A model generated the notes under the pieces. That model worked only from the letters and a program-made list of their open reading frames with translations. It did no database searches and had not been told where the DNA came from. From NCBI GenBank assembly GCA_037127795.1, contig JBAXXQ010000001.1, positions 471,198 through 513,686 on the forward strand: 42,489 nt of DNA. The letters run 5' to 3'. Below are positions 1 through 42,489 of this stretch, piece after piece. The translations under genes and the position numbers were made by a program. How positions within the stretch are numbered: position 1 is the stretch's first letter; each line of letters opens with the position of its first letter. Source of the DNA: a bacterium. Its GTDB lineage: Bacteria > Patescibacteriota > Minisyncoccia > Phycocordibacterales > UBA9973.

Positions 1-191
1 ACTTTCGCAGAAAACACAATTAAATCAGGCTCCCAGCTGCATGCAATATTTCGCATTGCACCGAGATTGCAAACTCTTTTTTCCGTCCCTGGAAATTCCT
101 CTTTGTTCTTTAAAAATCGCTCTACAGCGTTTTCCAATTCTTCATTTTTAAATATATACAAAATCCTTACATGATTTTGATCTTTTTTCAT
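1..191 (-). CDS. Partial ORF (runs off window start), receiver-domain-like hypothetical protein
   Basis: Translated by hand from ATG at 191: MKKDQNHVRILYIFKNEELENAVERFLKNKEEFPGTEKRVCNLGAMRNIACSWEPDLIVFSAK..., open to the window edge. RILYI and PDLIV strands recall CheY-like beta1/beta3. Confidence 0.6.
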   Translation of the reverse strand, partial: MKKDQNHVRILYIFKNEELENAVERFLKNKEEFPGTEKRVCNLGAMRNIACSWEPDLIVFSAK

Positions 192-289
192 GTCATGTAA
201 TTTGTATATATAATACCTTTCCTTATATGAAAGTCAATATATCTTTACAAAATAGTGTGTTTTTAGTATTGTTTGAAAAAATGAAATAT

Positions 290-508
290 ATGAGTACAAC
301 AAAATTATCAAAAGAAACACAAGAAGTTATTGATGTAATCAATAATCCAGAAATTTCTGATGCAGCTGCCAGAAAAAAGATTGAAGCAGTTACCGATATT
401 CCACAAAACGAAAAAGATTTAATATTTAATTGTCTTTTAGAAAAACGAGAATCATTATTTAAATCTTGGCAATTAGAAGTAGCTACCAGCTATATGCTTG
501 GTAGTTGA
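290..508 (+). CDS. Small hypothetical protein
   Basis: ORF 227..508; likely start ATG 290 (MSTTKLSKETQEV...). Charged and helical, no recognisable motif. Confidence 0.55.
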   Translation: MSTTKLSKETQEVIDVINNPEISDAAARKKIEAVTDIPQNEKDLIFNCLLEKRESLFKSWQLEVATSYMLGS

Positions 509-579
509 CAGGTGCACGCGCGTAGACCAAGAGTGCTCTTTAGGAGTTCGGAAACCAGCGTCACGATAGCCCACCTCTC

Positions 580-610
580 TAGCCGCACTTTTATAAGTGA
601 CGGCTTTTTT
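580..610. terminator. Probable bidirectional intrinsic terminator
   Basis: AGCCGCACTT-TTAT-AAGTGACGGCT hairpin followed by a T-run, between convergent genes. Confidence 0.7.
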
Positions 611-612
611 AT

Positions 613-1038
613 TTAAAACTTTCCAGTACTTCCAAACCCACCTTCTCCCCGAACAGTATCAGAAAGCTCTGCGACTTCTACAAGATCACAATCTTCAAAT
701 TTTTGAATAATCATCTGTGCGATTTTTTGCCCTTTTGCAATAGTCCGTGTCTCAGAAGACATGTTGATCATCCCTATAATAAACTCTCCGCGAAATCCTG
801 CATCGATAACACCACCCACTGTCTTGAGATTGTTATTAAAAGAAATACTAGATTTGTCCCAGACGAGCCCTACATATCCACGAGGTATCTCAAGTGCTAT
901 ACCAGTACACACTCGCAATTGTTGCCCCGGAAGAAACACTACTTCTTCAAGTGTATAAAAATCAATCCCCGCATCTCCAGGGTGCCCTTTTGTTGGCATC
1001 TTTGCTTCACTATCAAGTTTTTTTATTTTGAGTTCCAC
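613..1038 (-). CDS. dut: dUTP diphosphatase
   Basis: Motifs AGIDF, KSS, GVIDAGFRGE, IAQMII, RGEGGFGSTG of trimeric dUTPases. Confidence 0.97.
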   Translation of the reverse strand: MELKIKKLDSEAKMPTKGHPGDAGIDFYTLEEVVFLPGQQLRVCTGIALEIPRGYVGLVWDKSSISFNNNLKTVGGVIDAGFRGEFIIGMINMSSETRTIAKGQKIAQMIIQKFEDCDLVEVAELSDTVRGEGGFGSTGKF

Positions 1039-1049
1039 AGTGATTTTTA

Positions 1050-1481
1050 TTATATGTTATAAAAATGTTTTATACAAAAATCCATATCTTGAATTAAATC
1101 TATTTTTAATGCCTCTTTTGGCCCTATCCACTGAAAGTCTTTATGCTCATTATCTCGTATTTGTATGACAGGCTCTATATTCAATTTTAAAGAAAACATA
1201 TGGTAAATAAAATCATATGTTGGGTATCGTACAAAAACCTTATCAATATAAATAAATTCTTCTGGTTTTACTACAAGACCTATTTCTTCAAAAATTTCTC
1301 GAATCATTGACTGCTCGGCATTTTCTCCTGGATCTATTTTTCCAGCAGGCGCACCCCAAGTACCACCTTGTGGCTTATAGTCTTGTCTGTGTAAAAGTAA
1401 AATTTTGCCGTCATACTCAACAAAACAACTAACTACTTCAAACTTAGGATTAAAATTTTCTGGCTTTTCAAAAGAGATCAT
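1050..1481 (-). CDS. NUDIX hydrolase
   Basis: Nudix box PAGKIDPGENAEQSMIREIFEEIGL. Confidence 0.93.
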   Translation of the reverse strand: MISFEKPENFNPKFEVVSCFVEYDGKILLLHRQDYKPQGGTWGAPAGKIDPGENAEQSMIREIFEEIGLVVKPEEFIYIDKVFVRYPTYDFIYHMFSLKLNIEPVIQIRDNEHKDFQWIGPKEALKIDLIQDMDFCIKHFYNI

Positions 1482-1501
1482 GAACTAATTAAAACAAAAA
1501 A

Positions 1502-1831
1502 TTAACCTATACGTAAAAAGAAAAGGAAGCCTATTAATAAAAAAAGAAGAAATCCTGAAATTATTACTGATAAGCTTATTAAACAAGCAAATAATGTTTT
1601 AATATTTGTTTTTAATTTAATAATTTTATAAAAAAAATAAAAACTAATTACTGGTACTATTACTAAAATAGTTAACCATATCAAAGATATAATTATTGAA
1701 TCTGCATTTTGATTGAAAAAATTTTTAGATATTAAAAACCAACTACCATAACATATTGGCCACCATATTAGATATACCACTCCTATAAATAATACTTTTT
1801 TCCACCATGTTGTAATTTTATTTTGCTCCAT
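1502..1831 (-). CDS. Small 3-TM membrane protein, tandem paralogue 5
   Basis: MEQNKITTWWKK N-terminus and three hydrophobic segments; homologous to neighbours. Confidence 0.85.
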   Translation of the reverse strand: MEQNKITTWWKKVLFIGVVYLIWWPICYGSWFLISKNFFNQNADSIIISLIWLTILVIVPVISFYFFYKIIKLKTNIKTLFACLISLSVIISGFLLFLLIGFLFFLRIG

Positions 1832-1901
1832 ATTATTTTAAAACTAACTTATTTCTTGTGACCTATTCATATTTTTATCTTAAGGTGTATTATAAGCTAC
1901 T

Positions 1902-2201
1902 TTACATATAGAAAAAAGAACCTAGCTCAATAAAAAGAAATAATAAAAAGAAAACTGTAATAAAATTTAAAATAAAAAGTTTTTTTAAATTTATGTTAGT
2001 TTTTTTATTTAAATAAAAAGGTAGATAATAAGCAGATCCGACTGGTAAAATAACTAAATAAAAAATCCAATAAAATAGCAGTAACCAATTTGGACTTTTT
2101 CCACTTAATAAATTAAAAGGTGATAAAAAAGTACTCAAGTAAAAAATTACGAATAATAGTAAGTAAATTTTAATTATTTCTAAAATCTTATTTTTTTTCA
2201 T
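1902..2201 (-). CDS. Small 3-TM membrane protein, divergent tandem paralogue 4
   Basis: MKKNKI start, same size and hydrophobicity pattern, conserved Pro in TM2 (ILPVGS); lacks TTWWKK. Confidence 0.75.
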   Translation of the reverse strand: MKKNKILEIIKIYLLLFVIFYLSTFLSPFNLLSGKSPNWLLLFYWIFYLVILPVGSAYYLPFYLNKKTNINLKKLFILNFITVFFLLFLFIELGSFFYM

Positions 2202-2206
2202 ATATT

Positions 2207-2530
2207 TTAACCAATCTCTGGATGCATTTGAGATAATCCTATTAAAAGTACACCTATTAACCCCAAAATTACAATAAGAGTTATTAATGTATAAAAAACT
2301 CTTTGATTTAAGTCATAAATCTTAGTAATTTTTCCACCAATCCAAAAAGCTGATATAGGACTAATTAAAATAAGTATTCCTGAAAGTATATTTAAAAAAG
2401 AATTATTAACTCCTTCTGGTTTAATCGACTGAAAAGTAAAAATACCAAAACAAATAATCCACCAAAAAATATAAATAATTAAAATAAGTAATACTTTTTT
2501 CCACCATGTTGTAATTTTATTTTGCTCCAT
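2207..2530 (-). CDS. Small 3-TM membrane protein, tandem paralogue 3
   Basis: MEQNKITTWWKK from ATG 2530 (ORF track starts at 2536); three TMs. Confidence 0.85.
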   Translation of the reverse strand: MEQNKITTWWKKVLLILIIYIFWWIICFGIFTFQSIKPEGVNNSFLNILSGILILISPISAFWIGGKITKIYDLNQRVFYTLITLIVILGLIGVLLIGLSQMHPEIG

Positions 2531-2538
2531 ATTCACTA

Positions 2539-2871
2539 TTAATAACCACTAAAGATTATAAAAATGATAGATAGGATATTAAACATAACACCTAAAAAAA
2601 TGATAAAAGAAATAATCTTATAAAAAAGTTGCTCTTTTATAAAAATCATATCTATTATTTTTTTTCCAATATAAAAACCCAAAAATGGAACAATTACAGT
2701 CGCATAAAAAATAATAATGCCTGCTACTACATGAGAATCACTGTCTGGTTTTTTAGAAAAAAAATCTTGTAAAAAGAAAAGTAATCCCCCATAAAAAATC
2801 AACCACCAAGCAATATACACCCCTCCTATAAGTAATATCTTTTTCCACCAAGTTGTAATTTTATTTTTCAT
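2539..2871 (-). CDS. Small 3-TM membrane protein, tandem paralogue 2
   Basis: MKNKITTWWKK N-terminus; three TMs. Confidence 0.85.
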   Translation of the reverse strand: MKNKITTWWKKILLIGGVYIAWWLIFYGGLLFFLQDFFSKKPDSDSHVVAGIIIFYATVIVPFLGFYIGKKIIDMIFIKEQLFYKIISFIIFLGVMFNILSIIFIIFSGY

Positions 2872-2888
2872 AATTACTATATAATTTA

Positions 2889-3212
2889 TTATACTATTTT
2901 AAAAGAAGATAAACCAACTAAAACATAGAATAACCACAAAGAGCATATTAAGTACAAAAAATGTGTAAAATAAAGTAATTTTATCTCAATTTTTGTAATT
3001 TTACTTATTTTATATGGAATTAAAAAACTTAATACAGGAATAATTCCAAAAAAATAAACAGGTGCACTATTAGATATAGTATCTGATAAATTATTTATAC
3101 TATTATTAAAATAAAAAACTGGTATTCCGTAAAAAATTACCCACCAAGTTGTATAGATACTGGTTATTAACAATGATTTTTTCCACCATGTTGTAATTTT
3201 ATTTTGCTCCAT
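2889..3212 (-). CDS. Small 3-TM membrane protein, tandem paralogue 1
   Basis: MEQNKITTWWKK N-terminus; starts 9 nt after the lipase-like gene stop. Confidence 0.85.
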   Translation of the reverse strand: MEQNKITTWWKKSLLITSIYTTWWVIFYGIPVFYFNNSINNLSDTISNSAPVYFFGIIPVLSFLIPYKISKITKIEIKLLYFTHFLYLICSLWLFYVLVGLSSFKIV

Positions 3213-3221
3213 ATATATAGT

Positions 3222-6200
3222 CTACAATATAATTAATTTTTTGATAAATTGTAATACTCGCACATACCAGGGATATTTTTTGGGTATTTCTGGTAGGGTA
3301 TTATTTTGTGAAAGTGTGTTTGTCGAAGTACTTTGTACAATCTTAGTATCTTGCACTTTTTTATGTTTTATATCACCGGTCTTTTTATCTCCTAGTACTA
3401 CCAATTTTTCTGGGATAGTACCTTGCTTTTCTTCTTTTGAAATAATAATTTCTGTTTTATCTTTTTCTACATCAATAGGTTTTATTCCACCATGGTTTTG
3501 TATTTGAGATATTATTGGAGTACTTAAAGAATCTTTTGCAAATACTGTACTATCCACCACCCCATCACCGTTTTCATCAAGCGCAACACTATAGCTAGTA
3601 TTTTGCGCACTTATATCCATATGTGCCTTCATAGACAAACTATCTATAGGGAGCTTGGTAAAATATGCACTACTAGTAACAACATCTTGAGTATCTATCT
3701 TATGTATATACATATCGTATGTACCCATATGCTCTGCAGTATTTACTATTTTGTATTGAGGGCCATCTGGTAAATATGCGTATTTTTGATCTTCAATAAT
3801 ATTGTAGGTGACATTCGGTATGCTGTACTCAATACTACCATCAGGTAGTGGGCCAGTATGATTCCCCTTATCGTCATAAATCTGTAAAGTAACAGGACTA
3901 TGATTTTCTATTGAAGTCCCAGACTGTAAACAAATATCTGGACTACTAGAAAACGAATTGTTTGTATCTATACTTTTTCCAGAAAGAATATTTACTATCG
4001 CATTTCGTATTCCTTCTACAGAAGGAAGCTCTGCATGGCTTCCTATATTTGAATAAAAATGTTGACCTTGGTTTATAAAATTTGCACTCTTGAGAGGTAC
4101 TGTTTCATCTCCTTCTACATACCCAATACTAAATGCTTCAATATATGGGAAATATGCACCTTTAGTAATATTTATATTTTGTATTGTCTTTGTACTACAC
4201 CCAGCAAAATCATACACATGGGTATTTTTGTATATAGGGGTATTATCAACCATATTATGCAAGATATCTGCGTAATTAAACATATCAGCATTTCTTCCAG
4301 AATTGATCATAAGATTTTTTGTATCTTCAATATCTAAATTAGTAGTATTTAAACTTACATAACTACCAAATTGTGCGCTTGGTAAAAGCTCATAGATAGA
4401 TGGCATATTTTGAGAAATTGATTTTATTCTTGTTTGACTCAAAATATTAATACCTAGTCCACCTATACCTAAATTATCTCCATACATAAGTGCCTTAAAT
4501 GCTTTTGGTGCACCAAGATGTGGTGTACCTACAAAAAATAAATTATCTATGTTTTGGTCCCCATATTCTGCAATATAGCGTTTTGTAATAAGTCCGCCCA
4601 TACTATGCGCAATAATATCTATACTATCATATCCAGTATCTTGCATTACTTGATCTATTTTTTGTTTCAATTTATCTGCACTTGTTTTACTATCAAAACG
4701 CCAATCGTATGGAAATACGAATAAGTCGGTATTTTCTACATACCCATCTTTATTTTTCAAATCTGCTATTAGGTAATCAAAAGTATGTGTAAATGCTGCA
4801 GATCTAATAATATCCCCTGTTACTATATGGTAACCAGGATCTTCTGTACCATCATATTTTAATGATAAAGGATTCAAAAAATGATCAAATAAATTAGTAA
4901 AAAGTTTAAACAAGCTAGGCCAAATTTCTTCATTATTATCATACGCTTTTAGAAGTTGTGTCCCAGAAATTCCTGGAATAATAATCACCGGCACACGAGA
5001 ATTTTTGGGATCGTGCCGCAAGAATGGCGCAAAATTCACTACACTTGGATCAGGCACAAAGCTATCTATGCTTGGACCATCTTTTGTCCCCCACCAGTTT
5101 TTTGAAATATCTAAACCAGGCCCTATATACAATACATTGAGATTATTTGTATCATGAATACTATTATTTTTTATTTCAGAATCTGCTGATTGATCAAAAA
5201 TACGCAATGCAAATGCTGTCGTATTATATATTTCACTATCGTGCATTTGTATAGAGACAGTACTACCTTGCTGTCCATCAGTCTCTATTCCTTGTCCGAC
5301 ATCATGTATTTTTACATGTGATACAACAAGGCTCGAGCCTGGATATATAGTAATCCCAGCATTTCCATTTTTTATTTCTGTATTGGTAATCTGTGCAGTA
5401 GAAGAATTACCAGACATGATTCCCATCCAGCTTGCTTTGTCTATATCGCTATCTTGGATATGTAACGTGCTCGCATCAAAACCACTAATACCAGTGTTTG
5501 CATTTTTTATATGGACTGTATTGAGTGAAAGATTTGTATTTGAAATACTTATTGCAGTATTAGTCGTAATATCAATACTGGTATTAGTGAAAGTAGCGAT
5601 AGTATCCGCAAGTACAATTGCATTATTGGTACTACTTACTACAGACGAGTCAATCAAATCTATATGTGATTTTGAAAATACATATATCCCAATATCGCAA
5701 TCAAGAATACTAATATTATCAATATGAAGCGTACTTGTATCTCCCAAAACCCCTGTATTTGCTCCAGATATGGCTGTGTGAGATATAGTCGCTGTACTAT
5801 CATACAGCGATACACCGCCACTATTCATATCTATATAACTAAATACCGCATCGCCACCATATACAACTATTTCATATTTATTCCCATCAAATTGCACATG
5901 ACTATCTGGATTACCTTGTATATGAATACTTCCCAAAACAAGCATATCTGCACCATCTGCAAAATATAATATTGCGCCCAGATCTATAGCTAAATCAGTA
6001 CCTTCTGACACAGTCGATCTTCCATATAGACTATAGCTCCCATCTCCACCAGTAAGTGTATTACTATCAGCAATAGTACTACCTTCTACTATTTTCCAAC
6101 CTTGTATACCTGTTTGTACAAAACTAGTACCAGTATGCACAAAACGCGTAGCGAAGGTGATTTGTGCAGGAATTTTTACAGAAGTAAAAGTAGTTTGCTG

Positions 6201-6638
6201 CACGGCGATATCTGCATCATCGGCAGATATCGCCGTGCCCGTATGCGCAAAATCTGTATACAAAAAATCTCCACTTGCTACAGTAGAGAATATAAAACCA
6301 CCCCATGCTGTATCAGGTGTTTGTGTATCAAACACAATATGATTATCTGTTGTGCCTTGTGCCACTATCGCACCATCGACCTGTATATGTGCATTTGGTA
6401 CAAATAACACCTGCACACCAGAATCTATAGTGAGCGTCGCAGTATCACCAATATCAATATTATTTTTGACAATATATGGGCTCGCATCGAGTGTCCAATG
6501 TGTATCTTGCGTAATATCACTAGAGATAGATGTATCTGCGAAACTTTTTGAGGGAGACAAAAACACGCACAAGATAATTGTGCAACATGCAAACAAAAAC
6601 CTTTTTTGTTTACGCACCATTAATCCAAGTATATACAA
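3222..6638 (-). CDS. Secreted protein: parallel beta-helix repeats + LCAT/PGAP1-like alpha/beta hydrolase (phospholipase/acyltransferase-like)
   Basis: Signal peptide (likely start ATG 6620, ...SKSFA|D), long beta-helix-like repeats, then PVIIIPGISGT, FPYDWR, IIAHSMGG (GxSxG-type nucleophile elbow), GTPHLGAP, GDETVP (Asp), SHAELP (His); amphipathic C-terminal tail. Confidence 0.85.
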   Translation of the reverse strand: MYILGLMVRKQKRFLFACCTIILCVFLSPSKSFADTSISSDITQDTHWTLDASPYIVKNNIDIGDTATLTIDSGVQVLFVPNAHIQVDGAIVAQGTTDNHIVFDTQTPDTAWGGFIFSTVASGDFLYTDFAHTGTAISADDADIAVQQTTFTSVKIPAQITFATRFVHTGTSFVQTGIQGWKIVEGSTIADSNTLTGGDGSYSLYGRSTVSEGTDLAIDLGAILYFADGADMLVLGSIHIQGNPDSHVQFDGNKYEIVVYGGDAVFSYIDMNSGGVSLYDSTATISHTAISGANTGVLGDTSTLHIDNISILDCDIGIYVFSKSHIDLIDSSVVSSTNNAIVLADTIATFTNTSIDITTNTAISISNTNLSLNTVHIKNANTGISGFDASTLHIQDSDIDKASWMGIMSGNSSTAQITNTEIKNGNAGITIYPGSSLVVSHVKIHDVGQGIETDGQQGSTVSIQMHDSEIYNTTAFALRIFDQSADSEIKNNSIHDTNNLNVLYIGPGLDISKNWWGTKDGPSIDSFVPDPSVVNFAPFLRHDPKNSRVPVIIIPGISGTQLLKAYDNNEEIWPSLFKLFTNLFDHFLNPLSLKYDGTEDPGYHIVTGDIIRSAAFTHTFDYLIADLKNKDGYVENTDLFVFPYDWRFDSKTSADKLKQKIDQVMQDTGYDSIDIIAHSMGGLITKRYIAEYGDQNIDNLFFVGTPHLGAPKAFKALMYGDNLGIGGLGINILSQTRIKSISQNMPSIYELLPSAQFGSYVSLNTTNLDIEDTKNLMINSGRNADMFNYADILHNMVDNTPIYKNTHVYDFAGCSTKTIQNINITKGAYFPYIEAFSIGYVEGDETVPLKSANFINQGQHFYSNIGSHAELPSVEGIRNAIVNILSGKSIDTNNSFSSSPDICLQSGTSIENHSPVTLQIYDDKGNHTGPLPDGSIEYSIPNVTYNIIEDQKYAYLPDGPQYKIVNTAEHMGTYDMYIHKIDTQDVVTSSAYFTKLPIDSLSMKAHMDISAQNTSYSVALDENGDGVVDSTVFAKDSLSTPIISQIQNHGGIKPIDVEKDKTEIIISKEEKQGTIPEKLVVLGDKKTGDIKHKKVQDTKIVQSTSTNTLSQNNTLPEIPKKYPWYVRVLQFIKKLIIL

Positions 6639-6693
6639 TATTTTTTATTTAGCAAAAATACCAACATAAATAATTGATGCTATACTACTTTAT

Positions 6694-7083
6694 ATGTTTG
6701 AATCATTTCATATCGAATCACAAGAAAATAAAAAAATCTCTCGAGAAACACTTATTGAAGAGCTCAAAAAAGATAGCTCTGAAGGGAGCCCTTCACGAGA
6801 ACTTCTCGGTACCTATATAGAGCAAGAACAATCTGCGATAGCTGGTGCAGAAACAACTCCAGAAAATACTCGCGAACAAGGCCGCGCAATTACTCTTTTT
6901 GAAATAGATCTCGCACGTATATATATTGAAATAGGAAGTCCAGATTTTTTGGACGCGGCATGGGAATCCCTCAACGGCTCTGAATTTGAAGACGGGTTAC
7001 GGAGAGCTGCAGCAACAAGCTTCGCAGACCTCGTCCCAGAGATAGATATACTCCTAGATAAAATACAAGAACATAGAGGATAA
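6694..7083 (+). CDS. Hypothetical protein
   Basis: 129 aa acidic helical ORF filling the gap between convergent neighbours. Confidence 0.7.
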   Translation: MFESFHIESQENKKISRETLIEELKKDSSEGSPSRELLGTYIEQEQSAIAGAETTPENTREQGRAITLFEIDLARIYIEIGSPDFLDAAWESLNGSEFEDGLRRAAATSFADLVPEIDILLDKIQEHRG

Positions 7084-7084
7084 C

Positions 7085-7714
7085 TTACAAAACATCTACC
7101 GCGAATCCTTTTTCTGTTGCGAGTTTTACAAACACTTCTTTTGTATCAGGTGTTTTGTCATAATGCATAGGGACGATAGCACATATATGCCTAAAAGTAG
7201 AAACAAATGCAAGAGCTTCTTCGGGTCCAAATGTGTAATGACCACCGACAGGGATAAGTGCGAGATCTACTTCTAAATCTACAACATCCATACCAGACGG
7301 ATAATACATATCTCCTGCAAAATAAATTTTCTTCGCATCGACTTCAATAAGAAAGCCAAAATTTTCTAATGGGCGGAGTGTTGCATTGGGACCATGATCC
7401 ACATCAAAAAATGAAATCTTGATACCTTGTATATCTATAGTTTCTCCGACTTTGACTTCTGTGATTTCTGTATCAATTTCTTCTTCTCCAAGGAGTTCGA
7501 TACATTCTCGATTGAGATATAATTTTTTGGGAGCGATCTTCTTTACTTGTGGTATTGCAAAATGGTCACCATGTAAATGAGAGCTTAGCATAGCGTCTAC
7601 CATGTGCTCATGTACATTTTCTGCTGGAGAAAAAGCTCCTATATCAATACCAAGCTTGTATCCTGCATCTGTCTCAATAATAAATCCTGATTGTTCTAGT
7701 TTTTGTATTTTCAT
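7085..7714 (-). CDS. MBL-fold metallo-hydrolase
   Basis: SHLHGDH (HxHxDH), DHG, YFAGD, LIPVGGHYT, PMHY motifs. Confidence 0.93.
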   Translation of the reverse strand: MKIQKLEQSGFIIETDAGYKLGIDIGAFSPAENVHEHMVDAMLSSHLHGDHFAIPQVKKIAPKKLYLNRECIELLGEEEIDTEITEVKVGETIDIQGIKISFFDVDHGPNATLRPLENFGFLIEVDAKKIYFAGDMYYPSGMDVVDLEVDLALIPVGGHYTFGPEEALAFVSTFRHICAIVPMHYDKTPDTKEVFVKLATEKGFAVDVL

Positions 7715-7734
7715 ATGATTATTTTAGTATATAT

Positions 7735-7759
7735 AAAAAGCGCTCCATATGGAGCGCTT
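7735..7759 (-). terminator. Intrinsic terminator (perfect 22 bp palindrome)
   Basis: AAGCGCTCCATATGGAGCGCTT at 7738..7759, with an A-run giving a U-tail on the minus strand after the 7776 stop. Confidence 0.75.
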
Positions 7760-7775
7760 AATTGTAGTTATTCTT

Positions 7776-8183
7776 TTACGATTTGTGCACTCGGTGAAAA
7801 TCTCTAACAAAGCGTATTTCTTCTATACCTATAGTACTCAGATGTACTGGTATAGTTAGCGCGACTATATCTGTCACAATACTAGTCCCTTTGTCTGTTT
7901 CCCAAAAAAATCCTTCATCAAGACTAATACTTTTTAATTCCAAATTATTTATTTTGTGTTTAGTGGTATCTTTTTTATTTCTTAAATACCACCCGTCAAA
8001 AATATTAGCTATTTGAAATACATTTTTAGATTCAGTTTTGAAATATACTTGTGAAAAATTTTTTCCTAAATGTGAAAGCGGGAAAAAATTAAAACTTTCT
8101 GCATGATACAAATTGATACCTCTATCACTATTTAATCGAAGACCAATAGCAGCAGGGGTACTTAATACTTCTATATTTTTCAT
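7776..8183 (-). CDS. Hypothetical protein
   Basis: ORF 7776..8216; likely start ATG 8183 (MKNIEV...). No motif recognised. Confidence 0.65.
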   Translation of the reverse strand: MKNIEVLSTPAAIGLRLNSDRGINLYHAESFNFFPLSHLGKNFSQVYFKTESKNVFQIANIFDGWYLRNKKDTTKHKINNLELKSISLDEGFFWETDKGTSIVTDIVALTIPVHLSTIGIEEIRFVRDFHRVHKS

Positions 8184-8241
8184 TATATATGTTTTTGTTT
8201 GTAATAATAAAATCACAATAATACAAAAAAGTCAATTACTT

Positions 8242-16193: not shown

Positions 16194-16961
16194 ATGAAGA
16201 AACAAATAATTATCATCGGTATTCTTGTTGTTATAGCTATTATTTTTGGAGTAATTGCAGACCGCGCACCAAAACAAAATCCTATTCCAAATAAACCAAT
16301 ACAACAAGCAGATACTGTACATATGGTCACTATAGATCAACAAACTGACTATGCTATAGCATCTGGAACCTATCCACAATTTACCAATGCTTCAGCAAGT
16401 TTTAATCAAAAAATAACCGACGTCGTACAAACGGCAATAGCTGAGCAATTCAAAAACTCACAAGACAATTGGCAAGCGCGTATTGATACACGGTCACCAG
16501 GCGACGCAATACCCGAGCACCCAACAGACGCAGACAAATTCCCTATTACCATATCTGCAGATATTATTCGCAACGATTCTATTATCAGTGTATTACTCCA
16601 TATAAATGAATTTTCTGGTGGTGCACATGGACAAGAGCTCCTCTACACATACAACTACGATGTTGCACAAAAAACAGAAATAACACTTGATACCTTTATA
16701 CAAAAAGATTCACAATTTTTACAAAAACTTTCTGCAGTATCACGCACCATGCTTCGCACCCAGCTTGCAAAATCTGCACAAATAAAAGAATCTGAAGTAG
16801 ATACCGATATGCTCAATAGTGGGACAACTCCTACAGTAGACAATTTTTCACTCTTTACTCTTCCCAACGACACTACTATGGCGGTGTATTTTAGTCAGTA
16901 TCAAGTAGGTCCGTATGTATACGGCTCACCACAAATCACTATCAATCTCCCACTCAAATAA
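16194..16961 (+). CDS. Membrane-anchored DUF3298/DUF4163 (RsiV/PdaC-like) protein
   Basis: N-terminal TM; YPQF, FSGGAHG, YNYD, VYFSQYQVGPYVYG motifs. Confidence 0.85.
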   Translation: MKKQIIIIGILVVIAIIFGVIADRAPKQNPIPNKPIQQADTVHMVTIDQQTDYAIASGTYPQFTNASASFNQKITDVVQTAIAEQFKNSQDNWQARIDTRSPGDAIPEHPTDADKFPITISADIIRNDSIISVLLHINEFSGGAHGQELLYTYNYDVAQKTEITLDTFIQKDSQFLQKLSAVSRTMLRTQLAKSAQIKESEVDTDMLNSGTTPTVDNFSLFTLPNDTTMAVYFSQYQVGPYVYGSPQITINLPLK

Positions 16962-16962
16962 G

Positions 16963-16994
16963 AAAAAAGCTGCCACAATTTGTGACAGCTTTTT
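16963..16994. terminator. Bidirectional terminator
   Basis: AAAAAAGCTG-CCACAATTTGTGA-CAGCTTTTT. Confidence 0.8.
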
Positions 16995-17008
16995 ATATAG
17001 AACAAATA

Positions 17009-17335
17009 TTACGCATACTCATGAACAACATGAATATGTTTCTCCAAAACATGTGAGGTTATTTTATCAAAAACAACTTCACAGGGATATTCCTCATCGG
17101 AATCAAATTTGGCAATATCTTTTTCTATATCAAAATAGAAACAAAGCCTTCCTTCATTACTACCTGCCTGGTATGCATCCAAATTCCCAGGCACATACCC
17201 TTTAATAGTATGACCTTCTGTGTCTTCTGGGAACGGAAGTACTCCGGAAAGATTGCTCAATCTTGTAAACCAATCCTTATATTCACCACCTATATCTCTT
17301 CCTCGTGGAGAGGGTGGCTGATGATGACTGTCCAT
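17009..17335 (-). CDS. Hypothetical protein
   Basis: 108 aa ORF ending at the shared terminator. Confidence 0.65.
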   Translation of the reverse strand: MDSHHQPPSPRGRDIGGEYKDWFTRLSNLSGVLPFPEDTEGHTIKGYVPGNLDAYQAGSNEGRLCFYFDIEKDIAKFDSDEEYPCEVVFDKITSHVLEKHIHVVHEYA

Positions 17336-17421
17336 AACAATTAATTTTGTTATTATTGTCTATTTTTCTTATTCGCAAGTCAATACTTCCCAAGTCTTGA
17401 TAATAGGGTTATAGTTTGTAC

Positions 17422-17997
17422 ATGGAAGAAACAGATGAATCTATCATAGAGCAATACCTCCAAGGGAATTTTTCTGTATTCAAAATACTCGTAGAAAAAT
17501 ACACCCCATTGCTATATAGCTACGTACGGCGTATAGGGGGAGGCGCCTACACTGAAGACATTGTGCAAGAAAGTTTTATAAATGCGTGGAAGCAAATCAA
17601 CCATTTTGATACAACAAAAGCATCTTTCAAAACATGGCTTTTTCGTATAACACGAAATAAAACAATAGACATACTTCGCAAAAAACAACACTATGTTTTT
17701 AGTGATTTAGATACAAATACCGAAGAAGACGACATTGTTTTTGAGCAAAATATACCCGACACACAAGATCTCCCTGATGTAATATTTCAACAACATACCG
17801 ATATAGAAATACTCAAAAGTACTATCGACGAGCTCCCCGAGCAATACAAGACAGTTTTGGTGCTTCACTATGAAAATGACATGACTTTTGAAGCTATCGG
17901 GCTCATATTGGCAAAACCGCCAAATACCGTAAAAAGCTGGCATAGAAGGGCTATTATGGCATTACGAGAGAAGTTGCACCAAAAGATATCAGAATAA
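17422..17997 (+). CDS. ECF RNA polymerase sigma factor
   Basis: Region 2 (EDIVQESFINAW, FKTWLFRITRNKTID) and region 4 (LPEQYKTVLVLHY...FEAIGLILAKPPNTVKSWHRRA). Confidence 0.95.
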   Translation: MEETDESIIEQYLQGNFSVFKILVEKYTPLLYSYVRRIGGGAYTEDIVQESFINAWKQINHFDTTKASFKTWLFRITRNKTIDILRKKQHYVFSDLDTNTEEDDIVFEQNIPDTQDLPDVIFQQHTDIEILKSTIDELPEQYKTVLVLHYENDMTFEAIGLILAKPPNTVKSWHRRAIMALREKLHQKISE

Positions 17998-18012
17998 CGT
18001 ATATATAATCGT

Positions 18013-18411
18013 ATGGAGAACCAAATACAAGAATTATTATCAAAAACTTCATATCACGCAGATACCGATTTTTCACAAAAAATCTGGCTTTCTATTTCTA
18101 AAAAACAGAAACAAAAAACCATGTATACGCGTGTGCTATATAGTATCCTCAGTATTGCATCATGTGCAATACTTATTCCTGTATGCAGTACTATAGCAAC
18201 TCAATTACAAGAAACAGGATTTATACAATATCTTTCAATCGCATTTTCTGATATTGGATCAATCGGTATTTTTGGTAAGCAACTTCTCTATGCACTTGGA
18301 GAAGCTTTGCCAACCCTCAGTATTGCACTGTTTTTGTTCTTGGTAGCAAGTCTTGTATTTTCTCTAAAAGAATTATTAAAATCACAAACACAACGTTTAA
18401 TTATCGCATAA
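18013..18411 (+). CDS. Putative membrane anti-sigma factor
   Basis: Directly after the ECF gene; short cytoplasmic N-terminus (DFSQKIW) plus two TMs. Confidence 0.65.
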   Translation: MENQIQELLSKTSYHADTDFSQKIWLSISKKQKQKTMYTRVLYSILSIASCAILIPVCSTIATQLQETGFIQYLSIAFSDIGSIGIFGKQLLYALGEALPTLSIALFLFLVASLVFSLKELLKSQTQRLIIA

Positions 18412-18417
18412 ATATAT

Positions 18418-18897
18418 ATGAAAAATTTTTCACATACCATCATCGGTTTTTTTGAATCGCCTACCGCTCGTCGCATATTACTAGCAATCATAGCACTCTG
18501 CGCTGCAGTACTTATTTTTGCAGCAGGTGTTGCTGTCGGTGTTCGCAAGACAGAATTTCGTCACCAATTTTCAGATAATTATGAAAGAAACTTTGGTGCT
18601 TTTGAGCGACACGGTAGAGGTATGCTCCCTCCACTTCCTGGTGAAAATTTCCCCAACGCACATGGTGCTGTAGGAAAAATAATCAGTGTGAGTCTTCCTA
18701 CATTTATCGTAGATAGTCCAGATGGTACAGAAAAAGTAATTCATATATCAGATACAACACACATTCGTACTATAGATGGTGATGGTACTAGTGCAAATAT
18801 TATTCCAGAAAATGTTGCAGTTGTTGTTGGTGAGCCAAATACTAATGGCCAAATTGATGCTAGCTTTATCCGCGTTCTTCCAAAACCTACAAACTAG
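18418..18897 (+). CDS. Membrane-anchored DUF5666-like protein
   Basis: One TM, Gly/Pro-rich linker, then GKIISV...V.VVG..N.NG.I.A..IRV pattern. Confidence 0.6.
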   Translation: MKNFSHTIIGFFESPTARRILLAIIALCAAVLIFAAGVAVGVRKTEFRHQFSDNYERNFGAFERHGRGMLPPLPGENFPNAHGAVGKIISVSLPTFIVDSPDGTEKVIHISDTTHIRTIDGDGTSANIIPENVAVVVGEPNTNGQIDASFIRVLPKPTN

Positions 18898-18900
18898 TAT

Positions 18901-20544
18901 ATGAAAAATACATTATTGAATATCAAAACAAAACTCAGTATTTTTATTACAAACCACAAAAAAACAAGTATGCTAATCGCATTAGTAATACTAGGTGGTG
19001 GATATTATATATTGAAACCAAATACTACAGCAGCACTTCGCTATGTAACAACAAATCCTACACAAGGAACACTCGTAAGCTCAATATCAGGTACCGGGCA
19101 AATGAGCGCAGAAACACAAATAGATCTCAAGCCTCGTGTTTCAAGTACAGTAACCCATATATATGTAAAAACTGGTGATACAGTAAAAAAGGGCGCAATG
19201 CTTTTTACTCTTGATGCGCGTGATGCACAAAAAGCAGTTCGTAATGCACAGACAGATCTTGCAACAGCAAAATTGAATTTACAAAAATTACAAGAACCAC
19301 CAAAAATTCTTGCAGTAATTCAAGCACAAAATGCTATAGAACAAGCACAACAAGCAAAAAAGGATGCTGATCTTGTGGTACAAACAGCTCATCAAGCACT
19401 TTTGAATTCAAATATTGCAGCAATACCAGACAGTACTTCTTCTGTAGAAACACCCCCTACTATATCTGGTAGTTATACGGGCAATGACGAAGGACAGCTA
19501 AAGATTACCGTATACCAAGCAGGTAATGGTGGATACTTTGGAGTAAGTGGGTTGGTAGAAGCAACAGGTACTGTAAGCTCTACAACAGCACAACCTATTG
19601 GAAATACTGGTTTGTATATAAAATTTGCAAGTAATGCAAGTCAAACAGTTTGGGATATAAATCTTCCGAACAAACAATCTACTAGTTATATAAGTAATTA
19701 CAATGCATATCAAACTGCATTGCAAAATCAAGCAAAAACAATTAGTAGTTCTGATGACACTATCGCAGAACAAACAGCACAATTGAAACAACTCACCGAT
19801 GGTACAGACCCACTCGATATTCAAACAGCACAGCTTTCGGTAACACAAAAAGAAAATGCATTACTCGATGCACAACAAACACTTTCTGATTATTACATCA
19901 CTGCGCCGTTTGATGGAGTAATAGCGACAGTAAATGCACAGCTTGGACAACAAGGAAGCTCTGGTACTGCGCTTGGTACTATTATTACTAAAGATGAAAC
20001 AGCAGTAATCCCACTCAACGAAGTAGATGTTTCAAAAGTAAAAGTTGGCGAAAAAGCAACACTTACATTTGACGCAATTGCAGACCTCTCTATTACTGGA
20101 GAAGTAGTTAGTGTCGACGCTGTAGGAACAGTATCTTCTGGGGTGGTAAATTACAATGTAAAAATAACACTTGATACGCCAGACGATAGAATAAAATCTG
20201 GTATGAGTGTGAATGCTTCTATTATTACTAATGTTGCTCAAGATGTGCTCACTGTGCCAAATAGTGCGGTAAAAACAAATTCTCAAGGTTCATATGTAGA
20301 AGTATTTGATACAAAACTTCCTGACCCTGCAACAGGGACTATAGGATCAGTATCAAGTACTTCCCCACGCAAACAAACAGTTACTACAGGACTTACCAAC
20401 GACACCGACACACAAATACTTTCAGGGATCGATACCAATACTATCGTTGTTACAAAAACAATAAATCCAAGTACCACAGCAACAAAAGCAACACCTAGTC
20501 TACTTAGTAGTGTAGGAGGCAAAAATCCTGCAGGAGGAAGATAA
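18901..20544 (+). CDS. Membrane fusion protein (MacA/HlyD-like adaptor)
   Basis: N-terminal TM, lipoyl-like halves (VKTGDTVKKG; ITAPFDGVIA), coiled coil, IKSGMSVNASI, LTVPNSAV. Confidence 0.92.
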   Translation: MKNTLLNIKTKLSIFITNHKKTSMLIALVILGGGYYILKPNTTAALRYVTTNPTQGTLVSSISGTGQMSAETQIDLKPRVSSTVTHIYVKTGDTVKKGAMLFTLDARDAQKAVRNAQTDLATAKLNLQKLQEPPKILAVIQAQNAIEQAQQAKKDADLVVQTAHQALLNSNIAAIPDSTSSVETPPTISGSYTGNDEGQLKITVYQAGNGGYFGVSGLVEATGTVSSTTAQPIGNTGLYIKFASNASQTVWDINLPNKQSTSYISNYNAYQTALQNQAKTISSSDDTIAEQTAQLKQLTDGTDPLDIQTAQLSVTQKENALLDAQQTLSDYYITAPFDGVIATVNAQLGQQGSSGTALGTIITKDETAVIPLNEVDVSKVKVGEKATLTFDAIADLSITGEVVSVDAVGTVSSGVVNYNVKITLDTPDDRIKSGMSVNASIITNVAQDVLTVPNSAVKTNSQGSYVEVFDTKLPDPATGTIGSVSSTSPRKQTVTTGLTNDTDTQILSGIDTNTIVVTKTINPSTTATKATPSLLSSVGGKNPAGGR

Positions 20545-20545
20545 T

Positions 20546-21244
20546 ATGATTGAAGTACAAGATATTACAAAAACATACAACACTGGTGATATCGCATTTA
20601 CTGCACTAAAAGGTGTAAGCTTCACTATCAATGACGGAGAATTTGTCGCAATCATGGGACCATCAGGTTCTGGAAAATCTACCCTCATGCACATACTCGG
20701 TGCACTAGATAATCCAAGCTCTGGAACATACAAACTCGATGGAAAAGATGTTTCGACATACACCGATGACGAGCTCGCAGATATACGAAAAGATCATATT
20801 GGATTTGTGTTTCAATCATTCAACTTACTCCCCCGCACCACAGTACTTCGCAATGTTATGTTGCCGCTTATTTATGCAGGTGTCGGAGAAAAAGAGCGCG
20901 AAGAACTTGCAAAAATATCTCTCCAAAAAGCAGGGCTTGATGAACAACACTTTCTTCATCTTTCAAATCAACTTTCTGGTGGACAAATACAACGTGTTGC
21001 TATTGCGCGCGCATTGGTAAACGATCCCACCCTTATTCTTGCTGACGAACCAACAGGAAACCTCGATACAAGAACTGGAGAAATTGTTTTAGGGACATTT
21101 CAAAGATTAAACAAAGATCACGGACGTACTATTATTCTTATTACTCACGAACCAGATGTAGCGCAACATGCAAGTCGTATTATCACCATTCGCGACGGAC
21201 TTATAGTTTCTGATAAAAAAAATACTAATCAAATAATTCTATAA
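20546..21244 (+). CDS. ABC transporter ATP-binding protein (MacB/LolD-like)
   Basis: [37 protein letters not shown]. Confidence 0.97.
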
Positions 21245-21248
21245 TTTT

Positions 21249-22469
21249 ATGAAAACAACAGACATTTTAGAAGAAACATATACAGCACTCGCAAGTAATA
21301 AAGTACGATCTGGGCTTACTATGCTTGGTATTATTATCGGTATCAGCTCAGTGATTGCTATGACTGCAATTGGAAATGGTGCACAACAATCTATCTCTGC
21401 AAGTATCCAATCTATTGGTGCAAACCTTGTGATGGTTATGCCTGGCGCACAAAGATCATTTGGTGGCCCTTCTGGTGGTCGTGGTAACGCACTCACACTC
21501 ACTGTAGGAGACGCAGACGCTATAGCATCAAATGTATCAAATGCACAAACTGTAGTACGAAATGTAAGTAGTCGTAAACAAGTTACTGCAAAAGGAACAA
21601 ATACCAATACGAGTATTGTTGGTACTGAACCAAATTATGCAACAGCTCGAAATATAAACGTCGACGATGGAAACTTTTTGACTGATCAAAATGTACAAAG
21701 TGGCGCAAAGGTTGCAGTACTTGGACCAACCACTGCAACAGACCTTTTTGGTACCGATACAGAGCCTGTAGGACAAATAATTCGTATAGCAGGAAATGAA
21801 TATAAAGTGGTGGGGGTCACTCGTGCAAAAGGTGGTTCTGGATTCAATAATACTGACGATACTATTTATATCCCCTACACTACCGCACAACGATATTTAT
21901 CTGGTAATCAATACCTTAGTGAAATAGATGTTTCTGCATCAAGCTCAGATACTTCTTCTCAAGTACAAGCTGATATTACAACCCTTCTTTTATCTCGCCA
22001 CAATATAACAGATAGTACAAAAGCAGATTTTAACACACTCAACCAAGCAGACATTATTGCTACCGCATCAAGTGTGACTAGTACATTTACTGTACTTCTC
22101 GCAGCTGTTGCTGGTATATCTCTTATTGTCGGAGGTATCGGTATTATGAATATGATGCTTACTACAGTGACAGAGCGTACACGTGAGATTGGTCTCCGAA
22201 AAGCAATCGGTGCTCGCAATAAAGATATCAGTACACAATTTCTCATTGAATCAGTGATGCTTACGTTTATTGGAGGGACCATTGGTGTCATACTCGGCTG
22301 GTCCATATCATTTGCAGTAAGTAGTTTAGGGATACTCCAAAGTACGGTTTCTATCGGATCTGTCATACTCGCATTCACCGTATCTGCTGCTATTGGTATC
22401 GTATTTGGATACTACCCTGCGCGACGTGCCGCACAACTCAACCCTATAGAAGCATTACGATATGAGTAA
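21249..22469 (+). CDS. MacB/FtsX-family ABC permease
   Basis: RSGLTMLGIIIG, GGIGIMNMMLTTVTERTREIGLRKAIGA, PARRAAQLNPIEALRYE. Confidence 0.96.
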   Translation: MKTTDILEETYTALASNKVRSGLTMLGIIIGISSVIAMTAIGNGAQQSISASIQSIGANLVMVMPGAQRSFGGPSGGRGNALTLTVGDADAIASNVSNAQTVVRNVSSRKQVTAKGTNTNTSIVGTEPNYATARNINVDDGNFLTDQNVQSGAKVAVLGPTTATDLFGTDTEPVGQIIRIAGNEYKVVGVTRAKGGSGFNNTDDTIYIPYTTAQRYLSGNQYLSEIDVSASSSDTSSQVQADITTLLLSRHNITDSTKADFNTLNQADIIATASSVTSTFTVLLAAVAGISLIVGGIGIMNMMLTTVTERTREIGLRKAIGARNKDISTQFLIESVMLTFIGGTIGVILGWSISFAVSSLGILQSTVSIGSVILAFTVSAAIGIVFGYYPARRAAQLNPIEALRYE

Positions 22470-22516
22470 CGTAATGTGGTATATAAAAAAAAATATTAAT
22501 TAATAACTACAACACT

Positions 22517-22975
22517 ATGGAAAAAACACAATATAAAAAAATAGGTTCATACGCAGCAACTGCAATTGTTGCACTTGTTATAGGATTTTTTACCGGCAAA
22601 TCAATGGCACCTGTACCACAACAAGCAAATAATTTTGGTGGTGGAAATTTCGGACAAAATGGCAGCGGCAATCGTGCTGGTAACCGTATGCCTGGTGGTG
22701 GTGCAAGTGGTGAGATTATTGCAAAAGATGCACAATCTATCACTATCAAACTTCGTGATGGTGGATCAAAGATAATATTCTACAGCGACAAAACAGATGT
22801 ATTAAAATCTGTAGCAGGAGTCGCCGATGATATCGCTATTGGAAAACAAGTAATAGTGATAGGTACTGGAAACCAAGATGGTAGTATCACAGCACAATCT
22901 GTACAAATCCGTCCAGAAGGCGCAAAGATTCCTGGTGGAGCACCAAATGGTCCACAAATACCAAAACAAAATTAA
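22517..22975 (+). CDS. Membrane-anchored DUF5666-like protein
   Basis: TM, Gly-rich linker, GEIIAKD...V.VIG..N.DGSITAQSVQIRP; resembles 18418..18897. Confidence 0.65.
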   Translation: MEKTQYKKIGSYAATAIVALVIGFFTGKSMAPVPQQANNFGGGNFGQNGSGNRAGNRMPGGGASGEIIAKDAQSITIKLRDGGSKIIFYSDKTDVLKSVAGVADDIAIGKQVIVIGTGNQDGSITAQSVQIRPEGAKIPGGAPNGPQIPKQN

Positions 22976-23007
22976 TACTGCCAAATTACTCTAAATACAG
23001 TATACTT

Positions 23008-23037
23008 AAAAAGATTCCCGTTATGGGATCTTTTTTT
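23008..23037 (+). terminator. Intrinsic terminator
   Basis: AAAAAGATTCCCG-TTAT-GGGATCTTTTTTT after the ECF/MacAB operon. Confidence 0.75.
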
Positions 23038-23059
23038 ATTCAATAATATCTACCTATTC

Positions 23060-24937
23060 ATGCAAAAAGCATTTTCTTTTATCAAAAATATTTCGCTCTA
23101 TATCTACGTCGCAGCTAGTGTTTGCATAGTACTTATTATCTCAGGAATACTTTATGTAAACCATATTTCAAATCACCACATACTACTCTACATGCTCTGT
23201 ATTGGTGCATTACCACTATGGTATGAGCTTATACAAGAAATGCGTAAGGGTTCTTTTGGAGTAGATATTATTGCTGGTTTCGCAATTATTGCAACAGGTC
23301 TTACTGGGCAATATCTCGCTGGGTGTGTAGTGCTCCTTATGCTTTCTGGAGGACAAATACTTGAGCTCTTTGCTATGAATCGTGCAAAAAAAGAATTGGA
23401 GTCTCTCTTGAATAGAACCCCTGAATATGTACACATACAAAAAGACGGCGCTATTGTAGATATTCGTATTGAAGATGTTACTTTAGGTATGGATATTGTC
23501 ATAAAACCAGGAGAAATCTTGGCGGTAGATGGCACGGTGATCGAAGGAGAAACATATATAGATGAATCCGTGCTCACTGGTGAGAGTGTCCCTATAATCA
23601 AACAGCTCCACGCGCATGTATATGCAGGTACACAAAACAAAGAAAATATGATTGTTGTGCGTGTCGATACACCAATACTAGAAACAAAATACCAAGCAAT
23701 TATCAAGCTTGTTCATGATGCAAAAGAAAGTAAGGCGCCTATTGTACGCCTTGCAAACAAATACAGTGTGTATTTTAGTATTATCACTTTTACTATTGCA
23801 GGACTCACCTATTTTATAACTGGCGACATGATGCGCGTAGTAGCTATCTTGGTGGTTGCAACCCCTTGTCCGCTCATTCTAGCGACACCTATAGCAATCC
23901 TCTCTGGTATCAGTAAAGCAAGTAAGAGAGGTATCATTATCAAAGACGGTGGAAGTCTGGAAACACTTGCAGATGTCGAAAGTTTTGTATTTGATAAAAC
24001 AGGTACAATCACACTCGGTGAACCCGTTGTTGCAAAAGTACTTTCTTTTTCAGAAAAATCAGAAGCGGAAATTGTTTCTCTTGCCGCATCTCTTGATCAA
24101 CTCTCAACACACATTCTCGCACGCGCACTTACCAAGTATGCACAAGAAAAAAAATATCCTCTCGTATATATTCCTAGTATTCGTGAACAATTTGGCGATG
24201 GTGTTGAAGGAAGTATAGAAAACACATCATACGTATTTGGTAAAAAAGGTTTTGCAGAATCCTATGCAGGACAAAATATAAGCACTGATATCCACACACT
24301 ATATGAAAAAGAATCTGATGAAGGAGGTATGATGGTTTTTCTCGCCTCAAAAGAAACTATCCTCGGCGCAGTAGTGTTTAAAGATATTATTCGTACTGAT
24401 GCATATGACTTGTTCAAAAAAATGCGTGAACATGGTGTTGCACATATTACTCTTTTGACTGGCGACAAAAAAGAACGCGCGCAAGATATCGCTGCACAGC
24501 TCGCTATTACCGATGTTATCAGTGAATGTCTTCCTGAAGATAAATTACAAGTTATCAAACAATTACAACATGGCGGCAAAAAAGTTGCTATGGTTGGCGA
24601 CGGTATCAATGATGCCCCAGCATTGGTAGAAAGTAGTGTTGGTATTGCGCTCGGTAGTCATGGTAAAACAGCCGCAAGCGATGTTGCTGATATTGTTATT
24701 CTCTCTCAGTCAATCAATGGCGTATACGATGTATGGCACATAGCCAAAAAGACCATAGGACTCGCAAAAAACGGCATTATGATCGGTATTGGACTAAGTA
24801 TTTTCCTTATGGTTTTGGGATCAGTAGGGCTTATAAAGCCTGTTATCGGAGCTCTTATGCAAGAAGGTATCGATATAATCGTTATTATAAACGCATTACG
24901 ATTGGGTAGTATTTTGAAGAAGAGCTTTAGAGTATAG
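23060..24937 (+). CDS. Heavy-metal P1B-type ATPase, P1B-5-like
   Basis: TGES, TPCP in TM4, DKTGT, TGD, GDGINDAPAL, QEGID in the last TM; no N-terminal CxxC metal-binding domain. Confidence 0.93.
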   Translation: MQKAFSFIKNISLYIYVAASVCIVLIISGILYVNHISNHHILLYMLCIGALPLWYELIQEMRKGSFGVDIIAGFAIIATGLTGQYLAGCVVLLMLSGGQILELFAMNRAKKELESLLNRTPEYVHIQKDGAIVDIRIEDVTLGMDIVIKPGEILAVDGTVIEGETYIDESVLTGESVPIIKQLHAHVYAGTQNKENMIVVRVDTPILETKYQAIIKLVHDAKESKAPIVRLANKYSVYFSIITFTIAGLTYFITGDMMRVVAILVVATPCPLILATPIAILSGISKASKRGIIIKDGGSLETLADVESFVFDKTGTITLGEPVVAKVLSFSEKSEAEIVSLAASLDQLSTHILARALTKYAQEKKYPLVYIPSIREQFGDGVEGSIENTSYVFGKKGFAESYAGQNISTDIHTLYEKESDEGGMMVFLASKETILGAVVFKDIIRTDAYDLFKKMREHGVAHITLLTGDKKERAQDIAAQLAITDVISECLPEDKLQVIKQLQHGGKKVAMVGDGINDAPALVESSVGIALGSHGKTAASDVADIVILSQSINGVYDVWHIAKKTIGLAKNGIMIGIGLSIFLMVLGSVGLIKPVIGALMQEGIDIIVIINALRLGSILKKSFRV

Positions 24938-25144
24938 AGGAACACCTACACAATATTTTGATATTTTGTCGTGACCTTCTGTATCCCAGCCAGCAGTATT
25001 TCCTGCGACTTCAAACCCGTAACAACGTGCGAGCTGTATAACATCTCCTGTGGTTCTTTTTACCGCACTTGGTTTTGGGAAAATAAGTACCAACACTACC
25101 AAGACTAGTATTGCGATTAAGATTTTTTTAATTATTTTTTTCAT
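24896..25144 (-). CDS. Small membrane-anchored protein with two CxG motifs
   Basis: Start ATG 25144 (MKKIIKKILIAIL...FPKP...CYG...CVG). Overlaps the upstream gene stop; converges on and overlaps the ATPase 3' end by 42 nt. Confidence 0.6.
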   Translation of the reverse strand: MKKIIKKILIAILVLVVLVLIFPKPSAVKRTTGDVIQLARCYGFEVAGNTAGWDTEGHDKISKYCVGVPLYSKALLQNTTQS

Positions 25145-25781
25145 CGGCAATTTGTGCAACATTAAACTCATCAAGTGCTTTGTAAAGATGTGCAACAAGC
25201 ATCATCACTATCGGATATGTAATAACAATTCCTACACCAACTACAAGTGCTCCTATAATAACAAATGAGATAGCAATCATAAGGACTAATAGTACCGTCC
25301 AAAAACGTGCACCTTTTGTAATATTCCAAGAATATTTTACTGATTCTTTTATTGAAAGACCTTTATCAACAAAGATTAAATTTGAGAAACCGAGACGTAC
25401 CATAAAGTAAATTCCCGGAATTATAAATACGATAAATCCTCCCAATAGAATAACACCTACATACAATGCAATACCTACCACCTGGCAAAACTGCTTCCCT
25501 GTTGGCAAAAAGGTTCTCAAATTTCCTAATTCGAGTTCATCTTCTTTTTTATATACAGTCAAAAGAGAAACCTTACTCCATACAAATCCCCATACAATAG
25601 AGAAAAATGTTGTACAGATAACAGCAGGAATCTCATAAAGACTATTCCAGTCTTGCAAACGATTGAAAAATACATTTACCAACAATGTCACGGTACTTAT
25701 AGCAACAAAAAACATCCAATGGTTTTTGAATATTTGCCATACTTCTCGTAATGTTTTGCGAATAGGAAAATCGAATATCAT
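25128..25781 (-). CDS. Integral membrane protein (DUF975/GPDPase-membrane-like)
   Basis: Multiple TMs; FIIPGIYFMVRLGF and SVKYSWNITKG pattern. Confidence 0.75.
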   Translation of the reverse strand: MIFDFPIRKTLREVWQIFKNHWMFFVAISTVTLLVNVFFNRLQDWNSLYEIPAVICTTFFSIVWGFVWSKVSLLTVYKKEDELELGNLRTFLPTGKQFCQVVGIALYVGVILLGGFIVFIIPGIYFMVRLGFSNLIFVDKGLSIKESVKYSWNITKGARFWTVLLVLMIAISFVIIGALVVGVGIVITYPIVMMLVAHLYKALDEFNVAQIADEKNN

Positions 25782-25798
25782 ATGTGTATTAGTTATTA

Positions 25799-27529
25799 TT
25801 ATCTATCTGGAGGTATATCGTAATACCCTGCGAGGAATTGTACCATTTCAAAGAAAGAATCTCCAAGTGATGAGATAGCAAACGGAGCCCCTTTTGGATA
25901 TAAATCATAAAAATAAATAACAAAACGAGGGTTGGTTGCCGGGAAAAATCCCACCAATGAGTGCAAGTTTCGATCGGTATAATACCCCTGCCCGTTTGGT
26001 TTTGCGACCTGCGCTGTCCCTGTTTTTGCAGCAATAGTATAGCGAGGGTTTGCGCGGTGATACCCATCATCTACTACATGCGTAAGCATAGTGTGCATAG
26101 TTTGGATTGTTTCCGGCTTTAATACAGGCTGTGCAGATTTTGGATATATGAGATCGCGAGTCACCCCATCAACCTGTTTTATTTGTGATGCAATATGCGG
26201 CGTAATAACATACCCACCATTTGCAAGTATTGCAAAACCTTTCACAATAGAAAGTGGTGTAAGTGCTATACCCTGCCCGAATGCAGCGTTTGCATAGTTC
26301 ACATTGTTATTATCTCGAAGTCCGCTCGTAATACCATTTATCTCTCCTGGAAGATCTACTCCTGTTTTTTGTCCAAGTTTATACCTATCGAGCATGTAGT
26401 CTTTAAAAGCTGCATTACCCATATGTTGTTCTACAAAGACCATGCCTGTGTTGAGTGATTGATTGAGCACGTCTTGCATATTTGCTTTTCCACGACCACG
26501 CTTATCGAAGTTTTTGATTGTTCTATCTCCTACAACTACACTTCCTTTATCAAAATACATTGTCGCTGGAGTTACCGCACCAGAATCTATTCCTGCAGCC
26601 ATCACCATAGGTTTTACAATACTTCCCATCTCATAGGCATTTTCTGCAAACGGGTTTTTGTACACACTGATATCAGAAACATTTCCATAATTATTCGGAT
26701 CAAAATTAGGAAGGTGGGCCATAGCAATAATTTGCCCGGTGTATGGATCCATCACTATCGCTCCTACAGAATCACTTTTGAATTTATCTTCAATTTGTTG
26801 AGTAAGCGTTTCGAGCTCTGATTGTACGACAGGCTCAATACCAGTCACCACATCACCCGTAGTGGTATTATTTTTGAACAACGTATCTTTTACATTAGAA
26901 AAAATTTCTGCAAAAAAGTTTACATAAAAATCTTGGCTAGTACGACTCAATACATCATTATAAAACCCTTCAAGTCCATATCGCCCGATAAGCGTATTAT
27001 CCTTAAAAGACACAAAACCAATAGTTTGGGCTGCCATAGTATTTCCAGGATAAAATCGCCACTTTTCATTTATCAAAAGAAGCGCTTTTGGCTGGTGCAA
27101 TGCGACAATTGCAGCTGCCTGATCTTCAGAAAGATGTGTCAGTATTTCTTCATATGGATCACTCTTTTTACTAGCCTTTGCAATAAATGTATCTTTGTCG
27201 ATATCTATAATAGGCGCGAGCGATGCATAGAGCTGTTCTGGGTTTGCTATTTGAGGAGGAAGTATTGCAAGTGTGTACCCAGTCGCTATGGTTGCCGCAG
27301 CTACATTTTCTCCATCTTTACCAGTAAAATAAATATCACCACGATCAAATACGTCACCAACTGGTTTACGGTATTGATGCTCAGCGCGTTGTTTATATTC
27401 TTTTTGATTGATAATCTGCAGATGAAATAATTGCCCGATAATACAAATAGCAATAACTACGAGGCCGATAATAATCGCTCGTAGTCTTTGTACAAAAAGT
27501 TGTTTAGTTTGAATTGATTGCGAGGCCAT
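25799..27529 (-). CDS. ftsI: Class B penicillin-binding protein (FtsI/PBP3-like)
   Basis: RGDIY, GRYGLE; SIVK (SxxK), SLN (SxN), KTG; position after mraZ-rsmH-ftsL. Confidence 0.9.
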   Translation of the reverse strand: MASQSIQTKQLFVQRLRAIIIGLVVIAICIIGQLFHLQIINQKEYKQRAEHQYRKPVGDVFDRGDIYFTGKDGENVAAATIATGYTLAILPPQIANPEQLYASLAPIIDIDKDTFIAKASKKSDPYEEILTHLSEDQAAAIVALHQPKALLLINEKWRFYPGNTMAAQTIGFVSFKDNTLIGRYGLEGFYNDVLSRTSQDFYVNFFAEIFSNVKDTLFKNNTTTGDVVTGIEPVVQSELETLTQQIEDKFKSDSVGAIVMDPYTGQIIAMAHLPNFDPNNYGNVSDISVYKNPFAENAYEMGSIVKPMVMAAGIDSGAVTPATMYFDKGSVVVGDRTIKNFDKRGRGKANMQDVLNQSLNTGMVFVEQHMGNAAFKDYMLDRYKLGQKTGVDLPGEINGITSGLRDNNNVNYANAAFGQGIALTPLSIVKGFAILANGGYVITPHIASQIKQVDGVTRDLIYPKSAQPVLKPETIQTMHTMLTHVVDDGYHRANPRYTIAAKTGTAQVAKPNGQGYYTDRNLHSLVGFFPATNPRFVIYFYDLYPKGAPFAISSLGDSFFEMVQFLAGYYDIPPDR

Positions 27530-27839
27530 GGGTCATATCAGTATACGCAACTTGTGAATAATCCACAAAGCCTAAGCTGTGTGCGTATTCTTTGGTAAGC
27601 CCACGCTCTTGTCCTAAGTATGAAAGTTCTACAGTCCCCATTGCAGAAGTTGTTTTTTTGAGATTTTGCTCAACGTTTTTTTGTTCAATAACAGAAAATG
27701 TCAATGCACCAACAAGATAGAGATATACAACAAACAACCCACTCACACTCACCACTAGACTTGAAACAATTTTTTTGAATACAGAGTGCGGTACTGCGTT
27801 TTGTGCTTTCTCTATGTTTTTTTGTATGTAGGTTGTCAT
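27504..27839 (-). CDS. ftsL: FtsL-like cell division protein
   Basis: One TM plus coiled coil ending in ...AHSLGF; located between rsmH and the PBP. Confidence 0.65.
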   Translation of the reverse strand: MTTYIQKNIEKAQNAVPHSVFKKIVSSLVVSVSGLFVVYLYLVGALTFSVIEQKNVEQNLKKTTSAMGTVELSYLGQERGLTKEYAHSLGFVDYSQVAYTDMTHGLAINSN

Positions 27840-28696
27840 ATTTTTTCTATGATGCGAAGCTTGGCGCTTCGGGCTCGGGGGTTATGTAATAATTCTGATT
27901 TTGTTGGTACAATTGGTTTTTTGGTGATAACGCGTTCATGAGTTTTCATCCACTGTTTTACAATCCTATCTTCTCCGCTATGAAAACTTATCACAGCAAT
28001 CCTTCCTCCAGTACGTAATACCTGATACCAGGCATCAAGGGCTTGTTGAATGGTTTGGTATTCATCATTAACTGCTATACGAAACGCTTGAAACGTTTTT
28101 GTAGCTGGGTGAATTTTCCCTTTTCTTTTGACAACACTCTCGATCACTGCTGCGAGCTGTTTTGCAGTTTCTATAGGAGCGATATCTCGAGCTTCAACAA
28201 TTGCTTTTGCAATTACACGAGCCTTCACATCTTCTCCATAAAAATAAATAATATCTGCAATAGAATCAGCTTCCCAGGTATTTACTATATCGTGTGCAGT
28301 AAATCCTGTATGACTACCTTTTTCAGAAAATGTCATTGCAAGTGGTGTATCTGAATTGAATGAAAACCCTCTTGTATCAGCAAGGAGCTGAAACGTGCTG
28401 GTACCCATATCAATAAGTACTCCGTCGACACTAGTGATACCAGCTTTTTCCAATATGTATGCCGCATCTTTATAATTGGCATGGACAAAAGAAATTCGCT
28501 TATTATTTCCAAATTTTTCTATGTATCGTTTTTCTGCATCTTCATCAAGATCGACAGCGACAACAGAGACGTTGGGGTTTGTATCTAGTATCAATTGCGT
28601 ATGACCTCCTCCTCCAAAAGTACCATCGACAACAACAGAGCATTGTGCGAGATTAAGAGCGTCTATACTTTCTTCTAAAAGAACTGGGATATGCAT
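27836..28696 (-). CDS. rsmH: 16S rRNA m4C1402 methyltransferase
   Basis: MHIPVLLEE, DGTFGGGGH, HPATKTFQAFRIAVN, SFHSGEDRIVK, NPRARSAKLR. Confidence 0.98.
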   Translation of the reverse strand: MHIPVLLEESIDALNLAQCSVVVDGTFGGGGHTQLILDTNPNVSVVAVDLDEDAEKRYIEKFGNNKRISFVHANYKDAAYILEKAGITSVDGVLIDMGTSTFQLLADTRGFSFNSDTPLAMTFSEKGSHTGFTAHDIVNTWEADSIADIIYFYGEDVKARVIAKAIVEARDIAPIETAKQLAAVIESVVKRKGKIHPATKTFQAFRIAVNDEYQTIQQALDAWYQVLRTGGRIAVISFHSGEDRIVKQWMKTHERVITKKPIVPTKSELLHNPRARSAKLRIIEKI

Positions 28697-28697
28697 A

Positions 28698-29129
28698 TTA
28701 CAAAACTCCTATAGCTCCTAAATTGTCTGCGAGCTCATCTGCGTGTGTTTCGATACCTTGTTTATATTGCTGCCAAGCAACTTCTTCCCAAAGCTCTACA
28801 CGACTATGTACGCCGACAATAGCGACTTTATCTTTGATACCAATACTTTGTTTCAAAGTCTCAGGTATCAAGATTCTACCATTGGCATCTATACTTGCTT
28901 CTACTGCGCGACCAATCAAATGACGACTGAATGCACGAGTATCTTTTTGTAATGATCCTTCACCGAGCTTATCGATAATTTTTTTCCATCCTTGCAAAGT
29001 AAAGACAAATAAACTTTTTTCAAGACCAGGGGCAACAACTACTGTCTTCCCCATCTCTTTACGGAACTTAACCGGAAAAGAAAGTCTATTTTTGTCGTCT
29101 ATTGCATGAATGTATTCACCGATTAGCAT
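28698..29129 (-). CDS. mraZ: Division/cell wall cluster repressor MraZ
   Basis: MLIGEYIHAIDDKNRLSFP, DANGRILIP, VGVHSRVELW. Start ATG 29129. Confidence 0.97.
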   Translation of the reverse strand: MLIGEYIHAIDDKNRLSFPVKFRKEMGKTVVVAPGLEKSLFVFTLQGWKKIIDKLGEGSLQKDTRAFSRHLIGRAVEASIDANGRILIPETLKQSIGIKDKVAIVGVHSRVELWEEVAWQQYKQGIETHADELADNLGAIGVL

Positions 29130-29150
29130 ATGTTTTATAATTCTTACTTT

Positions 29151-29196
29151 TACCACTCCGTCCCACTTGATACCATTTTACCCCACAACCACCCAC
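29151..29196 (-). promoter_or_regulatory. Five MraZ-box-like direct repeats at exact 10 bp period
   Basis: Minus strand GTGGGT, GTGGGG, ATGGTA, GTGGGA, GTGGTA starting at 29196, 29186, 29176, 29166, 29156. Confidence 0.85.
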
Positions 29197-29213
29197 CAAT
29201 GCAACTACCAAGG

Positions 29214-29222
29214 TGTGGATAA
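29214..29222 (-). promoter_or_regulatory. Perfect DnaA box upstream of mraZ
   Basis: TTATCCACA on the minus strand. Confidence 0.65.
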
Positions 29223-29223
29223 C

Positions 29224-29257
29224 AAAAAGCCCGCCCTCGATACGAGGGCGGGCTTTT
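29224..29257 (-). terminator. greA terminator
   Basis: AAAAAGCCCGCCCTCG-ATA-CGAGGGCGGGCTTTT. Confidence 0.92.
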
Positions 29258-29266
29258 AAAAAATTC

Positions 29267-29728
29267 TTATTGTACGTTCTTTATTTCGTATTCGATAGTG
29301 CCTTTTGGGGTCATTACAGAAACAGTATCCCCTGTTCGCTTGCTCATAAGTGCTGTACCAATAGGAGATTTGTATGAGATTTTACCTGCGAGCATGTCTG
29401 TTTCTTCGCTTCCTACAATACTAAATACACGAGTGTTTTCTTCACCATGTTTTTGGATAGTTACCGTACTACCGATTTGGACCACGCCATTGTTTACAGT
29501 CTTTTTGATCACTGTTGCATATTTGAGCATGTGTTCGATTTGTGCGATACGCTCTTGGAGCTTTGCTTGCTCTTCGCGTGCTTGGTGATATTCAGCATTT
29601 TCAGAAAGGTCGCCCAAAGACTTTGCATATTCTACAGCTGCAATAATCTCTTTTTGGCGAGGACCACGAAGTACCAAAAGCTCTGCTTCTAGTGTTTCTT
29701 TATTTTCTTGAGTAATAAATTCATTCAT
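29267..29728 (-). CDS. greA: Transcription elongation factor GreA
   Basis: GDLSENAEYHQAREEQ, IVGSEE, ISYKSPIGTAL. Confidence 0.98.
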   Translation of the reverse strand: MNEFITQENKETLEAELLVLRGPRQKEIIAAVEYAKSLGDLSENAEYHQAREEQAKLQERIAQIEHMLKYATVIKKTVNNGVVQIGSTVTIQKHGEENTRVFSIVGSEETDMLAGKISYKSPIGTALMSKRTGDTVSVMTPKGTIEYEIKNVQ

Positions 29729-29756
29729 ATAATACCGTGTATTCTATCATACCCCC

Positions 29757-31439
29757 CTACTGTGTCAAAAGCTCTGGATTTGCATGTATATAATCAAGAA
29801 GTGGGCGTAATGCGTGGACCGCTCCAGTGGTGACTTTTGGCCCATCCTCCATAAGCACTGCAAAAGCAAAACGAGGTTTATCATATGGGAAAAATCCAAT
29901 AGTCCAAGAGTTCACACGAGTGTTGTTGTGGATCTGCGCAGTACCAGTCTTTGCAGCTACCGTAAAGCCAGGTATCAAAAGTGCTCGCGCAGTACCCTCT
30001 GTCACATCGAGAAGCATACCTTCATGTACGACAGTATACTCTGCATCGGTAAATGGGAGTGTCCCTTTTGAAACTTCTTTTGGACTATTTTTAATAAGTG
30101 TTGGTGTTACGAGTGCCCCTCGAGATGCGATACCTGCGACAGCGCGAGCCATTTCAAGCGGAGTAACCTGATACCCATATTGTCCGATAGAAGTGTTGTA
30201 CGTATCTCCTATGCGCCATGGGTCATTGGGGAAATGTTTTGCTTTCCAGGCAACACTAGGGACCGTCCCTGCAAGCTCTCCAGAGAGCTCTATACCAGTC
30301 TTTTCTCCAATACCGAACATACGTGTGTATTTTTCAATATTTGCGATACCGAGCCCTTTTTGTGTGGTTCCAAATCCTCCTCCAATTTGATAAAAGTAGA
30401 TATTTGAAGATACTGCGATCGCATGTCGCATATCTACAAGTCCGTGTGCCGCATTATCTTTAAAAATAGAAAATGTCCCAGGTTTAAATGGATTGGGCAC
30501 CTTCATTTCTTTAGTACTGAGAATTTGTTTGTACGGAGTGATCACCCCTTCATGAAGCGCAGCGAGCGCAAGAAATGGCTTGATAATAGATCCAGGAGTA
30601 TAGAGCCCTTCTGTTGCGCGATTGAGAAATGGTCGTGCTTTACTCTTCATATATCCTTGTATAGTCGCAGTGTCTGATCCGTCTGCAAGGATTTGTGGGT
30701 TGTACTCTGGATAGCTCGTCATCGCATAAATTTCTCCAGTATGGATATCCATAATCACCCCTGCACCACCGACGAACCCAGAATTGGTCGCAAGTGTTTG
30801 AATACCTGAATACAATACACTTTGCATGCGACTATCGATAGAGAGTGTGATATTTTTTCCTTGTTCCGGCTCATCTACTACTCCTCCAGAAGTCACCCCA
30901 CCTTTCACAGATACCTCCACAAGCTTGGTACCATTCACCCCTGCAAGATCAGTATCATACTGCTTCTCTATACCATCGCGACCAATAGTGCGCTCTTGCC
31001 AAAATTTTCCACTAGAGTCTTTTGCAGGGTACGACACATAGCCCAAAAAGTTTGCAAAGCCTGGTGTCTCTATATATTTGCGCAAGATATTTTCATCTGT
31101 TTCTGCGTCGAGCGTATTCCACGCAAGCTCAACATTATTTCTATCATAAATAACTCCACGGTTTGCAAAAAGCGGTACCGTCTGCAAACTATTTTTTTCA
31201 CTTTTTGTATTATAAAAACTATACTTAACTACTTGCAAATAAAACAACCGAGAAACAAAAATAAATCCCATAATACCAATACAGAGAATTAACCCATGCA
31301 ATGCACGCTTGGGAATTGGTTGCTCTACACGCCCCTCAAATTGCTGTTTATCAAATGCGGGAAGATTGTGTACATCAAGCAAGAGCTCGTCTGGTTGCAA
31401 CTCAAATACAGGGATTTTTTTAATCTTTCTTTTCATCAT
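29757..31439 (-). CDS. mrdA: Class B penicillin-binding protein 2 (elongasome)
   Basis: RGVIYDRN, LNRA..GLYTPGSIIK (SxxK), SSN, SIGQ, KTGTAQ; follows mreBC. Confidence 0.9.
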   Translation of the reverse strand: MMKRKIKKIPVFELQPDELLLDVHNLPAFDKQQFEGRVEQPIPKRALHGLILCIGIMGFIFVSRLFYLQVVKYSFYNTKSEKNSLQTVPLFANRGVIYDRNNVELAWNTLDAETDENILRKYIETPGFANFLGYVSYPAKDSSGKFWQERTIGRDGIEKQYDTDLAGVNGTKLVEVSVKGGVTSGGVVDEPEQGKNITLSIDSRMQSVLYSGIQTLATNSGFVGGAGVIMDIHTGEIYAMTSYPEYNPQILADGSDTATIQGYMKSKARPFLNRATEGLYTPGSIIKPFLALAALHEGVITPYKQILSTKEMKVPNPFKPGTFSIFKDNAAHGLVDMRHAIAVSSNIYFYQIGGGFGTTQKGLGIANIEKYTRMFGIGEKTGIELSGELAGTVPSVAWKAKHFPNDPWRIGDTYNTSIGQYGYQVTPLEMARAVAGIASRGALVTPTLIKNSPKEVSKGTLPFTDAEYTVVHEGMLLDVTEGTARALLIPGFTVAAKTGTAQIHNNTRVNSWTIGFFPYDKPRFAFAVLMEDGPKVTTGAVHALRPLLDYIHANPELLTQ

Positions 31440-31707
31440 ATAGATTACCCAATCGAGTATATCGCAATAATACCCAACGGAGGAGTACTGATCCCAATAC
31501 TATCCAAAATAAAAACAAGCTCGCAAAATGAAATCCATTGTGTGGGCCAAAAATACTATCACTTATAGCAGCAAGTAGTAGGAACACTATGCTGGTAGTA
31601 GAGAGAAACACCGCAGCAACAAAAATAACAACCTGTGCCCACCAAGCAAGGTATACGATTGCAACAATACACAATATAGATAACGCGACGATTCGTAATG
31701 CTTTCAT
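31420..31707 (-). CDS. Short membrane protein in the MreD position
   Basis: 95 aa, very hydrophobic; ATG 31707 overlaps the mreC stop (TAATG). Confidence 0.65.
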   Translation of the reverse strand: MKALRIVALSILCIVAIVYLAWWAQVVIFVAAVFLSTTSIVFLLLAAISDSIFGPHNGFHFASLFLFWIVLGSVLLRWVLLRYTRLGNLYDEKKD

Positions 31708-32402
31708 TATTTTATAATCACCCATGGTAATGTTTGTAAATTTACTGGAGTTTTTGCACGGACAGTAATAAATGGATCACGAGAATCTCCAGTGACTTTT
31801 TCTACTGTTGCCAAAATTTTTGTATCACTTGATTGCTGTGCAATAACATCCCCCACCGCAAAACTAATATCTCGAGGCATACGAATCTCGTACTCACCAG
31901 AGCCACGCCCAGTAAGAACTACTGATATACCACTTCCGACCACTGACCCTGATGTCTGTACTCCTACACTACTAAACAAAGAAATCACTGCACTATGTGT
32001 ATACACTGTCGATACAGTACCAAGGGCAACACTATCGAGTGCATAGACAGTCTTCCCTACTGCGATATGTTCTGCAGAGCCTGCATCGATAAGCATAGTG
32101 TCGTATATAGATCTATCAGGAGAAGTGATCACGTGCGCGAGGATTCCTGGAACTCCTATTACCCTCCCAAAAGCTTCTTTGAGTGTTTTGTTTTCATCAG
32201 TAAGTTGTGTGATTTTTGCAGTATCAGTATCGATTTGTGACTGGAGAGATACCTGATCTGTTTTGTGTTGGAGTGCAATAAAAATACGAGTAAATACTCC
32301 GTGTGCACTAAGTATTATGAATACAGAAAAAAACAGGATCCCAATATACAATCCTTCTTTTCGTATAAAACTAGAAATATTTTTTTTAGAAGTAGTCGGC
32401 AT
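31707..32402 (-). CDS. mreC: Rod shape-determining protein MreC
   Basis: TM, coiled coil (ENKTLKEAFG), MLIDAGS..I..G..V..., LQTLPWV; follows mreB. Confidence 0.85.
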   Translation of the reverse strand: MPTTSKKNISSFIRKEGLYIGILFFSVFIILSAHGVFTRIFIALQHKTDQVSLQSQIDTDTAKITQLTDENKTLKEAFGRVIGVPGILAHVITSPDRSIYDTMLIDAGSAEHIAVGKTVYALDSVALGTVSTVYTHSAVISLFSSVGVQTSGSVVGSGISVVLTGRGSGEYEIRMPRDISFAVGDVIAQQSSDTKILATVEKVTGDSRDPFITVRAKTPVNLQTLPWVIIK

Positions 32403-33432
32403 AATTTTCTACAGCAAGTAATACTGGTTTATATTCTTCAAATGATTCTAATACAATACCGAGTCCCCGAGCAACTGCAGACAACGGCTCTTCTGCAATA
32501 AATACTGGAAGAGACACTGCTTCACTAATACAATCTGCAAGTCCTGGCATAAGTGCACCTCCACCAGTAAGGACAATACCACTATGTACCGTATCGCTCA
32601 TGAGCTCTGGTGGTGCTGTCTCAAGTACTTCTTTAATACCTGAAATAATATTTGCTACGCCGTCTTTCATAGCAATACGAATATCTCCATCGGTTACCAC
32701 AATACCGCGAGGAAGCCCTACACCGAGATCGCGACCGCGTACTTCGTACTCTTTGTGTTTACCATCGACAGTCCCTCCGATAGCGATTTTTACTTCTTCT
32801 GCTGTTTGATCTCCAATATATAGTTTGAATTGATCACGAATATAATCAATAATATTTTGATTAAAATGATCTCCTGCGACTTTGAGATTGATAGCACGAA
32901 CCATACCGCCGAGCGATATAAGCGCTATATCGGTAGTACCACCGCCAATATCTACAACACATGTTGCTTGGGCTTCAAGCACTGGGAGACGTACTCCAAC
33001 AGCTGCAGCCATAGCTTCTTCGACAAGGTGCACTTCTCTTGCGCCGGCATTGATAGCCGCATCATAGACTGCACGAGTCTCTACGTTGGTGATACCACTA
33101 GGGACACCGAGGAGTACTCGTGGCCGAAAAAATTTACTCGAAATTTTTTCGGCCTTTTTCAAAAAGTATGAAAGCATTTCTTCTGTCACTTCAAAATCAG
33201 ATACTACTCCACCTACGAGCGGTCGTATTATTTTGATATGCGCAGGAGTTTTGCCTGACATCAATTTTGCTTCATGTCCTACAGCAACAATCTGTCCTGT
33301 TTTTTGATTGATAGCAACAATAGAAGGTTCATTGATTACAATCCCGTGCCCTTTTACATACACAAGCGTATTTGCAGTACCGAGATCTATCCCGATATCA
33401 TTAGAAAATTTTTGATACAGTTTATCGAACAT
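32386..33432 (-). CDS. mreB: Actin-like MreB
   Basis: IGIDLGTANTLV, VVDIGGGTTD, VLTGGGAL. Confidence 0.97.
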   Translation of the reverse strand: MFDKLYQKFSNDIGIDLGTANTLVYVKGHGIVINEPSIVAINQKTGQIVAVGHEAKLMSGKTPAHIKIIRPLVGGVVSDFEVTEEMLSYFLKKAEKISSKFFRPRVLLGVPSGITNVETRAVYDAAINAGAREVHLVEEAMAAAVGVRLPVLEAQATCVVDIGGGTTDIALISLGGMVRAINLKVAGDHFNQNIIDYIRDQFKLYIGDQTAEEVKIAIGGTVDGKHKEYEVRGRDLGVGLPRGIVVTDGDIRIAMKDGVANIISGIKEVLETAPPELMSDTVHSGIVLTGGGALMPGLADCISEAVSLPVFIAEEPLSAVARGLGIVLESFEEYKPVLLAVENYADYF

Positions 33433-34672
33433 GAAGTATTTCTAATAATTCTGACTCAGTAATAATCCGACCCTCTTGTTCTGTTCGTTTTTTATATTCA
33501 AACCCTCCACTCGCAAGACTTCGAGGAGATACTACTACACGATGTGACATACCAAGCAAATCTGCATCTGCAAATTTTTCTCCAGCACTAGCATGTATAC
33601 GATCATCAAAAAGTACTTCGATACCAAGACCGGTAAGTTTTTCGTACAAAGCATTTGCTTCTTTTTCTAGACTATCTCCGAGACCAATAAGTTGCACAGT
33701 AAATGGTGCAACAGATTCTGGCCATACAATGCCTTTTTCATCTGAAAGAGTTTCTACAATAGTACCTATCAAACGAGTAATACCAATACCATATGAGCCC
33801 ATATATACAAGCTGCTCTTCTCCTTGATTATCTTTATAGGTAAGCTCAAAAGGCTCTGAGAATTTTGATCCTAGTGAAAAAATATTTCCTACTTCGATAG
33901 CTTTCTTTTGCACCAAACTATCTTTTGTAACACCTAGATCTACAAGTACTTCATCATTAAATACTTCTTCATTGATAGCAATCTTTTTTACCTCATCAAT
34001 ATAAATGGTATCTTCTCCTGCGTCTGAGATAGTTTGAAATTCATGAGAATACTTTGCAAAAGTCCCTCCTGAAGCAAATGTTATATAGGTATATGCACCG
34101 AGACCAACAGTGTCATAAATACGCATATATACATCTTTTATTTTTTCATAAAATGCATCATGTTCTTCTTTATTTTTTGAAAATGAATACAATGCTTTCC
34201 AGTAGAATTCTCGTCCACGCATAATACCAGACTTACTACGTACTTCATTTCTAAAAATAGTTTTGAAATCATACAAGTACAAAGGAAGATCTTTGTATGA
34301 ACTTACAAAATCTTTGAGTATATGAGAATATGCTTCTTCATTAGTAAAAGACAATCCTACTTCTGTACCATTTTTAAGTGTTGTCTTGAACCAATTGTCT
34401 ACTACAGCATCATCCCAACGATTTGTTTTTTCCCACACTTCTTTTGATTGTAATGCTGAAGTTTTCATTTCAACACCACCAATACTATTCATTTCTTTTT
34501 TTATAATATCAGTAATTTTGTCTGCAACACGCAAACCAAGAGGTAACAGTGTATATACCCCTGCCATTTCTTTATAAATAAAACCACCACGTATCAAAAG
34601 CTGTGCATTCTTTGAAACCTCGTCTTTTGGGGCCTCTTTTTTTGTTTTAGTGAAAAGGGTACTTTGTCTCAT
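33422..34672 (-). CDS. proS: Prolyl-tRNA synthetase (short form, apparently without INS editing domain)
   Basis: MRQSTLF, LLPLGLRV, FRNEVR..GIMRGREF, IEVGNIFSLG, MGSYGIGITR, GEKFADADLLG; 416 aa. Confidence 0.96.
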   Translation of the reverse strand: MRQSTLFTKTKKEAPKDEVSKNAQLLIRGGFIYKEMAGVYTLLPLGLRVADKITDIIKKEMNSIGGVEMKTSALQSKEVWEKTNRWDDAVVDNWFKTTLKNGTEVGLSFTNEEAYSHILKDFVSSYKDLPLYLYDFKTIFRNEVRSKSGIMRGREFYWKALYSFSKNKEEHDAFYEKIKDVYMRIYDTVGLGAYTYITFASGGTFAKYSHEFQTISDAGEDTIYIDEVKKIAINEEVFNDEVLVDLGVTKDSLVQKKAIEVGNIFSLGSKFSEPFELTYKDNQGEEQLVYMGSYGIGITRLIGTIVETLSDEKGIVWPESVAPFTVQLIGLGDSLEKEANALYEKLTGLGIEVLFDDRIHASAGEKFADADLLGMSHRVVVSPRSLASGGFEYKKRTEQEGRIITESELLEILHVR

Positions 34673-34748
34673 ATATAACTACATAATGCCACAAAAAGGC
34701 AAATAAAAAAAGCTCAATATCAAAATACTGAACTTTTTGTTCAAAAAA

Positions 34749-34916
34749 CTATTTTTTTATTATTTTCAACACCGAAACCCCCATAGCCATTACTAATACT
34801 TTATCAAATAAATCTACGAGGCTTGATTTAAAAACAATTCCAAAATAATTTTCATATAAACTTGTAACTATTACAAGAACTATCCAAAAAATTACCCATA
34901 AAGTTTTCTTATTCAT
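34749..34916 (-). CDS. Small 2-TM membrane protein (55 aa)
   Basis: Start ATG 34916 (MNKKTLWVIFW...), downstream of promoter TTGACT-17-TACTTT (34963..34935). Confidence 0.6.
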   Translation of the reverse strand: MNKKTLWVIFWIVLVIVTSLYENYFGIVFKSSLVDLFDKVLVMAMGVSVLKIIKK

Positions 34917-34958
34917 TTCTAATGATTTTTTATAAAAGTAACATATATGTATATAAAA

Positions 34959-35037
34959 GTCAAGTACCACAATAGCACAATATATAAAATAACAAATCCC
35001 CGACACAATTGCCGGAGATTACATAGTACGAATGAAA
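34959..35037. repeat. Cassette junction copy A (terminator hairpin + conserved spacer + next -35)
   Basis: 65/79 identical to 35452..35530 by manual alignment. Confidence 0.9.
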
Positions 35038-35038
35038 A

Positions 35039-35401
35039 TTATTCTGTTTTAAAACTTAAACCTCTTTCTTCTAAGCAGATTTGAAGATCTCTTAAATTCT
35101 TTTTTCCAACACCTGTAATTCCAGAAATTTGCTCTTTTTTAAAAAGGCAAACATCTTCTATATTATTTACCCCTATAGACTTGAGCGCATTAAACATTGT
35201 CACACTTAACGCATCAGAAGGAAGATTTTGAAGAGGTGTTGGAACAAGAAAATTGAAACATATTTTTTTCTTGTTAGAAAATAGATTTATGGCATCTAAA
35301 TTATCTTCTACATCAATTCCTTTTGTTTTTAAAAAAGAAACAATATCTTTTGTTTCAAGAGTAACCTCTACTCTTGAAACTGTTTTTGCTTTAATTTTCA
35401 T
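35039..35401 (-). CDS. Stand-alone RNA polymerase alpha-CTD-like protein
   Basis: C-terminal half LSVTMFNALKSIGV...GVGKKNLRDLQICLEERGLSF matches the alpha-CTD pattern LTVRSANCLK...LGKKSLTEI...LASRGLSL. Own promoter TTGACG-17-TATTAT. Confidence 0.8.
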   Translation of the reverse strand: MKIKAKTVSRVEVTLETKDIVSFLKTKGIDVEDNLDAINLFSNKKKICFNFLVPTPLQNLPSDALSVTMFNALKSIGVNNIEDVCLFKKEQISGITGVGKKNLRDLQICLEERGLSFKTE

Positions 35402-35451
35402 CTTTATTTAATTTTTGATTTGTATATATAATATAACTTTTATTACAATTC

Positions 35452-35530
35452 GTCAAGTACCATATCTACGCAATATATAAAATAACAAACCCCCGACACA
35501 ATTGCCGGGGGCTACATAACATAAATGAAA
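35452..35530. repeat. Cassette junction copy B
   Basis: Homologous to 34959..35037; its first 27 bp are identical to 37884..37910. Confidence 0.9.
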
Positions 35531-37792
35531 TCACCTTTTTAAATACTCTCCTTTTTTTCTACCAAAAACCTCATTGAATGTTTTTGAATAAACTCTTTGG
35601 AAGTCAACAGTATAAGGCCAAACAATAAATTTATTATCTTTTCTTGCTTTATCATATTCTTTTCCAGAAAAACTTTTTCCTTTGAAATGATCAAGTACTT
35701 TTTGATATAAATCTTTTTCTGATAAATATTCAATTTTGACGAGCTTTCCCTTATTGAAAAAGAATTCAGCAAAAGTTTTTGAATAAAGCCTTGAGAACAT
35801 ATCTTCATAAGGCCAAGAATAAAAATTATTTTCTTTCCTTACTTTTTCATACTGCGAACCGGTAAATTTCTCGTCTTTAAGATAAATTGCGACTTCTTTT
35901 CTAAGTTGCTCTTCTGATAGATAAGTAATCTGACGTTTTTGTTTTATACCAAAAAATATTTCCTTAAAATTTTTAGAGTAAGTATTATAGAGAAAACCAG
36001 AAGAAGGCCATCTAAAAAAAAATTTATCACGTTTTATTTTATCGTAATCTTTAATACTGAAACTTATTTTTCCTAAATGCCTAAAAACTTCTTTTTTAAG
36101 TTTTTTTTCTGATAAGAAGTTGTTAACCTTTCTTCCTGTAAAAAGTTCCCCAAATGTTTTTGAATAAACTCTTGGAAATTCAGTAGATCTTGCCCAAAAA
36201 ATAAAACTGTTATCTTTTTTTGCCTTATCATACTCTTTTTGTGTAAAAGATTTTCCGTTAAAATATTTACAAGTTTCTTTTTTAAGTTGTTCTTTAGATA
36301 AATAAGTTGTCTTATTATTTTTTTTCTTACCAAAGAATAATTCTTTAAAAGTTTTTGAATAAATTCTTGGAAATTCAGAATAATCAGGCCACTTATTAGA
36401 AAATAATAACTTTTTTACTTTCGTGTATTCACTTATAGTTAGTTTTTTTCCAATAAAATACCCCAGTACCTCTTTTTTAAACACTTCTTCACTAGACCAA
36501 ACCCTATATAAACGAGAATTCTTTTCTATCGCTTTCGCGATTTCGATCACCTCCAACTCTTCTGTGGAGAATTCAATATCGAATTCTTTTCCAGAAACAG
36601 TCAAAATAGATCTGTCTAGGACGCCAAGGTTTAGCTTAGAGCGAGTAATTTCAATAGATTGTGCAAGACTACTTACCATAACAAGCCTTTCAGCATTTGC
36701 TACAAAATCAAGCACTAAAGCAATTTTACCTTCTTGTAAACGCAAAACTCTTCCTAGTTGTTGGAAAAATACTCTTTTAGAATCAGTACAACGTAAGAAC
36801 ACTCCAATTTGCACATTAGGCACATCAATATCTTCGTTTAGCTTGTTCACCGAAACCAAAAATTGAATTTCGTTTTCGCGGAACTTTTTCATAAAAGTTT
36901 GATTGTGACCGCGTGATTTTTGGGAATGTATAACACCTGCACTTTTTCCATCAGCAATAATTTGATGATATACCCTATCTGCATGTATGATATTCTCGCA
37001 ATAAATTAATGTTTGCTTTGAAATATCAGTGCATGCATACGAATAAATTTCATCAAAAGTTTCTCTATCCAATGAGTCAATAAATAAATTTTCATTTATT
37101 TGCTTCATTGAAATATTTTTTCTTTCTGCAACAACATATTGAAACATTTGTTTCAATTGTTTTCTGTTTAAACCAGAAGACTTCACAAGATATTTCACTT
37201 GCGACATCCATCCGTTAATCATAGCTTCTTCAAAAGATATTTCATAGATAACTTTTTCAAAAATCTCTAGGATATCTTTTTCATCTTCCCTGTCAGGAGT
37301 TGCTGTCATGCCTATTTTAGGAGCATTGAAATAATCAATAACTTCTTTGTAGGTTACTGCTTGTCCGTGATGTGCTTCGTTTACGATAATAAATTTAAAA
37401 TGATCCTCGTTAAAGTAGTTGTACCATTTTTCATGGTGGTTGTTCATACTTTGATACGAGGCAAATACTATATCAGCTCGTTCAGGATCAGTATCTTTAT
37501 CATCGCCAAAAAAACTTGCGCAGATAATACGTTCGTCTGCAAAGATTTGTTCAAATTTTTCGCGCGCTTGGTCTAATCCCTCATTTTCATTGTAGAGATA
37601 TAGTCCTTTCATGTGATATATTTGAATACAATCCCTTGCGATAAACGCAGCCTCAGTACTTTTACCCGTACTGGTGGGCTGGATGATTAATCCATTTTCA
37701 CCAGCCAAGATATTCTCGATAGCAATATCAACAATAGGTTGCTGATATTCACGAGGTACTTTTGGCACTTCTTGAATTAGTAATTCTTTCAT
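35531..37792 (-). CDS. SF2 (DExH/ResIII-like) helicase with five C-terminal ~63 aa repeats
   Basis: QPTSTGKS, VNEAHH, GMTATPDRED, LNEDIDVP, QQLGRVLR; repeats YLSxxxLxKxV...Y.K.....WP....F.R.YSKTF.E.F.G. Promoter TTGACT-17-TATAAT at 37888..37860. Confidence 0.9.
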   Translation of the reverse strand: MKELLIQEVPKVPREYQQPIVDIAIENILAGENGLIIQPTSTGKSTEAAFIARDCIQIYHMKGLYLYNENEGLDQAREKFEQIFADERIICASFFGDDKDTDPERADIVFASYQSMNNHHEKWYNYFNEDHFKFIIVNEAHHGQAVTYKEVIDYFNAPKIGMTATPDREDEKDILEIFEKVIYEISFEEAMINGWMSQVKYLVKSSGLNRKQLKQMFQYVVAERKNISMKQINENLFIDSLDRETFDEIYSYACTDISKQTLIYCENIIHADRVYHQIIADGKSAGVIHSQKSRGHNQTFMKKFRENEIQFLVSVNKLNEDIDVPNVQIGVFLRCTDSKRVFFQQLGRVLRLQEGKIALVLDFVANAERLVMVSSLAQSIEITRSKLNLGVLDRSILTVSGKEFDIEFSTEELEVIEIAKAIEKNSRLYRVWSSEEVFKKEVLGYFIGKKLTISEYTKVKKLLFSNKWPDYSEFPRIYSKTFKELFFGKKKNNKTTYLSKEQLKKETCKYFNGKSFTQKEYDKAKKDNSFIFWARSTEFPRVYSKTFGELFTGRKVNNFLSEKKLKKEVFRHLGKISFSIKDYDKIKRDKFFFRWPSSGFLYNTYSKNFKEIFFGIKQKRQITYLSEEQLRKEVAIYLKDEKFTGSQYEKVRKENNFYSWPYEDMFSRLYSKTFAEFFFNKGKLVKIEYLSEKDLYQKVLDHFKGKSFSGKEYDKARKDNKFIVWPYTVDFQRVYSKTFNEVFGRKKGEYLKR

Positions 37793-37883
37793 TTTATTAT
37801 GTTTTGAAAGGACAAATAGGCAATATCGCCAATATTTTTAATATAATGTAATTTGTTATATTATATACATATTTTGCATAAAA

Positions 37884-37910
37884 GTCAAGTACCATATCTA
37901 CGCAATATAT
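37884..37910. repeat. Cassette junction copy C (27 bp perfect direct repeat)
   Basis: GTCAAGTACCATATCTACGCAATATAT, also at 35452..35478. Confidence 0.95.
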
Positions 37911-37929
37911 GCTATATTTTGCAAGCCTA

Positions 37930-38020
37930 AATCAGCCAGCCTCTACCGAGGTTTTGGCCTGGTAAAAGCAGAATTATTCAGGTTAATAAGGGGGTAAGAC
38001 AACTTCCCTCTGCTACAGAT
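37930..38020 (+). promoter_or_regulatory. Structured rpsB 5' leader (possible S2 autoregulatory element)
   Basis: Hairpin CCAG-CCTC-TACC-GAGG-TTTTGG and GCAGA...TCTGC pairing just before the rpsB start. Confidence 0.5.
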
Positions 38021-38025
38021 AAAAT

Positions 38026-38700
38026 ATGAAAAAAGAAATATCTCTTACAAACCTCATGGAGGCGGGTGTTCACTATGGATACTCACGTACTCGAAGACAC
38101 CCTTCAGTATCTCCATTCGTATACGGAACAAAAAATGGTACAGACATTATCGATCTCGAAAAGACTGTACCTCAAATCCAAAATGCAGCAGCATTTTTGG
38201 AAACACTTGCAGCAAATGGTAAAACAATCCTTATTGTAGGCGTAAAACCAGAAGCACAAGAGATCACTCGTGAAATGGCAGCAAAACTTCACCAACCATA
38301 CGTTACAGAACGTTGGATCGGAGGAATGCTTACAAACTTCACAGAAATCAAGCGTCGTATCCAAAAACTCGAAGATATGCGTGAAAAGCGTGTAAATGGA
38401 GATTTTGAAAAATACACAAAGAAAGAACAAATCCTTCTTACTCGTGAAATGGCACGTCTCGACAAATACTTTGCTGGTATGGTAGGTATGCACAAAATGC
38501 CAGAAGCAGTGCTTGTTATCGACCCTAAGAAAGAACACATTGCAGTAACAGAAGCACACAAGCTTTCTATTCCTGTAATCACTATCGGTAGTACAGACTG
38601 TTCTGTACGTAATATCGCCTACCCTATCGTTGCAAACGATAGTGCGACATCAAGTATCGGTGCAATCATTACTATCCTTACAGAAGCTTTCAAAGCGTAG
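38026..38700 (+). CDS. rpsB: 30S ribosomal protein S2
   Basis: LMEAGVHYG, IIDLEKT, ERWIGGMLTNF, IVANDSA. Confidence 0.98.
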   Translation: MKKEISLTNLMEAGVHYGYSRTRRHPSVSPFVYGTKNGTDIIDLEKTVPQIQNAAAFLETLAANGKTILIVGVKPEAQEITREMAAKLHQPYVTERWIGGMLTNFTEIKRRIQKLEDMREKRVNGDFEKYTKKEQILLTREMARLDKYFAGMVGMHKMPEAVLVIDPKKEHIAVTEAHKLSIPVITIGSTDCSVRNIAYPIVANDSATSSIGAIITILTEAFKA

Positions 38701-38739
38701 TATACTTAAACCCTAACATTATTAGTTTTTCAAAAAAAT

Positions 38740-39516
38740 ATGATTACCACAGAACAAGTAAAAGAATTGCGAGATAAAACAAGTGTATCTGTAATGCAAT
38801 GCCGCAAGGCACTCGAAGAAGCAGGTGGCGATATGGAAAAAGCACTTATCCTTTTGCAAAAGAAAGGAAGTGAAATCGCTGAAAAGAAATCTGATCGTGA
38901 AGCAGCTGATGGTATCGTAGTTATAAAGCAAGATGATGCACGTGCATTGGTTTTGACACTCAACTGCGAAACAGACTTCGTTGCACACAATGACGACTTT
39001 ATAACTCTCGCACACAAACTCCTCGAAACAGCTTGGGCAAACGGCGCAGATGCAGCACGTGAGCAAGCTCCTGCACTTATCAGTGATGTAGTTCTCAAGA
39101 TTGGAGAAAATATCCAACTTGGTCTTATTGAAGAAATCACTGGCGGTACTATCGGTACATATACTCACCACACAGGCAAAAACGCATGTGTAGTAGTACT
39201 CAAGGGTGGCGATGCAGAAGTTGCAAAAAACATTGCTATGCACACTGCAGCAATGAAACCTCTCTACCTCTCAGCAGACCAAGTAGATGATCATGCACGT
39301 GCACAAGCACTTGATATTATCCAAAAGGAAGTTGGCGACAGCGACAAACCAGAAGAAATCAAAGCAAAAATGCTCGAAGGGAAAATTGCTTCATTCTTTA
39401 AAGAACAAACACTCCTCGATCAGCCTTTCTTCAAATCTCCTGATCAAACAATCGCACAATACGCAAAAGCACATGGTGCTGAAGTAGTAAGTTACAAATT
39501 GTTCATCATTGGATAA
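38740..39516 (+). CDS. tsf: Elongation factor Ts
   Basis: VKELRDKTSVSVMQCRKAL, LNCETDFVA, IGENI, LLDQPF. Confidence 0.98.
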   Translation: MITTEQVKELRDKTSVSVMQCRKALEEAGGDMEKALILLQKKGSEIAEKKSDREAADGIVVIKQDDARALVLTLNCETDFVAHNDDFITLAHKLLETAWANGADAAREQAPALISDVVLKIGENIQLGLIEEITGGTIGTYTHHTGKNACVVVLKGGDAEVAKNIAMHTAAMKPLYLSADQVDDHARAQALDIIQKEVGDSDKPEEIKAKMLEGKIASFFKEQTLLDQPFFKSPDQTIAQYAKAHGAEVVSYKLFIIG

Positions 39517-39530
39517 ATAATAAAACTATT

Positions 39531-39562
39531 AAAAAATCCCCAGAGAAATCTGGGGATTTTTT
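39531..39562. terminator. Bidirectional terminator between tsf and tRNA-Thr
   Basis: AAAAAATCCCCAGA-GAAA-TCTGGGGATTTTTT. Confidence 0.92.
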
Positions 39563-39565
39563 AAT

Positions 39566-39641
39566 TGGAGCCGCTTCTCAGACTTGAACTGAGGACCTTC
39601 GCTTTACAAAAGCGTTGCTCTACCAACTGAGCTAAAGCGGC
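39566..39641 (-). tRNA. tRNA-Thr (TGT)
   Basis: 76 nt cloverleaf GCCGCTTTAGCTCAGTTGGTAGAGC...TTTGTAA...TTCAAGT...GCGGCTCCA with encoded CCA. Confidence 0.97.
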
Positions 39642-39732
39642 ATTTTATTTAAATTTCAAAACTGATTACTTATTTTGTTACGTCGTGTCGTATCTACCAA
39701 AACAGCTAAAACAGTAATTCATTTTGGTGCAC

Positions 39733-39990
39733 CTATTCTAGCACACCCTTACGTTTTTTGGCAACCCTTTTATGCTCCGATATTTTATGGAGAAAAAACG
39801 AGCTCGGGCCATGTTTTAGCCCTGTCATTTTATCCCTTTTTTTAAAGGCATGTAGGGCGTTTGGGAATAAAAAGTAAAAGAATCTAACAACATAGCGCCA
39901 TACAAAAAGTAGCCCTCGTGTAGAATAAAAGCCTATTATATGGCTATATTTACGATAAAAAAGCTTACTTTTTTGTAGTGTCTTTTCCAT
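39733..39990 (-). CDS. Small basic hypothetical protein
   Basis: 85 aa ORF 3 nt after the previous stop, same strand. Confidence 0.6.
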   Translation of the reverse strand: MEKTLQKSKLFYRKYSHIIGFYSTRGLLFVWRYVVRFFYFLFPNALHAFKKRDKMTGLKHGPSSFFLHKISEHKRVAKKRKGVLE

Positions 39991-39993
39991 ATA

Positions 39994-40659
39994 TTATTTC
40001 TTCCCTGTATTACTAGTAGCTGTTATTTGAGGAAACAAAGGCTCTATATCTTCCATTTTTTGGAATCCAGTAAGCGTCTTCCCTTCTACGACGAGCGCTG
40101 GGAGTACTGTGCCATCTATTTTGTAAATCCCTCGCAATGCTTTGATAGTAGAAAGATCGAGAGAATTGTCAAAAGAATATACTCGAAGTAGTGGATACTT
40201 TTGACGAAGCGCGTCGAGGACAAACCCTTCTTTTTCACAATCAGTACAGGTCTTGTCATTACCATAAAAATACAAGATAGAGATAAATTTTTTACCACAC
40301 GCACTACTCATTCTTTTGGTCAAAAGAAAATCTTTTATTTCCAAGATAGTATATTGTTTTTTCATCAACGTTATATCGTCTGGATTTCCTACATTTTGCT
40401 CACTATAATTGAGTTTCTCTGCGAGACTTCCTATTTCATTTGAGAGCTCGGTATTGTCTATTTCTTCACACGATGCAGTTTGCTCAAGGAGAGAATATTG
40501 TGTCTCAGATGCCAACACATCTACAGATACTTTGTTTTGGATAGATTGCAATTCTGCAAATTTCTTTTGACTTGCATAATTACTCAAAAACCATGAACCG
40601 CCAAATATGCCACAAGTTAAAAGAAGGACTATAAGATATTTTTGTGTATTAGTTGTCAT
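39994..40659 (-). CDS. Membrane-anchored thioredoxin-like (CxxC) protein
   Basis: N-terminal TM; ILYFYGNDKTCTDC...LRVYSFD...LPALVVEG thioredoxin-fold pattern. Confidence 0.7.
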   Translation of the reverse strand: MTTNTQKYLIVLLLTCGIFGGSWFLSNYASQKKFAELQSIQNKVSVDVLASETQYSLLEQTASCEEIDNTELSNEIGSLAEKLNYSEQNVGNPDDITLMKKQYTILEIKDFLLTKRMSSACGKKFISILYFYGNDKTCTDCEKEGFVLDALRQKYPLLRVYSFDNSLDLSTIKALRGIYKIDGTVLPALVVEGKTLTGFQKMEDIEPLFPQITATSNTGKK

Positions 40660-40663
40660 ACTA

Positions 40664-41908
40664 TTATCTCCATGATGGCTTCTTAGCTGCTACTACATTG
40701 TACACTGCACGTATGAGCCAAAATGGTGCAATAATACTATAAATGATCATGTATGGAATAACATATTTACTAAACACTGTTTTTTCCTGGGCAAGCTTTT
40801 GTCCATTTATTATAGCAAAGAACAAAAAGCCATAGAGAAGTATCCCTACAATAGTGATAATACGAGTATTCAAAAAGAATGGATCAAAATGAAAACTGTG
40901 CGCAGTAATATGAAATCCTGCAGCCTGGATTTGCAAAATCCATTTGTATATACCGTGTAGTGTCTGGTATATAAAAAGTCCAAAAATATAAATAGCGGTC
41001 AAAATAGAGATAACTCCAGCAGGGACAGTAAACAATGCAAAATTACCATATTCCCCTTTGAATATATACTTTCTATAATCAATAACATTTTGCAAGAAGC
41101 CGTATGTCCAGCGGAGACGTTGCTTGTAGAGCTTGTATGCACTATCTGGTGGTACAGTATACACTTGTGCCATATAGCAGTGATCTATACGCATATGGTT
41201 GACCTGCATACGAAAAGCGATCTCAGCGTCTTCTGTATTGTGCGCCTTGCGAAACCCTCCAATACGGTCGAACACTTCTCTTTTGAATACAGAAAACGGC
41301 CCAGGGGTAACATGGATAGCATCTAGAAATGCGAGCATGCGCTTGTTGTACAAACTCATATTATACTCAACCTTTTGGATTGATTGCATGATATTTTTTG
41401 GACTTGCAATGATAATAGAAGGAGCAACTGCCATTACTTCTGGATCTTTTTCAAAGGTATACATAATACGCTTCAATGCATCTACTGCAACAAAAGAGTC
41501 TGCGTCGAGACAACTAATAAAGTCTGATTGTGTGTGCTCAATACCATAGTTCACTGCGGTATGCTTTCCCCCATTTTCTTTTTGGAAAATTTTTATTTGT
41601 GGATGATCTTTGTAATGCAAAATTTCTTCCCAAGTAGTATCTGTTGATCCGTCATCGACAAGCACCAATTGCAATTTGTCTTTTGGATAATCAAGCGCGA
41701 GCAAACTCTCTACTGTCCCATGTACTGTTTTCTCTTCATTCCAACAAGGTACGATAACAGCGACAGATGGAAATGCTGTCAAAACAGGCTCTTCAGAAGA
41801 AAGTTCTTTGAGGTCTTTGCGACGTTCAAAAAAGGTCCACAAGAAGAAAAGTTGTACATATAACGCAAAAAATACAATAGTATACGTAACAATTTCAGCT
41901 GTGGTCAT
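40664..41908 (-). CDS. Processive GT2 glycosyltransferase (PgaC/IcaA/cellulose-synthase-like)
   Basis: IVPCWNEE, VDDGS, LDADS, TED, QRLRW; TMs at both ends. Confidence 0.93.
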   Translation of the reverse strand: MTTAEIVTYTIVFFALYVQLFFLWTFFERRKDLKELSSEEPVLTAFPSVAVIVPCWNEEKTVHGTVESLLALDYPKDKLQLVLVDDGSTDTTWEEILHYKDHPQIKIFQKENGGKHTAVNYGIEHTQSDFISCLDADSFVAVDALKRIMYTFEKDPEVMAVAPSIIIASPKNIMQSIQKVEYNMSLYNKRMLAFLDAIHVTPGPFSVFKREVFDRIGGFRKAHNTEDAEIAFRMQVNHMRIDHCYMAQVYTVPPDSAYKLYKQRLRWTYGFLQNVIDYRKYIFKGEYGNFALFTVPAGVISILTAIYIFGLFIYQTLHGIYKWILQIQAAGFHITAHSFHFDPFFLNTRIITIVGILLYGFLFFAIINGQKLAQEKTVFSKYVIPYMIIYSIIAPFWLIRAVYNVVAAKKPSWR

Positions 41909-41971
41909 AGAACTCTACTTTATCACAAAAGAGGTCTTTTTTCAACCATACAAGTGCGCTATACTATACCC

Positions 41972-42489
41972 ATGGAACCACAAAATATAGATCAACAAAA
42001 CAACAATTCTGGTCCAACACAACCAGCAAAAACGCCAGTTATCACCATGCCGGTGGCAATTATCGTTGCAGGATTCCTTATTGCAGCAGCAGTAATGTTT
42101 TCAAACAACAATAGTGCAACAAAAGTAGTGGCAGATAAAGTAAAAGCACAACCACAAGCAGAAGCGCCTCAAGCGGTAACTAGTGTCCCAGCTGATGTAG
42201 CAAAAGTTCGCCCCAATGATGTTATCCGTGGTAATAAAAATGCTGAAGTTGTTATCATTGAATACAGTGATAGTGATTGTCCATTTTGCCGACGCTTCCA
42301 CCCTACTATGCAATCAATCGTAAAAGATTATAATGGCAAAGTAGCATGGGTATATAGAACATTCCCTCTTTCAATTCATCCAAATGCAGAGCCAGAAGCA
42401 ATTGCACTCACTTGTACGGCAAAGCTTGGTGGTAATGATTCATTCTGGAAATATCTCGATGCATTAGAAAATCTCGAACCTGCACAAAA
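41972..42489 (+). CDS. DsbA/BdbD-family thiol-disulfide oxidoreductase (partial, runs off window end)
   Basis: Translated by hand from ATG 41972: TM (MPVAIIVAGFLIAAAVMF), then RGNKNAEVVIIEYSDSDCPFCRRFHPTM...VAWVYRTFPLSIHPNA. Confidence 0.92.
   Translation, partial: MEPQNIDQQNNNSGPTQPAKTPVITMPVAIIVAGFLIAAAVMFSNNNSATKVVADKVKAQPQAEAPQAVTSVPADVAKVRPNDVIRGNKNAEVVIIEYSDSDCPFCRRFHPTMQSIVKDYNGKVAWVYRTFPLSIHPNAEPEAIALTCTAKLGGNDSFWKYLDALENLEPAQ

What the first reader, a model, noticed from the sequence alone, without database searches (positions are those of the whole stretch)
1502..3214. Tandem array of five 3-TM paralogues with an invariant 5' DNA block and divergent bodies
Three genes carry an identical 38-45 bp block (ATGGAGCAAAATAAAATTACAACATGGTGGAAAAA, MEQNKITTWWKK) with no synonymous changes. 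A fourth has a near copy and the fifth a degenerate start. The rest of each gene is strongly diverged, keeping only YxxWWxIxY/FG in TM1 and a Pro in TM2; the TM1-TM2 loop varies freely. Exact DNA identity next to this divergence suggests a recombination or gene-conversion anchor for adding or swapping cassettes. The array is visibly more AT-rich than its neighbours and sits inside a lipase to NUDIX-dut run.
Basis: partly seen in the sequence, partly recalled or inferred. Interest (0 to 1): 0.8.

Follow-up and report, generated by a model that had tools for sequence, protein, structure and literature searches.

The report
Shuffled membrane-protein cassettes beside a lipase
Five small membrane-protein genes sit directly behind a cell-surface lipase gene in a tiny-genome (Patescibacteria) bacterium; they belong to an unnamed family that follows this lipase in many relatives, and strains swap, gain and lose them at a short DNA block shared by the gene starts.

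Summary
Five tandem minus-strand genes (99-110 aa, three predicted TM helices) lie between a 1138-aa Beta_helix+LCAT lipase and NUDIX-dut. g1, g3 and g5 share a 38-44 nt identical start block; bodies are about 50% identical in DNA.

The family has no Pfam or NCBIfam model. It lies directly downstream of this lipase in 19 of 22 loci with enough upstream DNA, in 1-5 copies.

The recombination reading is supported:
- Copy number is 1, 2 or 5 in close relatives.
- Two strains with 98-100% identical flanks carry unalignable cassette bodies, and identity returns only at each gene's 5' block.
- One relative's single gene fuses the 5' end of one paralogue to the 3' end of another.
- No body has its closest relative in its own array (0 of 35).
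- Synonymous codons in the N-terminal block match far more often than in the bodies: 27/27 against 39/73 here, 84% against 58% across all multi-copy arrays.

Each cassette type is under purifying selection (dN/dS 0.13).

Function is inferred, not shown. My best guess is lipase-specific membrane partners, most likely self-protection (immunity-like). The closest precedent is recombining T7SS immunity-gene arrays (PMC9484751). I rate it a new variant of a known kind.

The parts
3222..6638 (-). Large surface lipase. It has an N-terminal signal-like segment, a right-handed beta-helix, an LCAT/PGAP1-type alpha/beta-hydrolase domain (AHSMGG Ser, GDETVP Asp, GSHAELP His), an Ig-like region, a low-complexity linker and a basic amphipathic C-terminal helix. 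The likely ATG is at 6620. The stop lies 9 nt before g1.
   Evidence: Pfam LCAT 1.5e-23, Beta_helix 2.5e-18; best PDB matches are LCAT and LPLA2; catalytic motifs conserved in 7 homologues; C-terminal tails.
2889..3212 (-). g1, 107 aa, a 3-TM cassette. Its body is type A, closest to L005a (40%) and L007b (35%), not to any window paralogue.
   Evidence: family HMM E 3e-30
2539..2871 (-). g2, 110 aa, a 3-TM cassette with a near copy of the block (MKNKITTWWKK).
   Evidence: E 2e-23
2207..2530 (-). g3, 107 aa, a 3-TM cassette (ATG at 2530; the ORF listing extends it to a GTG at 2536).
   Evidence: E 2e-23
1902..2201 (-). g4, 99 aa, a 3-TM cassette with a degenerate N-terminus (lacks TTWWKK).
   Evidence: E 5e-16
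1502..1831 (-). g5, 109 aa, a 3-TM cassette.
   Evidence: E 2e-29
3177..3214 (-). 5' homology block of g1 (38 nt identical to g3 and g5; 37 nt identical to L007b in another strain).
2489..2532 (-). 5' homology block of g3 (44 nt identical to g5; 49 nt identical to L006/L007 gene b).
1790..1833 (-). 5' homology block of g5.
2836..2871 (-). Near copy of the block in g2 (one codon shorter, 2 synonymous differences).
613..1481 (-). Right flank: NUDIX (1050-1481) and dUTPase (613-1038). dut is the conserved right anchor of the locus in all close relatives. NUDIX is replaced by a Zn_ribbon_2 gene or is absent in relatives.

Best explanation
The five ORFs are real genes of an undescribed family of about 110-aa membrane proteins. 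Inferred topology is N-in: a cytoplasmic N-terminus (NKITTWWKK here, FHTDKWWGK elsewhere), TM1 Y..[FW]W..FYG, an outward variable loop, TM2 with a conserved Pro, a Lys-rich inward loop, TM3, and a short outward tail. In Patescibacteria the family is the dedicated downstream partner of a surface-anchored Beta_helix+LCAT-type lipase and is probably co-transcribed with it. The locus is a cassette array. The bodies are old, distinct types, each kept by purifying selection. The first 38-49 nt of each gene are kept alike within an array by gene conversion. These blocks serve as the homology on which RecA-type recombination deletes, duplicates, fuses or replaces cassettes: the block of gene i is the left anchor, and the block of gene i+1 or the conserved flank is the right anchor. 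Shown here: family membership, lipase linkage, copy-number and content variation, breakpoints at the block, chimeric genes, excess codon identity in the block, and purifying selection within types. Inferred: that recombination uses the block itself. Also inferred, with lower confidence (about 0.35): the proteins act as variant-specific membrane partners that shield the producer's own membrane from the lipase, and extra copies cover other lipase variants. That reading is immunity-like.
For: Real genes: profile hits E 1e-15 to 1e-39 in about 60 loci; AF2 pLDDT 89.6 with three long helices; dN/dS 0.13 between same-type orthologues. Lipase linkage: the lipase lies directly upstream on the same strand, with 4-33 nt between its stop and the first family gene, in the window, L001, L005, L007, L010, L015, L017, L025, L028, L033, L034, L037, L039, L040, L041, L049, L050, L053 and the P0050 contig. 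That is 19 of 22 non-redundant loci with at least 1 kb upstream. Variation: 1, 2 or 5 copies at the same lipase-dut locus and 1-4 elsewhere. Cassette replacement between near-identical strains, with edges at the blocks; a second lineage shows the same. Fusion gene L010a = 5' of L005a plus 3' of an L005b-like gene. The closest relative of a body is never a same-locus paralogue, 0 of 35. Body types cross clades while N-termini follow the clade. Same-amino-acid codon identity in the block against the body: 27/27 against 39/73 for g1/g3/g5; 84% against 58% for within-locus pairs, and higher in the block in 11 of the 13 multi-copy loci including the window (lower only in L041, little different in L005); 69% against 55% for between-locus pairs. 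The 37-49 nt block is 100% identical between the window and L006/L007, although the flanking dut is only 84-85% and the lipase 76-81% identical. For the immunity-like function: the lipase keeps its catalytic Ser/Asp/His and is surface-anchored. Its cap region (aa ~727-913) is itself mosaic between strains. In the 5 genomes where both could be read, cap type i goes with body type A (window, L006/7, L005) and cap type ii lacks it (L001, L010). The closest precedent is T7SS immunity arrays, which evolve by recombination at shared blocks (PMC9484751).
Against: No recombination event was seen directly: there are no reads, and L022, the only other assembly of this strain, has the same 5 genes with 2 SNPs in 5.4 kb. 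The N-terminal peptide is a conserved protein motif family-wide, and its codons are somewhat conserved even between loci (69% against 55%). Part of the DNA identity may therefore be site-specific codon preference or an mRNA-level constraint. GC3 is not raised in the block, so there is no biased-gene-conversion signature. Function: nothing here shows toxicity or neutralisation. There is no similarity to any known immunity family and no structural match. Most loci have a single copy. The cap/cassette co-variation rests on 5 genomes (chance about 0.1). The conserved part of the protein is cytoplasmic, whereas the lipase is outside the cell.
Confidence: 0.6

Rival explanations
1. Functional rival: co-anchor or assembly subunit. 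The 3-TM proteins pair with the lipase's C-terminal helix to dock, orient or gate the enzyme in the cell membrane. Multi-copy arrays encode a heteromeric membrane complex rather than protection. This is compatible with the recombination mechanism.
For: In most lineages the lipase ends in a motif, a hydrophobic helix and a basic tail. Gaps of 4-33 nt between the lipase stop and the first family gene suggest coupled synthesis. Multi-copy arrays usually mix deep subfamilies (FW..FYG, GYWIWF...PNFF, GY.LIP...FNFGG), as subunits of a complex might. Each type is under purifying selection.
Against: In the window clade and in L034/L037 the C-terminal helix is amphipathic or absent, yet the cassettes are kept. 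A structural subunit would not be expected to be replaced by a 20-50%-identical type between strains whose flanks are 98-100% identical, nor to vary from 1 to 5 copies.
Confidence: 0.3
2. The block is identical because its nucleotides have a function in the mRNA, such as an unstructured A-rich start region for Shine-Dalgarno-less initiation or a pause site before TM1 emerges. On this view recombination is incidental.
For: No SD-like motif was seen upstream of any of 17 starts inspected, and the start regions are weakly structured. Codon choice at the motif is site-specific family-wide (Gly = GGG in 29/45 against 18% in bodies). Between-locus codon identity is 69% against 55%.
Against: Between the two NKITTWWKK clades the block's synonymous sites are as scrambled as the bodies (49% against 56%). 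Within-locus identity (84%) exceeds between-locus identity (69%). An mRNA constraint does not explain strain-to-strain cassette replacement with edges at the block or the fusion gene. No significant structure was found and there is no Rfam hit.
Confidence: 0.15
3. Recent tandem duplication followed by very fast divergence of the bodies under positive selection, with the N-terminus simply constrained and no recombination involved.
For: The arrangement is tandem, and the outward loop and TM2 have the highest dN/dS (0.25-0.27).
Against: Every body has a closer relative in another genome than in its own array (0 of 35). dN/dS is well below 1 everywhere. Strains with 100% identical flanks differ by about 50% in the bodies, which point mutation cannot produce.
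Confidence: 0.04
4. The ORFs are chance reading frames in AT-rich DNA, or the repeat is an assembly artefact.
For: GC is very low, the ORFs are short, and there is no Pfam hit.
Against: Homologues exist in dozens of independent metagenomes with E down to 1e-39. The identical array appears in an independent assembly. The structure prediction is confident, and there is purifying selection.
Confidence: 0.01

Closest known systems
Tandem immunity-gene arrays of Firmicute T7SS toxins (esaG, tipC, tsaI); Garrett et al. 2022, PMC9484751
   Same: These are strings of non-identical paralogues next to a secreted effector. Short blocks of high DNA similarity are shared by all paralogues. Recombination between the blocks accounts for loss, expansion and chimeras. 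TsaI is likewise a polytopic membrane protein.
   Different: There is no sequence or fold relationship. The phylum is different (Patescibacteria), and no T7SS was seen. There is one block only, at the 5' end. In tsaI, the single-block case, that paper found little recombination, whereas here the evidence is clear. The partner is an LCAT-type lipase whose toxicity is unproven.
Lipase toxins with downstream immunity genes (T7SS TslA, PMC10730906; T6SS Tle/Tli, from my own knowledge)
   Same: A lipase or phospholipase effector is followed directly by protective gene(s), often in several copies.
   Different: Those immunity proteins are lipoproteins or periplasmic proteins, not 3-TM proteins. Here the enzyme is a signal-peptide, C-terminally anchored surface protein, and antagonism is not shown.
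CDI/Rhs 'orphan' toxin-immunity modules (own knowledge)
   Same: A conserved junction sequence lets new variable modules recombine behind a resident conserved part, and arrays of spare modules differ between strains.
   Different: In those systems the variable unit includes a toxin C-terminus plus its immunity gene. Here the units are complete small membrane-protein genes, and the variable part of the enzyme (the cap region) lies about 1 kb upstream.
Lipase-specific foldase Lif (Pseudomonas/Burkholderia lipase operons; own knowledge)
   Same: A membrane-anchored gene lies immediately downstream of, and is dedicated to, a lipase whose core resembles family I.2 lipases.
   Different: Lif has one TM helix plus a large periplasmic helical domain and is single-copy. 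The cassettes are three TM helices with no soluble domain and give no Pfam Lipase_chap hit.
Gene families with a conserved leader and a hypervariable body (double-glycine-leader bacteriocins, conotoxins; own knowledge)
   Same: The 5' coding segment is conserved at DNA level and is joined to strongly divergent bodies, which favours recombination among paralogues.
   Different: Those are secreted peptides whose leader is cleaved. Here the conserved part is the cytoplasmic N-terminus of an integral membrane protein.

Membership tests
Recombining tandem immunity-gene arrays (esaG/tipC/tsaI type) | Tandem, non-identical paralogues directly adjacent to a gene for a secreted or surface effector | tested here: met
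   Five paralogues lie 9 nt downstream of the signal-peptide lipase. The same arrangement is seen in 19 of 22 loci.
Recombining tandem immunity-gene arrays (esaG/tipC/tsaI type) | Shared DNA homology block(s), with evidence of recombination between paralogues (copy-number change, chimeras) | tested here: met
   A 38-49 nt identical block; 1, 2 or 5 copies; fusion gene L010a; breakpoints at the block; excess codon identity.
Recombining tandem immunity-gene arrays (esaG/tipC/tsaI type) | The small protein neutralises the neighbouring toxin | not testable with these tools
   This needs expression and toxicity assays.
Recombining tandem immunity-gene arrays (esaG/tipC/tsaI type) | The effector is polymorphic and co-varies with the immunity type | tested here: inconclusive
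   The lipase cap region is mosaic. Cap type matches presence of body type A in 5 of 5 genomes, which has a chance probability of about 0.1.
Recombining tandem immunity-gene arrays (esaG/tipC/tsaI type) | Sequence membership in DUF600 (EsaG), DUF443 (TsaI), TipC or any known immunity family | tested here: not met
   No Pfam, NCBIfam or PADLOC family reaches threshold.
Recombining tandem immunity-gene arrays (esaG/tipC/tsaI type) | A dedicated secretion system (T7SS, T6SS or CDI) for the effector | tested here: inconclusive
   None was found among the roughly 20 window ORFs scanned. The lipase has a signal-like N-terminus and a C-terminal anchor instead. The rest of the 580-kb genome was not seen.
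Lipase-specific foldase (Lif) | One N-terminal TM helix plus a large extracytoplasmic helical chaperone domain; Pfam Lipase_chap | tested here: not met
   The proteins are 99-110 aa and almost entirely three TM helices, with no Pfam hit.
LCAT/PGAP1-like alpha/beta-hydrolase (the upstream enzyme) | Pfam LCAT domain with a GxSxG nucleophile and conserved Asp and His | tested here: met
   PF02450 E 1.5e-23. PDB LCAT 4xx1 aligns to aa 610-854. AHSMGG, GDETVP and H(A/G)ELP are conserved in the window and its close relatives; L015 and L017 carry variants at the same positions (GDSTVP, HGSLP, HTELP).
Integron or site-specific cassette system | An attC-like imperfect hairpin at cassette borders and an adjacent tyrosine-recombinase integrase | tested here: not met
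   There is no notable inverted repeat or structure at the block. The only integrase nearby is an rve (IS-type) ORF 5 kb away.

The most novel reading that the evidence does not exclude
The cassettes are specificity-determining membrane partners of a surface phospholipase/acyltransferase that lipid-auxotrophic Patescibacteria use on other cells' membranes. They either shield the symbiont's own, host-derived membrane or gate the enzyme. The shuffled repertoire together with the mosaic lipase cap would then define which lipase variants a cell tolerates. That would be a Patescibacteria-specific enzyme-immunity system tied to host-lipid acquisition or kin discrimination.
Probability: 0.25. Interest if true: 0.8.

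Novelty: new variant of a known kind. Interest (0 to 1): 0.6.

Why it matters
Patescibacteria (CPR) cannot make their own lipids and are thought to take them from hosts (PMC7242380, seen). How they do this without harming their own membrane is not known. This work gives a conserved two-part module with clear predictions: a large surface LCAT-type lipase plus an unannotated small membrane partner that strains shuffle. The predictions are partner-specific protection or docking, and co-variation with the lipase cap. The work also adds a clean, single-block example of cassette exchange by homologous recombination outside the Firmicute toxin-immunity systems where it was described. Finally, it defines a new protein family (about 60-100 members found) that current annotation pipelines leave as 'hypothetical'.

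Tried and rejected
- Family searches: Pfam, NCBIfam and PADLOC scans of the five proteins found nothing above threshold.
- Structure search: Foldseek of the AF2 model against PDB found nothing.
- RNA families: Rfam on the whole window found only two tRNAs.
- Collection scans: genome contigs scanned with the lipase gave no close relative, only a weak Bryobacterales hit. The first metagenome scan with NKITTWW gave nothing, and one alignment was too diverse to scan with.
- Regulatory signals: the promoter/terminator scan was at background level, with no terminator inside the array.
- RNA structure at the starts: none notable.
- GC-biased gene conversion: GC3 of the N-terminal block is not raised (0.17 against 0.16), so I dropped this idea.
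- Literature: searches for the sample series (GROS21) and for Patescibacteria+LCAT found nothing relevant.
- Rejected readings: holin (no charged C-tail, and the gene is tied to a lipase rather than a lysis cassette); Lif foldase (wrong architecture); integron-like cassettes (no attC or integrase); chance ORFs; recent duplication with fast divergence.
- Within-strain variation: I looked for it, and the only second assembly of this strain (L022) is identical in structure.
Full report
**1. What is in the window.**
The finding lies on the minus strand. Reading in the direction of transcription:
- A 1138-aa ORF (3222-6638; the likely ATG is at 6620).
- Then five small ORFs: g1 2889-3212, g2 2539-2871, g3 2207-2530, g4 1902-2201 and g5 1502-1831.
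- Gaps before each gene are 9, 17, 8, 5 and 70 nt.
- 20 nt after g5 comes NUDIX (1050-1481), and 11 nt later dUTPase (613-1038).

No terminator-like site lies inside the run, so a single operon is likely. This is an inference.

The window comes from a cellular genome. It encodes PBPs, MreB, an aminoacyl-tRNA synthetase and a MacB/HlyD pump, and it lies on a 580,599-bp contig. Named relatives of both the small proteins and the lipase come almost entirely from Patescibacteria/Parcubacteria-type MAGs.

**2.
- g1, g3 and g5 share 38 identical nucleotides starting 2 nt before the ATG; g3 and g5 share 44.
- g2 has a near copy with one codon missing and two synonymous changes.
- g4 lacks seven codons of the motif.
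- The core of the block occurs four times at 0-1 mismatch, against none expected by chance.
- Downstream, DNA identity drops to 53-67% in TM1 and 43-51% in the rest.
- Where g1, g3 and g5 share an amino acid, they use the same codon in 27 of 27 block positions and in 39 of 73 positions elsewhere.
- Two independent draws from this genome's codon usage would agree over the block with probability of about 0.004.
- The array is AT-rich (GC 0.18-0.25). The deficit is mostly at first codon positions, which reflects an Ile/Phe/Leu/Lys/Asn/Tyr-rich composition. GC3 is only slightly low.

**3. They are real genes of an undescribed family.**
Pfam, NCBIfam and PADLOC give nothing.
- A word-indexed search of 5.8 billion proteins found only five foreign relatives.
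- An exhaustive profile search found 41 proteins at E below 1e-3, all 77-156 aa.
- A broader profile and a metagenome scan added more.

The shared features are:
- an N-terminal (I)QK(L)FHTDKWWGK motif, which is NKITTWWKK in the window clade;
- TM1 with Y..FW..FYG;
- a variable loop;
- TM2 with ..P..SF.IP;
- a Lys-rich loop;
- TM3;
- a short tail (NFSGFI, PNFF or NFGGF).

AlphaFold2 with this alignment gives pLDDT 89.6 and three long helices. Foldseek finds no solved relative. The positive-inside rule places the conserved N-terminus and the Lys-rich loop in the cytoplasm, and the variable loop and tail outside. This topology is inferred from the sequences.

**4. The family is tied to the lipase.**
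The upstream protein has:
- a signal-like N-terminus;
- a right-handed beta-helix;
- an LCAT/PGAP1-type hydrolase domain with Ser (AHSMGG), Asp (GDETVP) and His conserved;
- an Ig-like region and a low-complexity linker.

In most lineages it ends with a motif, a hydrophobic helix and a basic tail. In the window clade the end is only a basic amphipathic helix.

I scanned all fetched loci with HMMs for both proteins. The lipase sits directly upstream on the same strand, 4-33 nt from its stop to the first family gene, in 19 of 22 non-redundant loci that have at least 1 kb of upstream DNA. In one locus (L020) the small gene lies just upstream of an LCAT protein. Two loci (L013, L014) show no lipase.

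The lipase family is much larger than the cassette family: 408 clusters at E below 1e-10, mostly 650-860 aa. The cassettes therefore accompany only a subset of these lipases; every linked lipase whose full length I could read is long (about 1070-1165 aa) and carries the beta-helix.

**5. The array varies among relatives.**
At the same lipase-to-dut locus:
- The window and L022 (the same strain, 2 SNPs in 5.4 kb) have five genes.
- L001, L005 and L007 have two.
- L010 and L011 have one.
- More distant lineages have one to four; L015, L039 and L047 have four.

The right border also varies: NUDIX here, a Zn_ribbon_2 gene in L001 and L007, and nothing in L005, L010 and L011.

**6. Evidence that recombination at the block does this.**
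- (a) L001 and L007 come from the same metagenome series. They are 98-100% identical over the last 1 kb of the lipase and over the Zn-ribbon and dut genes. Both cassette bodies are unalignable (36-68% identity per 50-nt window). Identity runs through ...ACATGGTGG of the first gene, reappears only at the block of the second gene, and returns fully at the end of the array.
- (b) In an unrelated lineage, L043 and L046 are 97% identical through one cassette and the first 49 nt of the next, then diverge into different types. L043, L046, L048 and L053 carry overlapping but different type combinations.
- (c) L010's single gene equals the first ~120 nt of L005a and the last ~150 nt of an L005b-like gene. 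This is what unequal recombination between paralogues would produce.
- (d) Bodies fall into types that cross genome clades: g1/L007b/L005a, L001a/L011a and L005b/L010a. The N-terminal segment follows the genome clade instead. In no case, 0 of 35, is a body's closest relative a paralogue in its own array.
- (e) The block is 100% identical over 37-49 nt between the window and L006/L007. Their dut genes are only 84-85% identical and their lipases 76-81%.
- (f) Codon identity at shared amino acids is 91% in the block against 58% in the bodies inside the close clade. Between the two NKITTWWKK clades it is 49% against 56%.
- (g) Family-wide, within-locus paralogues show 84% against 58%, and between-locus pairs 69% against 55%. 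The block exceeds the body in 11 of the 13 multi-copy loci, including the window; only L041 is lower and L005 barely differs.

Together these results are the signature of concerted evolution of the 5' end, with cassette exchange on either side of it. One block per gene is enough in a tandem array, because the next gene's block or the conserved flank supplies the second crossover.

**7. What does not fit, or limits the claim.**
- No event was observed directly.
- The N-terminal peptide is a true protein motif, and its codon choice is partly site-specific. For example, Gly is GGG in 29 of 45 cases against 18% in bodies. An mRNA-level role therefore cannot be excluded.
- GC3 is not raised in the block, so there is no sign of biased conversion.
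- Same-type orthologues show dN/dS of 0.13 overall, 0.25-0.27 in the outward loop and TM2, and 0.05-0.09 in the N-terminus, TM1 and inner loop. The diversity is therefore old types being shuffled, not rapid point-mutation diversification. The loop does not 'vary freely' within a type.

**8. Function.**
Nothing here demonstrates function. The facts to be explained are:
- tight coupling to a catalytically intact surface lipase;
- strain-level replacement by very different types;
- variable copy number;
- purifying selection within types.

The lipase is itself mosaic, with near-identical and 50-65%-identical segments alternating. Its cap region (aa ~727-913) is the most variable part. In the five genomes where both could be read, the cap type matches the presence or absence of body type A. 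This is suggestive only, with a chance probability of about 0.1.

I rank the readings as follows:
- Variant-specific self-protection (immunity-like partner): about 0.35.
- Co-anchor or assembly subunit for the lipase's C-terminal helix: about 0.30.
- The remaining probability is undefined.

**9. Comparison with what is known.**
The closest documented case is the T7SS immunity arrays esaG and tipC. There, shared homology blocks mediate recombination, gene loss and expansion. The membrane-protein array tsaI has a single block (PMC9484751). Lipase toxins with adjacent immunity genes also exist (PMC10730906).

The present system works like these at the level of locus evolution. It is not a member of any of those families (the membership tests on sequence were not met), it occurs in a different phylum, and its partner enzyme has not been shown to be toxic. 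It is not a Lif foldase and not an integron-type cassette system.

**10. Verdict.**
The finding also generalises into an unannotated lipase-partner family in Patescibacteria. Novelty: a new variant of a known kind. Interest: 0.6.

Noticed in passing
window 3222-6638 (-); L001 6590-9991; L003; L006: The lipase gene is itself a mosaic between strains. Segments of 99-100% nt identity alternate with segments of 50-65%. The most variable is the cap region between the catalytic Ser and Asp/His (aa ~727-913). The window resembles L006 there (66-96% aa) but not L001 (40-64%).
   Followed up: partly
window 3222-3300 (-) and the lipase 3' ends in L015, L017, L025, L028, L033, L039-L041, L049, L050, L053: In most lineages the lipase ends with a [T/L]A[S/T][V/A]-like motif, a ~20-aa hydrophobic helix and a basic tail. 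This looks like a sorting signal or C-terminal anchor. In the window clade only a basic amphipathic helix remains (KKYPWYVRVLQFIKKLIIL), and L034/L037 have none.
   Followed up: partly
window 1050-1481 (-): The gene at the right border of the array differs between relatives: NUDIX here, a Zn_ribbon_2 gene in L001/L007, and none in L005/L010/L011. The variable zone therefore extends beyond the cassettes.
   Followed up: partly
window 8259-9176 (+); 9915-9987 (+): An rve-family (IS-type) integrase ORF lies next to tRNA-Glu, about 5 kb from the array. Y1_Tnp (IS200-like) genes sit beside the lipase-cassette module in L015 (2954-3616) and L016 (830-1504).
   Followed up: no
17 start codons across the window (e.g. 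3212, 2871, 1481, 1038, 18901, 21249): No Shine-Dalgarno-like motif is visible upstream of any start inspected; the leaders are AT-rich. This suggests SD-independent initiation in this organism.
   Followed up: no
window 3183-3190, 2501-2508, 1802-1809 (-): The Trp-Trp codons give TGGTGG, the core of the proteobacterial Chi octamer GCTGGTGG (recalled from memory). Here the octamer is CATGGTGG. Nothing indicates that it is a hotspot in this phylum.
   Followed up: no
L007 1-210: The first 210 nt of this 2.7-kb contig encode a heptosyltransferase-like peptide fused in frame to the lipase fragment. This is probably a chimeric assembly at a strain-variable point.
   Followed up: no
L015 7273-7608 (+): The gene caller missed one family member in this locus and called a 51-aa ORF on the opposite strand instead. 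L015 therefore has four cassettes, not three, and published gene calls probably undercount this family.
   Followed up: yes
L015, L039, L047, L053 and other multi-copy loci: The family has deep subfamilies (FW..FYG with an NFSGFI or HF.IG tail; GYWIWF with a PNFF tail; GY.LIP...FNFGG). Multi-copy arrays usually contain one of each rather than several of one kind.
   Followed up: partly

Follow-up and report, generated by a model that had tools for sequence, protein, structure and literature searches.

A gene slot between rpsB and proS in a small patescibacterial genome is occupied by three stacked, predicted transcription units with copies of a terminator-plus-promoter joint between them

The rpsB-proS interval in the small (580 kb) genome of an uncultured member of the Patescibacteria contains three accessory genes, between which lie copies of one terminator-plus-promoter joint. 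Compared across relatives, the interval is a hyperplastic gene slot of this lineage, bounded on the left by a predicted promoter, Px, and on the right by a T-tract and the predicted proS promoter. In this species (S1) the slot is filled by three stacked, putative one-gene transcription units. On balance, the joints were probably assembled from local regulatory DNA, and the arrangement probably arose by homologous or illegitimate recombination among slot alleles. Patescibacteria (CPR) have very small genomes with few recognisable mobile elements, and the gain and loss of their accessory genes are poorly understood.

Positions given here refer to the window, the whole stretch of 42,489 nucleotides that was analysed. 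The conserved left flank of the slot is rpsB (ribosomal protein S2; 38026-38700, plus strand), a listed ORF whose identical counterpart in L001 was called as Ribosomal_S2 and whose transcription is directed away from the slot; the conserved right flank is proS (prolyl-tRNA synthetase; 33422-34672, minus strand). The synteny tsf<-rpsB, proS->mreB->mreC is kept in about 30 relatives. The rpsB leader, or L-arm (37911-38025, plus strand), opens with TGCTATATT (37911-37919), a candidate extended -10 element of the rpsB promoter, and the L-arm stretch GCTTGCA(A/G)AATATAGC is common to the window, L083 (species S2) and L003 (species S3). The GC content of the slot is 0.30 versus 0.38-0.41 in the flanks.

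The slot is read entirely on the minus strand. Copy C of a 27-base element (37884-37910) supplies the TTGAC -35 box and 21 upstream bases of Px, and is followed by the Px spacer, the -10 sequence TATAAT (37860-37865) and the 5' UTR of the first gene (37793-37883; predicted start near 37853, promoter scan 11/12). This gene encodes an SF2 helicase of 753 aa (35531-37792) with N-terminal ResIII and Helicase_C domains (Pfam) and, in its C-terminal part (about 35534-36500), five tandem repeats of about 62-65 aa. Joint B (35452-35530) consists of 17 nt after the helicase stop, the predicted terminator T1 (stem-loop 35488-35513), the tail TTTGTTATTTT and copy B of the 27-mer (35452-35478). The core promoter of unit 2 (35402-35451; -10 TATTAT at 35428-35433, predicted start near 35421, promoter scan 10/12) precedes the gene of a 120-aa orphan protein, aCTD (35039-35401), whose C-terminal 55 aa resemble the RNA polymerase alpha-CTD (helix-hairpin-helix; PF03118, 30 bits). 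Joint A (34959-35037) carries terminator T1' (stem-loop 34995-35020), a tail and copy A of the 27-mer (34959-34985), and leads into the core promoter of unit 3 (34917-34958), whose weak -10 sequence TACTTT (34935-34940; predicted start near 34928) was read by eye and was absent from the promoter scan list. The third gene, memb55 (34749-34916), was also called in L001 and L002 and encodes a 55-aa protein with two hydrophobic segments. It is followed by terminator T2 and its T-tract (34700-34738), with a 14-bp A/U-rich stem (34707-34738; -12.4 kcal/mol, z -3.6), and by the right slot boundary (34673-34706), formed by the T-tract and the proS promoter region TTTTTTTATTTGCCTTTTTGTGGCATTATGTAGTTATAT. 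Every sequence feature of the three minus-strand units that an earlier reading, made from the sequence alone, had described was present, and its gene calls held.

The slot genes are orphans. The 264 homologues of the helicase come mostly from Patescibacteria MAGs and vary in their C-terminal repeat modules, and its PADLOC and PHROGs matches cover the generic helicase core only. A word-index search with the aCTD protein found only the protein itself; HMMER returned 70 matches, all to the C-terminal domain and many of them in proteins with several such repeats. Its N-terminal half is without relatives, and its structure model was poor (pLDDT 45). A partial homologue of memb55 is found at the corresponding place in L094 (14/25 identities, E=3e-7).

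The 3.35-kb structure recurs in L001 and L002, which are independent assemblies, at 99.97-100% identity. An assembly artefact, in which the repeats would stem from mis-joined strain variants, might be suspected since short contigs of related species often break in the slot, but it is effectively refuted by the agreement of three assemblies obtained independently from different samples.

On the minus strand, the 27-mer ATATATTGCGTAGATATGGTACTTGAC reads the same at 35452-35478 as at 37884-37910 and brackets the helicase unit as a perfect direct repeat, as the sequence-only reading had stated. The third copy, at 34959-34985, differs only in an internal 8-nt block, which reads TGCTATTG in place of CGTAGATA and departs from the other copies at 6/8 positions. 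The window contains three occurrences of the motif GTCAAGTACCA-N8-CAATATAT, versus 0.00 expected from shuffles; a version with an N9 gap gave no matches in the search, the true gap being 8 nt. Joints A and B are identical at 65/79 positions (82%), again as first reported. The longest unbroken identity is 27 bp between copies B and C and 19 bp between the two joints.

T1 and T1' were each predicted to form a perfect 11-bp stem that is capped by a 4-nt loop and followed by a U-tract (T1, -19.5 kcal/mol, z -4.6; T1', -14.5 kcal/mol, z -3.7). In an alignment of four stem sequences all 44/44 cells were paired, with one compensatory double change from C-G to U-A, which bears out the stem-preserving swap claimed earlier. 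Each copy of the promoter half ends in TTGAC, likewise as described, and a -10 sequence follows 17 nt further on (TATAAT, TATTAT or the weak TACTTT). A joint thus comprises a copy of T1, 11 nt, and a copy of the -35 box and upstream half of Px. The promoter half of the aCTD unit matches Px copy C at 27/27 positions, and its terminator matches T1 at 44/52 positions, the 17 nt 5' of the stem included; from these alignments the aCTD unit is built from local parts.

Because the ORFs between the repeats are unrelated and only the joints are homologous, one plain tandem duplication is ruled out; the units are not homologous over their full length, and the helicase and aCTD proteins are mutually unrelated. 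The spacers and -10 boxes had also been described as unrelated. Indeed, the regions downstream of the -35 boxes showed no significant overall similarity among copies, but copy C proved to belong to a complete promoter with orthologues in other species, and the -10/+1 stretch at copy B is weakly Px-like (p=0.03 versus L003).

At the rpsB-side edge of the slot, the 27-mer is present at the orthologous site in L083 (27/27) and in L003 (19/19 outside the block), both of which lack the three-gene stack. The Px core of the window is orthologous to the promoter core of L003 (p=0.003) and L083 (p<0.001). Therefore Px appears to be resident and not to have been brought in with a cassette; by this comparison the 27-mer forms the upstream part, the -35 box included, of a predicted resident promoter, back to back with the putative rpsB promoter, and no free-standing att site. 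No further copies of the motif were found elsewhere in the window, in 98 related loci or in viral contigs, and in JGI metagenomes it was matched only at the orthologous S3 site, unrelated chance matches aside. The three copies of the promoter half and the two of T1 in the 42 kb all lie at this one locus.

These results bear on the proposal of an integron-like system, in which the 27-mer or the 79-nt joint would be an att site at which promoter-carrying cassettes were inserted serially, the site being regenerated each time by a recombinase encoded elsewhere. Its attractions are the perfect repeat around the helicase unit, the homologous joints that close the units, gene content that varies among relatives, and orphan cassettes as in many integrons; the block pattern (copy C equal to B, copy A ancestral-like) would also fit serial insertion beside rpsB if crossover took place in ATATATTG. 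Integrons and CALINs share with the slot mostly orphan single-gene cassettes, a repeated hairpin sequence at the 3' ends and a cassette number that varies among relatives. CALINs lack an integrase by definition, and an integron array needs two or more attC sites, which are imperfect palindromes bearing an R'' box (RYYYAAC) and an R' box (GTTRRRY) (PMC4889954). In the slot (34673-38025, both strands), no such R''/R' pair was found 35-130 nt apart, and T1 has the form of a short, perfect terminator hairpin. Among window ORFs of at least 100 aa and in the orthologous 22 kb of L083, neither a tyrosine nor a serine recombinase was found; the Pfam scan for integrase-type domains covered the three slot proteins and 30 further ORFs of at least 100 aa at 1-25.8 kb, and precomputed Pfam calls were used for L083. 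The absence of intI and attC was thereby upheld. That of a recombinase was upheld at the locus itself, but an IS-type DDE transposase ORF (rve; 8259-9176), the only recombinase-like ORF found, lies 26 kb from the stack.

Integron cassettes "rarely contain promoters" (Cury et al. 2016, PMC4889954), in contrast to the slot, where each unit has its own predicted -35/-10 pair and terminator in place of a common Pc. The repeat here is also part of a predicted resident promoter with a core orthologous across species, and the helicase slot of S2 and the single-gene slots of L003 and L098 carry one repeat copy and no second site, whereas an att-flanked element (CIME or IME) has the repeat on both sides in every carrier. 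Nor did any other part of the searched data yield the motif. The regenerated att-like site is not supported, the integron-like reading as a whole is only partly supported, and a system of this kind is highly improbable.

Gene content of the interval turns over rapidly. The interval is empty (83-260 bp) in many distant relatives and filled in others with unrelated ORFs (410-2083 bp). Among lineages whose ProS is 77-95% identical to that of the window seven or more alternative contents occur, almost none of which has a database match, and at least eight content states are seen in all. Five lineages with ProS 89-95% identical to each other have five different slot genes and the same right boundary; indeed, the T-tract and proS promoter are near-identical in six lineages with different slot genes and hairpins. 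Cassette number, a check set beforehand by the sequence-only reading, was 0, 1 or 3 genes, with different genes by lineage, an outcome that favours that reading. Short contigs of related species often end within the slot.

The sister species S2 (about 90% DNA identity; 4-fold sites 76% identical) has the helicase alone, and the complete three-gene set was found only in S1. In S2 (four independent contigs) the helicase unit has the left 27-mer only, and between T1 and proS lie 51 unrelated bases. The indel between S1 and S2 starts no more than 1 nt from where copy B ends (35478), yet the difference is not a clean repeat-to-repeat deletion, given the 51 unique bases of S2 and a right boundary inside the proS promoter. 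The single-gene slots of L003 and L098 likewise end on the right in the T-tract and proS promoter, not in a 27-mer. In exact-protein look-ups no partial stack was seen, each contig with aCTD or memb55 having the full stack, and the contigs showed no excision products, circles or polymorphic stacks.

Intergenic direct repeats of this kind are rare, being found in 1.37 Mb of related loci only in L009, L011, L035 and the window, once a low-complexity hit in L040 and an array of palindromes in L054 are left out. In L011, a helicase homologue (41% identical) and the next small orphan gene lie between tgt and uvrB, with the same promoter before each gene (36/38 over the core, 86% over 56 nt) and the same terminator after each (84% over 44 nt, of which a 19-nt core is identical). 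Both sequences are unlike those of the window, and by this comparison the L011 stack is an independent instance of the same predicted topology. Terminators are duplicated around inserted orphan genes in L009 and at 10534-11664 of the window as well.

Such recurrence of terminator duplications around inserted DNA at unrelated sites (L009, window 10534-11664 and L011) could also be explained by one-off accidents of replication or repair, either a template switch at the strong hairpin or a tandem duplication with replacement of the inner ORF, after which the pieces would be kept as regulatory signals with no role in mobility. The compensatory change that keeps the stems, the fact that no copy in any species varies at the 19 positions of the 27-mer outside the block, as for a constrained promoter, and the lack of any sign of ongoing mobility would agree with this account. 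Accidents alone, however, would account neither for the fast turnover of content among lineages with ProS 89-95% identical nor for the same stacked topology with a helicase homologue arising twice, and swapping a 2.3-kb ORF exactly between a -35 box and a stop codon is contrived. This explanation is thus considered unlikely, though with an appreciable chance of being correct.

The constancy of the 27-mer could alternatively reflect selection for joint control. Outside the block, 19/19 positions agree among the three paralogous and two orthologous copies, although neutral sites show 46-76% identity. The element covers -35 to -57, the region in which UP elements and class I activators bind, and an alpha-CTD-like orphan is encoded within the stack. 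The 27-mer might therefore be a putative operator or UP-type element bound by the RNA polymerase alpha-CTD, by the alpha-CTD-like protein of unit 2 or by another factor, a reading compatible with the others. Arguing against it, the element is absent from all other promoters of the window, the block differs at 6/8 positions between copies, the terminator, needless for a regulator site, was duplicated too, and the structure model of the alpha-CTD-like protein is of low confidence. As the reason for the identity, co-regulation is judged improbable. The block of copy A is identical in L003, L085 and L090 and matches that of L098 at 6/8 positions; copy A has the S3 block (8/8) despite neutral sites 46% identical between S3 and the window, and no simple history accounts for that.

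The favoured reading remains recombination among alternative slot alleles and shared regulatory sequences. It is supported by the strong predicted folds of T1, T1' and T2 and by the promoter-like boxes after each joint. Further support comes from the resident position of the 27-mer, the turnover of slot content, the local parts of the aCTD unit, the left S1/S2 indel boundary, the L011 stack, the terminator duplications in L009 and at 10534-11664, the orphan genes and low GC content of the slot, and the likeness to the published PeSL model. A joint would end the upstream transcript and launch the next, and so each stacked gene would be insulated and expressed, and proS shielded from read-through. 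The route may have been homologous recombination between repeats of 27-79 nt, illegitimate joining or a combination of the two; events of this type might stack units and also delete or exchange them, and a dedicated recombinase would be unnecessary. Weighing against this reading, 19-27 bp of unbroken identity is marginal for RecA-type recombination; the absence of excision products, circles and polymorphic stacks among the contigs, the imprecise S1/S2 difference, the S3 block of copy A and the rarity of comparable repeats in related loci also count against it.

The locus provides a sharply bounded slot beside core genes whose content differs among lineages with 90-95% identical ProS, and it suggests a way to stack several foreign genes by re-using terminator and promoter sequences already present locally. 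For following gene turnover in metagenomes, Px and the proS promoter boundary can serve as markers. If the joints mediate no exchange, they are still a clear example of new genes gaining ready-made expression signals; if they do, a mechanism of T4-type phages would extend to bacterial chromosomes.

Among known systems, the minimal mobile elements of Neisseria (Saunders & Snyder 2002; Snyder et al. 2007) share with the slot two conserved flanking genes, different whole-gene cassettes by lineage, as at integration hot spots, and no mobility genes, and exchange via homologous recombination in the flanks is plausible here. Their definition as quoted in PMC3082526 includes neither internal duplicated regulatory joints nor the stacking of several units. 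Homology-facilitated illegitimate recombination during natural transformation (PMC8116780, PMC3410848 and references therein) could, by inference, give the stack if an incoming allele were anchored on its right in proS and attached on its left, by an illegitimate join, after T1. Such an event would explain both the "ancestral" block seen in copy A and the S3-like proS promoter of this genome; differing from this expectation, a sliding-window comparison found no foreign or S3-like tract in proS/mreB or rpsB/tsf, and it neither proves nor excludes older exchanges.

The closest likeness is to the promoter-early stem-loops (PeSLs) of T4-type phages, ~100-bp repeats of a sigma-70 promoter, an AT-rich upstream region and a stem-loop that flank orphan ORFs in hyperplastic regions (Arbiol et al. 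2010, PMC2839356; Comeau et al. 2014, PMC4122927). PeSL cassettes and minimal mobile elements are thought to recombine without a dedicated recombinase (PMC2839356, PMC4122927, PMC3082526). Here too, an intergenic repeat pairs a terminator stem-loop with an AT-rich upstream region and a predicted sigma-70-like promoter, lies among small orphan genes in a hyperplastic region with conserved genes on either side, and has no dedicated recombinase; as PeSL-type indels between close relatives fall at or beside repeats, so the left S1/S2 boundary lies at the edge of copy B, the right one not being at a repeat. A bolder proposal would make the 79-nt joint the recombination site of a chromosomal, integrase-free gene-capture platform, from which self-sufficient expression cassettes of promoter half, orphan gene and terminator would loop out as mini-circles and re-insert, or pass between cells by DNA uptake, at the fixed slot beside rpsB. 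This bacterial counterpart of PeSL shuffling, with L011 as its second instance, has only a small chance of being correct. Differing from the phage system, the slot lies on a bacterial (patescibacterial) chromosome, with two to three copies at one locus against about 50 PeSLs per phage genome, a contrast that also weighs against the slot-recombination reading; its homology is confined to the terminator and the upstream promoter half, with the short unbroken identities given above. Mini-circles and repeat-to-repeat deletions belong to the phage system, the slot being known from assembled sequence. Nevertheless, by analogy of layout the slot resembles the shuffling cassettes of T4-type phages more closely than it does an integron.

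The slot, the interval bounded by rpsB (38026-38700, plus strand) and proS (33422-34672, minus strand), spans 3,353 bases and holds three genes, all on the minus strand. An SF2 helicase of 753 aa (35531-37792) with ResIII and Helicase_C domains carries five novel tandem repeats of ~62-65 aa each at its C-terminus (35534-36500). The gene aCTD (35039-35401) encodes a 120-aa protein with a match to the RNA polymerase alpha C-terminal domain in its final 55 residues, and memb55 (34749-34916) a protein of 55 aa that has two hydrophobic segments. The GC content of the slot is 0.30 vs 0.38-0.41 in the flanks. The slot genes tested belonged to no Pfam family and lacked close relatives; a word-index homologue search with the aCTD protein had that protein as its sole hit, and its AlphaFold model has a pLDDT of 45. 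Derivation of the aCTD gene from a decayed second helicase copy was rejected, similarity between the two being absent. Searches of the helicase against PADLOC and PHROGs gave matches confined to the generic helicase core, and assigning it to a defence system would be unwarranted. Within the helicase family the core is constant and C-terminal repeat modules are swapped among homologues; relatives (P0054 and others) bear INT_rpt (PF14882) repeats or zinc-ribbon (PF14311) modules. The Pfam INT_rpt model, present in homologues, did not match the C-terminal repeats of the window helicase. An Rfam scan of the interval yielded no family, the best match (E=0.65) being at chance level.

Every repeat described in the sequence-only reading was found in the sequence. 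Copy C (37884-37910, adjoining rpsB) and copy B (35452-35478) are identical instances of the 27-mer ATATATTGCGTAGATATGGTACTTGAC; copy A (34959-34985) departs from both only within an inner block of 8 nt. Three occurrences of the motif were counted in the window vs 0 expected, and a search specifying a 9-nt gap gave zero matches, the true gap being 8 nt. Copies A and B each belong to a joint that also contains a terminator: T1′ in joint A (34959-35037) and T1, the terminator of the helicase, in joint B (35452-35530). The two joints are identical at 65/79 positions. Folding of both predicted an intrinsic terminator whose 11-bp stem carries a 4-nt loop and is followed by a U-tract, with energies of -19.5 and -14.5 kcal/mol. 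One compensatory change (C-G to U-A) separates the two terminators, together with single changes compatible with wobble pairing, and all 44 cells in the stem alignment pair. All copies of the 27-mer end in TTGAC, with a -10 box 17 nt further on. A third terminator, T2, lies 3′ of memb55 and is unrelated in sequence. Since two independent assemblies contain the same slot structure, an assembly artefact was ruled out.

The organism was placed in the Paceibacteria/Nomurabacteria group of the Patescibacteria, and the gene order, with rpsB leading into tsf on one side of the slot and proS into mreB and mreC on the other, is kept in ~30 related species. In the sister species S2 (L083 and L091-L093; ~90-92% DNA identity to the window, 4-fold sites 76% identical), the 27-mer stands beside rpsB and is followed by the spacer, -10 box, 5′ UTR and helicase, all as in the window. 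The more distant S3 (L003, L085 and L090; ProS 81% identical, 4-fold sites 46% identical vs a chance expectation of 35%) lacks the helicase, yet has orthologous upstream sequence, TGGTACTTGAC and a TATATAATATA -10 region at the equivalent place; this promoter copy precedes, and is predicted to drive, a 58-aa membrane ORF. Because S2 and S3 bear it at the same place, the 27-mer represents the -35 box and the upstream half of a predicted promoter, Px, that is resident there and stands back to back with the promoter region of rpsB. The original is copy C, and copies B and A are partial Px copies fused to copies of the helicase terminator. The promoter half of the aCTD unit matches copy C at 27/27 positions and its terminator matches T1 at 44/52, including 17 nt 5′ of the stem; the unit is visibly a composite of local parts.

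The sequence-only reading took this arrangement for serial insertion of cassettes at a regenerated att-like site, much as in an integron. Its own test, variation in cassette number among relatives, was positive, and a variable, hyperplastic cassette slot does exist. The interval is geneless and 83-260 bp long in many relatives, and holds unrelated small ORFs in 410-2083 bp in others. In the S3 group, five lineages with mutual ProS identity of 89-95% have five different genes directly upstream of proS: the 58-aa membrane ORF (L003), a 46-aa membrane ORF (L098), a homologue of the window 55-aa protein (L094; 14/25 identical, E=3e-7), and unrelated genes of at least 96 aa (L095) and at least 149 aa (L097). 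The right boundary, GC|TTTTTTTATTTGCCTTTTTATGGCATTAT...ATG, is nearly identical in these five lineages and the window; to its left, hairpins and genes are unrelated among all six. The S2 slot holds the helicase only; in four contigs, each taken from a different sample, 51 unique bases separate its T1 from proS. Remnants of the 27-mer were sought in this 51-bp filler and none was found. The S1/S2 indel, S1 being the species of the window, starts at most 1 nt from the edge of copy B.

Three further features of these relatives were observed. The short S3-group contigs L094, L095, L097 and L098 all break inside the slot, 200-520 bp upstream of proS, which hints at a branching assembly graph, i.e. 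population heterogeneity at the locus. In one S2 sample (L092, 1903-4163) the helicase is broken into four ORFs of 173, 153, 227 and 197 aa, which could reflect gene decay or sequencing error. A second S1/S2 indel lies near the slot: a 366-aa PLP-dependent decarboxylase gene, situated in S2 (L083, 7098-8227) between a tRNA gene (window 39569-39641) and tsf, is missing from the window genome (site 39563-39567).

The integron-like interpretation was partly supported overall: the variable cassette slot stood, and the proposed mechanism, with an att site and a recombinase, fared poorly. Only one copy of the 27-mer accompanies the S2 helicase unit, and likewise L003 and L098, whose slots hold a single gene; insertion into the slot therefore does not, as a rule, recreate the site. 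Neither tyrosine nor serine recombinases were found among window ORFs of at least 100 aa or across the 22-kb orthologous region of S2. The sole recombinase-like ORF found in the window, 26 kb from the slot, is an IS-type DDE transposase of 305 aa with HTH_23, rve and rve_3 domains (8259-9176, plus strand). No attC-type R-box pairs were found. The motif was absent from the rest of the window, 98 fetched loci and viral contigs, and no helicase relatives were found in viral contigs; a motif scan of JGI metagenomes returned only orthologous S3 sites and five unrelated chance matches. Each slot unit also has its own predicted promoter, in which integron cassettes differ (PMC4889954).

The best explanation, which we hold with slightly better than even confidence, is that the slot is of the minimal-mobile-element type and contains terminator-promoter joints resembling the promoter-early stem-loop cassettes (PeSLs) of phages. 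The joints would act as regulatory modules that end transcription of one unit and start that of the next, these roles being predicted. They would have been created by recombination among slot alleles, and the same recombination could reshuffle them.

Several observations are in tension with this explanation. The 8-nt block of copy A equals the S3 block at 8/8 positions (p ~0.002 if the sites are neutral), and copies C and B and S2 carry a different block. A recent transfer of the memb55/proS-promoter segment out of an S3-like donor was rejected because flanking identity is uniform: proS and rpsB are 86-100% identical to S2 and 64-89% to S3, and there is no mosaic or S3-like tract. The proS-promoter boundary is common to the window genome and S3 and not to S2, so that on the right the derived state is that of S2. 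On the left, by contrast, the indel boundary at the edge of the repeat suggests a gain by the window genome. Exact look-ups of aCTD and memb55 returned no polymorphic stacks or excision products. For RecA-type recombination, tracts of identity as short as 19-27 bp are marginal.

Parallel arrangements were found elsewhere. In L011 (ProS 71% identical), tgt and uvrB flank a helicase homologue (41% identical) and, next to it, a 155-aa orphan gene, both with the same predicted promoter before and the same predicted terminator after, a topology as in the window. For the promoter repeat (7690-7744 and 10031-10086), identity is 36/38 in the core and 86% across 56 nt; for the terminator repeat (9962-10003 and 10559-10602), it is 84% across 44 nt, including a 19-nt core without mismatch. 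A truncated promoter remnant lies 5′ of uvrB (10615-10628). Both sequences are unlike those of the window, and L011 is an independent occurrence of the stacked topology. In the rpsB-proS slot of L009, a duplicated 44-nt terminator (4978-5021 and 6065-6108; 93% identity, one G-C to A-T difference being compensatory) brackets a 267-aa orphan membrane gene. In the window itself, a directly duplicated 48-nt terminator-like hairpin (10534-10581 and 11617-11664; 88% identical) brackets divergent ORFs at 10611-11039 (minus) and 11160-11609 (plus), both orphans with no Pfam match. Intergenic direct repeats of this type were rare in the 1.37 Mb of related loci scanned. Repeats of other kinds were also seen: L054 (a Moraniibacteriota MAG) has 12 copies of the 28-bp perfect palindrome ATTATGATATTATTGATAATATCATAAT and variants over 5 kb (7964-13040) on both sides of proS, where chance would give none, and the window has four tandem paralogous ORFs of ~109 aa at 1502-3212 (GC 0.23-0.25, no Pfam match).

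The PeSLs of T4-type phages are ~100-bp composite terminator-promoter repeats flanking orphan ORFs in hyperplastic regions, through which homologous recombination has been proposed to bring about insertions, deletions and mini-circles (PMC2839356, PMC4122927). The window pattern is like these in kind, and the slot agrees with minimal mobile elements as defined in PMC3082526.

What the first reader, a model, noticed from the sequence alone, without database searches (positions are those of the whole stretch)
35039..35401. Stand-alone alpha-CTD homologue lacking the UP-element Arg
Aligned by eye to E. coli alpha-CTD, N268 and G296-K297-K298 are kept, but R265 (critical for UP-element binding) is Thr and S299 is Asn. 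It is fused to an unrelated ~55 aa N-terminal segment instead of the alpha-NTD and has its own promoter in an accessory cassette. It could be a decoy that titrates alpha-CTD-contacting activators or phage factors, or an adaptor.
Basis: partly seen in the sequence, partly recalled or inferred. Interest (0 to 1): 0.65.

Follow-up and report, generated by a model that had tools for sequence, protein, structure and literature searches.

The report
Strain-specific free-standing alpha-CTD-like protein
A small accessory gene of an uncultured ultra-small (Patescibacteria-type) bacterium encodes a detached copy of the DNA- and activator-docking tail domain of RNA polymerase; such detached copies are common but unstudied, and this one is a recent, strain-specific gain with no known function.

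Summary
The ORF at 35039-35401 (- strand, 120 aa) has a C-terminal half (residues ~56-120) that is a genuine RNA polymerase alpha-CTD-type domain. It scores 30 bits against Pfam PF03118 (cut-off 23.8) and only 17.7 against generic HHH_5 (cut-off 27). Every PDB sequence hit, and the top 48 fold hits, are alpha subunits or alpha-CTDs. R265 is Thr68 and S299 is Asn102; N268 and G296-K297-K298 are kept. Residues 1-55 match nothing in 1.84 billion representative proteins.

The gene is accessory. A relative whose helicase is 90% identical runs helicase to proS directly. Here a 780-bp insert carries two mini-cassettes, the alpha-CTD gene and a 55-aa membrane ORF. Each is driven by a copy of the upstream helicase's promoter, and the helicase terminator is also copied once.

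Free-standing or oddly fused alpha-CTD domains are abundant in other proteins: tandem repeats, fusions to sigma region 4, HNH repeats and SF2 helicases, and ~130-aa phage proteins. So this is a new, orphan member of a known but unstudied kind.

Function is inferred only. My best guess is a weak or non-specific nucleic-acid or partner-binding adaptor co-expressed with the helicase. The decoy idea is neither supported nor excluded.

The parts
35039..35401 (-). 120-aa ORF (stop codon included): an orphan N-terminal segment followed by an alpha-CTD-like domain
35042..35236 (-). Alpha-CTD-type helix-hairpin-helix domain, residues 56-120. T68 = R265, N71 = N268, G99-K100-K101 = G296-K297-K298, N102 = S299.
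   Evidence: Pfam PF03118 scores 30 bits, above its cut-off. A custom HMM scores 73 bits. pLDDT is above 93. Fold hits are and the residue map.
35237..35401 (-). Orphan basic N-terminal segment, residues 1-55, pI 9.25. Two helices are predicted (17-26 and 31-43), and residues 2-12 have pLDDT below 50 (very low confidence).
35428..35456 (-). Sigma-70-type promoter of the alpha-CTD gene (TTGACG, 17-nt spacer, TATTAT)
   Evidence: 10 of 12 consensus positions matched
35452..35478 (-). 27-nt block ATATATTGCGTAGATATGGTACTTGAC, which ends in the -35 hexamer; copy B. It is identical to the block upstream of the helicase.
35488..35513 (-). Intrinsic terminator of the helicase gene. It is ancestral, because the relative has it too.
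34995..35020 (-). Intrinsic terminator of the alpha-CTD gene, a copy of the helicase terminator
   Evidence: (repeat family D5: 79 nt, 82% identical)
34959..34985 (-). Third copy (C) of the 27-nt promoter block, upstream of the small membrane ORF
34749..34916 (-). 55-aa hydrophobic ORF (MNKKTLWVIFWIV...; GRAVY hydrophobicity index 1.09) with no family hit; the second mini-cassette of the insert
34698..35477 (-). 780-bp window-specific segment. In the close relative L001 it is replaced by 51 unrelated bases.
35531..37792 (-). 753-aa SF2 helicase (ResIII and Helicase_C domains) with five C-terminal repeats of about 65 aa. It is the donor of the copied promoter and terminator.
37860..37910 (-). 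Helicase promoter (TTGACT, 17-nt spacer, TATAAT; 11 of 12 consensus positions) preceded by the original 27-nt block (37884-37910)

Best explanation
**What it is.** The gene encodes a small soluble protein that is not an RNA polymerase subunit. An orphan, basic N-terminal segment of about 55 aa is joined to one well-folded alpha-CTD-type helix-hairpin-helix domain.

**How it arose.** It is a recent, strain-specific gain. A 780-bp insert behind an SF2 helicase gene holds two mini-cassettes. Each starts with a copy of the helicase's promoter, and the alpha-CTD cassette also ends in a copy of the helicase's terminator.

**How it probably works (inferred, not shown).**
- The copied promoter would make it co-expressed with the helicase.
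- The retained hairpin residues G99-K100-K101 and N71, plus the basic N-terminus, would give weak or non-sequence-specific contact with the nucleic-acid backbone. The minor-groove Arg that reads UP elements is gone.
- It would thus act as a nucleic-acid or partner-binding adaptor. It would play in trans the part that alpha-CTD-like domains play in cis in fusion proteins such as ResIII-helicase + HA + sigma4 + 3 x alpha-CTD.
For: **Identity of the domain (shown).**

**Not a subunit (shown).** There is no alpha-NTD, the protein is only 120 aa, and the gene lies between a helicase and proS.

**Recent gain (shown).**
- The relative has 92% DNA identity over the aligned block that holds the helicase gene, and 90% protein identity for the helicase.
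- It has only 130 bp between the helicase gene and proS.
- GC content is 28% for this gene and 25% for the small ORF, against 34-42% for core neighbours.
- No full-length homologue exists among 5.8e9 clusters or 1.84e9 representatives.

**Real DNA, not an assembly artefact.** Contigs from another sample of the same study are identical over 283 nt. A pond metagenome from a different study matches over 230 nt with 4 differences.

**Co-regulation (consensus level only).**
- The 27-nt block plus -35 hexamer is identical to the helicase's, and the -10 region is similar.
- In this 42-kb window the exact 10-nt core of the block (GGTACTTGAC) occurs only at these three genes.

**Link to helicases and repeat domains.**
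- Among the 69 closest proteins, 2 fuse alpha-CTD repeats to ResIII/Helicase_C (e.g. P0006), and 5 fuse them to HNH_repeat.
- Homologues of the neighbouring helicase carry INT_rpt or HNH_repeat C-terminal repeats.

**DNA-contact residues.** N268, G296, K297 and K298 are kept; R265 and S299 are changed.
Against: **The helicase link is not conserved.**
- The closest relative lacks the gene.
- Three other helicase homologue loci have no alpha-CTD neighbour.
- A terminator separates the two genes.
- Only 2 of 69 related proteins are helicase fusions, whereas 19 of 69 carry sigma region 4. That points to transcription rather than helicase work.

**No expression evidence.** A metatranscriptome of the source sample gave two small contigs on the helicase and none on this gene. 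It also gave none on rpsB, tsf or proS, so the result is inconclusive.

**Signs of weak constraint.**
- The two substitutions that could be read in the pond variant are both non-synonymous (A64T and R113K, by my own codon reading).
- The gene is an orphan, which fits weak constraint.

**Binding.** DNA or partner binding is inferred from residues only.
Confidence: 0.4

Rival explanations
1. **Alpha-CTD mimic acting on transcription.** The free domain would bind proteins that normally dock on RNAP alpha-CTD, such as activators, sigma region 4, or phage factors that target alpha-CTD. Lacking R265, it would do so without competing for UP-element DNA. It would thereby titrate or redirect those proteins.
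For: - The similarity is alpha-CTD-specific rather than generic HhH.
- 19 of the 69 closest proteins combine alpha-CTD-like domains with sigma-70 region 4, which suggests a transcription-related role for the wider group.
- Phage proteins of ~130 aa named 'RNA polymerase, alpha subunit, C-terminal' are the best viral fold matches.
- Loss of R265 fits a function that does not depend on DNA.
Against: - Positions aligned with the E. coli 261 and 287 contact patches are not conserved: P61/S62/A64 for D258/D259/E261, and E90/Q91/I92/S93 for V287/E288/L289/L290. Those patches are lineage-specific, however.
- The proper comparison, with the organism's own RpoA, could not be made.
- No partner gene is conserved next to it, and no homologue exists to test co-occurrence.
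- The closest relative lacks the gene.
Confidence: 0.2
2. **Trans-acting reader of the private promoter class.** The protein would bind the conserved 27-nt block just upstream of the -35 hexamer, where alpha-CTD normally sits. That block precedes the helicase, the protein's own gene and the small ORF, so the protein would activate or repress these three promoters (autoregulation).
For: - Three copies of the block ATATATTG[C/T]G...GGTACTTGAC occur, and its exact 10-nt core is confined to these three genes in the window.
- Between this genome and the relative the block is 27/27 identical, while the -35/-10 spacer has 4 changes in 17.
- The block occupies the position of an UP element.
Against: - The relative keeps the identical block without having the gene, so the block does not depend on this protein.
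- The residue most needed for sequence-dependent minor-groove binding is missing.
- The copies are explained most simply by duplication of a promoter.
Confidence: 0.1
3. **Young, effectively neutral gene or remnant.** A piece of a tandem alpha-CTD-repeat gene would have been captured between duplicated promoter and terminator modules. It would still be an open frame but would have no selected function.
For: - It forms a single-member cluster with an orphan N-terminus.
- It is strain-specific and has the lowest GC of the locus apart from the small ORF.
- Residues 18-30 (KDIVSFLKTKGID) faintly resemble the last helix plus the Gly-Leu-Ser turn that ends an alpha-CTD unit, as if the frame starts inside an upstream repeat. 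The score is only 1.3 bits, not significant; see also the alignment to P0193.
- Both readable substitutions in the pond variant are non-synonymous.
Against: - The 120-codon frame is intact, and its domain folds confidently.
- The domain keeps the family's near-invariant core residues L270, G296 and G311.
- The promoter and terminator are complete.
- The sequence is retained at 98-100% identity in metagenomes from at least two studies.
Confidence: 0.25

Closest known systems
C-terminal domain of the bacterial RNA polymerase alpha subunit (RpoA residues ~250-329; Pfam PF03118; PDB 1LB2, 3K4G, 1Z3E, 1DOQ)
   Same: - The fold is the same: target-normalised TM-score 0.80-0.84 and rmsd 1.4-2.1 A.
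- Sequence identity to solved alpha-CTD chains is 22-29% in the fold-search alignments.
- The Pfam score is above the curated cut-off.
- N268, G296, K297, K298 and the hydrophobic core (L262, L270, I275, I278, L300, L307, G311, L312) are kept.
   Different: - It is not attached to an alpha-NTD, so it cannot be an RNAP subunit by the known route.
- R265 is Thr, S299 is Asn and C269 is Ala.
- Positions of the E. coli 261 and 287 determinants are not conserved.
- The gene is accessory and lies outside the ribosomal-protein/rpoA operon.
Non-RpoA proteins that carry alpha-CTD-like domains (unnamed and unstudied): tandem-repeat proteins (P0002, P0003, P0005), sigma70_r4 + alpha-CTD proteins (P0004, P0037), alpha-CTD + HTH + HNH_repeat (P0008, P0058), and ResIII helicase + HA + sigma4 + 3 x alpha-CTD (P0006)
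   Same: - These give the best whole-database matches.
- A profile of their domains scores this one at 73 bits.
- The R265 position is variable in this group: Arg in 81 of 110.
   Different: - This protein has a single domain.
- It has no sigma4, HTH, HNH_repeat or helicase part in the same chain.
- Its N-terminal 55 aa match none of them.
Small phage proteins annotated 'RNA polymerase, alpha subunit, C-terminal' or 'alpha subunit C-terminal domain-containing protein' (BFVD A0A6J5M7I6, A0A6J5QDR9, A0A6J5MNY7; Rhodococcus phage Finch A0A2P1JY10)
   Same: - The size is similar (111-139 aa).
- The layout is the same: a short N-terminal extension followed by one alpha-CTD fold.
   Different: - Sequence identity is only 16-24%, and the N-terminal parts align poorly (rmsd 9-15 A).
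- There is no PHROG hit.
- Nothing phage-like lies in the immediate neighbourhood.
NCBIfam NF005841 / PRK07758, a 95-aa 'hypothetical protein' made essentially of an alpha-CTD-like domain
   Same: It is a stand-alone small protein whose C-terminal 55 residues align with residues 64-118 here.
   Different: The score is 26.2 bits against a curated cut-off of 115, so this protein is not a member.

Membership tests
RNA polymerase alpha subunit (RpoA) | N-terminal dimerisation and assembly domain (Pfam PF01193 RNA_pol_L and PF01000 RNA_pol_A_bac) | tested here: not met
   No such hit at E up to 10. The protein is only 120 aa. RpoA equivalog models score 14-29 bits against cut-offs of 228-523.
RNA polymerase alpha subunit (RpoA) | Gene lies in or next to the rpsM-rpsK-rpsD-rpoA-rplQ cluster | tested here: not met
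   The gene lies between an SF2 helicase and proS/mreBC, with rpsB-tsf on the other side.
Alpha-CTD domain family (Pfam PF03118) | Score at or above Pfam's gathering threshold | tested here: met
   30.0 bits against 23.8, residues 65-112.
Alpha-CTD domain family (Pfam PF03118) | Alpha-CTD fold: four helices with two helix-hairpin-helix motifs | tested here: met
   The AlphaFold model has pLDDT 93-97. The top 48 Foldseek PDB hits are all alpha or alpha-CTD, with target-normalised TM-score 0.80-0.84.
Alpha-CTD as UP-element reader (E. coli '265 determinant') | R265, N268, C269, G296, K298 and S299 all present | tested here: not met
   T68, N71, A72, G99, K101 and N102. The key Arg and the Ser are replaced. 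The functional consequence is inferred from E. coli mutational work, cited from memory.
Alpha-CTD as docking site for sigma region 4 and activators (E. coli 261 and 287 determinants) | Acidic 258-261 patch; V287, E288, L289, G315, R317 | tested here: inconclusive
   The aligned residues differ (P61, S62, A64; E90, Q91, I92; K118, E120).
Generic helix-hairpin-helix modules (Pfam HHH_5, PF14520) | Score at or above the gathering threshold, and better than the alpha-CTD model | tested here: not met
   17.7 bits against a cut-off of 27, and lower than PF03118.
NCBIfam NF005841 (PRK07758) stand-alone alpha-CTD-like protein | Score at or above the curated cut-off | tested here: not met
   26.2 bits against 115.
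Sigma region 4 + alpha-CTD fusion proteins | Sigma70_r4 (PF04545) helix-turn-helix N-terminal to the alpha-CTD domain | tested here: not met
   No Sigma70_r4 or other HTH hit in residues 1-61 at E up to 10. The predicted helices 17-26 and 31-43 include an acidic second helix.
Known anti-phage defence systems (PADLOC) and phage protein families (PHROGs) | A hit of the alpha-CTD protein, or a complete system made with its neighbours | tested here: not met
   No PADLOC or PHROG hit for the 120-aa or the 55-aa protein. The helicase matches only the helicase cores of mREase_IV and PbeA and of phrog_16.

The most novel reading that the evidence does not exclude
The three genes behind the copied 27-nt block would form a private promoter class. 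The R265-less alpha-CTD protein would be a detachable upstream-promoter module acting in trans at these promoters. It could sit where the polymerase's own alpha-CTD would sit, or replace it if this genome's RpoA has lost its CTD, as earlier notes of this scan report for some candidate-phyla bacteria. That would be a natural case of the alpha-CTD function supplied by a separate, mobile, strain-variable gene.
Probability: 0.06. Interest if true: 0.7.

Novelty: new member of a known kind. Interest (0 to 1): 0.3.

Why it matters
Detached alpha-CTD domains are widespread in uncultured bacteria and phages. Databases name them only by domain, and four full-text searches found no paper on them.

This case adds three things:
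- A dated gain, present in one strain and absent in a 90%-identical relative.
- An unusually clear picture of how the gene was wired for expression, by copying the neighbour's promoter and terminator.
- A natural variant that lacks the Arg that makes alpha-CTD read DNA.

The protein is an orphan from an uncultured organism and nothing ties it to a phenotype. By itself it does not open a new question. Its value is as one data point for whoever characterises the family.

Tried and rejected
1. **N-terminus derived from the tail of alpha-NTD plus the linker (a truncated rpoA duplicate).**
   - HMMER stretched one alignment to C. difficile alpha (residues 16-118 against 213-311). The extension adds no score: 23.8 bits against 26.5 for the CTD alone.
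   - Foldseek's long alignments to full-length alpha have rmsd 12-20 A.
   - Rejected.
2. **N-terminus as a degenerate second alpha-CTD repeat.**
   - BLASTP to the two-repeat protein P0193 covers 98% of the query at 25% identity.
   - A profile of 110 domains gives the N-terminus only 1.3 bits.
   - Kept only as a faint lead.
3. **N-terminus as sigma region 4 or another HTH.** No Pfam signal.
4. **A second copy of the N-terminal segment in the window.** tblastn found 36% identity over 33 aa at 17096-17194 (nominal E 0.002 against this 42-kb window only). I judged it too short and weak to pursue and did not follow it up.
5. **Conserved helicase + alpha-CTD operon.** Four helicase homologue loci were checked, and none has the gene.
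6. **Promoter block as a genome-wide or lineage-wide motif.**
   - The scan of GTDB genomes gave three chance hits in unrelated organisms and did not find this genome.
   - The fetched loci show the block only in the close relative.
7. **RNA family in the intergenic repeats.** Only one sub-threshold Rfam hit: rnk_pseudo, 24.9 bits against a cut-off of 55.
8. **Expression.** Metatranscriptome contigs from the source samples gave nothing on the gene and almost nothing on the locus.
9. **Literature.** Four full-text searches found no paper on free-standing alpha-CTD proteins.

Full report
**1. The observation**

- **Pfam.** RNA_pol_A_CTD (PF03118) matches residues 65-112 at 30.0 bits, above the curated cut-off of 23.8. 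Generic HHH_5 reaches 17.7 bits, below its cut-off of 27.
- **NCBIfam.** RpoA equivalog models align only their last ~55 positions and fall far below their cut-offs. The stand-alone model PRK07758 scores 26 bits against 115.
- **PDB by sequence.** All 34 hits are RNAP alpha or isolated alpha-CTDs. The best is B. subtilis alpha-CTD, 1z3e_B, E 5.6e-5.
- **Custom profile.** I built a profile from 110 alpha-CTD-like domains of non-RpoA proteins. It scores the C-terminal half at 73 bits.
- **Structure.** An AlphaFold model made with an alignment of 41 such domains has mean pLDDT 82.8, and 93-97 over residues ~61-120. The top 48 Foldseek PDB matches are all alpha subunits or alpha-CTDs. Against isolated alpha-CTD chains the target-normalised TM-score is 0.80-0.84 and rmsd is 1.4-2.1 A.

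The similarity is therefore alpha-CTD-specific.

**2. Residues**

| E. coli position | Residue here | State |
|---|---|---|
| V264 | V67 | kept |
| R265 | T68 | changed |
| N268 | N71 | kept |
| C269 | A72 | changed |
| L270 | L73 | kept |
| K271 | K74 | kept |
| N294 | G97 | changed |
| G296 | G99 | kept |
| K297 | K100 | kept |
| K298 | K101 | kept |
| S299 | N102 | changed |

- In the 110 related non-RpoA domains, R265 is kept in 81, N268 in 87, G296 in 100 and K298 in 64. Losing the Arg is a minority state but not unique. Thr there and Asn at 299 are both rare.
- From published E. coli work, cited from memory, R265 enters the minor groove and R265A abolishes UP-element binding. Canonical A-tract reading is therefore unlikely here, although the hairpin's backbone contacts remain possible.
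- Positions aligned with the E. coli sigma and activator patches (258-261 and 287-290, 315, 317) differ. Those patches are lineage-specific, and the relevant comparison is with the organism's own RpoA.

**3. The N-terminal half**

- Residues 1-55 hit nothing. There is no significant Pfam family.
- None of the 70 matches among 1.84 billion representative proteins covers them meaningfully.
- The word-indexed search of 5.8 billion clusters found only the protein itself, and its cluster has one member.
- The segment is basic, pI 9.25.
- The model shows very low confidence (pLDDT below 50) for residues 2-12 and two helices, 17-26 and 31-43, at pLDDT ~70-87.
- I tested and rejected homology to the alpha-NTD tail and to sigma region 4.
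- A resemblance of KDIVSFLKTKGID to the last helix and Gly-Leu-Ser turn of an alpha-CTD unit is not significant: 1.3 bits.

**4. Context and origin**

Gene order on the - strand:

1. A 753-aa SF2 helicase with ResIII and Helicase_C domains and five C-terminal repeats of about 65 aa.
2. The alpha-CTD gene.
3. A 55-aa hydrophobic ORF.
4. proS, mreB, mreC and PBP2.

rpsB and tsf diverge on the other side.

The helicase family is common in Patescibacteria (Nomurabacteria, Paceibacteria, Moraniibacteria). Its homologues carry INT_rpt, HNH_repeat or zinc-ribbon C-terminal parts.

A relative with a 90%-identical helicase (ENA scaffold, locus L001) is collinear with the window at 89-92% DNA identity. 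It has only 130 bp between the helicase gene and proS. Window 34698-35477 (780 bp) is replaced there by 51 unrelated bases.

The insert has a clear anatomy:

- It begins exactly after the helicase terminator's T-tract.
- It opens with a copy of the helicase promoter. The 27-nt block ATATATTGCGTAGATATGGTACTTGAC is identical, and the -10 region is similar.
- Next come the alpha-CTD gene and a copy of the helicase terminator.
- Then come a third promoter copy and the small ORF.
- The 79-nt terminator-plus-promoter unit thus brackets the alpha-CTD gene as an 82%-identical direct repeat (family D5).

GC content is 28% for the alpha-CTD gene, 25% for the small ORF and 31% for the helicase, against 34-42% for core neighbours.

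The cassette is real DNA. Contigs from a second sample of the same study are identical over 283 nt. Contigs from a pond metagenome of another study match over 230 nt with four differences. The two that could be read are A64T and R113K, by my own codon reading.

**5. Relatives of the domain**

- The best whole-database matches are not RpoA. They are proteins with 2-11 tandem alpha-CTD-like units and various fusions.
- Of the 69 closest proteins, 66 carry PF03118, 19 carry Sigma70_r4, 5 carry HNH_repeat, 4 carry HARE-HTH and 2 carry ResIII plus Helicase_C. Only one is a true RpoA.
- P0006 is a single chain of ResIII, Helicase_C, HA, Sigma70_r4 and 3 x alpha-CTD. Its helicase core is distantly related to the neighbour here, at 23% identity.
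- In the viral structure library the best matches are phage proteins of ~130 aa annotated 'RNA polymerase, alpha subunit, C-terminal'.
- Free-standing alpha-CTD domains are therefore an existing, domain-annotated but uncharacterised kind. I found no paper on them.
- Earlier notes of this scan list many similar cases. I used them as leads only.

**6. Mechanism**

Shown:
- The fold and the residue pattern.
- The absence of any RNAP-assembly domain.
- The strain-specific gain.
- The duplicated promoter and terminator.

Inferred:
- The copied promoter gives co-expression with the helicase.
- The domain acts as a weak or non-specific nucleic-acid or partner-binding module.
- The protein supplies in trans what fused alpha-CTD-like domains supply in helicase and HNH-repeat fusion proteins.

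Evidence against the helicase link:
- It is not conserved in four other helicase loci.
- A terminator separates the two genes.
- Sigma-4 fusions outnumber helicase fusions.

Expression data are uninformative. Two metatranscriptome contigs lie on the helicase and none lies on this gene or on rpsB, tsf or proS.

**7. Limits**

I could not read the genome's own rpoA or count the repeats genome-wide.
- The GTDB contig scan did not contain this genome.

**8. Verdict**

This is a new, orphan member of a known but unstudied kind, of modest interest.

Noticed in passing
window 35531-36500 (- strand; helicase residues ~430-753): The SF2 helicase ends in five tandem ~65-aa repeats with the motif YLSEEQLKKE..F(T/S)xKEYDKxKKDNxFxxWP...FxRVYSKTFxELF. 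Pfam does not recognise them even at E 10, although homologues carry INT_rpt (PF14882) or HNH_repeat (PF18780) at that position.
   Followed up: partly
window 34749-34916 (- strand): A 55-aa very hydrophobic ORF (GRAVY hydrophobicity index 1.09, probably two membrane helices) forms the second mini-cassette of the insert. It has its own promoter copy and no family hit. No clear terminator separates it from proS, so its promoter may also read into proS.
   Followed up: partly
window 39562-39568 versus L001 3098-4227: There is a second indel between the two strains. The relative carries a 366-aa PLP-dependent decarboxylase gene (Pfam Pyridoxal_deC) between the 85-aa ORF and tsf, and the window lacks it.
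   Followed up: no
window 1502-3212 (- strand): Five tandem paralogous ORFs of 99-110 aa lie directly downstream of a 1138-aa beta-helix + LCAT/lipase-like protein (3222-6638). Four of them hold copies of the 124-nt repeat family D2. The three I scanned have no Pfam hit.
   Followed up: partly
window 8259-9176 (+ strand): An rve-type integrase/transposase with an N-terminal HTH lies near the tRNA-trailing element noted earlier at 9984-10207. This is a mobile-element gene in an otherwise core region.
   Followed up: no
window 35965-36153 and 37422-37600: In the metatranscriptome of the source sample, the only contigs that match this 6-kb stretch lie on the helicase gene and are identical to it. 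None lies on rpsB, tsf or proS. This hints that the helicase promoter is comparatively strong, or that the RNA library contains carried-over DNA.
   Followed up: no
L002 2980-6733 and L003 422-4175: In another Patescibacteria genome, the homologous helicase (910 aa) sits directly downstream of a phage-type integrase and a DUF3892 gene. This suggests that the helicase family itself travels on mobile elements.
   Followed up: no

Follow-up and report, generated by a model that had tools for sequence, protein, structure and literature searches.

The window, that is, the whole stretch of 42,489 nucleotides that was analysed, comes from an ultra-small bacterium of the Patescibacteria and carries a helicase gene on its minus strand at 35531..37792, which according to the open reading frame list and its translation encodes a protein of 753 aa (P0001). 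The gene lies in a low-GC insertion, and its neighbours are rpsB, tsf, proS and mreB. The features of the locus are as follows.

34673..38025: low-GC insertion of 3.35 kb between proS and rpsB, made up of the helicase cassette and two small cassettes
37857..37910, minus strand: helicase promoter module, with TTGACT-17-TATAAT at 37888-37860 and a conserved upstream block
36683..37792, minus strand: SF2 motor core of two RecA-like domains, aa 1-370 (Pfam and NCBIfam matches)
37652..37681, minus strand: motif I/Walker A, QPTSTGKSTE (clade comparison)
37379..37381, minus strand: codon AAC of Asn138, the first Walker B position, within VNEAHH (37367-37384)
36830..36832, minus strand: codon GAT of Asp321 in motif V, KLNEDIDVP (36818-36844), replacing the Gly of NEGIDVP
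36740..36763, minus strand: motif VI, QQLGRVLR, with arginine fingers R348 and R351 (39/39 in the clade)
36503..36682, minus strand: conserved post-core segment, aa 371-430 (SGxGFDF...), seen in alignments and common to the N and D clades
35546..36502, minus strand: five tandem 62-aa repeats, here termed K-type (self-alignment; AF2 model; no Pfam match)
36317-36502, 36122-36307 and 35936-36121, minus strand: K-type repeats R1, R2 and R3
35741-35926 and 35546-35731, minus strand: K-type repeats R4 and R5
35488..35513, minus strand: intrinsic terminator directly 3' of the helicase stop codon, within a 79-nt terminator-plus-promoter module
35039..35401, minus strand: alpha-CTD-like gene (RNA_pol_A_CTD, 4e-7), a separate cassette

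The GC content of the insertion is 0.28-0.33, against 0.38-0.40 in the flanks, and four genomes of the same genus have empty sites, with a gap of only 145-396 bp between rpsB and proS. Of the promoter-like sites in the region, that of the helicase scores best (11/12). The 24-nt block upstream of it is present in three copies in the genome, all within this island, and the 79-nt module that holds the terminator has a second copy at 34959-35037. The helicase gene is found in 4 of the 37 genomes of the genus and in 4/61 relatives, and at other loci, while neither seven annotated contexts nor an all-against-all clustering of open reading frames from 84 loci revealed a conserved partner. With its empty sites, low GC, patchy presence, own promoter and terminator and lack of a conserved neighbour, the gene is accessory.

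What kind of helicase is this? Both RecA-like domains exceed the Pfam cut-offs and place the protein in SF2: ResIII matches aa 12-168 (1.4e-25; 90.6 bits, cut-off 22.5) and Helicase_C matches aa 254-352 (9e-12; 45.7 bits, cut-off 23.5). The best family match is the DNA helicase family phrog_16 (2e-59), and the solved chains closest to the core are 7clg (9e-30), 3h1t of HsdR, XPB and RadD. Motif II departs from the canonical form, in which Asp comes first (DExH/D), and reads NEAH; the codons are GTA AAC GAA GCA CAT CAC (V137-N-E-A-H-H142), just as the preliminary description had them, and the other motifs that it took to be intact are indeed in place (Q17, GKS 43-45, TATP 163-166 and QQLGRVLR 344-351). 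Relative to the sister locus L001, dN/dS is 0.15 for the whole gene, 0.11 for the core and 0.21 for the tail.

Patescibacteria harbor a group of experimentally uncharacterised proteins, named integrase repeat-containing or DEAD/DEAH box helicases by NCBI, in which a ResIII plus Helicase_C core is combined with C-terminal arrays of PF14882 (INT_rpt) repeats. The protein described here has an orthologous core (30-55% identity, E 1e-143 to 1e-60, same tree) and shares with them the post-core segment, the arrangement of a core and a helical repeat array, the phylum and the solo gene. Unlike these helicases, however, it has an array of the K type, in which PF14882 repeats are not detected at E<=10, and its sub-clade has NExH with D321 instead of DExH with Gly. 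The best sequence matches of the core are to helicase modules found in restriction enzymes (a SauUSI-like type IV enzyme, 7clg; EcoAI-type HsdR, 3h1t/NF046051; type III Res, PF04851/EcoP15I). These modules are SF2 motors that track along dsDNA, and among them type III Res is an earlier example of a switch triggered by ATP rather than of a motor that moves processively (PMC4490356). In contrast to type I, III and IV restriction enzymes, P0001 has neither a nuclease domain nor a Mod/HsdM/HsdS, methyltransferase or specificity partner; its NCBIfam score is 106 against a cut-off of 550, its Walker B motif is NEAH, and its tail is a repeat array. No nuclease or methylase gene had been noticed nearby, which is correct of the window and likewise of L001, the syntenic locus. 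The core also resembles RadD (YejH) and XPB, which are solo DNA-repair motors (NF053632, 1.5e-25; PDB 6jde and XPB chains). However, NCBIfam scores of 89.6 and 49.8 fall far below the respective cut-offs of 720 and 610, the zinc finger and SSB-binding tail of RadD and the damage-recognition domain of XPB are missing, and the gene is not conserved across the genus.

The unusual Walker B motif belongs to a whole group of proteins. The family has 23,637 matches in the database, 150 of them among the matches listed, and the samples studied were 249 family proteins and 245 aligned cores, the latter including 39 with Asn at position 138 (the N clade) and 205 DExH relatives. NE[AG]H is present in all 37 of the nearest matches of P0001, and Asn occupies position 138 in 39/39 clade proteins and at eight further genome loci, giving 47 independent sequences with NE[AG]H; in other assemblies the Asn is encoded by both AAC and AAT. 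Homologues uniformly carrying DEAH would have pointed to a private mutation; NExH is instead fixed over the entire clade, and Asn138 is thus not private. The N clade is monophyletic with a support of 100 in a tree from which the trait columns had been removed, and a single change explains the pattern.

The change in motif II goes together with one in motif V. In the 245 aligned cores, Asp is found at position 321 in 39/39 N-clade proteins and in 0/205 DExH relatives, and a Gly stands opposite it in the alignment with 7clg. Species-representative genomes display nine loci with Asn and Asp, against 78 with Asp at the first position and Gly, Ala or Cys at the second; across 283 DExH relatives the motif V residue is Gly, Ala or Cys, and Asp accompanies every Asn138. 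The P-loop is altered as well in 37 of the 39 N-clade proteins (QPT[A/S]TGKSxE vs MATGLGKTxV in the DExH relatives). Two early-branching members, P0036 and P0076, have N138 and D321 with a different P-loop, which argues that the N/D pair is the primary, coupled change. K44, E139, H141, R348, R351, Q345 and G347 are invariant (39/39), as is Q17 in the 37 sequences that cover that column, and the tree length within the clade is 13.5 substitutions/site, throughout which sites 138 and 321 did not change. Because Lys44, Glu139, the Q motif and the arginine fingers are invariant, the pocket has been rebuilt rather than decayed, and because the remaining residues for ATP binding and catalysis are retained, it is under selection for nucleotide use. 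The nucleotide pocket of one monophyletic clade was rebuilt once and then frozen. The apparent coupling of N138 and D321 is a perfect co-occurrence on one branch, of single origin and without repeated independent covariation.

How might such a pocket work? Few residues of P-loop motors are as conserved as the Walker B Asp, and its change to Asn, the textbook disabling change, usually lowers hydrolysis by orders of magnitude in P-loop ATPases. P0001 could therefore be hydrolysis-poor. Of the earlier suggestion that ATPase activity is altered or lost, "altered" is the better word; loss through simple decay is unlikely, since the other catalytic residues are invariant. Here, however, the Asn has been kept over about 13 substitutions/site together with the catalytic Glu, Lys and arginine fingers, and an Asp on the facing domain has always been added. 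This raises the question of whether the Mg-organising carboxylate comes from the other RecA lobe, turning the motor into a DNA-gated switch. The literature search returned no mention of "NEAH" together with helicase.

On balance, the favored reading is that P0001 is an accessory, horizontally inserted, monocistronic and Patescibacteria-specific ResIII-type SF2 motor without a fixed partner, acting as a DNA-gated motor or switch with an exchangeable tail. Its role would probably be in DNA surveillance or remodelling, dispensable for growth. The pocket chemistry proposed for it starts from the replacement of the Walker B Asp by Asn138 and of the motif V Gly by Asp321, with the P-loop shifting in the main sub-clade from AxGxGKT to PT[A/S]TGKS-x-E. 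The carboxylate missing on the RecA1 side may be made up for by one on the RecA2 side. Asp321 lies two residues ahead of an Asp in motif V that, in related enzymes, touches the ribose. Motif V is on the side of the nucleotide: in EcoP15I Res, the motif V Asp509 hydrogen-bonds the sugar, and Thr503 and Arg505 bind DNA (PMC4490356). A productive Mg-ATP geometry might then be reached only when both domains close on DNA, and the enzyme would not be dead: it would be either a motor that runs slowly and is tightly gated by DNA, or a switch triggered by ATP, a function that ResIII-type motors can serve (PMC4490356). As a specific proposal, that the Mg-ATP-organising acid moved from Walker B (RecA1, Asn138) to motif V (RecA2, Asp321), so that the site is completed in trans and only upon closure of the cleft on DNA, is tentative and rather unlikely. 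If it were true, the relocated carboxylate would represent a previously undescribed active-site architecture in SF2 and a natural closure-gated motor or switch, guided to its target by mini-domain arrays that can be exchanged. Even if P0001 turns out to be no more than a slow ATPase of the ordinary kind, the N/D pair would remain a well-delimited clade marker of use in annotation.

Alternatively, the protein may be a hydrolysis-dead pseudo-helicase that binds ATP and DNA and, kept in place on DNA by its repeats, acts only as a nucleotide-dependent clamp or scaffold, with D321 put to some other use, such as charge balance. This is possible, if doubtful. It would agree with an Asn in place of the Mg-organising Asp and with a P-loop that is also non-canonical, and genome G018 retains a canonical DExH paralogue alongside its N-type copy, which suggests that the two have different jobs. 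On the other hand, Glu139, His141 and both arginine fingers would be useless to a pure binder, yet they are kept in 39/39 proteins over 13.5 substitutions/site, whereas decayed ATPases normally lose their catalytic residues unevenly.

Why should an accessory helicase be inserted between housekeeping genes? It could be the cargo of a mobile element, in which case it would help a phage or an integrative element, not the host, to replicate or recombine, although this appears improbable. The insertion does occupy an intergenic site between conserved genes, phrog_16 is the best family match, a tyrosine integrase lies directly upstream of the helicase at locus L004, large serine recombinases are found at 6/84 loci, and the repeat types are, by their Pfam names, common to integrases and homing endonucleases. 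The island itself, however, has no recombinase, flanking target duplication or other element genes, most loci sit among housekeeping genes, and IMG/VR viral contigs contain relatives of <=31% identity only and no N-clade member. A phage origin was considered and rejected, GenBank phages and IMG/VR yielding only relatives of ~31% identity or less.

A defensive role, acting together with the adjacent alpha-CTD protein, had also been suggested. Defense would fit a gene that is patchy, inserted and accessory, but the suggestion gains nothing from PADLOC 2.0, which returned only partial, generic matches to the helicase core (mREase_IV, PbeA, REase_I) and no known anti-phage system with a full-length match and partner genes, nor from the 84 loci, which have no conserved neighbour. 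The partnership fares no better. The alpha-CTD gene is served by a promoter (35456-35428) and a terminator (35020-34995) of its own and lies within a 780-bp indel (34698-35477) that the 90%-identical sister locus L001 lacks. It is absent at about 100 other helicase loci, and a word search of the protein database with its product returned the query alone, leaving it an orphan. It is a separate, strain-specific cassette and not a conserved partner. That the two genes nevertheless form a defense or sensor module is very unlikely: they are adjacent and co-oriented, the helicase gene is accessory and patchy, and the 24-nt promoter-upstream block is common to both and confined to this island, but the alpha-CTD cassette is missing at the sister locus and elsewhere, is transcribed separately and has no relatives by word search, the PADLOC matches are confined to the core domains, and there is no nuclease or effector. 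Finally, apart from the rarity of NExH nothing speaks for a sequencing error, a private mutation or a pseudogene in decay, and these are ruled out for practical purposes by the 47 independent sequences with Asn, their synonymous codons, the intact frame and the dN/dS of 0.15. Among the 84 loci, RmuC is found at five and a large serine recombinase at six, both too rare to count.

The C-terminal array is as distinctive as the motor. The five repeats reported from the first inspection can be aligned gap-free; their YSK anchors fall at aa 478/543/605/670/735 (spacings 65/62/65/65). Any two of them are 34-52% identical, whereas none of 2000 shuffles exceeded 21%. The array was also proposed to end at the beginning of a sixth unit; the tail EYLKR does resemble EYLSEK, but this detail is weak, since the 90%-identical orthologue ends differently, in GKMGKRSKK. 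The repeat region is basic (pI 9.8), with 18% Lys and 20% aromatic residues, and the signature of the unit is [WY]xSEExLKK...Y[DE]K.R...P...F.R[IV]YxKTFxExFxGKK. An AF2 model of a repeat pair (22 rows; pLDDT 85) has four helices per unit, and the pTM of only 0.47 suggests that the units are flexibly linked, as beads on a string. Foldseek found no fold match for this model in the PDB, and its one match in BFVD, a viral protein without a name (A0A292GIR6, E 0.32, TM 0.52), was borderline; for the whole tail (6 rows) pLDDT was 62, a quality at which a PDB fold search is meaningless.

Which repeats are these? Pfam searches at E<=10 with single repeats, the whole tail and the K-type relatives P0036 and P0048 matched no repeat family, and when the tail (aa 431-753) was searched by itself against the database, the 90% orthologue was the only match. 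The likeness to integrase repeats that had been remarked upon stands as far as position is concerned, PF14882 and PF18780 arrays being found at the same place in homologous helicases, but not as a PF14882 match at E<=10. K-type units share with HNH_repeat (PF18780) and INT_rpt (PF14882) a length of ~55-62 aa, an all-helical build and aromatic anchors in the last helices, while their signature differs. By hhalign they align in register with HNH_repeat over 52 columns at a non-significant P of 0.023, and with INT_rpt at P 0.06, likewise non-significant. Homology to HNH_repeat, INT_rpt or W-type units from family members was therefore set aside, the best P from small and enlarged alignments, 0.023, being too weak for such a claim. 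HNH_repeat has no solved structure for comparison (PMC8078820), and the repeat families are hardly mentioned in the literature searched.

From its charge and its position in the architecture, the basic five-unit array may be an exchangeable targeting module that tethers the motor to nucleic acid. Modules are swapped across the family, with INT_rpt, HNH_repeat, zinc ribbons or another uncatalogued repeat at the position of the K-type units. The family is a sizeable and unstudied group of CPR-restricted helicases, with repeat arrays exchanged like cassettes, of five kinds, two of which are in no database. Such arrays could provide an entry to target recognition by mini-domains in integrases, homing endonucleases and helicases. 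K-type units themselves occur in 5/249 family proteins, and at locus L031 an INT_rpt and a K-type unit are found in one array.

The preliminary description's reading of an ORF with an NEAH Walker B motif and five tandem repeats is borne out by Pfam, by the codons and by ungapped alignment of the repeats. The N-lobe of the product, P0001, matches ResIII (aa 12-168, 1.4e-25), followed by Helicase_C (aa 254-352, 9e-12), and its best PHROGs match is phrog_16, 'DNA helicase' (2e-59). Walker B, at aa 137-142, reads V-N-E-A-H-H. The repeat units share 34-52% pairwise identity, against at most 21% for shuffles, and form a basic tail (pI 9.8, 18% Lys, 20% aromatic residues) on a core of pI 5.3. The supposed start of a sixth unit comes down to three residues (EYL), which the sister orthologue lacks.

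Features of the helicase locus (window positions, or residues of P0001)
35531..37792, minus strand: helicase ORF (P0001), 753 aa, by ORF translation
37379-37381, minus strand: AAC codon of Asn138, by codon reading
aa 431-492, 496-557, 558-619, 623-684 and 688-749: the five 62-aa repeat units, by ungapped alignment
37888-37860, minus strand: helicase promoter, near-consensus TTGACT-17-TATAAT, predicted from sequence
35513-35488, minus strand: the helicase's own terminator, predicted from sequence
34959-35037, 35452-35530 and 37857-37910: 79-nt terminator and promoter module, bounding three single-gene cassettes

Asn138 characterises a whole clade. A search across 5.8 billion proteins retrieved 284 relatives, nearly all from Patescibacteria MAGs. 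Far from all having DEAH, as a private mutation or error would imply, the 37 nearest (45-90% identity) all have NE[AG]H, and DE[SAG]H is found in more distant ones. Once the matches listed by an exhaustive HMMER search were added, 245 cores could be aligned, of which 39 have N and 205 have D. In a tree built with the trait columns left out, the 39 N-type cores form a single clade (support 100; stem 0.27; internal tree length 13.5 substitutions/site), and one change explains the pattern. N also occurs at eight further loci in GTDB species genomes (L031-L038), and both AAC and AAT are in use as its codons. Sequencing error, a private mutation and a pseudogene are therefore excluded.

What became of the ATP pocket? 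Judged from conservation, it was remodelled and not lost. Asn138 is always accompanied by Asp321 in motif V (KLNE-D-IDVP in the N clade, NE-G-IDVP in all others): Asp321 is present in 39/39 N-type and 0/205 D-type proteins, and at 9 versus 0/78 genome loci, with no mixed state of the two positions among aligned proteins or genome loci. In a 37-member sub-clade, motif I is QPT[A/S]TGKSxE in place of MATGLGKTxV. Two early branches, P0036 and P0076, carry the pair with a different P-loop, and the pair thus preceded the P-loop change. Lys44, Glu139, His141, Gln345, Gly347, Arg348 and Arg351 are each present in 39/39 N-clade members, and Gln17 in all 37 sequences that reach that column, conservation at least equal to that in the DExH relatives. 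In comparison with the 90%-identical sister gene, the core has a dN/dS of 0.11 and the repeats have one of 0.21 (0.01-0.06 for housekeeping neighbours).

In EcoP15I Res, a ResIII-type motor that acts as an ATP-triggered switch, Asp509 of motif V forms a hydrogen bond to the sugar of the nucleotide, and Thr503 and Arg505 bind DNA (PMC4490356). By motif correspondence, D323 of P0001 would be the counterpart of Asp509, which would place D321, two residues ahead, on the RecA2 side of the cleft. From this position near the ribose-contacting Asp, we infer a relocated carboxylate that would make ATP hydrolysis dependent on cleft closure. The protein may thus be a closure-gated ATPase or switch, with DNA tethered through the tail. 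Anatomy and evolutionary history are firmly established; the mechanism is an inference.

The helicase modules closest to the core are those of SauUSI-like type IV enzymes (7clg), EcoAI-type HsdR, RadD and XPB, but P0001 fails every test of membership in these groups, having neither nuclease nor partner and scoring far under the cut-offs. By orthology it belongs to an uncharacterised Patescibacteria 'integrase-repeat helicase' family, from which it differs by a rare, uncatalogued repeat type and by membership of the NExH+D321 sub-clade; our literature search found no published description of the latter.

The family has five kinds of tail (INT_rpt-like, 137; W-type, 43; HNH_repeat, 33; zinc ribbons, 29; K-type, 5), making the tail an exchangeable module. 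The K-type unit of P0001 has no Pfam match even at E<=10 and is found in 5/249 family proteins: P0001, P0002 and P0036 (N clade), P0048 and P0092 (D clade). K-type units are also present at L031, in one array behind a single INT_rpt unit. In profile-profile comparisons, K-type aligns in register with HNH_repeat over 52 columns (P 0.023) and with INT_rpt at P 0.06; neither shows homology. An AF2 model of a repeat pair (22 aligned pairs) has four helices per unit, and its pLDDT of 85 and pTM of 0.47 point to well-folded beads, flexibly linked. Foldseek found no PDB relative; the sole near-significant fold match is a borderline one, to an unnamed 309-aa viral protein (BFVD A0A292GIR6; prob 0.80, TM 0.52 over 134 columns), which may carry the K-type mini-domain. 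Charge and architecture suggest that the K-type tail binds nucleic acid.

The W-type unit (signature DHPEWF...YHPDLV) is a second uncatalogued tandem repeat, of ~65-70 aa (consensus GW.T...L....I..FAE.FR.DHPEWF......G....YHPDLV..IKE.F). It occurs in 43/249 helicase relatives, often behind one INT_rpt unit, and was seen in P0004, P0012 and P0011 (aa 430-910), the last with seven Pfam-negative copies.

Does the helicase have a partner? The adjacent alpha-CTD gene, proposed as one in the preliminary description, lies with a small membrane ORF in a 780-bp indel (34698-35477), where the sister contig L001 has 51 bp instead. It is also absent at ~100 other helicase loci, and a word search detected no relatives of its product. 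Seven annotated contexts and neighbour clustering at 84 loci gave no conserved partner gene. RmuC lies within 6 kb in 5/84 loci (L028/L035, L030, L054, L073, L078) and a large serine recombinase (~530 aa) nearby in 6/84, slightly above chance for genomes of ~700 genes and far from a conserved pairing. As to the suggested defensive role, PADLOC returned core-domain matches only. The relatives present in viral collections are at most 31% identical.

The host genome (682 kb, 99% complete) has one copy of the gene, in a stretch of GC 0.28-0.33 between flanks of 0.38-0.40. Four genomes of the same genus lack the helicase, and in these the divergent neighbours rpsB and proS lie 145-396 bp apart; 34673-38025 is thus a 3.35-kb insertion. 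Family members occur in 4/61 related species (4/37 within the genus), at other loci, and the genus contains N-type and D-type members alike. The two are not simple replacements of each other, since one genome (G018) has both an NEAH/NEDID-type and a DESH-type member (L009 and L011) and another (G019, locus L010) the DESH/NEGID type only. Within the island, the 79-nt module bounds the helicase, the alpha-CTD gene and the small membrane ORF as cassettes, with a second copy following the alpha-CTD gene. The genome has three copies of the module's 24-nt core and two of its hairpin, all inside the island, which has no recombinase. The start of an 85-aa GTG ORF (34749-35006, minus strand) falls within the preceding terminator and ahead of the ORF's own promoter; the product is plausibly a 55-aa hydrophobic peptide from ATG 34916 (MNKKTLWVIFWIVLVIV...). 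L001 has an extra gene for a 366-aa pyridoxal-dependent decarboxylase (3098-4227), between tsf and the small ORF that follows the GT2 operon; the gene is missing from the window (site 39562-39568), a further strain-level indel.
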